A stretch of 62,248 nt of DNA, filler included, from Trichosphaerium sp. ATCC 40318 (lineage: Eukaryota > Protista > Tubulinea), in NCBI GenBank assembly GCA_038496445.1. It is 3 parts of 3 records of this genome, joined end to end, with 100 filler letters (N's around TTAATTAATTAA, not from the genome) between each part and the next. Parts side by side here need not be neighbours in the genome. Positions count along the whole stretch, not along the records: positions 51,546 to 62,248 come from JALMLS010000492.1; 2 more parts are not named here. One strand, written 5' to 3'. Shown here one piece after another: positions 1 to 62,248 of the stretch. Position 1 is the stretch's first letter, and each line of letters begins with the position of its first letter. The translations under genes were made by a program, and so were the position numbers. The notes under the pieces were generated by a model. The model worked only from the letters and a program-made list of their open reading frames with translations, ran no database searches and was not told where the DNA came from.

Positions 1-2312
1 GGAGGCCAGTATAAAGGAAGAGGTCTTACCCTTGGTGGCATAACAATGCCTGAACCTACACTTGATTTGTTCACAGGGTATATTATGATATACAACACAA
101 CAGCAACCGAACCTAAGGTAGTACCTGATACACAAGGTGATCGTACCCTTGTTGGTACAGCATGTGGCGGAGAAAATGTAACAAGCGACTTTGAGCGAGG
201 CGGAAGCATGTTTATCACGTTAAGTAAGTAACGACACAAAGTCAAACAAAATACTCATATTTTCTTTTGTTTAGAAGTCAACTCGCGTTGTATTGGAACA
301 CCTAACGCTATAGCGTCTCAAGGATCTTCAACTGTGCCTCTAGCAATTGCAGTGATATCAACATGTCCAGAAGGTACAGTGAAACGAGCGTGTATCTAAT
401 ACTGATTCTCCTTTCCATAGATACTTGTATGCGTATCAATGTTGATAGAGATTTGTTTGTGGAAGGAGAACATGTTGTCACAATCAACTTTAATTTTGCT
501 AACAAGCGTTCTATCGAGCAGACTTCTTCAGTGTCATTTAATATAACCATTATACCCGATACTCCTGAACCCACACCTGAGCCAACACAAGCCCTTGTTA
601 TACAAGATGGCAATCCTAGTGGGTGTACGTCTTTTACAAAACTGTTTTTTTTACTTTTCAAAGAATTGTAAGGATTCATGCTGACAGTTACTGTCTTGTA
701 GTCTCAGATTGGTGGATCATTGCTGTAGTTGCAGTGATACTTATTATTATCATAGCTGCAATTGTAGCTATAGTCCTTTTCGTAAAAAGAAAGAACAATG
801 AATATGCTGAAAAGCAGCATATTGGTGCAATTAAATCAAATGAAGGCACTACGAGTCATGACGATGATATTGATGACACGTATCTTCCAATAATGGGAAG
901 AGCCAGATTAAAAACTGGTGGCGATAACGAAAAATTACCTACAGTTAAACTTGGGTACAAAGATGACGGTGGTGGAGGTAAGCACAAATTAAATGTAAAT
1001 AAACTTGAACTAATTTTTTTCTACAGGTGTATTGATTCGTGCAGCAGAGCTTGACTTGGTCAAAGAAATAGGTGCGTTGCGTGATGGTTTTTTATCCTCA
1101 GTATCCATTTTGTTTCTTATTGTGCTTTGTGTAGGCAAGGGATCGTTTGGTAGTGTATGGAAGGGCATTTATTTGAAGGATAATAGAAGTGTTGCAATTA
1201 AAGTAAATCATAACCTTCAAGGTGAACATCTTGCCACGTTCTTACAAGAAGTATGTCAATGCATGAAATATTTGTCAAATTCTGTAAAACAACCTCTGTT
1301 GATACATCTATTTTTAAGGTTGAAATAATGACTAATATCCCAACACATCCAAATGTTGTTCAAATTATTGGTACGCTTTTTTTTTTGTTAGCAGCTCCTG
1401 CTCTCGTTGTTTTTCGTTTCTAAAGTACTCAAGGTTTCTGCTTGAACCAAGGACGTCCGATGCTTGTAATGGACTTTATGACGAACGGAACCCTTCGTCA
1501 ATACTTCCTTGCCCAGGATAGCGCTCTTGGAGAAAATGAATTAAAACATTTTACATATGGCATCATTAAAGGAATGATGTTTCTTCATTCTCATAATATT
1601 GTTCACCGTGATCTCTCTTGTAGAAACGTACGTTGATTATATTACTTTTAAAATGTAGTACTTACTCTTTATTTGTAGATATTGGTACGCAACTCATCAA
1701 AAAAGCCTACAAAGAAATGAGCATTTTACTAACTTTTGTTCTAAAAATAGCTTGATGACAAGAACACGATCAAGATAAGCGATTTTGGTATGTCAAGAAA
1801 CTTTGATAATACTGAAGAAAAGGCACAACAAACTGCTATGGAAGTAGGTCCTGTGAGGTATGACAGAAATCAGTTAATCCAAAACAAACCCAACAAGAAA
1901 CTAACTTTTTTTCGCTAGATGGATGGCTCCAGAGAACTTTTCTTTTGTTTATGAGCCAGCATCTGATGTATGGTCTTTTGGTATTGTAGTATGGGAACTC
2001 ACACATCGTGCTACACCTCATAAAGATACACCATTATTAGAGCTATGTTATGATATAAAGGCTGGTAAGATACCAGATATTAACCCCACAACTCCACAAG
2101 TATACGCAGACTTGATGTTAAGTTGTTGGCAATTTACTGCAAAAGATAGACCAACTTTTGCTCAATTGGCAACCTCCATTGGCTCAGCTTCAGTCACAGA
2201 TACCATTGATAGTCCAACATCCAACTATACTGATGAGCCACCTGATAGCCAATATACGCTAATGACACCAACACAAGAGGATAGCAAACAAATGAAGGAT
2301 AGCAAAGCATAG
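1..2312 (+). CDS. Receptor-type tyrosine-kinase-like protein kinase, multi-exon, 5' end outside window
   Basis: Spliced exons give a TM helix (WWIIAVVAVILIIIIAAIVAIVLFVKRK), then GKGSFGSVW, VAIK, HRDLSCRN-IL-LDD, DFGMSR, GPVRWMAPE, SDVWSFG and RPTF motifs. Stop TAG at 2310-2312. Confidence 0.9.
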
Positions 2313-2686
2313 CCAAAAAAAAACTAAAAAAAATGTACAAGTAACAAAAAGAGAAATCCAACTTAATAAACAACAATTGATTTGCTAAAACAGTAAACAC
2401 TCAATCATTAGTCACGTGACTTCAGACTACCTTTAGTAACACTGGGTGACGCAGAATGTCAAAGAAAAGTGCTCTAGCCTTTGTGCAGCTCTAAACACTA
2501 AGAGCACTTAATTTAGCAATTCTACCTTAATGTCTTCACGTGCTTACCTTAAACCAAACGCCTCAAGCAAGCTTTCAAGTACGCCCGCACAACTGTCAAG
2601 CGCCATTATAAAATAATATCAACACCATGACTAAAAGAATTGCGTAAGTTTAAACGTTATTTTTACCAATAACCCACCATTTTTCC

Positions 2687-4480
2687 ATGCCCTGTTTGAT
2701 ACTCACGCTCTTTAGTGCGCATCTAAGATCTTCTCATACTGATTTACTCGGTTTACCACGTGAAATACTTGTACGTTCTCATAGCATACCTCAAACGCTT
2801 TAAAACACATGAAAACACTGCTGACGTGCTTATAGGTGGAAATCAGTAGGTACGATAAACATACCTTCACGACCATCCATTCTCTGTCTAAACGAGCGGC
2901 TGTTTACACTTACTTTACGGAGTACGTAGTTATACACTTTTTACATTCAACACGTGACTCCGACATTTGCTGGTGCTAATTTTGTTTGTCGAACAAGGAA
3001 CCTGAGCAAACGTGGGTTATGGCATAGCTGGTACAAGAGTGGTCGTATAAAGAAAACGTGTTACTTCAAGGATGGTAAACGAGATGGATCATTTATGTCA
3101 TATTACGAAAATGGCCAATTGAAGCAGAAAAGTCACAACAAAAATGACAAGACATTTGGTCTACTTCAAATGTGGCACAAAAATGGTGAATTAATGTCCA
3201 CTGGCACTTTCAATGATAATGGAAAGCCAGAGGGAAAGATAGAAGTGTGGTATTCTAATGGTAATTCAAAAAAGAGCGCTTATTACAAGGACGGAAAACC
3301 TGAAGGAGAGTACAGAGAGTGGTTTGCACACGGACAGTTAATGTTGAGTTGTGTCGTAAAGGAAGGTGAAAAACATGGTGAAAGAAAGATATGGTTTGAT
3401 AACGGACAACTAAAGGAGCATGACATGTGGGTTAATGGAAAGCATGGCGAAAGTAAAGAATGGTACGAGGATGGTCAATTATCTAAGCATTATAATTACA
3501 AGGATGGTAAGAAGGATGGAGAGTGTAAGAAATGGAGTATAGAAGGTTTATATTTCAGTGGTAGGTATAAGGACGGAGAAGGACAGGGTGAACATACAAG
3601 ATGGTGTGGTAATGAAATTAGTGAATAGATTGTGTATGGAAAGACAAGTACTGGTCATGTATCAGTTACAGTACATGGGTATAGGTTTGGCCTTCTGACA
3701 AGCTCTACTTGTTATAAGCAGTATAAGGATGATGATGAAGCCATTAAAAACAATACTCATGGGCATATAAAGAAGCACTGGAGGCGTAAAAAATTTGAAG
3801 TAAAACATGGAGAGTTTAGAAAGTATAAGTATGATGGCACAATCAGCTCCCATTATTATGAAGATGGTGTTAAGCAAGGTGAAAGCAAAAAGTGGTTTAG
3901 AAATGGTCAATTAAAGTCTACAGTTTTTATCAAAGGTGGTAAGGAGGAAGGAGAGTATAAATCATTTTATGATGATGGTAAACAAGAAAAACAATTTTAT
4001 TTCAAAGAAGGTGTTAAGGAAGGGGAGTATAAAGGATGGAATGATGAAGGATGTTTGATTAGGCTTTGTTTTTACAAGGAAGGTTCTCTTGATGGTGAGT
4101 ATCATGCGTGGCATTGTAAAGGTGTTTATAGTATACATTGCTTTTATAAAGAAGGGATGAATGTTGGTAAGTATCAGAGATGGAATGATAAAGGTGTTTT
4201 AGTTAAAGATTGCTTTTACAATGAAGATGGGAAAAAAGATGGAGATTATTAAAATTGGGATGATTCTGGCGAGTTAGCAAAGTCTTGTTTTTATAAGAAT
4301 GGTTATGTACATGGGTTTTTTATGTCTAAGAATGATGAGAATGTTGTATATAAGAGCTATGATAATGGTGTTGAGATAAGTTATAAGAAGATATAAGAAG
4401 ACAATATTGCAATTAAAGAAGAGAATTTAAAGCTTACAGAAGAGATAAGGTTGTTATTATTAAATCAGAATGAAGAATAA
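2687..4480 (+). pseudogene. F-box-like + MORN-variant (YwqK-like) repeat protein with in-frame stops
   Basis: Exon 1 DLLGLPREIL (F-box-like). GT-AG introns 2771-2835 and 2922-2997 join it in frame to repeated 'GEYREWFxxGQL' units. The same frame continues through TAG 3626, TAA 4250 and TAA 4394. Confidence 0.7.
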
Positions 4481-5055
4481 GGTTTATGAAACTGATTTAG
4501 TTATTATAATTGACACGTTCTCAGGGTAATATATCTTTGGTGAATGTAAAAAACGTGCTAGTACGTAGGAATAAAGTTGTAAATAAATTGTTAACTAGTT
4601 ACTAGTAAGTAAGATTTTTTTAAGTGTTTTTTCCATCTAATAATAGGATGTTAATTGGTCATAAGACCATAACTAGACATGTAAAAACAACGTTATCAGT
4701 ATAGTGGGTGTTTTAAATTAAAAAAGAAGAACGGTCGTTGGTTGTTATCTACAATATGGTACACTTTTTTTACTGTTATTTTTTTCTTTCTTTCTTCAGA
4801 AGTTTTTGTTTTTTGTTGTTCTTAAATAGTAGTTATCGATTTCTTCTTGACTCCAAATGGTTATTTGATGATCGACCTTATAAATTACGTGAGTACATAG
4901 GTTTGAATGTAATCATTTGAGACATAACGCAATGGTTTTGTTCATTTTTTTTTTTTTTTTTCTATTTACACAAGTTTTTCTTGTTTTTTTTCTCAAAATG
5001 TGTGACCGTGAGACTTGGTTAAAAAAATCGTCTCTTTTGGTGCCAACACAAGTAT

Positions 5056-8025
5056 TTAGTCTATAGATTCAAACATACGACCTATGCCTCCTGGAGGTAT
5101 TGTACGAAGGTGTTCTTCATGTAAACATGAAATATTTTCAAGCACTAAAAAAAAACGTGTCAACAGGTTTGTATACAAAACAAACGTTTATGAGTCGTAC
5201 AGTTTTCTATCGTTGGCCTATACTCTGCATTGTAGTTTAAACATGCTGACAGCATCCTTGAAACTTCTGGCATAGATCCTGGAAGCGGTAACTGTAGGGT
5301 ACGATGGAATACTTCAACAGGAATACTCGACTCACTAAACAGCTGTAAGACTTAGCGAGCACGTGATAACTATCTTAGAATATTGACTTTGCATTCTTAT
5401 TGGCTCAACTAATAAAGAGACAACCCACATCAACAGTTTGAGAGTAGCAAACTACAGAATACTTACGCTTTTATCCAGTAATAAGGTTTGTGACGGTAGA
5501 ACATCTCCCATAATAATACACCAAACCTAAGGGTACAAATAAGAATAAAATGCCCGTATGGATCTTATGATGTCGTACATCCATATGTCGCTTTTTCTAC
5601 TATAAATACGCTTGCCATCTTTTTGAGGCATTATTGTCTAGTAAAAACGAATCAGAAAATATTTGAACACTGTTGAGCGTACCTCAGGTGCCATCCATCT
5701 ACATGGACCAACAGATTGCTAAGTACATGTTTAGAACAAAAGAAAAACTGAACAAACTCTTACTTTTGTAGCACTCTGCTCCCGCACGCCTATTATTCGT
5801 GCATAGCCAAAGTCTATGCAAAAAATCTTAGCCTTTTTTTTTATTTGTTGAAAAAATAGTTCATGTACCTGTTATTTTAACTTGGTAATCACGTGTCAAT
5901 AAAATATTCCTTGCAGCAATCTAATTAAAAATTAATTGGTTAAGACAATAAATCACATCAAACTAGTACGTCTCTGTGTACAACGCCTAAAACGATGTCA
6001 GAAAATTAAAAGTAATTAAATTCTCACGTACCTTCAGTATGCAAGTGTAATAAACCAGCTGCAGCGCCACGCATTATCTATAAAAATAAATCAATGACAT
6101 GAACGGATTAATATAATGTGTGGTTAGAAGTGTACCCGTAATGTAATCTTTGGATGCAAAGTGAATTTTTTATCATGAAGTTTTGAAAATAAATCTCCGC
6201 CTCGAATAAGTTCCATGACAACACAAAGAGGTTGTTTTGTAATACCCAAAAACTATATAACTTAGCACAAGTATAAATATAGGAGAATCGACTTACAGTA
6301 GTTATATTTGGATGAGGCCTTATTCCAGATAATTTTTTGGCTTCGGCATAAAATTCCAATAACTCTTTTTGGTTTATTCCACCTAGTTTAAGTTGCTTCA
6401 TAGCTACCTTGAATACAAAATATCAAAAAATAAAAAGTCACGTGACGATTGAAATTTAAATATAAACAAACTTACTTTAGCTCCTCTCCATGTTGCTTCA
6501 CAAACAACACCATACCCACCAGACCCAAGAATATTCTCTATTTTTACTTCATTATATTCAAGAAACCATGTCTTCATTTGTTGCTCTGATTTTGATTTTT
6601 GCTTTTGATTAGTGAACTACATTATGAAACAATTAATTAGAAAATATATTCTAAATCACGTGATAATCCACGTGGCTAAATCTATACGTACCTGATACTT
6701 CAAACTTCGGTTTTCTTTTTCAAGAGTTTTTATTTTGTCTTCCATCTCTTTTACAGTCCTTCGAAGCTCTGCAATCTTGTCATTTGCGTCTCTTAGGTTT
6801 CTACCGAGTCCCTTTGTAACTAAACGTAAAGTATCTTTTGTCATAGTATCTAATAAGGGCAGTATGAATACCAGCTTCACATTGATAAGTTGTATCTATT
6901 TTGGGAAAAAAGTTGTACCTCCAGAACTTCTTCCATTTGGCTTACTCCTCGTTGGTCGCTGTTGTCGGGGAGAAACCTCATCTATATCTATTGTTGCTGC
7001 TCTGCTTTTTCTATGCTTCGTAGCACTTCGTTTCTTTTTTGTAAAGAGCGAGAAGTTACGCTTATCTTTTCGAGAACCTTTTCTTTTTCTTCGTTTTCCA
7101 GTAGCCGACGAACTTCTCCTTACTTTCTCTGGTGCGCTGGCAGATCCTTGAGTGAAAATTTGTTTACGTAGATTTTTTCGTTCCTCCACTGGGCTAGAAG
7201 GAGGCTCTGGAAGCTCTGAGAAACACAACAAATCAGCGAAAAAAAAATTCGAAAAAAAAATCACGTGCCTGCAGGCTTTTGCAAGAACGTCTCCTTTCCT
7301 TCACCAGATTCAGACGCTTCTGGATCTCGTCTAAGTCTTTGTTGAGTTGGTTTCCAACTAGATCCAGGATTGCCTTGCTTACTTACAACAGGTGTAGTTG
7401 TAGCATCATCTGCCACCGTGGATGGAGGCATACGAGGTGGTGGAGCAGTCCTTGGTGGTCTTGATGCTACCACTCGTATTGGCGTATCGTTAAGCGGTGA
7501 ACTACGCCTGGTTTCTCTTTGGAATGCAGGTTTGCTTCTTTTAATCACTGGTGCGCTTCTTTGTTGTACAAGCGAAGGTATTCTACGCGGTGGTACAGCT
7601 GGAGGTCTTCGAGCACCAACTGTTGGTGTACCAGGCCGATTATTAGTTTTAATTGGCTCTTTCACAAGGTGAGATACTCCAGGTCGCGGTCTAGGCCTTG
7701 GTGGAGTGCTATGGCTGTTCCTTCTTGTTCTTTGTGCCATTAAAAATTTTGTAGCTTTCGTTATGTCACCACCATGTGACTAATCACGTTTTTAGTACTG
7801 AAATTTCATGTGTTTGAGCACAACTTGTTTTTGTAATTTGGGTTTTTTTTTTCACCAAAACCCCGAGATTGTCCTAGAGCATCTTTATATACTTACCACA
7901 AGTGCTTTCCGCACTTCGATCTCAGAAAACCCTACTTCAATTAATTTCTGCCTGAGTGTTTTCGTCATGCGATCCATTCGCGTTTCAGGGTCCGACATTG
8001 CGCCGGTAGTTCCCCTGAAGGCCAT
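5056..8025 (-). CDS. UBA-domain / Pro-rich / coiled-coil tyrosine-kinase-like kinase
   Basis: Spliced N-terminus LIEVGFSEIEVRKALV|SHGGDITKATKFLM (UBA-like), Pro/Arg-rich linker, coiled coil, then VAMK, HRD|IAARN, DFGYAR, GPCRWMAPE and SDIW motifs over many short exons. Confidence 0.85.
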
Positions 8026-9121
8026 GGTAGAAGAATATATAGTAAGGGAGGTCAAGGAGGGTATTTTGTGCGTTACAACTAATAATAAACAAATTCTTGA
8101 GATCTCATAAAAAAGATCACTTAAAAAGAGGTTTTTTGGACATGTGTTGAAGCATGGTATCCTTAAAGCGGGTAAGAAAATATGATGCGTTATCACGTGG
8201 GTTTCAAGCGGTACTACCTTAAAAAAAAAGCATGAAAAAAAAATGGTATTTTAGGCAGGTGTACCTGTGTAAGACCTACACGTTAGTATTGTATTCACAA
8301 CATAAGAGCGAACCAGTTGGGCCGGAGAAAGGTAATTCAGTATTACCACTAGCTGGTATTTCTACTATCAACCAATCGGTGTCAATGGAAAGAAAGTTTG
8401 GTACACTACGATAACACGATTTGCTTAGGAGTTTGCTATTTATGATCAACCTTAAGCCTAATATGACTTGTCATCTATAAATAACTTCGCTAAAAGTTCA
8501 TTGACCTTGCTACTAGTGGAGGAATAGAACACAGAGAAGGACAATTACGCGAAGGCTACTTTTTTTATTAGTGCAATGTCAATAAGTTAATTACAACGTT
8601 ATCCTCGTTGGAGGTACAACACGTAAGCCTTGAGTGAACAGCTTTATTAGAACGTTTTAGCGTATATGATGCAATCAATAAAGGTGGTTTATTTCCAGTG
8701 ATTACAGGTTCTACACTTGTTCCCAGAACGAACCTGCACATAATGGGTCAAACATTCTGGAGTTGAAACAGAAGTTTGAGCAAACACGGCTAACACAATT
8801 TGAAGCAAAGATACACGAGTTTTGTGAAAGTACGAAGCATCTGAGTTGACTACATGTTTGTTGTACAGGTTTTGTTGGAGAGTCAGTTTGTGCTTGAACA
8901 ATGATTGTAGAAAGGGTTGGGTCCAGAGAAATTACTGTTTTTTTGTTTTATAGTTGGATATCAATCTCAGCTAGGAGATGCACAGGTTTCTGGAACGTTC
9001 CAGAATTCCAGACGGTAGACAGCATTAAAAACAAACAATCAACTTACATGCATGAAAGGTGGTTTGACAGGTTATTGTTAACAGCAAATTACGTAAAGAA
9101 ATGACCATGTTATTTTCACCA

Positions 9122-10087
9122 CTACAATTCAACCACATTGTTTAAAGATTTTATACAATCAATTGTAATCCCTCCACAGCGTTTTACCAAAATAGTATGA
9201 ACACCACCTAACGCTTTAATAGCTTCATCTGTAACAAAGTGACAACGGCTTAAATAAATAGTGTGAACTCCTGTCAACGCCTTTATACCATCATCTGAGA
9301 CCCTTAAGCAAAAATTGAGTCCAACCCAATGAACACTAGCCAATGCTTTAATGCCTGTATTTGTAACTACTGATCCATCGAGACAGATGGTGTGAACGTC
9401 ACACAATGCTTTAATTCCCTCATCTGTAACATGTTTACAATAGCTTAAACTTATAGTATGGACACCAGCCAATGATTTAATTCCTTCATCCGTTATACAT
9501 GTACAATTACTGATATCTATTTCATGAACGCCAACCAACGCCTTAATACCTTTGTTTGTAATGTCCAATCTATTCAAATAGATAGTATGAATACCAGCCA
9601 GAGCTTGAATACCTTCATCTGTAACAGCTGCGCCATTTAAAATGATTTTATGTATTCCAGCGAGTTGTTTAAGGTGTTCATCAGTAACCGAATAACAATC
9701 AGTAAAGTCAATAGTATCAATACCTTCTAACTTTTCAAAATTAACTTTTTTGTCCAAACCGCTACCAAAATATTTATTGTTTACGTTCTCTATCTTCAAA
9801 GAACGAACACCATTTAGATACTTAAAGTGCTTTTGTTTCAGCATAAACCCAAGAATTATCATATTCGAAGAATTCTTAAAAACATGGCGCTTTCTTGTAT
9901 AATTTCTTCAGCTGTTTTTTCTTTCAATGAAGATTTTTCTCCTGTATCCAAAGTATTGTGTAGTTATAATAGCTAAATTTGTGCATGTATGGGCTACTGA
10001 ACGTATACAATAATAAGAAGGGAATTGTAACACGTGTACAATAATCTCAATAGGTATCTCATCAAAGAATGCGCTGTTTGAGTTCAT
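9122..10087 (-). pseudogene. Intronless F-box + leucine-rich repeat protein with one in-frame TGA
   Basis: ATG 10087 MNSNSAFFDEIPIEIIVHVLQF (F-box-like) is in the same frame as LRR ORF 9122-9862 (repeats 'GVHTIxLSxCxxVTDEGIKAL'). They are separated by a single TGA at 9908-9910. Confidence 0.7.
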
Positions 10088-10459
10088 TTAGTTTTGTTCA
10101 GTATTTACTGTTTGATACAGTTATATTGAGAGGGCTAGAACCAGCTTAGCTCGAATCCTACCCGTGTTTTTTAGCTATCACGTAATACGACCCAGATTGA
10201 CTGCTCTATTTCGACAAAGACCTCTCATAGTAGTAGGGAATACCCTTCAAGTAAGTATGAAAACGTGAAGAGGCAACTTGTGGGAAGCACAATAAACAAC
10301 TTTTAGATAACTCTTTTACGGTGAGTCTTCGCTTGATTCTTGACAATACATCAATTTAAAGTACCCAAATCACAAAAAGCATCCACAGGATATGGTGGAG
10401 AAATTGAAGAACGTAGCTAGAAGTAGAAGACATTGTAAAAAAAAGTGCTTTGTTGCCAT

Positions 10460-12980
10460 GTAATAATTTATTTTGTTTTTGTAACTAAATCTATGGTTTT
10501 CTGTTCTATTCATTCGTCATTTGTGATGGAACACTAAATGTGTCAGCGACTTATTTATGTTCAATACATGTTAAAAGTTAACTTAGCTTAAAATAGACAC
10601 AATGTTACGTACGGCTTTATGTATAGAGTTCTACTGAAACCACCATAAGATTTATTACCTGATAACATACTTACATATTTTCTGTCATGCTGAAACCTGT
10701 ACAGGACATCAAAAAGCACCTTCCTAGATGCTAGCTCTTTTGTGAAAGTCAGAAAATTTCGGATTGTGCTGTATCTTCTGTTTGGCACGTTAGTATCACA
10801 ACTGTAATGAACTGAAAGACGCACAGTATAAACCCTTCAACGTAAATTTCACCACCACCCCCAATCTCATAGCACTGTTCAACAGTTTCAATACCACAAG
10901 CACATGACATAGCGTGCAAGTGAGATTCAGAACGTAAGGTGTCTATTGATACAATATTACCCATTTGTAACATGTCAGCAAGTATCGTGCAAAGAAGTGT
11001 GGAAGCTTCGGTGCATATTCACGTGCCAAATCAGGCAGCGATGAGGCATCTATTAGTAGCTTTCATAAGTGATTTCTGTTAGAACAAAATACGCACGAGC
11101 AATGAGCCACAAGTCACAGGATTGTAGATGAACTTTTTTTGCAATGAGCATAAATACACTTCTAGGAAGTTTCATAGGTCCGTCAGTCACTGATATTAAT
11201 TTTTTCTTAGAGCCTATCAGCTTTACAATACGATCAGAAACAGATTTTCTAGCTATAACCGAGGGTAGCAGGTAATTACACAACGCCACTGAATCAGAAA
11301 TATCAAATTTACAACCAAGAAAGACTTGTTCTTGTGCATCTTCTTTAACAAACTGTAAAAGTCAGAGGAAAGGTTTTACTTGGCAATGTTCGTACATGGC
11401 CTAATCTAATGAGTACACCTATGATTGTCTCCACTGAAGTGATTTTAAGTATGTCTTCAAGGGAGGATGTAGATAGATACTCAAGAACTAACAGAAGAGA
11501 ATCTTGTGTTTCGCCTTCAAGTAGTACAAGCTGATAAGTACTATCATCATTCTTAAACTTTGTGAACTGATTTTTTAAGTATCTGGCCAAAGTCAGCTTT
11601 ACTTTTTTTAGAGCAACGTACTCGCAGTTTTTACTCAGTAAGCACTTTGACCCTCTAAGTGTAAGTACAGGATCTGTATTGTAAAAGACAACAAAAGTGA
11701 CATCATAAAATGTAACATCTCCTCCTGTCAAACATTTCTCTTTTACATCAACGTCGCCTATCCTAAAACATCATTAGTAGGCACTGTAGGTTACAATCTA
11801 GAACATACATTAGTCGTTGCTTCTGTAGCTCAATGTTTGGTTTGAATTTAACAATGCTATTTCTGGGATTGCCCCGTTTGTGACCTTGCATTACTACCCA
11901 AACAAATTCGAGATTACCTTTACTTAAGTGCCTTGATCCGTTACTTTCAGCAACACTGTGAGCCAGTTTAAAGATATTGAGAATAGCATTACAAGTCAAG
12001 GTGTTGCAAAGCTTTAACGCATTCAAAGAGATTTTGTAGCCCAGATTACTAACATAGGATAAAAGCGCCAGCAAATGAAATTCTTTGATACTATGTTTCT
12101 GTTTCTAAAGGAATTTGTCAGCTCGGGCAAGGGCTTGTTGTCAACAACGCACAATTGATTTTCCAAGAGAATTATATTCTTTGATATTGATGCTCTTTTC
12201 TTTGAGGAGACTCACCCTAGTTACTTCAGATTGGAAGTAGTTGGTGGGCTCTAAGGTAACACCTGCTTCAGGAAATGATGCTGGAGATTCTTGTACAAGT
12301 TGGTTGTATACAGCTACAACAGATGAATCTTGAATAACTAAACTCTGTTGGTCAGTTGGTTGTTGATGTTCCAAAGCCCGGAATAGTATCCTAGTACATA
12401 ATAATTGGTACAAGTGTTTATAATGACAGACGCACATAGATAAGACAGTTACAGTAATGTCACGTGCATATTCAAAGAAGCCAGGAAGTGTACTTTTAGC
12501 TTTCACTTGAGTTACAAGCTGTTGAAGCCCCAAGTTTAACCAACGCTCTGGATTTGTTGAACAGCTTGAAAATATATCTTGGCAGGCTAACGTGTGTTCC
12601 AGGAATTTACTTGCTTCACTCCAATGGTTTATATAGCTCTTGCTGTGAGCAAATAGAGCGAGTTCGTTTTGGCTGTGGATAGTTTTTGGTACAAAAGGGA
12701 GAGGAACTCGCTTTTCTCTTGAAAGGCGCTGTAGATCCTCTACTTGGTTCTTCAGGTACTCTTGCCATTCGAAATTATCGTGTACACGTTGTTTGCATAG
12801 TGTTGACAACGAAGAGAAGTAAATGAGGCTTTTTGGAGGTAACTGAGATAGAATCGTATTAAAACAACGTGTTGGAAGCGTTTCGAATAAGTTAGTGTAA
12901 ATATCCTCCCAACTGGAGTCTGCACGGTATTAAACAAAGGAGGCGTTATAACAACGTACTGTGGTGCTTTTCCATCCTAA
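10460..12980 (-). CDS. BTB/POZ-domain-containing protein, multi-exon, boundaries approximate
   Basis: FYDVTFVV...LRGSKCLLSKNCEY...SLLLVLEYL resembles a BTB core; run of adjacent minus-strand ORFs with splice signals. Confidence 0.5.
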
Positions 12981-13108
12981 GCAAAGACTTCAAATAAGAA
13001 CTCTCTCGGAGAAATAAGTCTTCTCTGACTTATTTAAATCGTTGCTCACGTGCATCAACTCTGTAAGATATTAATTATCAAGCGACAAAAAAGTCTCTCA
13101 GAGAATTT

Positions 13109-13814
13109 ATGCGATTACAAAAAACAGCACAGAACCACATCAACGTGGCAACTCTCTTGAAGAAGATAAAGGCTATCAAGAAAGTAAATGACGAGATTAT
13201 TAAAGCTATCAACATTCCGTACAGAAAAGATAAGGAGATCATAATAGGGTTGTGCTTGTTTACTTTTAACACGTTACTAACACTTTATTGTTGTAGCTAT
13301 TCATACGTTGTAGAACCTAGTGAGACAGTAGCGATGTTTCGCGTAAGGACTCGGAGAAGGAGAATAGGAAGTAGGAGCATAGTTTTGTGTTGGAATACAA
13401 ACAATACTCTCGAAAAAGTAGACGACTTGTTCAACGATAAAATCAATTGGGAGTGCAAGTCCTTTAGTCAAATATGCACTCTTAATGCAGTAATCCTTAA
13501 AGTGGCTAACAAATATGAGATGTTTGGTGATACCAAGCCAGCAATCGAGAATTTGAAGAAGTTTTTGTACGCTTTTTTTATTTGTGGTAAACATTGCTCG
13601 CTAAAATCACGTGTTGTATAGGAATAACTATGAACTGCTACAATGCCATTTAGGCGGAATTCAGACCTCTATTACCAACGTCAAGGAAGACGAAGAAATG
13701 ATTGTAATGCTAAATTGCAATATTTATCAAATCAACAAATCTATTACATCTGTAAACAATTTATCACGTGATGTTACTGTAAACTTGAAGCCCTCACTGT
13801 GTTCAATTCTTTAA
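13109..13814 (+). CDS. Hypothetical protein (about 3 exons)
   Basis: Two adjoining ORFs with plausible GT-AG introns; no recognised motif. Confidence 0.35.
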
Positions 13815-14001
13815 CAAAGTTCGCTTACAACCACTACTTCATTGCTGTATGAATGACTTCAGGTGTCGCTGAGGGCGACAACATAATAGTCTGTTACTGA
13901 CTCGGTCTTAAGTCGAGTTGAGCTGAACCGTTAACGGTGCTAACATATTAATTAATACAAGACAATAAACAAAGATAATTTAACATCTGAGCTTCAGTAT
14001 T

Positions 14002-16245
14002 TTATTGAATATACAAAGGATAATCTTTAAAGAACGGATTTTTAAAACCTAGTAAGTCGGAGCATTGAATATTAACATGCTTTTCAACTGTAACAACACG
14101 TTTGTTTGCTTCAGCATCAATATCATTTTTTTCATTTTTTTCGTCTGTTGAAACATGCTCCTCTGAACTGCTATCAGACTTCTCTTCGTTGTTAGAAAAG
14201 ATTCTTGAATTACTAGGTAATGAAGCTGTAACAGATTCCAATTCTTTGATTCGATTACTACATGTTGATATAAGCACAAGCAGAGTAATAACAGAAAGAA
14301 AAACCCGTACCCTTCCAGTGACACGATGCTGTAATCACTTCCCGAACTTTCTGAATCTTCCTCAATAGCTTCAACATCAAATTCACGTTTCTTATTTTCT
14401 TTCAGCTGCTGCGCACGTGGGTGGCCACAAACGTGAAAAGGGAAAGCCACGTTGACGTTCTTTGCTAAAAAAGAAGTAAAAACATTAAAAATTTTTTGTG
14501 GTTATCGCACCTCCGCTAACACACTTAATGCGAATTAGGTACTCCCTCTCGATGTGCTGCAATTTTCTTGCAGTTGGCCAGAACCAGTTCTTTGCTATCT
14601 TGAAATGCATAGCATAAACAGTAGATTCAGTTTCACCAGCAAGTACACTCGGTATGTCCTTTACTTGGAACAGGGTGTGCCTAAAAATTGTTTTGTTTCC
14701 CTGCTGCGAAGTGAATACTTGTTTCATCTTTAACTTAACGACATTGACTTGAAGGTCTGTTGAAGTCTTGTTGTTTATCGTCTATGATGAGATTATTAGT
14801 ATTTGATTACGTGTCTATGTTGTACAAGCGTAAATTTGAGGAGATGTGGGTCGTCAATGTAATGAACGGCGTTCTCATACTTTATAGAAAACACAATTCC
14901 TGTTTTAGAATGTCTAAGATTTAGGACATCTGGGTAGTCTGCTTCATCCATCTGTTGTGCAACGCTGATAGTTGCAGCTTGGGAAAACATTATTCATTAG
15001 TTAATTGGAAGTTTAGTAGGTACCATTACAGATATCAGGATGAGCAGGCTCTTGCATTATTTTGTTGAATTTTGGTTTTTTCTGAATGTTAGCACGAACC
15101 TAAAACGATCAGCTTAAAGGATTATAGTTAAGGCCTACTTGGTACAGAATGTTTCCCATATCACCTGTTGATTTCAAGAATGATGAAGGAAGCCCTTTTG
15201 GGAGCAACAAAGTAAATGGATACTCGTGATGACCAGCCGGAATTGTCTATGCATTGTTAGTATTTTTTATACCGCTCAAATTTTCCTACGTTTGTTGCCA
15301 AGCACTTGACCTCGTTCAAAAAAACACGTGTTCCTCTGAAAATAGCAGTCATTTTATCGTGTTGTCTTGTCCAATACACATTTTCCTTCAAGGCAAATTA
15401 GTTGTAACACCAGAAAAAAAATTATAGTATGCTTACCATTCCAGTTAAAAATACATGAAGACCTATCGCAGGTGTAATTGGGTACGGCGTTGAAAACTGC
15501 ACCACACCGCTTATCTTTGAGTCTGTGTGGTATGTTTTCAGAGGTAAACATATATTTAAAGCAGGAAGCGCTCTAAAAGTAAAGTAAAAATTCTAGCTGT
15601 GCACGTGATTAATTATGCTCGACGGCAAAATAGAAAATCAAAGTGAAAGCGTCAGATTATATATTCTCACCTTTTAGCTTTTTTGAGCACGTGCAGAGGT
15701 ATGGCTTCCAAACCAATCGATAGAATAAAATGCAGTTTCATTTTAGGATAACCAGCATCTGCAAAATCTATCCAAACATCTCTACAAGGCGTCAAAGAAT
15801 CTAACAAAAAACCAAAAGAGGGAACATACCTTTTCCCTTCTGATTTGACATTTGATAACTCAGAAAACAAGTGAGACGCTATCTACAGTAATATTATTAG
15901 TGCTGTACCAACTCTCGTACCTCTTTATTCGTTATTAATCCTTTTGTCTTGATTTTAATTGTTAACGGATCCAAAGGCTCCTCATCTATGAACAGATGCA
16001 ATCGTTGGTAGAAAGAGCACTTTTTAAGGTTTACACCTACTTATCGCTGAGCACGTGCTCTAAATTAAACTGGTTGTACATGTGGTCTTAGTTGTTTCCG
16101 TTTTATAAGCGAAAGAAATGTAAACGTTATTTTCAACACAAAAATCAACTGCTTCGCATACAGCTATACGCAACACGTGTATATCTGCTAGTCTATATTT
16201 GTATCTCGTAGCTGGAACATTAGAAATGATAACTGGTGCTGCCAT
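14002..16245 (-). CDS. Arrestin-domain protein, possibly with an N-terminal C2-like region
   Basis: Spliced LTGM|ENVYW...TIPAGHHEYPFTLLLPKGLPSSF...GNILYQ (arrestin-N) and WPTARKLQHIEREYLIRIKC (arrestin-C). The 5' boundary is uncertain. Confidence 0.75.
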
Positions 16246-16626
16246 AATCCACAATGAACTAAAGTATCAAGTAAGAAAACTCTCAGAATTTTTGTGACCG
16301 ATATAATCACACAGGCGCATTTTGAATGCGTGTCTATAGATTAAGCAGTGTTTTTGATCGATGGCACCAATGAAACAAAAACTGGATACTTGTTATCCAC
16401 CTACTAACCAATGTACCCGTGTATTATGCAATTGCCATGCATCCGCTATGACCAAGTACGTAATGCTAATGATGCGTTTCTAACTAGCGACAGACTGTAT
16501 TGGTAAGTTATAGCACCTTAAAGCACATGTGGAACGCTAACACCCCAGCATTTACTTAACACCAGAGTAATTTGGCATTAGAATACTGACGGATATCTTG
16601 TTTGTACATATTTAATTTACATTTCT

Positions 16627-17272
16627 TCAGTTGTTCCCACGTAGTTGCTCAGCTAGCCAATCAAACCCATCCTTAATACCACTGCCTGTAACGCCAACGA
16701 CAGGTTGTAAAAGCCACTTTTTATCCTTTAACAAAGTATACAAATCCATCTCTTCTTCAAGTTCAGCAACATTAAAAGCTCCTGGTAGATCCTGTTTATT
16801 TCCAAGTATAAGAATCGGACACTCTCTATGATCAAACAACTCCATTACTCCTACTAACTCCTTTCTAGCTGTTTGAAACCTTGAAGAGTCTGCACAGTCA
16901 ATGACAAAGATTAAGGCTGCGCTGTACATTAGGTATTGACGCCAAAGAAACCTAATCTTTTCCTGACCACCTGATAGCATGCAATTAATATAATACTACT
17001 CTATTAGATGTATTGACGTGCCTATATCCCACACTGTCATAGATATGTTTCTGAAATGCACCTCTTCAACATTAAAGCCAATTGTTGGGATAGTTGGTAC
17101 TTGTTCTCCTAATTTTAGCTGGTAAAGTATTGTCTAGTGGTTTTTAGCAACAACAATTATTCTTGCACGTTAGTACCGTTTTTCCAGCGCCATCTAACCC
17201 AACAATAGCTATTTTTGCTCTGCGATTGTTTAGAAATGAAAAGCTAGATAAATACGAGACTAATGCGCCCAT
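16627..17272 (-). CDS. ARF-family small GTPase
   Basis: MG start, GLDGAGKT|[19 protein letters not shown]|GQEKIR, GNKQD; two introns, the second GC-AG. Confidence 0.95.
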
Positions 17273-17659
17273 CAACAAGTTTATGAAGGTAAACGTGATC
17301 ACAAATTTTATTTGAACTTGTCATTTCTCTGAACAAGCAACGTAGCTTGTTAAGTGGTTTTCTTTTTTCTTTTACGTCTTTTATATTGCGTTTTATATAG
17401 AGTACGCTTTAGTAAGGATTGCACAATGTTTGAATGTAGGGACAAAATAACCAAGAGCAAAGCCATACGTAGGGCTACACATGGTTGTCATCGTACTGTA
17501 TGACCTGATGAAAGAAGCGAAAAAACGTATTGTTCCGAGATGATAAGAGGCAGGAGGTTCCATAAGGAGATACCATATGTCACCTTCTTAATACATAATA
17601 GACAGGCTAGAACATGAATTCAAATAAAACAAAATGTGGGTTGGTTATATTTATTGTTG

Positions 17660-18256
17660 CTAATGCCGTGAGATATACGCAACTTTCACAATTTGACCGT
17701 TTTGATCCCACTGAGTATATTCTCCTTCTTTCAAACCATTAACACAATGGAAACGCATTTTTAATTGGCCATTATTATGCCATTGTTGATACACTCCTTC
17801 AAGCATACCTTTAACAAAATGACATTGGAGATATAGTTGACCATTAAAATGCCACTGCTCAAACACTCCTTCTCGCTTACCATCAGTATAGCTAGTTTGC
17901 CGCTTTAATTGACCATTACTGTGCCACCACTTGTATTCACCTTGCAGTATATTGTTTGAGTAGTTACCTTGTTCATACAACTGGCTTTTGTTATTATGCC
18001 AACACCTTAGCTCTCCTTCTTTGTTACCATTAACGAAAACTTGACTGATGTTGTTCATGTTTTGTGGAGAGACACCGAAGCTGCCACATCTTTTCTGCCA
18101 CGTGCCATGTTTTTGAAGCTCGTAATTGAATCGTGTTGTTGTAGCACTGTATTTTGATAATAATGGCCACTTTTGATACACTTCAAAGTCCAAATCGATG
18201 ATATGATAATGTAGTTCAACTGGGATATTTAATAACAACATGGCTTTCTTTGCCAT
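17660..18256 (-). CDS. Intronless F-box-like + MORN-variant repeat protein
   Basis: LLNIPVELHYHII N-terminus followed by 'EGxYxxWHxNGQL' repeats. Confidence 0.85.
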   Translation of the reverse strand: MAKKAMLLLNIPVELHYHIIDLDFEVYQKWPLLSKYSATTTRFNYELQKHGTWQKRCGSFGVSPQNMNNISQVFVNGNKEGELRCWHNNKSQLYEQGNYSNNILQGEYKWWHSNGQLKRQTSYTDGKREGVFEQWHFNGQLYLQCHFVKGMLEGVYQQWHNNGQLKMRFHCVNGLKEGEYTQWDQNGQIVKVAYISRH

Positions 18257-18547
18257 TATGTTCTGTTGTAGAAAATATTTTCGTTAATGAGTCGACGTGG
18301 TTGTAAAAAAAACAACAATACCTTGTGGTTGGCTGTCATGTGTTGGATGTTGTAAATATTAAATGCGAAAGCTTCAACATTGGTCAAGTGGAGCCATAAA
18401 AAAAAGTGTTTACCCAATCTTTTGGGAAAATTATGCTATTAGGTTACACATCGATTAAAGCCAATGGGATATCAAGTGTGTAGAGGTGTCTTTATTCACG
18501 TAGAAGTGACGAAGTATTACAAGACAATTAGTATTACTCTTATTGTT

Positions 18548-20424
18548 TCATTGCAATCTTATGAATTTTATCAAAGTTTTCTAACTCCTTTGTCAGAGCC
18601 TCTTCATCTTCTTCCAGTGCATCAATCTATAATTCGAAATTTGAGTATTTGTTTGTTATTTGAAACTATGGGTTGTCGTACCTCAGTTTCAAGATACTGT
18701 TTAAAAACATCAAACTTTTGGTTCCACCCTTTTTTATCTGAAAGAAAAGTTAAGCTAGTTTATGTAAGTTAGCAACAACAAACGGACCTCCAGCACTTAA
18801 ATAGCTCTTTAGAAATCGCGCATAGCGTGTTAATAATACTGCCTTACGTATACACGCATTTTCAAAATAATCAGTATCCTAGCATAGCAATAAATGATCA
18901 GGGAAATGAAGACGATTTGATAAAAGAAAACCAACTTACTGCAGATTTAGGAAATTCAACTTGATTTGAAAACTGATACTTCTCACCTTCTCTGCTAGTA
19001 TACGAGGTACTTTAAAATGGTTAGAGGTCAAATAATATAACGTAACATCCGTAAAGCAAGTAAGAATGAAACGTACTCAACTGAAAAGCTATTAGCTTCT
19101 TTCGCTTTTGTTGAAACCTTAACAACAATAACACCTCCTTTGGTTCTACCGTGATCAAGCAAACTAGGACTTGAACTCACGATTTTGCAGAGTACACCAT
19201 CTTTTGGAACTTCATTGCCTATCATGTGAATAAGTTTTCAAGAAAATAATGAGAAATCGTGATTACCTGGAGAACCGTAAACATATTCAGCAGTAACATC
19301 ATTGCTGCTCAATTTAATTTGTGCATCAAAGACATCAATTGTAGTGATGTAATCGAACTCTTGTTTCATTAGCATAGAGAATTCCTTTGGCGTGTTGACG
19401 GAGAAGTAGTTACACCCTTTTACGGATGAGATACATTCAACAGCATCAGTATCAAAATCTGTTCCCATGCCAACAAAAGATGAGTAAATCCCTTCTGCTG
19501 CTGCTTTTTGGAATTGAGATTTTAACCCCGCATCAAACTCACGCTAAAGATCTTTAGAACCAAAAATTGGAAGCTAGAAACGCTAAGATCAGACCTTTGA
19601 TATCAACATATCTGTGAAGAAAAACAATCTTCTTTCTCTACGTTTCTCTTGTTTTGATCCTTGAAGCATCTTATAACCCGCCTCGAACCCTATTAACTAT
19701 CTAAGCTCATAGCCTAGAACAAACATTGTTCTTAACATGTAATCTTACCTTTGGATAGTGTTGTGCCTCCTTGCGCATTAACATCCAATATCTTTTTGGA
19801 TAGATTTTGTTTATCAATATCGCTCCATCTTTTTAATTCTTGTAAAGTAGACGCATTTGTATCGAACAAAACCATTCCAAAAGAGTCATCATCGCGTAGA
19901 TTATCCAACATTGAAATAACGCTTTCATTCGCTACTTGCATCTAAACGGAGAATATGAGTGGAACGTTAAAAGAGAAAACAAACTTGAAGGTCAATGTTA
20001 TGCCTTGGGCGAAAAGTATGACGTACTATTGTCTTGCATTGTCCAAATACACTGCCCATGGACCCACTAATATCCATAACTACCACAACATCAAGAGGCC
20101 ACCGTCCTTTGTTCTCGTAGAGACCAGGGCCATCCAAGTTTCCAGTCAGTCCAACACAAACAAACTTTTCTGTTTCACCTGTTGAGCAATGTTACAAAGT
20201 ACCTTCAATATGTTTAAATACGCACCGTTGATAGGATCCTTGGTTACAGCGGTGAAAAAACGAGGAGAAAACGGTTTTTCCTTTTCTTGAGCGCCAACAT
20301 TGAAATAGTGATTATAATACAGCCCTTCGTACGCTATGCTACTTGCAGGAGGTAAATAGCCTCTGTCAATGTTTGAAGTAAAGCTTGCGACCCCTTTAGC
20401 TCCTGATGTTGCGCACAATGCCAT
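18548..20424 (-). CDS. von Willebrand factor A domain protein (start may lie further upstream)
   Basis: PLDVVVVMDISGSMG (MIDAS motif), DDSFGMVLFD, GGTTLS, LFFFTD and VGMGTDFD motifs across exons; stop TGA at 18548. Confidence 0.85.
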
Positions 20425-20959
20425 TTTACGAGAGCTAAGCTGCTAGAGTTGAAAGCTACTTAGCAATACTCACTAACAAGATTAACCGAAGACTGTCACC
20501 TGCTGTAATACTTTTGTAGATCGAGTTGTTAATGTAAGAGATGTTGTAACGCTTGTAGAATTAGTTAAATCTGTTTATTACATGAACGTGTTACAAGGTC
20601 TTTAATGAGCGTTTCTAGTAAGTGAGTGTATCTCGTGGCGTGTGAAACATCTTGAATAGACTTCGAGTTACTTCGTGAACAGGTTTCGTGATAATAACAT
20701 TCCAATAGACTATAGACATCGATAATGGTTTACATAGTCTACACGAAGCATCACGGAACTAATATGGGAACGATTAGTCAATTTACACGAACCCAGAAAT
20801 AGCGAATAAGGAAAGAGTAAGAGCGTGAAACTTTCACAGAATAATAACGAATAGACCATGAATATGTAAGTGTAATCCATGTGCGTTATCACGTGACGCA
20901 TGTATATGACAGTTAATACTACAGATGAACTCTATAGATGTGATGTGTTTGTCTCAGTG

Positions 20960-22575
20960 ACTAAGATTCAATACATTACTTTTCTGTTTATCTGAATGCA
21001 CCAAAGTCTTTGTTCTTTAAAATTGTAGTGTACCATGCACAACACTTTCTAAATGTACAAATTACCCTTCAAAGTTCAGAACTCACGTTTATTACTGAAG
21101 AGCACGTTGCTAACTTTGTATTGAGTGGGTACCTTTGAATTTGGCCTTCACATTACAAATTCTGCACGTGCAATGTGTATTGAATAGTCTGTAACATGGA
21201 AACTGGACGTGACTGAGATTACCTGTACAACAACGTCATCTATATTGTCCGTATCATTTGCAAAAGTTTGCAACTTTTTGCTGTTTGTGACTTTGGTTTT
21301 CGTGTTTAGTCAGATCTGACAGATCTTACAACTTCTGTTAGTTCTTACAAGATCTATTAAATACTACTAGTAAGTTACCGTGTAAATAATTATTAATTCG
21401 TAGCCGTTTGTAGCTTTGCATTTCAGAAAAGATGAAATGTGAAACTGAAAATTCTAGGAGCATAGATATCTTTATTATACCTGACCAAATAGAAGTTACT
21501 TGTTGTATCATATACTGTAAATTAAGGTAGCAAGATTTGTAGGTCTAATAAGTGGTCAAGCAAAATACTAGAGGAACAAACACTAACGGAGATAGTGAGT
21601 AAAACTATTTATTTGAGCAAGTGCTCTCAACTTTGTTTATGAAGACTCTACACTTTCTTCTAAATCTTTTTGTTTGTATGTATCAAACACGAGCTTTTTA
21701 AGTTCATAAACTGACATTGATTCTATTTGTAGCTTTTTTTTTACCAATTCTAGGAAAGAAGCTTTAGTATCTTAATTATTTTCCATCAACTTTTGAACTA
21801 GCAAACGTGTTCGTGTCCACGTACTTCGAAGTCTCTTCGCAGATACTGACGGTGTGGACAATGGTATTTTCAATACCGATCCTGTTTGTTTCTTTACATA
21901 ATAGATGAACTAATGAAGAGTTACAAGCTAAAAAACAACAAAGAAAACCCTTTTGGGATGATCGTACAGTCTCTTCTTTGGGTTTCTCTTCTATGTATGG
22001 AGTTCCCACGTCTTTCATATCTCTACGGCCACTAGTTTTATGGTACATACCGCCACGAAGGCGCCGTATAATTGAAATTTCGGGTCCAGAATATAGATAG
22101 TCATTTCTGAAACTAATGATAGCACCTGCTGCTATTTGTTGGTCTCGAAGGCAATAAACCGATTCTACAACAGTTAAGTCTTCCACACTAACCTATGATG
22201 GATTTTTTTACCTGATAGACCTAATTCTCGCATCGTTTGATCATCCTGTAAAAACTTACCTACACGTTTGTAAGTGATGCTTTTCTACGAAAAAAAAGCA
22301 CCGCAATAGATGAGATTGTGTTCATCAAAAGAGATTCCCTCTTGGAAACGGATCTTATTCTTAAGCTCTCCAACAGTGTTAGAAGCTTCAACCGTCACCC
22401 AGGACCTTTTTCCTGAAGGAGTCATCTGTTCCTGTTAATTTCATTGCCTGCTCTAAATTGTACTTACTGCAATGATTGAGTACCCAGGCTTGTATATGTG
22501 CTCTTCACGCTTGATTGTATCATTGAGATAGGTATTCTGTTTATAAGTTGATTTGGGAGCGCACTCGTTGCCCAT
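20960..22575 (-). CDS. Hypothetical multi-exon protein
   Basis: ATG 22575 (MGNECAPKS...), ORF 21776-22186 and several splice-like junctions; no recognised domain; extent uncertain. Confidence 0.3.
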
Positions 22576-23516
22576 GGTGGTACGGTTGTTTGTTTATGTC
22601 TACCCAAGGGTTTTTTTGAAAACAAGAGATTCATTGAAATAGCGGTGGCTATTTCAAGTGCCTGTCCTCAATTATTTCACTCTATGAGACGTTATAAAGA
22701 CATTGTAAATGGGTAGCTTTCGAACACGTGACTGATTTACCCAGTGTACGAAGACCCTTACCATACAGCACTTGAAACCTCGTTGAACTGTAAAGGCTCT
22801 AACCTGAGACCATAGTGTAACACTCCTAAACCGGTAATACACTGAACAACTCATCAAACTGAATATTAAAAGAAAGCAGAGCTTTTTTCCGAAATTAACT
22901 TGTAATTTATTCTCTTCTTTGCCTTTTGCTTGATCAAAGGCAGTTTTGTAAACAAGATCAATCAATACAGACTCTAGGTATACCTGAAATGTTGATTAAT
23001 TGTTCTAGTTCTTGCGTTCTTAAACAACTGGAAGAAGTGAGTTAAGAGTTCACTCGCAACAGTATGCATTCATTTATGCAGCTTCTACTCAGCATTCTAC
23101 GGTTTGAGTCTTATTAATTGACAAAGCATGGGTTGTCTGTTTTGTGAATTTAGAGAAAAGCTACTTTGTTAACAATACTTTGGTCTGTGCTACATTGTAT
23201 GAAACCAACCTGAGTTGTTTTCTGGCGAACTGTCAAAACACTTGTAGCACTTGAAGTAAATCGTTTTTAGTTCAATTTCAAAATGGCATCTGTGTAAAAC
23301 CAAAACAAGTTCCGATTACCCTACCTTCTCGGTTTCATAATGACGTTGTTATTGTCAAGACAAACAGTCTTGCTATCCTACCGAGTATTTATCTTCCAGA
23401 CATTTCACAAGGAGATTTGTGACAAAGGCAGCTGAAACGTTATGCAAGCAATGATTGGGAAATAAACAAGAATAAAAGACATATAATTTTTATTTACTTT
23501 TTCTTTTTTGAAAACA

Positions 23517-26500
23517 TTACTGTAAAGATCCAAGGCTACTCAAGGTATCTATAGGATGCTCCTCTCGAAAAACAACAGCACGTTGGTTATCATCAATATC
23601 AAGGAGCTCTACATCTTTGATTTGTTTATGAAATTGTGTTGATTGCTAAAACGCAGACAAGTCAGAAGCGATTGACAAGAAACTTTCGTACTCTGGGAAC
23701 AACGCTTTTTCTTGCTCTTCCACTAATACTCCTTCGTCTTCTTGACTTCCCACCACCATCTCTAGACTCTTTTCTCCTAACAGATGTAAGAAATCGAAAC
23801 AACGAAGATAAAACTTACCTGTGACCTGATTTCCTTGATTGTCTAGGAGATATAGCATCACCTGCATGCCTTATACCATCCCGTTTGCTCCTGTTAGCGC
23901 TTTTACGTCTACTCTTTCTTACTTCCCTTTCTTGATTAGTTCGTTTTCGAGGTGCAGGACGTGATGGTGTTGGCTGAGAGAGCTCTTCGTCTGAACCATA
24001 CTCAACACGCTTTTTCGAAAAACAGTTAGTTTAAGCCAATTAAAGTGCTTGAAGCGTACGAGATCGGGTAGGTTTGAGTCGCCAAAAACTACATCAAAAT
24101 TTGTAATCATAGCTGTTACAGCCCAAAATATTGTAGGCAAAGTCAATGTAAAGCTTAGATCTTCTACTGGAGGATGTAATAAACTTGGTCCAAAAATCAT
24201 AGCACAATTATTCGCAGACATCAAATTCTTATCTGAATGCTTTGAAAGAACACTCAGATGCTTAATGAGGAACCTTAAAACAGATAGATTCTCTGGGGGT
24301 ATTGCTCTTAAAAATTCCTTGAGGACAGGAATTTCACGAGGTTGGCCTAAACAACAGTTAACACTTTTTTTTTGTCTTTGTTTTTCTGGTATTGAAGGAG
24401 TTTTAATGGCGTACATTCAAGCTCTGTTATGGGTTTATATAGTGCATATGTAAGCAGAGGTTCGGGCATATCTTTAAAGAAATGCTTTAAAGCATCGGCA
24501 ATAACCCATGCTTCAACATCCCGAAAAACTTCCTCTTCATCAACTTCGTCAACTAAAATAATTAGTTTAATAATGGACACTCCCAAGTGGTAGCTTACAC
24601 GTGTCTATTTGTCTCTTCAATTGTGAAACAGATCCTTCAAAGGCAGGAACACGGTACAAGCCTTCTTTTACAATATCTATAGACAGTAAGGATCTATAGT
24701 TGAAAAAAACGAAAAATCACTCTAGTCAGTTAATACGTACTTTCTGGTAGTTCAACATGTTTTACAAGAGTTCTAAGAACCCACGGAATTCCTTCACGTT
24801 GCTTTGTATCTGATTCAAGCAAAGTCGACAATTTTGCGCCATAAACTTGTAAGAAAAGTCAACAAAATTGATTCAACTTTAACTGAAAAAAAAAAGAAAA
24901 AAAAGGTTTAACATTTGTAACCTATTCGAGTTTCTTGAAGCATTAATCGATGACATTTCCTAAACTCATTCTTCCACTCTTCGCAAGCATCTTGTGAATC
25001 CAACCTCTGACTCAAAAATTACCAACAAAGTCAACAAAAAAAACCGTTTCAAAAAATCACGTGACAACAAAAAAAATCACGTGATGAACAATATGTTCTT
25101 GAGTCAAAGAATCGCTTTTCTGACGTACTATTGAAATATCTACATCGCTTGTTACAACAGTGAAAGCCATATCAACTTCATTATTGCGAGCAAGCTTATT
25201 CTTTAAACTTATCATCAATGTTTCTTTTACTTTCATCTTATCAGACTTTTCCTTTTTACAAAATAGAGCCATATCATTAAACAAGAAACAAAAACGTTCT
25301 TGCTTCTTATTCTTTGCATCTAATATCCAAAGAGGACCCTCTTTAACAAGCTTTCTCTTTATTGTCGAAAGCTGACCCTATCAGAAAAATACCACTTTAG
25401 TTTTGTTGATTAAAAAAAAGTTACGAGCACTTTTCGTTGACCCGTACCTGTACAATATCATAGTTAATGATTTTTCTTTGTGCCTCTAAAACATCGGCAT
25501 GATTTCTTGAACTTTGTACGCTTGCTTGTACTTTCTGATAAAATTGACCAATAGTCTCCCAGGCTCTTTCAAGCGTATTGTACTGATGAGCTCTTTTTTT
25601 TGGAGTCAATCTCAACATTTGCTATTGGAACGTTTTAGACTCTTTTAGATGCTTAAATATATATGGATATCGTACGCCTAATATAGCTTTATAGTGACCA
25701 ACGTGGTTCAGTGGAAACATAAGGATATCTTGTAAAGAATAATCACTTTTGGCAGCCATCTCTTTTTTAAAACTAGCAAACTTTGGCGCTTTCGACACCA
25801 AACGAGCAATAGTTCGTAAAGCATGAGCAGAGTTTTCTACATATGGTCCGTACGCAGCCATTAATGGCGCCTATAATTTACATCAGCAATTTGAAGAAAA
25901 TGGAGTGATCATGGCACCATTTTAATAAATACTCTACCAACATGTCTTAAGAATGGAATCCTTTTTTGAATTTGTTTAAACTTTTGAAGATACTCTTGAT
26001 GAACGCTGAAAAGAATTTCGATATTACAAAACATAGCATGAACGTCTTCAGATGTTATCCCATACGCATGAAAATTATCTCGTAGTGGCTTTAGATAATG
26101 CTAAAACGAGAAAATAAGAAATCTTCGGCTAGGAAAGAAAGAAAAAAAGATCGAAATTACTATTGTGATTTTACGGATTAAATTCACGTACGTTCACTGC
26201 TATTTCCAAATAATCAACGTATTCTTGTTCTTTATGTAACATGGATATAAAAAACTGGTTACGATCCTTTACAGAAAAATTATCCTTGTAAAACGCATAA
26301 CCTTACAAAAAATTAGAAACCAATAACTTTTTTTTTTTTCAATTGTAGAGTACAGTATCTCTTCATCCTCTTTCGGACAAGAAAGCCCTTCGCAACTTTT
26401 TGTATCTTCACCGCTGCTCTCTGTCTATCTAAGTCTTGCACCTTTTTCTGACAATAGGCACCAAGTTTTGACTTTAGAGAAATGTCAGAAAAAAGAAAAA

Positions 26501-26871
26501 AAAAGTCACCAAAAAAAGAATTCTTACAAATACTTTAATTTTGTCGTCCAACTTGCCGATAGCGCCAATATCATGCATTACCTACGTTTAAATATGAGTT
26601 ACTAATATGTATAAAGGCCCAAAGAGTTTGTTAAAGGTCAAAGGAGCGCACCTCAGTACGCTGAATCTGTTGTCTTAAATTATTAATATCAAGTACACCC
26701 ATTCCAAGTCCTTGTAGCACATCACGCACAACAGTAAGTAAATCCTATAAAAACCCAATTAACCCGCTTACTATATTAAAAGAAAATTGTACGTACGTGA
26801 TCAGATGCAGTAATTGAATTTGGCGATAAATGTGTAAGCATTGGAGGCATAGATTTTGATTTCTGTACATC
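23517..26871 (-). CDS. RhoGEF (DH)-PH-RhoGAP protein
   Basis: DH: YLKPLR...MFCNIEIL...YGPYVEN...LQDILMFPLNHVGHY. PH: LVKEGPL...FCFLFNDMALFCK. RhoGAP: EGLYRVPA, ADALKHFFKDMPEPLL, NLMSANNCAMIFGPSLL. The 5' end is approximate. Confidence 0.9.
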
Positions 26872-27657
26872 TCTATCTCCTCCTCTTTGGTAAAGTCGTT
26901 AAACAAGCCAAAACAACGCACAGTCTTTAATATTAGTGTATAAACAAAACAAAAAGGCAACGTGCTTTGTCACGTGGCACTTCGGGTTATTTAATGGCGT
27001 GATAAAGTCATAAAAACGAAAAACCAAAAAATAACAGAACTTCTTATTAAAAGTGCTTAAAAAAACCATAAAGGTACCTAGGCACGTGTACTGCCAAGCT
27101 CATTGTGCGTTTTTTACTGACGAGTTTTGAACTTTTTTCAGGGGCGCTGTAACTCATAGTACGATCGTCTCTTATATTTTCTTTGTATAAAAAAAGGTGT
27201 TAGAGATCGATAACTACCAGTACAAAGCCAAACCGTCGAAAGTCAATACTATATCGTACCCATCGAACTACTCTTGCCACGCATCCAGTGACTACGACGG
27301 CGTTGCCTCTTTTCGCCTGTAAAGGCCATGCCGCTTCGCCTTGAACACCAATAAAACTTATATTATCTAAGGTACGCTTACGGCTTTTTATGGACTTATT
27401 CGCAACTCCTGTGATTTGATGCATGGGTTTACTGTTCGCACTAGTTACAAACTCGATCGTGCTTGCAAAAATCTCCTTCGACTATTTTTGCGCACGTGCA
27501 AAATCCCACGCCGTAGATTTTGTGAGAAAAGCGTGTTACACAACCTCAAGCACTGATCACAGTTATAGCAAAACTCTGAATGGTGTAGTTGCGAAACATC
27601 TTCTTGACGTAGTTTGACTTGTAAACAGCTGTATGTAGTTAAACTGGGCTTGTAGGA

Positions 27658-28404
27658 ATGGAAAAGGACTCACCACCTGATTGGATGAAGCAAGGAGAAT
27701 TGACTCTACCTCCCATTGAATTTCAACAAGAACCGCCTGTAAACCCGCCAACAGTAAATACATTCTTCCAAGCGCCTACGTTTACGCACAGTGGTTCAAT
27801 TAGTACAATTAATACGAAAGAACAGAAACAAAACACTCCCACAGCACCTGTTACATTTCAAAAACCACGACCGCGCAAGAAAAGAAAGAAACAGCCTTCT
27901 ATCAAAAAGACTGCTGCTAAAAAGTACAATTCAAAAGTGTTTTCGTTTTATATTAACTCCTTTAGTAACTGGCGAGGTCAACAACGCCAGAAGATGCTTC
28001 AGCTCGAAAAACAGGCACAGGAACTCGAAAAACAAAACGAACTAAACAAGGCAGAACTAGAGGCTGAGAAGGTGCGCAAAATACTGTCGGTTTTTTAAAC
28101 CGCGCCTGAATTTCGCCGGATTTTACATAAACGAAAAAAAAAAGCCATCAGTCACTGTTTTAAAGACACTTACGCCATTTTTTAGATTATGCAAGCGCTT
28201 GTGCGTAAAGAGCGTGATGATTTACGCGATTTTATGAATATCGCTGTTCAAGCGTGGCTCAACGTTCCAGACTTTTCTAATTGCAACGTGATGCCTGGGA
28301 TGCAGCAGCAAGGAAACAACCAGTCCAGTGACAATAGTGATTATCCCATGACGAACTCTGGTCCATTTTCGTTTACTAATTCTTCAGCAGCGCACGCAGA
28401 CTGA
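27658..28404 (+). CDS. bZIP-type transcription factor
   Basis: Basic region RPRKKRKK...KKTAAK...WRGQQRQK followed by heptad leucines (LEKQAQELEKQNELNKAEL); intron before the IMQALVRKE exon. Confidence 0.7.
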
Positions 28405-28602
28405 ACCTACTGCCTGCTTTGTAATAACAAATATGTACATAACGCAATCTCTCTCAGTAAAATTTGGTTAGATGAAATATTCGTTTGGAAGTATGCAACG
28501 CGCGATAGTGGTGCCACATTACCATTTCATGGCGTTCCTCGCCAACACTTTAAGCCATGTGTTGTTTTCAATAAGTTGTTTTAGCACTAACGCGGTTCAA
28601 CG

Positions 28603-29322
28603 ATGGCAACACAGATACTAGAGGGTGCAGATAACCCTGAAGTTATTAAAACGGATAGATCGCGATGTTACTTGTAAACTAGTTTTAATCCGTGGTGTAG
28701 CTCTAATACTGATAGGTGTAAGAAGGAAATGTCTAAATACTCGTGTCCAAAATGTAAATGGCGCCTTTGCTCTTTAGAATGCTACAAGGTACGCAATTTC
28801 GTTACGACAATACTTACAGCGCTCATAGACACTAGAAACATTCGGATAGTTGTACAGAAGGATTTTACAAAGAAAACATCGTGGACGCCCTAAAGAACAC
28901 CAAGGCATCGAAAGAAGACAGACTACAGATAATGCAAGTTTTACGAAAGTTTCAAGAGGAAGAAGACCACGACGTTGACGGCATGTACGAGGAATTAGAA
29001 AGTATGGATCTAGGTACGAAATCGCTAAGCCGATTGCATTTTTCAAGTCCTTTCGGCACAATACCACAAATGACCCATACGATCGTTCCTTACGCGCAAC
29101 CTAGACGATCCAGACTTGTTTGACAAGTTACCAAAGCATTTACAACAAGATTTCGCTCGAGCACTGCGAGAAGGTCAAATTGACGCCAACGTACCCATAT
29201 GGGATCCGTGGTGGCTTCTAGATGATCAGGTATTGTTTCAAACCAAACAAAAAAATTGAAAACGCTCTCATCGCTTAAAGCGTTTCTAACGTTCCGTTCT
29301 TTAGACGCTTGTACAAGAAATA
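28603..29322 (+). CDS. ZNHIT2: zf-HIT domain protein, truncated by contig end
   Basis: CYL|CKKEMSKYSCPKCKWRLCSLECYK, then CTEGFYKENI and WDPWW motifs typical of ZNHIT2. Confidence 0.8.
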
Positions 29323-29422
29323 NNNNNNNNNNNNNNNNNNNNNNNNNNNNNNNNNNNNNNNNNNNNTTAATTAATTAANNNNNNNNNNNNNNNNNNNNNN
29401 NNNNNNNNNNNNNNNNNNNNNN
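29323..29422. other. Artificial contig spacer (N44-TTAATTAATTAA-N44)
   Basis: N runs around a linker with stops in all six frames. Confidence 0.98.
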
Positions 29423-29469
29423 TAACATGATATGATGAGATACAACATGTACATATCTCACTCTACTAT

Positions 29470-32070
29470 TTAACACAAGAAGGACACGGTGAAGTTGTAT
29501 CAATCTTACTCAAAGCCAACGCCAATGTTGATGTTGTTGATAAATATGGAAATACAGCTTTGATTTATATAGGTAATCACAAATGAGATAAAAACTATGT
29601 TTATTTACTATCATTTGAGACTTTGACTATATATCAATGTTTATGTTGAAATTAATCAAACCTAATGCAAATAATATTGATACTATTGATGAAAGTGAAA
29701 CCAACAAGAATTCAGGTATTGGGCACATTACAAACAATTTGGTGAAATAATAGCTAACACTGTAAGTAGTAGTAACTCCATGCCAAAGAAAGTGGCAAGA
29801 CTTTATGTTCATTTTAATTAGAGAAGTGGTATCAAATACACCCTCAGCTGTTGAAAAATTCGTAACTTTCTTAAAATACTGTCCAAGTGGTAAACAATGC
29901 CATCCACTGTGGAGATACTGTAAAAAGCACTATTCGCAAAATGTCGACATAGAGGGAGAAAACAGTTTGAAGAATGGCTTCACCGTTTGGTACACTTTGC
30001 TGAATACCAATACCTTAAACTAACCATTACAACGTTTAGCCAACGCGGTATTATTTCAAACTGGCAATGGAAAAAGGTATTTGTCATTTAATTTGTTCCG
30101 CATGCGATCCCAAAGTTGTACTGTCTCCGGTACGATATCTTCACTGCTAGCATCTACACTACAAACAACATTCTTTTTCTACAGGAATTCTGGAAACAAG
30201 ATGGGCAATCAATGCAAGGTATTCTGCATGATATGCCCAATGATGCCTGGGTCAATAACAGTCAAGATGAATCCTTAAAAGAAGAGTGTACTGAAGGTAA
30301 GAAGCGTGGGGTGATATAATACTAAAAAAAGTTGTCAAAAGGATTAAAAGGTGAAAACGCATGGAGCCTGAATCCGCGATTGTATTTTGCAAATAATTGG
30401 GATAGCTCTAACACGTGCGTACAATTACTTTTTATTAGTTCTAATATTACAAAAAGAGGCATTGTTGCAAAGGCGACACACTACAAAACACTGGATCTGC
30501 TTGATGACAACGACAAAGTGGCAGTCAGAGAATTCAACATCCTCAAACAAGAGATGTCAAAACTACATGGCTATGACAATTACGATATCATTGAAGCGAC
30601 TCTCGTTTATAATGACATCTTGACAGAAAACTTTGGTCGAATCAACGAAATACTGACGCACAGACATCAGTACGGTTGCTCCACACTTCATAGGCATTTT
30701 CGTGATTCTAAACATGCATCTATTAGAGAACTGCCCAAGTTGTTTAAAAAACAAAAGTGGAAAACTGATAGTATCTACAAGAAATACAAAGAGACTGTGT
30801 ACCAAAAGTACAACGCCCTCACTGCTTTTAATGATTGTTATACTGAAAAAAAAGATAAGGTAATGTTCTTGGTACTCTTGCACTACAAACATTTTATTTA
30901 GTTACCAGTGATATTGATGGTCCATGGAACAACCGAAGAAGCAGCTAAGAGTATTGTAAAGGCTGGTTTTGGAACTGTGAGTTCTTTAGACGCTGGTTAC
31001 TATGGTCAAGGGATATACTTCACTGTACGTTATTACCCAATTATTGTAGGTGGTCAATATTCATTTTCGGCAATAGAGAAGCATAAAGTATGCCGCTTCA
31101 TATGATTTAAAAGGAACAACTTCAAAAACACTGGTTTTAAGTCTTGTTACTCCTGGGAACGTTTATCCGGTAAGCAAACAATAATATTGATGTGGATATT
31201 CTTTGCTTACTTGATGATAAAAAGCATGATCCCCTTGTATGTAAAAATACTGATGAGGGTACCAAAACCATGAATGAAAGCTTGCACGGAAGGCCAATAA
31301 AACCAGGCTACCAAAGTCATTATGCATTGGTAGACCACGCTGGTAAACTTCTGCCAGCAGATAAACTTAAAGATGCAGTATACGATGAGCTGGTAGTGGC
31401 ACAAGGTACACTCAGCAATACAATTGAAAAATGTGATTAAATTCTCAAACACTATTTAGATACTCAAGCTGTTGCTCGGTACATCATCAAAGTTACAAAC
31501 AAACATAAAAAAAAACGTAAAACTTCAAAAACCAAGAAAGGTAATAAAAAGACAAAGAAAGAGAAAGATCAAGCTTCAGAAGTAGATACTGATGGCTCAG
31601 CTGGCGAGCTATCTGATGATGAACTATCTGATTCTGACGACACTTTTATTTCTAACCGGTATAATTTTATAGTATCTTTTAAACTTAAGTTTTGTACTAG
31701 AAAACTGTGGGCTGCCCATGATGATTCAACTGATGATGAACAACCAAGTTATAATTATGCCAATCTCAAACTAGAATTACAAGAATCAAACAGCGAGGTA
31801 GAGGAACTGACGAAGAGCCTGGCTGAACTTCATCGGAATTCACAGAAAATGAATGCAAATAAAGAACAGCACATTACTGAATTGACTGAAAGCATCAAAG
31901 ACCTCACAAGAAGCAACAACACCCTAAAGCTAGACAATATCAACCTCAAAGAAAGCGTCAACTACCTCTCCGAAGGTGTCCATGATCTAATGCGAGACAA
32001 CACTAGCCTAAAGGAGAAGAATGCCATTCTACTGGCAAAAATAGCTCTCCTTGAAAGTACAGCAAAGTAA
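29470..32070 (+). CDS. Ankyrin-repeat + PARP-like (ARTD) ADP-ribosyltransferase domain + C-terminal coiled coil, 5' truncated
   Basis: Ankyrin exon GHGEVVSILLKANANVDVVDKYGNTALI. Catalytic-fold motifs MVHGT, GYYGQGIYFT...KYA and YDELVV give an H-Y-E triad. Acidic linker and coiled coil to stop at 32070. Confidence 0.75.
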
Positions 32071-32744
32071 TTCTAATGCATCTGTTGTAAACAAGCAACG
32101 TTTATCAATAAACAATCACAGTTTAGTTTTCCTCACAAATTGTACTTTGTTTCAAATTCATGGCCAATAACTTGTTTTGGCGCACTGAAGATAAAGGATA
32201 CTTATAAGTGCAACGTTCAATTGTAATTTGTTCAACTTTGGAAGGTAAGAGGTGTATGCTGTAGATAAAATAACACTGCTTGGTTGGTTTTTAAAAAAAA
32301 GTGCTGAGTCGACTTTCACTGATTACACTGACCCAACATGTTGGTACATATGTAACGGAGTAAAAAAAGTGTCTTCCTTGACACTAACACAAGATAAGCT
32401 ATGTAAGTAAATCAAGATATATTCGCTTCTAACAGATCAATTAATCTGTAAGTCAAAGTTGTTTTCTCCTCTTATTAACTTTGTTTCTACTTAGTTGTAA
32501 AATGCATTCCTGTCTTTTTTATTTGTATGGAACAATCATGTATGAGTGCCAGTACAAGTCGTAACAATCCTCACCTAAGAAGTACAACAAAACAAAATGT
32601 ACAAGGTTATTGTTCAAATTGTAAAGCGTCTTAAAGCCCGGTTCACGGTTTTAGTTTTAGGATCCTACATGTACCAAGGCGACTCCAACTTACTCCACAA
32701 GCTAAAGTAGTTTTTTAGTGCTCGAAAAACGCACGTGCGTTTTA

Positions 32745-33191
32745 TGAAAACCAGAGTGGAGAAATTATTATTATCGTCGGATTCTATGCACTGATACATG
32801 TTGCATTAGTGTGCAAAGAATCAGTGCCAAAATCGGTCTGGTAAGCCAGAAATTTTTACTTTTTTGTAGATTTTTTGCTTCAAAAACGAAGAACTTTTAC
32901 ATTTCTCAAAAATTGAAAATACGCGTATTGACATGTTGGTGTACTGTGTAAAAAAACAGAGCTGAACTTGACCGTGGTTGCCATAAATGTTACCTTTCTT
33001 ATTTTTTTCTGGAAATTTTTTTGTGATAAAACGTGAGGTAAGTTCTTCGTTTTTGAAGCAAAAAATTGACAAAAAAGTAAAAATTTCTGGCTTACCAGAC
33101 CGATTTTGGCACTGATTCTTTGCACACTAATGCAACATGTATCAGTGCATAGAATCCGACAATAAAAATAATTTCTCCGCTCGGGTTTTCA
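32745..33191. mobile_element. MITE with ~152-bp terminal inverted repeats and TA flanks
   Basis: 32745-32896 is a near-perfect reverse complement of 33040-33191; TA at 32743-44 and 33192-93; non-coding interior. Confidence 0.85.
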
Positions 33192-33609
33192 TAATGGTTT
33201 TTCTGAAATCAAAAAATCTACAATATACAATTTCCTACTTTTTAACACATGTTAGTTCCTCACCACTTGTACTTGGCTCAAAGAATTGTGAACAACTGGA
33301 TTAAAACAGTAAAAAATTACTTTCGGTACAAAGTACTTTACCAGATATACAAAATAAGTAGATGGCGTGAATTAGCGAGCACGCTTATATCAAAAGCCTG
33401 TCTATTCCTTGTACACTATCTCGTTATTCACCTACTAATTTCGGTTTTGGCTAGCCAACCAATGGCAGATATAGTACATTCTTTCATTCTTTTTGGTTCT
33501 CTTTTTCTTATTTATGTACTGCATGTACTTCTAAATACAGAAGCTTGTGATGGAGGGGATAACCCTTTGAAGAGTGATTGCGTTATATGGAAGTGTGAAA
33601 ACGTCAAAG

Positions 33610-34379
33610 ACTACGAACAACAAAGTGCATCTTTTTGAAACTACCTTCTGGAACACGTTCTTTTTTGCGAACCAGGTTTTTCGCCAGGTTGTCAACATCT
33701 TTGTATTGTACTACTAACGGTCTGTTATACTAACTTCATAATGTAGCGTGATAGACCAGGTAGAAGTCCTGAAGATCTCAGAGAAAGCTATCTTCAATCA
33801 TCCTTGAAGCGGTTTCCAAACTGTGTATGTTCTATTTAGTGTAACACCATTCTTACTTTGTAATTTATAGCCATATGCAGCCCAGAGAGGTTCTTTGTAA
33901 TCTCAGCTTGCTTGAAAATAGCACAAAATACGATTTTCCAAGGTTGGAACTAGCTCTCATTAATTACGCACCAGCTGTACGAAAAAAACTAGTGACAAAG
34001 TTTTAATAGAAAGATGTTTAGGCAAAGTGAGAAGCGATTTTAAACGCAATACAAGGTTGCTCTCCAGAAGCTATTAACTTAAAAGCTAAACTATGTTATG
34101 ACAGGCTGCCAATATACGTGCTAATGTCTGGTTTGACTAGCGCAGGTTCTTCTGCTATACCTTTGACATCCTTTTTGACTATACCCGCCAGTGCAGCTGC
34201 AGACTGCATTCCAGACTATGTCTAAAATGGTGCTATCATTTCTACCCATCATTGGACCTGTATTATCTGGATCAATGAGCGCCTCAATCACATACTTTGC
34301 GGGAAGCACATACATCACGCAATGTATTGAGCTTTGCAAAGTGATGAGAAGATTGAGAATGCAAAGAGAACATATGTAG
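33610..34379 (+). pseudogene. Decayed fragment resembling the C-terminal half of an IRG/IIGP-like GTPase
   Basis: PERFFVIS..(frameshift)..KYDFPRLE..L and later amphipathic LSFLPIIGPVLSGSMSASITY; frameshifts and stops; no G1 motif seen. Confidence 0.3.
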
Positions 34380-34629
34380 AAAAGTTGCTAAATAAACTCT
34401 ATTTTGTATTGTTATTATTTTCAGGTTCTGTGCCTTTAGTAGCAGGTTGCAACAGAAGATGGCTTATCATCGTACAACAACTATGTTAACAATGGAGGAA
34501 TACTTAAGCGATTGTTCATTGCTGTTTACAAAGCAAGCGTGAATAGAAACGCATTGAGCGTTACAAAAGATACTGATCTATTAATTGTTATATATATATA
34601 TATGTACGTATTGAATGTGAGTCTAAGCG

Positions 34630-34982
34630 AATTGCGTGCATTGTATCATCATATGCCAAAGTTCCGTTCAAATCAACGTATCCAGTTATCTTTTGTTCAA
34701 ACTCTAGAAAACAAAATCAAAGAAAAGGCAAAGAATCCTGTAAAGAAGCCTCCACCTGTAAAGCGTACAGGAAAGAAGTTTGTAATGAAAAAGCCAAAAC
34801 CTGGTGGCGGCGGTATGAGCTTCCTCGGCGAGCTTAAAAAAAAGTGTCAACGTCTGGCAAACTTGGTGAGATTACTGGTGATACTCATGGTTGCGAATCT
34901 TGGTGAAAGAAATATTATAAAAAAGGTAAAGGACAACTTTGGTGGAAAAATTAACAATATCTTCCAACAGGGTGCCTTTTAG
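34630..34982 (+). CDS. Fragment with a WH2-like motif
   Basis: Pro/Lys-rich stretch followed by GGGGMSFLGELKKK. Confidence 0.3.
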
Positions 34983-36818
34983 CTTTTGGGAAAACTCAAA
35001 CCATTTTTGTATTTGTTTGCTTGATACTATTTGGACTATGCATCGAACAAAAACGAATTTCAAAGCCATTAGGAGCATGCAGGACTTAAAAAAAGAATGT
35101 GCATGGTAACACCAACAAAATCTCACATTTTTAAATGGTTTAGCAGATTACAGATTTTGTTGAAGAGTTTCTTAGCCTTTGGCTTTGCCGTACTGGACCA
35201 CGAACACCTTTAATTCAATACAATTGAATATTTTTTTTACTTCACGGTCGCATAGCATGTGCAACCAAGTAATATTTCTATCTGGTTAGAAATGATACCA
35301 GTTATCTATTTAACTTATATTAATATTGTAGGTGACAGTACTGTTGATTATGCGTCTTTGAGTGTAGGGAAGTGGTCTTGACCGCCTTTAAGCTAGACTC
35401 CGTATATGAGTAATCCTATGAGGTTAGTAGTAAATAATTTCTTACCAGGTAACGGATCTACGATAAAAACTTAGCTACTTTATGTTGGAAGGGAAAATAA
35501 CTCTACCTAATGTTTTGCAAATATCCCAACCATACTTGCATCATTTTTCACGAATCAAACGGACTGATGGTGTGCTTCTTACATATCTATTCGCGTTTGA
35601 TTCAAAAAAAAAAATGATCACGTGCTCGCAAGGTCGAAAAAAAAACCAGGTGGGACACTGCAATCAAACCTAAGGAAGTTATGAAGTTTATAGGAACAAT
35701 GTGGCTTTGGGAGCAAAGAAGTGGCGAAAGAAATTATAATGATGTTATTTAGCACAAAAGGAAAACCACATCCAATTGGTTTGATGATCTATGTACAAGC
35801 TCTATTCTGAGACAAATATGGTAAAAAGCCTTACTGGGGTCGCAGCCAGTTTCTCCTGTAGATGCTGCAAAAAAATTGATTCTAAAATTTGAACAATAAA
35901 ATAAGTATGGATTCGAGATTCATGGAGAAATGTGATTCTTGTACAAAAGTTACAGAAGCACGCGCTCACGTGACCCCAGAAAGGTTGAAAACATCAAAGT
36001 GTGCTTTTAGAAAATTGCAAAACAATAAAGCACATATTAGAAGTAGTTTGAAATTTGTTTGACATACGCCAAGCGTTTGTAGTACTGATGTAATTTATCT
36101 ACTTTTGTCCAGCCTGGGAATTATGATTGTTGATTCCGTACACGCGATATCTACTCAAAGGAAATACATAATGCAAAACTAGTTCTAGCGTTTGCACTAT
36201 GACCATGTGCCTTCATTATTAAGCAGTACACAATGAAAAGGAAACCTGCAATATGAACGGAAATGTTCGATTTATGCCATTTTTGCTAACCTGTGAGTAC
36301 TCCAATGCGTTGTTTTACGCGTAAGGAAACGTTTTATAATACTCGTTGTCCCAAACTAGGTGCCATTACAGTTATTAATAGAGAACCAACCGCAAGGTAG
36401 TATTGTATATTGTAGACGTCTGTTGAACAAGGAAGGTCAAAACGAGAACACCAACACGCTAGGAGAGTACATTCATCGTATTTTTGTCCAATATCAGTGC
36501 AGTTTGAAACCACGATTGTTACACTGAAACGAACGATAGACCTAGTTGGAGCTTTGGCACGGCAATTGCCAGCCCGCTCCTATATTCTACTTGCATTACG
36601 CGAGCGATAGATTTACATCCGTTGCTGGCTTATGCAAGGAGAGGCGCCTATTTGTGTGTTGAAACTAACAAAGTGATAGCTCTAATTGAAGCTTTCGTAC
36701 AGAACATCACAGCGTTCGTTTGCCATAAAACTACTCGCCCTTACGCAAACTGTGTTTACGTAATCAAAAAACGCATGTTTGCAACGTCACAATAAAACAG
36801 CTCACAAAATTATTCGAT

Positions 36819-37058
36819 GGTTTGAGGGAGCCTTTTTCAAAGGATCGCTCGCTGGTGCTTTGTCAGTATGATGGCGAAAAGAATAAACCACAACGGAGCT
36901 GCACGAGGTAACAGTAAACCCTTATCACCTACGAATGGGATACCTCTACAATAAAGGCTAAACAGAGTTCAAACCAATACTCCTATATTGTTGCAGCGTA
37001 GTTCTTTCCTCCACACAAGAAGCAAAGTCATGCTTTTTCTTTAGCGGTAGTTTTTTTG
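36819..37058 (+). repeat. Dispersed conserved repeat, copy 1
   Basis: Matches the reverse complement of 46791-47117; near-identical core from ~36886; ends in a T-run. Confidence 0.85.
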
Positions 37059-38289
37059 AATTCTTTCTCAATAAAATTAGTTGCTTTTCAAGTTACTACT
37101 AGGTCTTTGCTCAGTAAATTCATCTTTCTACGCCGTGCGAAATAATGTAGTAGCTATCAGCCAAAGCGTATCTCGCCACGCCAAGACGATAAGGTTGCTA
37201 AGCACAAGTACTCTAGCAGAGAATACACACATTCCGTGCGTGTACAAGTAAATTAACTTTGGTCGCTCCTGCATTGCACTATACTGGTTATGTTCTTATT
37301 GCATCGTCCCATACTTTGGATGTTATAGCTTTTAAAAAGTTCGCTGTTAGTAGACAACGACTAGCTAGACTTCCTGTGCCCAGCGATCAACAGTTTTTGT
37401 GCGTCTGTTCTTGTCTAGGCTATTTGTTTTTAGAAAGTCTGTGGACTTTTAACACTACGTTTATCCTCTGAATTGTAGTAGATTGCGCGTTAACTTGGTA
37501 ACATAGTTAGAAAAGTAACAAGAGAAATCAAATCTAACATTTGTCACATTCGCTCAGTGTTCTTTGAAATCAGACTTTAGTCGTAGTTTTATTCCTAATT
37601 AGTGCTATCGGTACTGCAGCTCTCCAATTGGATTGAAAAAAACCGCCTAGCACACTAGGTATTCACATCCTAATGTACCTACCCGCAAAAAGGCATCGAC
37701 AAAAATGTAGACATTTTGACATGTGTCAAATTTTACGCAATTTTGGCTTAACATAACATCAAGTGTAACGTGAAGCCTAAAAATACGCATCATTGAAAGG
37801 AATAGGTTTGTTTTATACATGAGATTGTATTATTTGGTTTGCAAAAAAGACTTTGTACATCAACAAATACAGACCTTTCGCTACCTCAGGTGTTAGCAGT
37901 GCTGTAACTCACGAACGAAATACAGAAAAAAGGAGCCAAAAGTGAAGTCTTGCAATGTAAGCGAAATCGTAGTTTTATTAAAACGCACCGAGAAACCTTC
38001 TTTACGTTAGATTTTGAAGCGTCTTTGTGAAGTCACCACACATACTCCGCATTTTAGGACAAAACCTGGTTCTTCCCTATTTCCATCATAGATCATGCGA
38101 GTGGAAGAATATTATTGCTAGAGAATTTATTACAACAAGCGAGATATATAATAAATCTCCTACATCTCAGTGCAGCCATTAATTGTTGACTTTTTCAAAT
38201 AGAAATACAAGTGAAGCTACCAACGCATAGAGCTCTATACTTTGAAATCTCAAACAGAAATATCATAAATTGGTTTTTGACATTGCTTA

Positions 38290-38695
38290 CCAACCATATG
38301 TCTTCAAGAGGACTTTCCCTAGCTCTCAATTTGTAATGAACTTGGTAGGCTGGTTTTATTGGCTGTCCTCTTAACTTGTCGGTGCTTGTGCCTTTCATAA
38401 TTAGTAGCTAGTTCAAAGTAAAGACTTGTTTGTGTACTTACTGGATATACATCCACAGGTTTACTGCATATTTTTTATACTATTGTAAACTCCTGCTAAA
38501 TGTCTATACTTGAGTTGTTGGGACCACTTACATAGTAACCAATCCTATGGTATTGCCAGGAGCGACAAGACTCAAGATGAGTGTTTTTCATTCTTTCCTA
38601 AATATCATATGAACAATCCCAACAAACTGACAATTCCAAAAACCAACCTTACATTACTGTAAGCTGATTTCATGGACAATAAATATCCCTGGTGA
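38290..38695 (-). pseudogene. Degenerate paralog of the PARP-like domain
   Basis: KTLILSLVAPGN and RGQPIKPAYQVHY match KTLVLSLVTPGN and HGRPIKPGYQSHY of the 29.5-32 kb gene. Confidence 0.7.
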
Positions 38696-38987
38696 CTAGA
38701 CAAGAGTGTTAGTGTAACATGGAATTGAACTAGAGTTACAAGAAGCAAATAATAAGGTTGATAACACTAGAGAAGAGCTGTGCAAACATGAACAAATTTC
38801 AAAGGAACATATTGTAACTGCATAAATTACTGCAGCGATGGACCTGTAACGGTCACCATAACGACTAAAAGGTTGAGACATCAGCATGTAAATACTATTA
38901 CTACCGTCGGTATCTTTGAATGGTCAGTGTGCTCAAATAAATCCATAACATCCTGCCAGTGACACAACAATTTTCACAGTGAAAATA

Positions 38988-39262
38988 CAGAAAAAAATAA
39001 GAAAGGTACCATTTGTGGCAAACACATTCAAGTTCAGTTCTGATTTTTTCCACAACAGATCTACATGTCAATACACACGTTTTGTATTTACAAAGAGAAA
39101 AAGATTTGTAAACATTACTCGTTTTTGGCTCAAAAAAACCAGAAAGAAGTCGTAATATCTGGCTTGAAAAATCGATTTTTGACCTGATTCTTTGCACACT
39201 AATGCGACATGTATAAGTGCGTATAAAACTGCAATAAAAATATTTTCGCCGCTTGGTTTTCA
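38988..39262 (-). mobile_element. Truncated, diverged copy of the 32.7 kb MITE
   Basis: Aligns by eye to the reverse complement of ~32745-33012 (one TIR plus interior). Confidence 0.8.
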
Positions 39263-41939
39263 TTGAACAATAAAACGTTTTGTTCGAAAAAAAAATAGAA
39301 GATGAACAAATTTTTGACTTCTAAACATAATGTTACCGCATCAAGGAGCCTCATATTGAATGAAACAAGCAACCAAAGCAAAGCTGTACACGGAGGAGAG
39401 CATATAAACTAGACCCAACTATTCAAACCTGAATGACACGGATTGCGAGGCCGGCTTAACTGCCCGGTGAATGCAGCTTCTCTTCAGCATATCTTTTATT
39501 TTACACCTTTAGGTTATCTCTACACTCTCCAGAGCCCTTTACGCCCATGACGGGCCCAAAGCACTCCTGCGCACACAGTTTAATGCTATAGCTCTGTTTG
39601 ACATGCTAAAGTACTTTTAGTCACCGCCTTTCTTTTGTATTTCGTTGGTGATCTGATTTAATTCTATTCTGCTTTTACACGCTAAAATCAACTACGCTAA
39701 CTCGATTTTACCTTTCTCACCGCTTTTTAGCAACAAACTAACTTCCTAAAGGAACACCTCACTATTTCTACGTCTACGGCCATTGAACATGCTTGTAACT
39801 CAAACATTATTAGCAGGTAATGAAACTAGATGTCAATGAAGATAGCAAGGTCAGATTTTTGGAAACGTAATTTTTTTTTTTTTTTTTTTTTTTTTGGTAC
39901 TTCCTTTTCGTATAATCACGTGCGCAATGAATATGTTTCCACAAGTGTAGATAGCTTTGCTATGAGGAACATTTCTTTTTTAGCTGGGACTGGACCATTT
40001 CGAAATGCACTTGAGCAATACTAATTAAACGGATAGCAACAAATTGTCCATGAAAACGTTAACCTCAGAACCATAATCAAATTGCTGACCATAATAGAAC
40101 ATACGCATATGCCGGACGACAAGGTTGGTTAAAAAAAAAAATGGCAAAAGAAAAGAAATTGTTTTATTTTCATCTGTACGATTGGTTCTGTTCCATGACA
40201 TGATGTCCTCCTGTAACTTTCTGTACACGCATGTCAATCTGTAAGTCGTCTTCCATGTAAATCCCCCTATATGTAATAAAGTAGGCGCTAGCGCGCTGCC
40301 TCTTGTTCTAAAAAAAAAATGAATGACACGGATTGCATACTACATCATTAAGGTTTAGACAACAAATGGGTGGAAGCGTTCATGGTTGCTACAAAGATCA
40401 TAGGCACACGTCATGTCAAAAAAAAAGTTGTTGCAAAATACTGATGGTTGTTAGTGCTCAATACTAGTAACAATATATCGGGTGTCCGCCGTGGTAGGGC
40501 AATGTACAGACTGCATGTTAGCTTGATTACAAAGTAACCACAGTAAATTACCAAACCCTCAACAAAAACAAATTGGAACGAAGCGGTGACGTCTATGAGA
40601 CGTAGGAAAGCATTCTTTATGATCAATAACAACCCTACACACTAAAATTTTTTCGATATCGCCTTGTTGGCACTCTATTAATCTTCTACGTCGTTAGATA
40701 CAAAATAGCAGAAAAAAACTGTTGTAGTACAGTTCTTTGGAGAGTAGAGTAGCGCATTGTGGTGCGTAAAGAGTTCTTTGGTGCCGTTTTCATGCCCCGC
40801 AGTGTTGTTGGTTCTGTTTAGCGCAAAAACAGTGTAATTAAATAGCCATCGCCTACCCTGCCAATCTAAAGTGTTACAGACGAAACCAGTGGAAGATAGA
40901 AAATAACAACAGACGCAAGAGAAAAAAATCTCAACATGTGATCACACAAAAAACCACAGCGTCTGCCTGGCGTAAAAACTGGTCGACGAATTCGTTGCCG
41001 GTTCTCGTTTTGATAATGTCCTTATAATAATCAGTGTGTTGCTTGGAACGGGTAAAAAATAGTCCGCTAAAACAACGCGTTCTGCATTACTACAAACTAC
41101 AAAGAAAATAGGTATTGGCATCCAAAAGGGTTTTTCTTTGTTTTCACACTGTATTTTGAAAAACGGTTTTGTACTTGTTTCGCTCTATCACTGTACGCTT
41201 TTCTGATGATTTCTGAGCGACATCTCGTCAAATCACTTGCTTCTCAACCTACACTGCAGTACTGAAATATTGCTGCCAAGCACAGGGGTTCGAAAAGAAA
41301 AAAATTAGGCGCAGCGACAGCAAGCCTTTACGACGCTAACAAACCTCAAGCCTTTTCACTGTGATTATCTTTTATTTAAAACTTTGTAAGAAATGCATTG
41401 TTACATAACGCTGGGCATACTTTAAATTTTTGTTTCGTGCTACAAGATACTGTCAGTTCAATGTGAAGCGTTTATATCAACTTCAGTACTAGTACTTTCT
41501 AAGGGAAACGCTTCAACCCAAAGTGTAAGTAATCTGAGAATAAAATGATGTAGCCCGTGGTTGGAACTGTTCCAGCCAAATCTGCTACTATTTTGAATGG
41601 AGCAAATTACCTCATCTCATTCTTGTAATCGTAGGTGTTTGTCTTGTTTTCTTGGCAGGCATTTAGGACATTCCTAGCAATTTAGAAAGCTAATATAGTA
41701 GATTTTATACTGGTGCTAGCCACCAAATGCCCAATACAACTCCCAGAATCATTACTCAAACATCAAGTTAACACTGAAACACCCTTGTCAAGCACCAAAC
41801 ACCGGCCTGAACCTCAACAAAAAACTTCACCTCCAAAAAACAAAACAAAAAGGAAAAGAAAACAACAAAGTGCTAACTTGCACACAAAAGCTTTACAACA
41901 ACACAAAAAACAAAGAAAATTATCTGTTCAAGATACCAA

Positions 41940-42210
41940 TATTGAATCTAAAGCTTTTAAACCACATGTTATCTACCTTCACTTCATGGCAAAGAAAACC
42001 AAAGCCAATCCAGTTACTCAAACATTTGATTTTGTGCAATATGTGTTAGAGCAATTGTATGAACACGGTGTGTTTGAGCAATTCTCCAATATAACCATTT
42101 GGAGTGATGGATGTGGTAAACACTTTAAAGCATATGCAGCACAATATTTTATGGGTTTGTTTCAATCACGAATGAAGAAACCTATGGTATGGAAGTTTTT
42201 GGCACCTATC
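41940..42210 (+). mobile_element. DDE transposase relic (Sola-like, tentative)
   Basis: ITIWSDGCGKHFK...WKFLAP motif, breaking off just where HGK..xD would be expected. Confidence 0.55.
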
Positions 42211-42367
42211 TTTCAAGTACAACTCTAGTATACTATACAACTTAGGTAAACTCAAGCAACAAATTGAGTTCTTGGTTCTTCTCAGAATTGTCTGGCTGGA
42301 ATATAACTCTATTCAACACGGTGGCAGCATGTGCTCCCGACGTTTATTCACTCACAAATACAAATAT

Positions 42368-42586
42368 GAGCGCCTTCCAGCGCTCCTCCAATCTGACATG
42401 GTCAGCTTTTACAGCTTGACCTGATCACTCCTTTCTGGGCGGTTGGTCTTAACCGGACAATTACGGTCCGCCTAGTAGGTGTCCTGTCTCTTCTCGCGTT
42501 GAGAGCGGTAGGTGTAACTCCTATGTAAACCCTTGGTTGGCACCAATGTATGTTAACCTGCGATTGGGTCGCTTGATGCAACGCAG
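42368..42586 (+). ncRNA. Candidate structured RNA or structured repeat (unidentified)
   Basis: Locally GC-rich with at least six adjacent hairpins; G-U pairs favour the + strand. Confidence 0.35.
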
Positions 42587-42699
42587 ACAAATAAACGTAA
42601 GTAGTTTATCAACAGCCGATGTTGGCTTTGACTAAAATTGATCGATTTTATTGAATACCATTAGTACTAAATAGTAACATGAATAACATGTGTTTTACC

Positions 42700-43345
42700 T
42701 TGTTGTGTGATATTACCTGTCCAAATCAAAGCTGTCTTTCCATATACATTCACAGCCTCAATGTTGGCATTGACATGGATTAACGTAGATACAATTTCAA
42801 TTTGGTTGTCACCTTCTAATACTAAAATAGTAGTGAGCTCTCAAGTTGTATTTAGTATGATACTACCGGCATTAAGCAAAGCTGTGTTTCCATGTGCATC
42901 AACATTTTGTTTAGCGTTGATACAACTTTGTCAAATCCGAAAAATGCTAGGTTATTGATCTAATACAATTAGAGACCGTCAAATTGATGACTCAATATCT
43001 AATGTGTGATACGGTGATATTACCTGCATTAACCAAATGTTTCCACTTTGATTTATCAACAGTATAAATATTGGCGTTGGCATTAATTAGCATTGATACA
43101 ACTACATTGTGTCCTTTTAGTGCTAAATAGTAGAATGAGATATGTACATGTTTATCTCATCTATCATGTTACCTGCAAACATTAAACCTGTATTTCCATC
43201 TTTATCAACAGATCGATTAGAATTGATACAATTTTGTCCACATCGTGCTAAATAATAGTGTGCGGCTTGTATTGCTCTCTCATACGGAATACCTGCACGT
43301 ATCAAACCTGTATCTCCAACTACATTAACAGCATCAATGTTGGAT
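42700..43345 (-). pseudogene. Array of about 5 degenerate single-ankyrin exons
   Basis: Repeated (N)ANIxxVDxxGNTALxxA|G exons ending at GT donors; frameshifts and deletions. Confidence 0.7.
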
Positions 43346-44389
43346 AGCTAGCTTTTTTGTGAAGATATCCAACTAAGCAGTTGTGACCTTATTATTCTAT
43401 TGGTACAAATGTCTTGTATGAAGACCAATTTTAATTTTATCTTACTAATACTATTTGTAGCCACAGTTTGATTCAATTCTGGTTAACAGTATAATCGCAC
43501 TATTTCAAAGACGTGCGTTTCTTACTAAGGTTTAGTTACTTAATTGGCCGTTAGGTGATGAAGTTACTGGAGTTAAACTAGTTAAAGTTGTTAACTATCT
43601 GGCCCAAGGTGTAGCATGTACAGTGTAGTACGTATTAGCTTAACATCTACAAAGGTGCTTACTGAATTGTACTTTTAGCATGTTTGTAAAAAGTGGTATC
43701 ATTCGTGTGCTTTGTGTGATATGTTCCGGGGTTTTGATTGTGTATTGACTGATGCATTTTAGTATAACGAACCAATTTATAAGTTTGCCTTTATTCGTGA
43801 CGTCCTCACAGGCTTGGAGAGTATTTTGAACGGGTGATAGTATACTTGTACTTTCTTTTTTCTGATTCTATAGTTAATACTGTTTTACATAGTGGTGCTT
43901 TTAGAATCAACCGGTATGTATTTCAGTTTGACGCCGATTGCATCCTTAAAATCAAGTACGTTTATTCTCATGTATGAATATACAAGCGATGTCTATGCGT
44001 GGTCTATCTCCGATCTGGCTTTGATTACCATTAACACAACATCGTTGTCTATTGCTCCTGTTTGTGCTAGAGAGTAAAATAATGTTTTTGAGGAGTGCTA
44101 GAATTTTTTGAAAGTGTGAACTGCTTACAAAAATCGTCCCTAAAGAAAAACCAGGTTTGGGTATTTGCATTGATGGAGAATGTGATCAAGGATCACTAGG
44201 ATGTTGTGTCACATGCTTTTAGAATAAACATATTTTACAAATCGTGTTTACGTTTTTATTACAACTTATCGGGAATGATCTAAGTGAAGAACCAAACCCT
44301 CTCTATCGTTCAAATGTTGGTGTAATTGAACTTGTGATTGCTTTCGCAGGTTTGTATTGGTTGGTGCATAAATAGCTAACCAATCATAG

Positions 44390-44704
44390 CAACAAATGGC
44401 CATGCTGAATTTATAACAAAGTTAATCGAATCCAATGGCAATAAAGATGCAGTTGATGATAGATATGGAGATACAGGTTTGATATGTGCAGGTAATGACA
44501 CAGGGAGATACAACACAAGTCGTTCACTATTATTTGTTACGATACATGAAAAATCCAATATTGATGTTGATGAAGGTGGATACAGTTTCACATTGTTATT
44601 TAGCAAGGGGAAGAATAGAGCCAAATAGTATTAGTGTTAATCAATGCCAAGGCCAATATTGACGCCAGTACTAAATATGGAAGTACAGCTTTGGTTTGTG
44701 CAGG
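44390..44704 (+). pseudogene. 2-3 degenerate single-ankyrin exons
   Basis: GHAEFITKLIESNGNKDAVDDRYGDTGLICA|G and LINAKANIDASTKYGSTALVCA|G. Confidence 0.7.
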
Positions 44705-46079
44705 TCACAGATGAGATATATAACCTGTTACACACATTTACCCAATTTTTATGTATGTAGTAGATCGCATATGTGTCTATACGTGGTATTAAACAAGCGT
44801 TTCTAGTAACAAATAGTGCACTTTAATTAACAATTTCATTGAATGTAAAAACGATTTATTTATAGCTGGGATCATAGTCTTCTCCTCTATCACCACCATT
44901 TTCTGTAGGTAATTCAATTAACACATGCCGGTTACGGATTATATTCTTTGGTTTACGGTGGTTTTATCACTTTCAGTGTTCCACATAGCATTATTATCAT
45001 CTGCCTCTAAAATTTCAGCTGAAAAAATTGTCCTTTCTTGGTAATCCAGTGTAGTGCCATTGCGTGTGCCTACATTAATAACTACACAAATTCTAGTGTC
45101 ACCTCTACAATAGCCACATACATGATCACATGGTTTGATACAACCATGTCCACATTTTGGAACACGTTCCCTACTTTTTTTTTTGTATTTGTTGTGTGCC
45201 CGAAGAGTTTAAGCGTATAACATAGAACAGAGGCCAGATTGGGCGGAAGATTCAACCCAATTTTTTGAATTAAAAGAATCTGTGACAATAAAAATGTGAT
45301 TCAGACTATGATGTACTGATCGCTATCTCAATAGCCTCAAGTTCAGAACCGTTTGAGTCAGCATGGAATACAGTCTTAAATATCATCCAATAACTGCGCC
45401 AGTAGCTACTCTGTCTTTAACACTGCCGTCGGTGGTAAGTACTGAACTCCTGTGGGGTTGCGTTCCAGAGATGTACTCCAACTTTAGCTCTTGGGGTGTT
45501 TTAGACGTCTATAATATTATAGCTAGTTTTAGAAAAGGAGAAGATTTTTGTTGATATCGTGCTTCTTGGTTTTTTGATGTTGTATTCGCCTTAACACCTT
45601 TGACGATGGCGTTTGCGCAGCGGATTGGGTGAGAACAAATTCAATTTATACTCTTAGCACAAGGTCTTTGACTGTAACAACAGACACTACTATAGTATGA
45701 CGTCACATTGAAAGTGACTTGAGGGGACAAAAAGCTAGTGTTTTTCTCTGTCTGGACCCTTGTACTATTAGTATTTCACGACGACTCCAACACGAACTCC
45801 AATAGCGTCCAATAGGGAATATAATATTCACAGGCACAGTAAAATCACCATGTGGAGACCAAAAGCCCTTCTGTTGTGAATGAATAGGCATATTCACCGT
45901 ATTCAATATTCATGCCTTTGCCTGACAGACGTTTGGTTAAATTAGAAAAGACGCTATGCTTGGGTTCGCACTAAAAGGGCAATTCTTTGGTGGCTTTAAA
46001 AAAGGTTTTTATTTGCAAGGGAGCATAACAGTGGGTACACTAGCAACTGCCACGAAGTCGAAGTACGAAATGGAGAGTG

Positions 46080-46274
46080 AATCCAGAAGTTTCACTTGCT
46101 CAATAACCAAAAACCGCACTTTAAGCTTGTACAAGATTGTTGTCTACATAAAAGGCTATTTAGGTAACCTAATAACGTGACTCTAGTACTTTACCTTACC
46201 AGCAGCGTCTAAACCCAATAACAGTATTCTGGACCTGGTTTGGACCCCAACAGTTTTCCTAACGCGCTCCCCAT
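46080..46274 (-). pseudogene. Frameshifted ARF-like gene fragment
   Basis: MGSALGKLLGSK, frameshift, RILLLGLDAAGK|TTILYKLK; downstream exons degraded. Confidence 0.7.
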
Positions 46275-46790
46275 TGATAGAACTTGTGTCAAAATTATGG
46301 CACGTCGTATGATAGCATTAAGAAAGAGTTGTAAACCTCTTACTGAACGATCAATTTACTTCAGAATGTCCGGTCAAACTTCACATGCATACGCTTTTTC
46401 ACGTATAGCAGATGGACGTGAGATCTTATCCATGATTATTCTGGAGAACGGAGTCTAGCTTTCAAAGAAAAGACGACGTAGGTGCCACTGCCAAATGTGT
46501 ATTAAAAAAAACAGTGCAAAAACTTTGTTTTGGCATCGCTGCACGTAGGTGATGCTACGGTAGCAGTATTTTGAGTGTTTGCAACAAAGAGAGCAAGGAT
46601 AACAATACAGACTATACAGTCACGTCACAGTCAATGTAAACAATACAGCTTTTGATCTCTGTGCAACTCAAGTCTAACTACCTTGTTTGTCCAAGTTTAA
46701 ACGGCACACATCATCTGTATTATGATAATACCTAATGTAACGTGCGTACCTGCAACTGAACGAAACCTAGCATAAAGATAAAAGTCTTCC

Positions 46791-47117
46791 AAAAAAAAAA
46801 ACTACCGTTAAAGAAAAGTCATGACTATGCTTCTTGTGGAGGAAGACCTAAGCTGCAACAACATAGGAGTATTAGCTTGAACTTTGTTTGGCTTTTATTG
46901 TAGAGGTATCCCATTCGTAGGTGATAAGGGTTTACTGTTACCTTGTGCAGCTCCGTTGTGGTTTTTGGTCTTTTCTCCATCGCCCATACTCTACCTGGCG
47001 TCTATACAACAAAGGTAACGTTAATTTAATTTCTTGCGCAACTTCTTATCTTTTTCAGTAGCACACTCTAACTAGACAGCACCGAGGGATCCTTCTTTAA
47101 GGCTCTCACTCAAAACC
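46791..47117 (-). repeat. Dispersed conserved repeat, copy 2 (with ~85-nt insertion)
   Basis: Reverse-complement match to 36819-37058. Confidence 0.85.
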
Positions 47118-47738
47118 ACTTGTTATTTTGTCCCATTTTGTTTTAAGGTTACAACGCTCACGGTGCACGCATATACAGTGTTGAGATTGCGTTTAATGTT
47201 ATTGCAGAACTAGTTGGTTTTTTTTTGTGTCTAATAGTCACACATGCGTGCTGAGGTTGCTACGGTGTTAGTTGAGCAAAAAAAAAAAGCGAAAGGGCGT
47301 TTTGTCGCAAGTCGTTGCTTTACACATGCAACTGGGCACGTAACAGAAACCAACTGTGGTATTACTTCATTCAGGCATTAGCTTGTTTCACTGTTGGCTT
47401 TATTTATGTCTATACACATACCACGGTATAAAAACCAAGTGTAAACGCAAATAATGTAAGGTTTCAAGATATCTGTTTGTAAAGGTTTTTTACACCTTCC
47501 GTTTAGTGGCCATTGACGTATGATTCACTTACTAGGACTAACTGATCGATAAGTAGTCGTGTCATAACTCCCAATGTGGCCTTTTGAAGATATTCAGTAA
47601 GCGAAGACTCAAAGCGCGTTCACCTGTTACATGGTTCAACAACAAGTCAATTTATCTTCGTATCACGTCTCCTGAGCTTGATCTTAAATAGTTTGCCACT
47701 TAAGCGAAACTACAACATCATCTCACTATAATTGCACA

Positions 47739-48290
47739 ATGAGCACGGCAGCACCTCCTCGCAGTAATAGGGCTGGTCACAGAGTTTAAAAACACGCATT
47801 GGGTTATTCGCTGACAAATTCAGTACTGCAATACGCGCACAGAGTTCGATGAAGAGCAGGCGGACAGCCGTAAAGAGTTTGAAGAGCGCTATAAAAAAAT
47901 AGACGCTAAACGCCAGGCACGTTTCTAAAAAAGCGGGTTCTTTATGCGGAAACCTTCTGCTCCTTGCGACCGTAGGGTTGCGTTAAAGGGCGAGTTGATG
48001 TCGAAAACTGTCGTTGGTATCAAGTTGGCAAATCTTTCTTTATTTTTGGTTTTAATCACTAACAGCGTGTGCCAGGCTGCTACTGTGGAGATTTTACGCA
48101 GTTTAATAACCCAAAACGATGATTTAAAAGGTATAAAACGAAAATACGACCAAGCTATGGTTGAGAACGCTCAACTCAAGAGAACTGCAAGTACTTAAAA
48201 AATTCAAGAGAACAGTATCTGGAGCACTTGATGAAGCAAATGAAGAATCAGAAGACGCTGATGTAGTTCTCCTACAGAAGATCTAAAGGA
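47739..48290 (+). CDS. Small coiled-coil hypothetical protein or pseudogene
   Basis: Exon-like TEFDEEQADSRKEFEERYKKIDAKRQ|AATVEILRSLITQNDDLK...; no family recognised. Confidence 0.3.
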
Positions 48291-51200
48291 AAAATTATGT
48301 TCTTCCAAAGGTAACAAAGGCGTGACACTTTTTTCAAAGCTAAGCTAGAAAGCTTCCTTGCTTCCGTGATCAATGGGTTTTGATTGTATTCACGCGTCAG
48401 GGGCTGCATTAGTGAAACTGGAACGATTCGAAAGTGAAGGGAAAAAAAAACAACCTTCCATGTGGTGAAGCGTTATTGCAACTTTGCAAAACGGTCTAGT
48501 AATTGCGGTGATATTGTAATCAACCACATTTCACTAAAACAATAAAAAAAACCGATTTTTTTTCAAAACAATTAGATTTTCTCAATCCATCACCAGGACT
48601 TACAGTACGTTAAAAAAGTATCTTGTGTTTGTGTAACGTAATGCATCTGTCACTTACAAAACACTTTCCAAGAAAGAGATTTGTTTTGTAGCTCATAGAA
48701 AGTGTTTTGTAAGGCACAAAAAAAACACGAGTTCTGAAATCCGCGAAACATATTTCACGTGCTGCGAGCTCCTTTGGTTGGTCACACGCAAAAAAAGCCA
48801 TTTGTAACAAACGTGACAGTGTTTTACGTGCTCTTAATGATGAAAAATCAGTGTACCTTTCTGTGCTTTCTTGCCGTTCGTTGTCTGTGATACAGGCTTG
48901 CTTGCGTTTTTTCGACATTCTCGGGGAAGCTAGAGCTAGAATTCTTTAGTAAGTGAAATTTGGCGTAATAAAAAAAAGGTTTTTTCAGAAAGTGTAGTCC
49001 AGTTTTTATGTGTAGATCAGTGCATATGTAGGTGTACCACGTGCCGCTATTTGGGCTGAAAAAGCCCTGCGGATGAAAATTTTTTTCGTATCTCTCTACG
49101 CGCTGAATAGCTAAAAGAGGATTTCCGATACTCCGAATAGTGTTAAACAACTTTAAACACACTGTAGAAACGCTACCTGCAAGGACAGCGCATAGAGAAT
49201 AAAAAAAACGGTTGTGGTTCACGTGTTTCATATTAACTCTATACGCTGAATAAGCCAAACTCACTGTTATTAATTAAAAGCTTCCGGAATCATTTCCGCT
49301 GTTCTTTTATAGTGCTACTGTGCTGTTTCTAGCAGTGGCGAAAATGCAAAAAATACGCATCCAAATGGGCATGGATGTTAGCCTTTTTTATAAAAATGCA
49401 AAAACATTTTACCTTAATCTCTCGCGTAGAGGTGTCTTGCTACTTACCTGTCAAACTCAAAAAACCCTTCAAGAAATAACGGCTACTCACTAAACTCAAA
49501 AAAGAACGTGTGCACAGGTTAGCGTGCCCAAGAGTTGCTTTTGAATCTCTTGGAAAAAATTAACTTTTTGGAGTATTGCCATTTGGCTTTGGAAGCTTTG
49601 CTTTGAGTTAAGCCTCAATTGTAAGGTGCCTCTGTGGTTGCTTAAAAAAGGTAAAATAAAACAAAGTACACTTGCATATTGTAAAACGATGTGGTATATG
49701 CTGTGCTTCCATACGAGTTGCATTTACTATCCAAAATGAGATAATTCCAGGAATAGACTAAAGTAACTTTAGTATTATTGTTGGTTCTAAAGGGAGCCAT
49801 GAATAGCAAGCACGTGCCTTATTTACTACTATTGGATTTGGGTTGCCAAAGCACAGACTTGGCCATATTTGTTTGGAAGTAGAGAAGTAGAACTAGACAC
49901 ATCAACTATAGTATCTCGTAGTCTGTTACACCTAAAACTAAGTGTCAAATACAAGTAGTTAAAACCCAATTGATTATTTAGTGCAAAGCATACATGCGCA
50001 TGTGCTTCTTCAAGTACCAGACAGAGTTACTTGTTTTCCACTTCAGAACGCACTCAAATAGTGTAGCATGTCAAAGGTATCATAACATATCACCACTACC
50101 AGTTGCAATCTGTGTTCTATTTCAACATGTTAGAGTTGGGCTTATAATTGTCCATCTGAGATTGAGATTGCGGTTGGTTAACATATACTTGTAGATGCCC
50201 TTTCCTTGCTGATAAACGATTGTTCTGAGTTTGTGTACTGGAGGGCAACAAACATTAGTATAACAACAAGGTTAAGCAAGGGAGATAGGGGTGAGATAAT
50301 ACACAGGGTAACTGTAACACTAGCATGAAATAAGCAAAATCTAAAAATAAGTGGGTGCACTATTAGATGGATATAGGGTTGGGGTTAATAACTGCCCGTA
50401 GAAATAAGCCTTTGTCTACCACTACATCATTTTCTTCTTCCTCCACCTCTTTCTTGCCTTCTTTCTTAGTCATAAGGCGGTGTCTTGTTTTGGGAAGTTG
50501 ATTTACTACTACTGCTACCTCTGAGTAGCTCAGAGTGCCGGTTCTTCTAATAAGCTTGTGCTTAGGTTGTTTGCCTGTTCAGAAAATTGTTAGTGTTTGA
50601 TGTTTGTAGTCTCTACAGGGACAAAAATGAGCGCTAACCATAGCACTAGATTTATGTGATTGATGAGACTAAACGAAAACAAAACAGATTGACAACTAGA
50701 TGGCACAGTACCTTAAACACTGTCAAAGCTCTCCTTTTCGCATATAACTGTAGTTTTGGTACAAGTCCTCAAAATCAATACAATTCCATGCTAGAGCACT
50801 GCAATATGACGATATTTAAAAACTTTTTTACCTTGTTGTTACTTACCTTCTACTTCCTCTATTTCGGCTGAAACCTGTCTGTGCCTATTCAAAACATTCT
50901 CAAACACCTCTTTGGGTTGCTTGATGCCCTTTTCAAATTCCACTCGGCCTTTGTAGTCACTAGAAAGAAGAGTGAGTGAGATTTAATTTGATTAACAAGA
51001 TGGTGTTATGTTGTTTAGAAAGGTAAATACTAATGCTAGATTAATACTTACTTGACATTCTACATGTCAAAGAACAACTTCAACATTTGACAATGTTAAG
51101 TGTTGTGCCAGGTGATGTTTGGATGGCAAGTCACATTTTTCACAGAATACGAATGTACCAGAAACTTGAAAACAAATAGTAAGTAATACCAGGCGTCAAA

Positions 51201-51445
51201 AATAGACAACACAGTTTAAAGACTGCAAACCCCGGTACACAGCATCTTAATCGCATGTATAACCATTCAATCTAACAAGAGCCCGTTTAATAGCATCTGT
51301 TACAAATTTACGTTGTGGTGCTAATTGGGAAGCTTGAAGTAGATGTGTTACCTAGTCGACGCGTAAGCGTGTTTGGCATAATATTCCGCAGAATTATAAT
51401 TCAACAGGTAGGCAGTTTACCTTATTTAGCGTTTCACTCCTGTAT

Positions 51446-51545
51446 NNNNNNNNNNNNNNNNNNNNNNNNNNNNNNNNNNNNNNNNNNNNTTAATTAATTA
51501 ANNNNNNNNNNNNNNNNNNNNNNNNNNNNNNNNNNNNNNNNNNNN
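51446..51545. other. Artificial contig spacer (N44-TTAATTAATTAA-N44)
   Basis: Same linker as at 29323. Confidence 0.98.
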
Positions 51546-54500
51546 ATGAGGTGAATCTGTATCAAGAATATGTCGAAGAGAACTCTCAATATTCTTCAAA
51601 CAAGATAACAGTTTGATTGCATCTATCTTGCAAATAAAGCGAAGACATGCCTTCTTTACACTGTAAGGAGGTGGAATACGAAGCAACGAGCAGATTGAAG
51701 TCAAAATCTTGACTTTGAATGAGTCAGAAAGAGCATCAAAAATAGCATCACTTGAAACATGATCAGCAATGACTTGAGAAAGCATCATGCCGCCATTGGT
51801 GCTTGATAATCTAAAGATGTATATCAGATATGGCTGTTGAACCTTTGTATAGCGTACAATGAGAGTAATGCAGATTGGACTGCTTGAGCTTTGTTCGATG
51901 AAAACACTGAAGCATCAAGACTTTCAATGACAACTTTCCATTCGGCATAAACATCATCTGATAGCTCTGCTTTCCCCTTAAAGTCCTTAACGAGTACTTT
52001 CTGGATATGCTTCAAATAAGGTAGTAATATACTGGCCTTATTAGCATGGTTCGCTGCCTTGACACTTGACAACAATACAGCCTAAACAAACCAGGTCAGA
52101 ATACTTTTGTTGACAATATTCAAAAAAAGGAGGAACCTTTGCAGGTGCAGATGTGACGCGATGACAAGCTTCTGTGACAATAAAGGCGTATACTTTATCC
52201 CTAGATTATATTAAGCACTTTTCAAAGCTATATCTAAAAGTGGTGTAGAAGAGCGTACATAATATCTGGGTATTCGTTTGCAAATGTAGTAAAGAAAGTG
52301 GCAGTGTAGTTTTTGTACTCCAAGAAAGAACGCTTTTGGTTTCCAATACTAGCCATAAGCTCAACGAGATTACTGTCGATCTTATCATCATTTGTGTCAA
52401 TGCTAGAAAGCAAAGATACCATACATTCAAGAGCTCCACCACGAACTTCTTTGTTCTCTGAAGAGATAGAAAATAGAAGCGGAGGGACTAGCGTGTTTAC
52501 GACCTTTGGGTGGTATGAAGATGGTACACAACATACGTATACTGATAGTATTTGTTGTACACGTCTTACGACTGTTGTAAGCTCTACAAAGAAGTCAGAA
52601 AGAACCACGTGTTTAAGCAGTAAAGAAAAGAAAAAAGAGCTGACTTACCGCCATCGTAAATAAAGGAGGCCAAAAAGGTTAGGCTCTCCACGCCAAGACC
52701 AGTTAAGATTGTATTAATAGGTCTCAAGAAAGGTTGAATACGACTGAAAGAACCCAATAAATTAACGAAAATGCGGTTGTATGCTTCGAGAACCTGAAAA
52801 AAAAAAAAAGAAAAGTTAACATCACGTTCATGTGTAAGTTGATTGTATCGTACCTTTGCACCATTGCCCATCGTTTTATATACTTGAAGAACTTGATCCA
52901 AAATAGCTAGGTTAACTGCAATGACACTTGCGGCATCGTGTTGAGCACGCCAGCCAGACATACTCTGCCTAGACACCAAAGTTAAAAATCGGATAGACTT
53001 ACTTAAACGGGAAAAAAAATTATGAAAGTTGGTATTTGTATGTACCAGAATACTTCAAAATTCCAGTTTGCAATGCCTCTAGCATCAGCAAGTGGTATAT
53101 GTGGTAAATCTGGAATCTCAGGTCTATGACGAATGATACCAGCCAATAATTTTGTGATTATTAAATTTCCCAAAACATCTTGGCTGTCAATCTTTGCCAA
53201 TAGACCAGTAGCGATAAGCACAGCAATAGGAGCGTGTTGACCGACTTGCAGTATAGTCTTGGCAATATCTGCTTTTTGATTACTTCTGATAGATGTCGTG
53301 ATATTTGATACGAGTTTGTTATTAACCTCCATTAGAGATCCTTTCAATGAGAGTCCTGGAAGTTTATTACAGATACCTTGTTGAGGTAAAAGTCCATAAG
53401 CAGCCTTGCACGTTTTGGAATACTATCGACAAGAGGTAAGAAATGTAGAAAAGAAAAGAACTTGAGTGAGAGAAAGCGAGAAAAAAGTATTTGATTGCCG
53501 TTTTAACAAAAAGTTTCTTATTACCTCCTTGCTGTAAGGTAGGAACTTGAGAACGGCAGCAAGTCTGAGTTCATGTTGAGATTCTGCGTTGACATAGAGG
53601 GAAAGTAATTTTGCTGTAGTGGCGTCTGGGAGTACTAAAAAAACAAAACTATGTCAGCCAAAACTATTCACAACTCAAGTTCATGCAGTTCTACGTACCA
53701 GTTGATTCCTTAGACCCCAAATCAAGTAATTCACGTGCTTCAGCCACTAGGTCAACATTTGTTGCATTGGTTATAATAGCCTTAATATCTTTGAATGCCA
53801 AAACAACATCAATTGTTGATGAGTCTCCACTTGAGAAAATCTCAGAAACACCTGTTGCCATCAAATCTTTGAGCTAAAAAGAAGGGGTTACTAAAAAATG
53901 CATTGTAATAACGAGTGTGTATATATATATTAGAGTGCGTTGCACGTGGGGTTTTTACCTTATCAGACGAGTTGTAGACTTTGTGTAAGTGATTGATTGC
54001 ATTGAATCTTGTTTGTTTATCCTTCGATTTTAAGCTGAGCAAAAGACTTGTTTCTTGTCCTTTAGCGACACCTTGCATAACAAGCTGATGTCTTGTACCC
54101 TGTAATATAGGTTCACATCGCTTTACAAGACCTTCTTTACGAGCTACAAGACCACTAATAGCTGCATCCATCAAATCGCTGCACTTATCATCAAGAACTA
54201 CCATTACTTGTTGTAACGCTTGTGTTTGTGTATCTGTAGGCTCTTCTAGTATCAAAAAGCTATTGATGAGCTCATGAGCAGTGTCTTCAACGAGATTAGG
54301 ATCACATTGGTTCGAGATGCACTCAGAAAGTCGAGCAGAAGTCAAAAGTTGTGAAAGCGCTGAACCAAATACAGGAGTTGCACTAAACGATTTTTGAGTA
54401 CTGGAGGGACTGAGAAGTAATATTTCTTGTCAACGTACGCGTTGCTTGATAAGAAAGAAACGTAGTACTCAAGGAACGTTGATATATCATAATTTTGCAT

Positions 54501-56067
54501 AGAGAGTCGCTCTAATGATGAAACCAAGCCACTTTAATTTCCATTAGAAAAGAAAAACAAAAGAAACACAAAAAATCTTTTCGTCTTTCAACGTACCCCC
54601 AAGTGTTTACAATTGTCTTATGTGACTCTTCTGGGATTTTGACATTCTAAAGAAAATGTTAATTTCAATTTCGAGTTTAATACATGGTCACAGAAGGATG
54701 ATATTCTGAAGCAAAAAAAAGTCAAAAGAACGTACCTTATTGTTTGCAAATAAAATACATATGACCTTAAGAAGCTGTGTGCGCGCTCCCTTTGGACAAC
54801 CAACAATAGCTAAACCTATCAAAGGTCCTACTATCGCTCCTTTGACGTGATGGAAGCAAGCTAAGACGACTAATGATCCAGTGAAAAAGTCTTTGCTTCC
54901 AGATTTTAAACCCTAAAGTGTACGAGTTAGCTTTGCTGAAAACAATTTTTAATGCTGTTAAAAACTTACCTTGGCGAGACTAGGGAGTACTCTACGGACA
55001 ATATTATCCTTTAATTGCGAAGAAACATTAGCTGCACGTGTTCTGTGTACAACACATGAAGCAATTGTAGAATGGAAAGATTGTAAAGCGCCATATAATG
55101 CATCCTCAACTGAAGCTTTTTCTACCTAATAGATTTGTTTTAAGAAATAATTTTTTTGGTTGATATTAATAATAACAGTTGAACAGAAAGAGACAATACA
55201 AAGCACGTGGATAGAAAGTCCATAAAAGGTAAAAAAAAAATTCAAAAAAATCATAAAAGGTAGTTCACGTACAGCCTCACAAATAAATGTCAAAAGTCCT
55301 GGGTTACGTAAAGAAGCGTCTATAAAAGTCTTTCGAGGTGGTGGAACACCGTCATTTTGTACTTTCTTCAAGAAACCCCAGTGTGGACCAGCACTATTAA
55401 TCAAAAAAATGACTTAGTTTGGAAAAAAAAAAATAAAACAAATAAAAAATGCGCTTGATAGCTAATCACATAATCCATTAAATGTCACATTTTTGTCCAT
55501 AGTGATTTTACGTACCGTGTTAAATCTACTAAGCGTAATACTTTGACGAATAGCTTTGTTTGATGGTAAGGCATTACAGACTGAATAACGAGGTCTGGAT
55601 TGTACTCGAATATTCTACATGGATGTTTAGGTGGCGTATAGTGAGAAAGGAGGAGTGTAAACAAAAGTCTGTAAAACTTTGTTCTCTTTTGATTATTAAA
55701 TGACGTCGTACCTGTATTGGCGTATCAAGTACTCAAACACTGTGTGTGCCGCTGTCAGAAGAAAAAATGGTGAAAGAAGTGTCATGAATCTCGTTAGTTT
55801 TTTGTCTAAGCTTGCGTTCTCTTCATCGAGTTGTAGCTCTCTTTTGTAATTTACGCTTTGTTGGCTGAATAACGTTGTTTCAAACTCTCCAAGCCTAGGA
55901 TCATTCTTTCTAAGCTTTTGAAGCGATCCTTTGGCCATGACAAGTAAATTTTCTGCAGAGAAGCGAGCAGCATCTACTTTTGAGAATATCAATGATCTAC
56001 GCGCTTTAATGCTCCTGTCGGAAACATTTCCCTTTTTTCTCAATTGTCTAGCTAGAGAAGTAGACAT
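51546..56067 (-). CDS. UTP10: U3 snoRNP / SSU processome protein UTP10 (HEATR1), 3' truncated
   Basis: N-terminus MSTSLARQL...SLIFS..DAA...EFETTLFS...LLSPFFLL..AH..FEYLIRQY and later PYHQT..FVKVL, HWGFL, followed by long helical exons. Confidence 0.92.
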
Positions 56068-56227
56068 GTTGAAATTATAGTTGTATTATGTTGTATTATT
56101 CTGTGTGCGCGTCTAGGCAATCATTTGAAACTGAGAAATTAGTAACAAAAAAATAAAGCCTAAAAAACTGCATACAAAAATAAAAAGTCGCGTACTTTCT
56201 TATAGACCCGCACAACGTTTCAGCGTT

Positions 56228-57085
56228 ATGACGGATAAAGAAGAAGACTCTTCAGCGTCGCTGGGTGACTCAACGACGTCCAGTCCGAAAACTAATGTAA
56301 AACAGGCAAAAGGTATTAAAAGTGTTTGTATTAGCGTTAACGCTCTCTTTAGATTACATTAAAAAAGGAAAAGGTACCTGTTGTTAGGTTTGCTAGGTTT
56401 GTGTAATGATATCCTGTTCAGTTATTGTATTCTTCAAAGCAACAGGCAACGCGCCCGTTATGAAACAAAAAAAATTCTTTCTGAGAGCATCAGCCAATTT
56501 TCATACTATTACTACCTTCTTGAGGGGCCAGTTGAAATATAACGCAGAGGAACCATTGGTACGAATTTATTTATTTATCCACCTTCATTGGGCCGATACA
56601 CGCCTTCAAACATCTCTATGGATACACAACGAATCCCTAACGCCTTTTTTTTTTCATTAACTTCGCACAATTTCAAGAGCGAGTCACGTTATTGAAAGTG
56701 CCCATACATCATCTCTTTTGCGTATATTGACATGACACCTTAGTACCTATTTGTCAACAGTACATTTCAACCGAATCCGGATCAAACTATTTCTGATCTA
56801 TTCCACGTACGTCAACTAGCAACCTGTCGTTGTTTTTTTCATCTTGGCCTATTATTTAAAAGCAAAAAAAGAAAAACATTTCTTTCTTGAAGAAGGCGCT
56901 TTTATTCACTCTCTATCAAGTGTTTCCACAACAACGGTAAGCTCGTAGTGAATTATTGTACAACAGCCGCATGGTACGACTCTTTGGAAAAGAGGAAAAC
57001 AGACTTCTTTTAATTTTTTTTTCGATGTTTTTTTCCTCTTGTAATAAAAAACCCAAAAAGTCGCTCATACTCAGCTAGGGGCTAA
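56228..57085 (+). CDS. ATG12: Autophagy ubiquitin-like protein ATG12
   Basis: VFFKATGNAPVMKQKKF, YLFVNSTFQPNPDQ, CFHNNGKLVVNYCTTAAW|G-stop. Confidence 0.93.
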
Positions 57086-57099
57086 ACCGTCGATCATTT

Positions 57100-57509
57100 C
57101 TACACGACAGCTAACTCAATGAGTGCTGTGTGCGTTATTACCCAACAAACCTGTACAAAATTAAATAAACGCTTCCTAGTCCATTCTGTCTACATTGTAT
57201 GCGTTATAACGTACCACAAATAAGCCCATGGATGTCATTAGACCTTCCATCATTAATTCTCTGCTTTCGTCAGGATCAGAGCCAATATCGCTTGAATCTG
57301 AGTAACGTGACGTAACTAGCCAAGATACGGCAATATTTGCGGAAGCAAATCTAAAATACGTTAAAACGCAACTCTGATACGCTAAAGGGAGCTTACACGA
57401 GTATTGGTGATGCTCCACTAAGTTGTAATACACCGCATACAATACCAGCGATTAGTCCTAGAATTTGTCTTATCCAGTGTATGAGCGTCTTCAAGCTTTC
57501 TTTATTCAT
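57100..57509 (-). CDS. RAB5IF: Rab5ip-family membrane protein (RAB5IF/OPTI-like)
   Basis: LIHWIRQILGLIAGIVCGVLQLSG...ELMMEGLMTSMGLFV|VCWVITHT. Confidence 0.85.
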
Positions 57510-58348
57510 TGCTTTTATTGATACTGTACCGTGACACTCACAACACGAAAAAAACAGAAAAATTTCAACAGATTTCAATTGACGCCTTGCTTGCTATTGT
57601 GACGGAATAATAATCAGTGAGAGTTATTCAATACTACCAACGGTTACTCGAGATATTTAACAGACGAAAGAAATTGTCTACGCGTATGCCTTTTTTGCCT
57701 GTAAACGATCTATGCGAGCCCATATAGCGTCAGGAACCACCAACACGAAGTTAAGCAGGAATACTGAGATTGTAAAAGAAGTGACGAGAACATCCTATCC
57801 GCGTATCATTACGTTGGGTGGGGTTAGATTTTAGCTGACAGTTGTTAAAGGGGTTGTTGTGTATAAAAGCTCGTCTATACTAGTACGTTTGTGAGCGGTG
57901 CGTTGACATTGCGTTTATGACTGTTTTCAGTGTTTCAGTGACGTTTCGGTTTAAAAAACGTGATCTAGCGGTTATACCTAGCTAACCCGTTTACATCCTC
58001 TTTAGTTCTACACTCAACATTTCTACGCGCGTTCGATGTGTTGCTACCCTTGTTTACACGTTTTACGGTAGATGAATCTCTTTAGCGCCAATGCCGTCCA
58101 GATGTCATTGTTGTGTTCGCTTCCTTTAGTACTACGCGTTTACGTTGCGTTCAAGTGATTTAGAACTGATTTTCCGCTACTAAAAACTATGGTTCGTATG
58201 CGCAACATGAATTGTTCGAGAAGTGTTTGCGTTGTCACATAGTTGCGTCTGCGCCTGTTGTTGCATCAACTCGAATTCCACGTATTCTCAAAATCACATA
58301 CAATGGTTAACACGACCTCATGTCTTCGTTATATGAGGGTTTGAGACA

Positions 58349-58388
58349 TCCCACAATTTATTTCTTGGATAACATTTGTTGTTTAAAA
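58349..58388 (+). promoter_or_regulatory. Putative snRNA-type upstream element (TCCCACAA) plus TATA-like TTTAAAA
   Basis: TCCCACAA at 58349-58356 fits the Dictyostelium DUSE / plant USE core; TTTAAAA at 58382-58388; both lie just upstream of the structured element. Confidence 0.45.
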
Positions 58389-58409
58389 GTATTTTTGGAT
58401 TATCCTATT

Positions 58410-58775
58410 ATCAGGACGGCCATCCATCGTTAACGATTGATGATCCCCTCTAAAATATATTCTTCTTGTTAAGAATTTGTTGTACATTGCAGTGACTCCG
58501 AACTTTCAGCGCAGGCTTATAATGTTTGAGGACTTTTCGGTATGTGGTGCATACCGTAGGTCACCATTGCAATTTCGTACATTTCGGTGCCTTCTGCCTT
58601 ATGTTCGAGGGCTTCAGTGTGGTGGTGCACACTGTTGTCGTGCAACGAGTTCCTAACATGTCGTACCTTTCGGTTCTGCCGTAAGTGTACGAGGACTTCA
58701 ACGCGGTGGTGCGCACTGTGGTCCATATGGAGTGTAGTAACAGTTGGGGTTCATCTGATCGTTAATTTTTTTTTT
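58410..58775 (+). ncRNA. Unidentified ~340-nt structured RNA with three repeated two-hairpin modules
   Basis: Four nested long-range stems, three modules with compensatory stem changes, terminal T10. Confidence 0.7.
58766..58775 (+). terminator. T10 run, putative Pol III-type terminator
   Basis: Immediately follows the closing stem of the structured element; T-runs are common in this genome. Confidence 0.4.
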
Positions 58776-59338
58776 GAATTGAAAGAAATATCAAGGTTTC
58801 TCTGCTTGCTGTGAATATCTTGTTAATCATCTCAGCCCTTTTGCTTACATGACTATGTGTTACTTGATTGTTCATTTAAAAAGTTGTTACATAATACAAT
58901 CTGAAATAGCAGAAAAAGACACGTGGTAGTAAGTAGCTTGTAAATAGAAAATTTCACTCAGTACAATCAAATACCTACTGATTTTGAATAACTGAATTTG
59001 GATCTGGCTGCTTATAATCGTCATGGGCGACAACAAGTAGCTATAGTATGATATCATCAAACGGATGCATTCTACAGCTACTGTTGCTAAGTTAGGCTGA
59101 AGCTCAAGATGTGAACTAACGTCTTTTTATTAACCACTGGTTGCAATCAGAAAACACTGTTACTACAAAAACTACAAGGTGAGGGCAACGAACAATTTAT
59201 TATAGTTGAAGAAACCAACGGCGGTTACTCAGTTTTTAGGACAATCGCTTGGAATCTAATTTAAACAAGTTAGTGGAAGCCTATTGATAAATGGGCTAAC
59301 ATGTTTTACCTTAAATATGGCTTCTGTTGGTGTGCAAG

Positions 59339-61846
59339 TAATGATGTTGGTTTAAGAATAAACTGCAAATTCATATTTATTCGGAAGTGGTCAAAAGTTA
59401 TTTTTATTTATTCATATAATCATTTGTGTTCATCTTGGAGCAAATGGTTACGACACACAGAGTACTTACAAACACGAGTAGGAGAGAGTCTGTTTCTATC
59501 ATTAGTAATTAAGCGACTAGCCTGTGAAAAGCTTCTTTCAGTCATTGCTTGAGAGGCTGGAATCGCTAAATATTTCTGAGCCAAAGATGCTAAGATTGGA
59601 TACTTTTCTTTGTTTGTTCTCCACCATCTAAGCTCTTCGCCATCATTAGTGGTTTTTATCGGTGGTTCTACCTTGTATCTTTCTAGTTCTTTGCTTGTAT
59701 CAAGCGGAGTAGTAGGGGATGGTGCACTACTAAACAGAAGTAAGTAAACATTGAAACAAAAAAAAGTAAAACAGAAAAAAGACCAATACGTGAAGAATTG
59801 TCTCGCTTCTCCTGCTTCTGAAACTCCTCCTCTAGTGCTCACTGCACTAGGTACTTCACCTTCAATACCCTTATTGTACAGTTAGTACGCATTATGTAAA
59901 TTATATTGTACTGTAGGCATGTTCTCATCTCTTGATACAGCTACAAGTTCATTAAATTCGGCTTCTAATATTTCCCAAGCTTCATCCTCGTCTCCATCAG
60001 TGAGGTGGTTGCAGCCCTTAAAGCGCGGATCAAGGACTGTTGCTAAGAGGGTAACAACAGGGAGCTCATCCCATATGAGACGTATGGCATTGAGATAGTT
60101 TGTAGCCACATTTTTGGTTTGTATTTGCATTTCATCAAGATTTTCATTTTCAGCAATTTCTTCCACTACACAAGTCAGTAAAAAACAATAATGAAGCTAA
60201 ACAACACATACACGGATGAATCATCTCTTGGAGAAGCTTTTCTATCTTTTCTAAGGCCACCAACACCCATGATTGCGTTGTGTACTTCTCTGCTTCGAGA
60301 ATTTCAATAGCATAAACTGTTGGTTGAAACAAAAGAATCATGTTCTCAATAAAACTCCATTTCTCAAAGGAAAACTCAGGTACGTATGGCTACAAACAAA
60401 GTAAATATTTACACGTGCACAAAAAAACCAGTACATACCCTAAATCTACTATCACATACTAGTCGGTAGTTTGTAAGCATTCGTCTCATTTCGTGAGCTT
60501 TTTTCAACATTGTAATTGTTGATGAGAAGCGTGTACAAGTATCACGTGGCAGTTTTTTGTATTGGTCACTGCAAAACGCTTTCCAGGCGCGTCTAAACGG
60601 ATCTGAGCAGCTACACCTCGCAATAAACACTCTTAAGGGCTTGAGAATGCTTTCTTCAATTTCTGGGATTAATGCTTTACGCATTGCGTTATTCAAGATG
60701 TGACAGAGGCAGCGAAGGTCAGTAACCATTCTAGGGTACCACCAATTAATTTTATACAAGAACAATGGTAGTTAAACGTACTCAGAGGTATATTTCGCCA
60801 CTTGGGCGAGTGTGTCTCCGCGAAGCTTTCTTGAAGAAAAGTAAGAACAATAAATAATAAAAAAAACCCACAAAAAAAACTAGTCGTACCCAATAGTGAA
60901 TTTAACTGAGGCCAATTCGCCTCCATCTGTTACACCAGCAACTGGTAAAACACCATCACCTAGCCACGCCACGTTTGAGCCATCCCACTCTCCACAAAGT
61001 ACGTCAGCTACAAGTGAACCAATAGTTACCGCTGCCAAAAAAAGTAAGCAAAAAAAAAGTTTAAACAAAGTTGTTTCGTGCCTTTGTGGTCTTCTTCACA
61101 AGGCACCACACCTACCAACTTACGACACAATACATAGTCATCGGATATCCAATGCATTGATATGCCAGCGTAATATTCTTTGGAAACTTTACTTTTCCAA
61201 AGATCGACTGCAAAGGTTGGTGACTTCGCTGTTTGAGTTATCAGCTTAGCTTCATTTATTGTTTTGTCGCTGAGTGCATCAGCCCGTAAAGTGATCTTGT
61301 TTCTCCCTGGTAGAATGAACCCAGGTACAGCATAATTAAACAATAGTTTAAAGTACCGTTTTGATACGAGGTGAAAAGGAAGATTGTGAGCAACAAAACA
61401 AATAGCCAACAAATCTATCAATTTCTAGCGAACAATTAGAAATTGCAAAAAACCACTTGTTATTACCTCTTGTTCCCCCGGTAATAAAGGCCGAATGGTT
61501 CTGGACACATACTTGTCCATAGGACCTGTTTTATCTTCTCCGTCAGCAAAAGAGTCTGTTTTGGAGTCGTAGCCATGTTTGGTGCGTAAGTGAGTTAACA
61601 GGTTGCTTGTTGATGTTCTTTTAGGTCGAGGCACAAAACAACTACAACGTTTACACTGAAAGCCTCCATCAACATGTACAAAGTGTTTATACACTGGTGA
61701 TCGCAGAGTACGAATACTACAAACCACTGTGTTTTTGGGCTCAGCCATCTCGATGAATTGTGTAAATTCAAAAAGTCAATTCATAGTCCAATTTTTTTTG
61801 GTGTATTCAAATTTATTCTTTATTTATTCTTAAACCAACATCATTA
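59339..61846 (-). mobile_element. Complete hAT DNA transposon (2508 bp)
   Basis: Perfect 24-bp TIRs TAATGATGTTGGTTTAAGAATAAA (59339-59362 / 61823-61846); 8-bp TSD TGTGCAAG / TGGGCAAG with one mismatch. Confidence 0.95.
59420..61748 (-). CDS. hAT transposase, 9 exons
   Basis: BED finger (CKRC...NLLTHLRTKH), FAVDLW, VTDGG, CLCH, TRFSST, LDPRFK, WW...YPILASLAQKYLAIPASQAMTERSFS; all exons splice in frame. Confidence 0.93.
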
Positions 61847-62248
61847 TGGGCAAGGTGTTAACAACAGCGATGCTGGTATCAACTTCACCATCTATTGTAG
61901 TAACAATAGAAGCGATGTCACCGTCACGTGTTGTAACAGTTGTAACAATAGTTTGATCGTCATCAACACACTTCACAGTCCATTTTTTTCCATCCTAATA
62001 ACAGATGGAAGATGAGAAACACGTGTTTCAAACTGAACAAACTGAACAAAAAAGACTGTTGAAAAGAACTGAAACATACCTGAACCCAAGGAGGACACTG
62101 AGGACCTTCTGTTGTAGGTTGAATCCTTGGATAATGACATTCTCCTTGTTCAAACTCCCATGTACGTTTCTAATACTGGTAAGGAACAACAAACTTATAA
62201 GCACTAGAAGAAAATCCTACAAAGTACAAAAAAAAAAAAGATGCCGTA

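Follow-up and report, generated by a model that had tools for sequence, protein, structure and literature searches.

The window analysed here is a stretch of 62,248 nt from Trichosphaerium sp. ATCC 40318, and the element that we describe lies in its last piece (positions 51546-62248, 10.7 kb), which is intron-rich eukaryotic DNA with a G+C content of ~37% and the standard genetic code. This piece carries UTP10/HEATR1, ATG12, an EMC6/RAB5IF-family gene and a hAT DNA transposon (Table 1). Between the latter two lies a stand-alone non-coding RNA gene on the + strand (~58413-58766, ~353 nt from its putative start), separated from the transcript start of the EMC6/RAB5IF-family gene by ~870 nt of intergenic DNA.

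Several features of the neighborhood can be recorded alongside. UTP10 and ATG12 start head-to-head with ~160 nt between them, and ATG12 (+) and the EMC6/RAB5IF-family gene (-) are convergent, with 3' regions overlapping at ~56945-57148. UTP10 is highly diverged here, the best relative (48% identical; spliced proteins were compared one exon at a time) coming from activated sludge. It encodes a protein of the U3 snoRNP and the small-subunit processome, and its location 2.3 kb from the RNA gene is probably a coincidence. An AT-rich hairpin within its coding region (53118-53209; z ~ -3 in a nearby window, weak miRNA-family scores) probably arose by chance. The hAT element ends in perfect 24-nt terminal inverted repeats, is flanked by target duplications of 8 bp that differ at one position (TGTGCAAG/TGGGCAAG) and encodes an intron-split transposase with a BED finger, an RNase H fold and a dimerisation domain; contigs from a public RNA run (X4) cover it at 59370-59600. 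The intergenic stretch 57540-58340 (~800 nt) is slightly G+C-richer and T-skewed, and has no RNA contigs in four runs.

Table 1. Genes and RNA features of the 10.7-kb piece, in order of position along the window.
Feature	Position	Strand	Remarks
UTP10/HEATR1	51546-56067	-	start 56067; many short introns
ATG12	56204-56974	+	introns mapped from RNA contigs
EMC6/RAB5IF-family gene	56945-57539	-	transcript start near 57539; introns mapped from RNA contigs
USE/DUSE-like snRNA-gene upstream element TCCCACAA	58349-58356	+	64 nt before putative start A58413
TATA-like box TTTAAAA	58382-58388	+	at -31; 23-25 nt past USE-like element
5' leader, weakly folded	58413-58428	+	complementary to 18S helix 34; start putative
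Terminal rod, 5' strand	58429-58448	+	C-like box UUGAUGA (58437-43) and CCCC
Stems ii / iii / iv, 5' strands	58456-63 / 58467-85 / 58486-94	+	fold
Module A	58496-58562	+	hairpin 1 joined directly to hairpin 2; loop UGGUG
Module B	58574-58639	+	perfect four-way junction; hairpin 2 loop GUGGUG
Stem iii, 3' strand	58640-58658	+	fold
Module C	58661-58724	+	hairpin 2 loop GUGGUG
Stems ii and i, 3' strands	58729-58765	+	D-like box CUGA (58755-58)
T10 run	58766-58775	+	putative Pol III-type terminator; directly after terminal stem
hAT DNA transposon	59339-61846	-	TIRs, transposase domains

The element is the top-folding 363-nt window of the piece (z -5.8, runner-up -3.1). Folding of the + strand gives -134.7 kcal/mol (z -6.5), a value reached by 0/100 shuffles, and folding of the - strand gives -107.4 kcal/mol; a comparison of the two folds counted 18 G-U pairs on the + strand and 8 on the - strand, the direction of bias claimed in the initial annotation. 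The four nested stems proposed there were all recovered in place, with ensemble pair probabilities of 0.93-1.0 for the rod helices. Stem iii has the 18 bp, three G-U pairs and one mismatch (A-C) ascribed to it; stem iv is present where it was placed but is best drawn as 58486-94 with 58565-73. Together with RNA contigs confined to the element (see below), the fold bias bears out the proposal of a + strand structured RNA of ~350 nt. The base of the rod also contains a perfect 12-bp palindrome (ATCGTTAACGAT, 58426-58437), and the leader loop (58417-58422) a self-complementary GGCC; either could permit dimers.

Three modules hang from this rod, each made of two hairpins that abut without spare bases. 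Hairpin 1 has a pyrimidine-rich internal loop and a small apical stem. Similarity among the modules exceeds that of dinucleotide shuffles (B-C 0/2000, A-C 0/2000, A-B 2/2000), as expected of the true repeat that had been suggested, and a covariance-model search of the piece returned the three copies only, with the next match at 8 bits and no fourth copy. Hairpin 2 carries double-sided changes at 3 of its 7 pairs while loops and linkers are constant, and the apical stem of hairpin 1 shows one such change; this pattern agrees with the structural selection first read from it, with little statistical power given that the covariation rests on three paralogous rows. The module C stem has two mismatches on the + strand, one of which is repaired by A58701G in both natural variants described below.

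The loops themselves invite comparison with known RNAs. All hairpin 2 loops share UGGU and all hairpin 1 internal loops share UUUC. T-box antiterminators use UGGN, and a T-box-like tRNA catcher would pair its UGGU loops with tRNA ACCA and the UUC of hairpin 1 with the Phe anticodon. We consider this reading extremely unlikely: it is post hoc, the UU is predicted to be paired with AA, and the RNA has neither T-box motifs nor an Rfam match. Alternatively, hairpin 2 with its GUGGYG-type loop and YGUNR turn would stand for helix 3 in a trimer that imitates the Alu domain, binding SRP9/14 and slowing translation. As in the SRP Alu domain and Alu RNAs, a GUGG-loop hairpin is followed by UGUNR in modules B (58633) and C (58717), a long rod joins the ends and transcription is presumably by Pol III; module A has CGUAG. 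The Alu domain is defined by UGUNR between helices 3 and 4 (PMC4605306) and has a conserved G4-U23 wobble (PMC4238359). Here, in contrast, no helix 4 follows the motif and the order helix 3-UGUNR-helix 4 is absent, the wobble is replaced by A-U or G-C, and the turn G is Watson-Crick paired in all three copies. The GCY partner is taken up by the covarying stem of hairpin 1 itself, and the module A motif is gone from one natural variant (v7). We consider an Alu mimic quite improbable. The RNA also differs from SRP and Alu RNAs in having three copies of the unit and no S domain.

The RNA gene is expressed. Two contigs of public run X4 lie wholly inside the element (58443-58739 and 58448-58714), and no contigs of this run were found in the flanks 57610-58413 and 58816-59351. 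The run represents RNA, as its contigs are spliced at the neighboring introns; the transcript evidence comes from this one run, and strand, ends and level are not readable from the contigs. The leader and the C/D-like boxes lie outside the coverage of the two contigs. Three other runs contain spliced neighboring mRNAs (one of them with an oligo-dT-type adapter) and the element was not found in these, which fits a non-polyadenylated RNA.

The two contigs represent natural variants of the element, possibly paralogues or copies from related strains, and were compared with the window. Variant v6 differs by 7 substitutions and 1 gap and variant v7 by 16 substitutions and 7 gaps; the neighboring mRNAs differ by ~1%. 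Both were rebuilt from the listed differences, with 3 and 2 near the contig ends not included, and refolded at -138.3 (v6) and -130.2 (v7). Placing the same changes at random sites gave equally stable folds in 4/400 (v6) and 0/400 (v7) cases, and v7 retains 86% of the pairs versus 54% for randomly placed changes. In v7, both partners of one stem iv pair are deleted and the base of hairpin 2A is rebuilt with new pairs, while hairpin 1A is weakened. The fold is thus preserved much more fully in the natural variants than in random mutants, and the RNA structure is under selection.

These results bear on the MITE that the initial annotation had weighed as an alternative. A non-autonomous MITE or SINE with internal tandem repeats, accidentally transcribed, would account for the terminal inverted repeat of ~20 bp, the 8-bp direct repeat ATCGTTAA flanking the core, the existence of two variants and the hAT element 570 bp away. 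The direct repeat, however, follows from the palindrome at 58426-37, and the ends of the element are unlike the TIR of the neighboring hAT. The G-U strand bias, a promoter and terminator that appear to be external with no internal A/B boxes, contigs without foreign flanks and variants that preserve RNA structure further argue for a gene, and we regard a mobile element as very unlikely. The 10.7-kb piece contains one locus of this kind.

The upstream USE-like and TATA-like boxes may function as a promoter, and the T10 run as a terminator, judging from their sequence and placement; promoter spacing in turn points to A58413 as the probable transcript start. The element TCCCACAA has one mismatch to the dictyostelid DUSE, [AT]CCCA[AT]AA, which is found ~63 bp upstream of dictyostelid ncRNA genes (PMC3188802), and the Tetrahymena USE occupies a similar position (PMC3273799). 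Because TCCCACAA has 2 matches in the piece with ~1 expected by chance, only its position is informative. A USE-TATA spacing of 23-24 bp is a mark of Pol III in Arabidopsis (PMC8287931). T8+ runs occur just four times on the + strand in this piece, the T10 run being one of them, and the RNA body is free of T5 runs, as are 23% of equal windows. The promoter, the T10 end, the leader (58413-58428) and the competing Watson-Crick helix described below were absent from the initial annotation. Dictyostelid Class I RNAs are similar in having a DUSE ~60 nt upstream, a T-run end, paired ends, possibly several copies and a function that is not known; they are 50-60 nt long and share a conserved CCUUACAGCCAA motif (PMC3188802) that is absent here.

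In line with the earlier assignment to no known class, Rfam searches at E up to 10 (the piece, 551 nt and two short parts) gave chance matches only, and ARAGORN found nothing. A pattern scan of metagenomes produced 8 matches, and the 7 inspected were chance matches without the fold; scans of viral collections gave chance matches or none, and a scan of prokaryotic genomes gave no match. This blank from pattern and model searches says little, since eukaryotic genomes are scarce in the metagenomic, viral and prokaryotic collections. Sm sites, hammerhead motifs and B boxes are absent from the element. Likenesses to U2 (AUUGCAGU, AGUGUAGUA), to the hammerhead and to plant 7SL were dropped as leads; AUUGCAGU is altered in v7. 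The type-3 promoter and T-run terminator of Pol III-type telomerase RNA are both present here by sequence. Among 19 template motifs tried, the + strand has only CCUAAC (58652), which lies inside stem iii and is 1 nt short for TTAGGG and minimal for TTAGG. On the - strand, AACCCCAAC (58743-58751) matches a TTGGGG telomere template over 9 nt, which we take as chance on a strand without promoter or favorable fold.

A highly diverged RNase MRP/P, SRP or telomerase RNA missed by covariance models would still fit the promoter, which is of a type shared by all of these. The 3' end of the RNA has some likeness to MRP CR-IV/CR-V, and CCCC/GGGG with a bulged U to P4. Non-canonical SRP RNAs have previously escaped models (PMC4605306). 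Of the features expected of RNase MRP/P, the RNA lacks P2/P3, a correctly placed CR-I and GARAR; it also lacks SRP helix 8 with its symmetric loop, any GNRA hairpin loop and, on the + strand, a convincing template for telomere repeats. With Rfam blank at E up to 10 as well, we consider a diverged member of these families improbable.

The ends of the rod offer a further clue. The TGATGA (58438), CTGA (58755) and 2-nt bulge on which a likeness to boxes C and D had been based are all present. The box C-like sequence has U where RUGAUGA has R, and the box D-like CUGA is in k-turn register with it, the GA/AG pairs being followed by U-U, G-C, A-U and U-A. Assuming independence, both boxes would occur by chance with a probability of ~1e-4 (0.0068 x 0.018). 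The standard k-turn bulge is 3 nt (PMC5061560); here it measures 2 nt, or 3 nt with an extra unpaired U opposite. When modeled with neither sheared pairs nor protein, a Watson-Crick helix, GAUGA/UCAUC, beats the k-turn form by 11 kcal/mol. The Watson-Crick terminal helix has a probability of 0.96-0.98, and as modeled this competing helix can account for part of the C/D look. C'/D' boxes were not found in the RNA, which has a single CUGA and a single C-like box; neither was a free guide upstream of D, where the sequence lies in the rod.

The leader that precedes the C-like box is complementary to 18S rRNA and is predicted to form 11 bp (one G-U) with AUGGCCGUUCU and then 5 bp with GGUGG. At -22.8 to -23.8 kcal/mol, no other 16-mer of the RNA pairs better with 18S, and the leader costs only 2.2 kcal/mol to open. 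The target was a 770-nt eukaryotic 18S fragment from another organism, taken from public contig L025, on which the nulls (14/3000, 19/1500 and 11/7126) correspond to p 0.002-0.013; our own scaling to all rRNA, from this fragment of another organism, gives p ~0.02-0.09. Complementarity of the whole RNA to the 770-nt fragment is not enriched (9 runs versus 8.2 expected). No LSU or 5S sequences of eukaryotes turned up in scans for them, so the rRNA test covered part of 18S. A cluster of short matches to the 70 nt at the 3' end of 18S (3 versus 0.7, 12/400) was post hoc and mostly in paired regions, and was not used. The 18S fragments in the viral collection (L025 3632-4543 and L026 4059-4305) are joined to unrelated sequence and are contamination or chimeras. 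The base of hairpin 2 (AGGAC...UCC) is similar in sequence to the leader, as may be the 5' end of 5S rRNA.

The leader site corresponds to ~1267-1285 in yeast numbering, in helix 34, which holds ac4C1280, Um1269 and Gm1271 (PMC5464676); the same 18S stretch is listed as a universal 18S probe (PMC12727693). The C/D RNA snR4 has a 5' guide before box C that targets helix 34 with C1280 looped out (PMC5464676). Here the leader would pair across the CCG of C1280, with the target C neither flanked nor looped out. In sense orientation, the helix-34 stretch recurs in the module loops, over 10 nt in module B. Taken by itself this is expected by chance; the match is notable only because it involves the same site as the leader.

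We tentatively propose that the element encodes an independently transcribed box C/D-type RNA, akin to U3, U8, U13 and snR4, whose three-module body is new. SNAPc and TBP at the USE-like and TATA-like boxes would recruit Pol III, yielding a ~353-nt RNA ending in U's. At the rod base, Snu13 could then bind the C/D motif and switch it from the Watson-Crick form to the k-turn, and Nop56, Nop58 and fibrillarin would join and place the RNA in the nucleolus. There, the free 5' leader may pair with the 5' strand of 18S helix 34 in the pre-ribosome, acting as a folding chaperone or as a gate for C1280 acetylation by Kre33/NAT10 and for the snR40/snR55 methylation site; it would not be a methylation guide. 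The three modules would be three copies of one protein-binding surface, and their GUGGUGC loops, repeating the helix-34 sequence, could load or hold factors that recognise helix 34.

Several known RNAs offer parallels. U3 has its own snRNA-type promoter (PMC8287931), leaders before the C box also occur in snR4 and snR45 (PMC5464676), and protists have lineage-specific long C/D RNAs such as Tetrahymena TtnuCD32 (PMC3273799). The latter likewise combines rRNA complementarity with membership of no family; it is 98 nt long (PMC3273799), and no Rfam model matched the RNA described here. As in snR4, snR45 and SNORD13, a putative rRNA-complementary 5' segment precedes the C-like box, the D-like box lies 3', the interior is structured and transcription appears independent; snR4 targets the same helix 34. 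In contrast to these, the leader would cover C1280, no second guide or C' box was found, and the RNA has three modules, a Pol III-type end and a 2-nt bulge. U3 (transcribed by Pol III in plants) and U8 are similar in the USE-TATA promoter (putative here), a rod with a C/D-like motif at its foot and a 5' antisense domain; U3 itself was rejected, since the RNA lacks box A, the hinge, box B/C and a long 5' domain (its 5' part being ~16-25 nt) and has no Rfam match. Against the C/D reading stand the 2-nt bulge, the U in the C box, the more stable Watson-Crick form and the missing C'/D' boxes. The RNA would work most like snR4, SNORD13 and U3; with its bulge, its lack of C'/D', its target that is not looped out and its lack of boxes A and B/C, it is not assigned to any of these families.

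A different function was suggested initially, namely a multivalent scaffold or decoy. A new Pol III scaffold or decoy outside ribosome assembly, with the Watson-Crick rod as spacer and modules that sequester or cluster one protein or RNA, would explain why loops and linkers stay fixed while stems change, why the variants converge on a single module consensus, why the Watson-Crick terminal helix is so probable and why Rfam is blank. It is a candidate reading that names no ligand, and it leaves both the C/D motifs (~1e-4) and the leader match (0.02-0.09) to chance; we consider it possible and somewhat doubtful. Given the putative promoter and terminator, the leader and the C/D-like ends, an independent U3/U13-type C/D RNA is no less likely than a decoy class that is entirely new. 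It is possible, though less likely than not, that the RNA represents a new class of eukaryotic Pol III RNA with three tandem two-hairpin modules on a rod, a multivalent scaffold or decoy that possibly both mimics and pairs with helix 34. Such a class would lie outside the snoRNA, SRP, P/MRP and telomerase families.

New families of stand-alone structured RNA genes are rare in eukaryotes, and the RNA of Trichosphaerium brings together a putative promoter and terminator, transcript evidence and natural variants that preserve structure. Homologues of snR4 were not found in human, and how acetylation of helix 34 is directed there is an open question (PMC9670809). Should the RNA be of the C/D type and act on 18S helix 34, it would bear on this question, and its triplicated internal domain would be unusual. 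Should it not be a C/D RNA, it would be a compact multivalent scaffold of a new kind, whose ligand should be easy to pull down because the three modules are near-identical.
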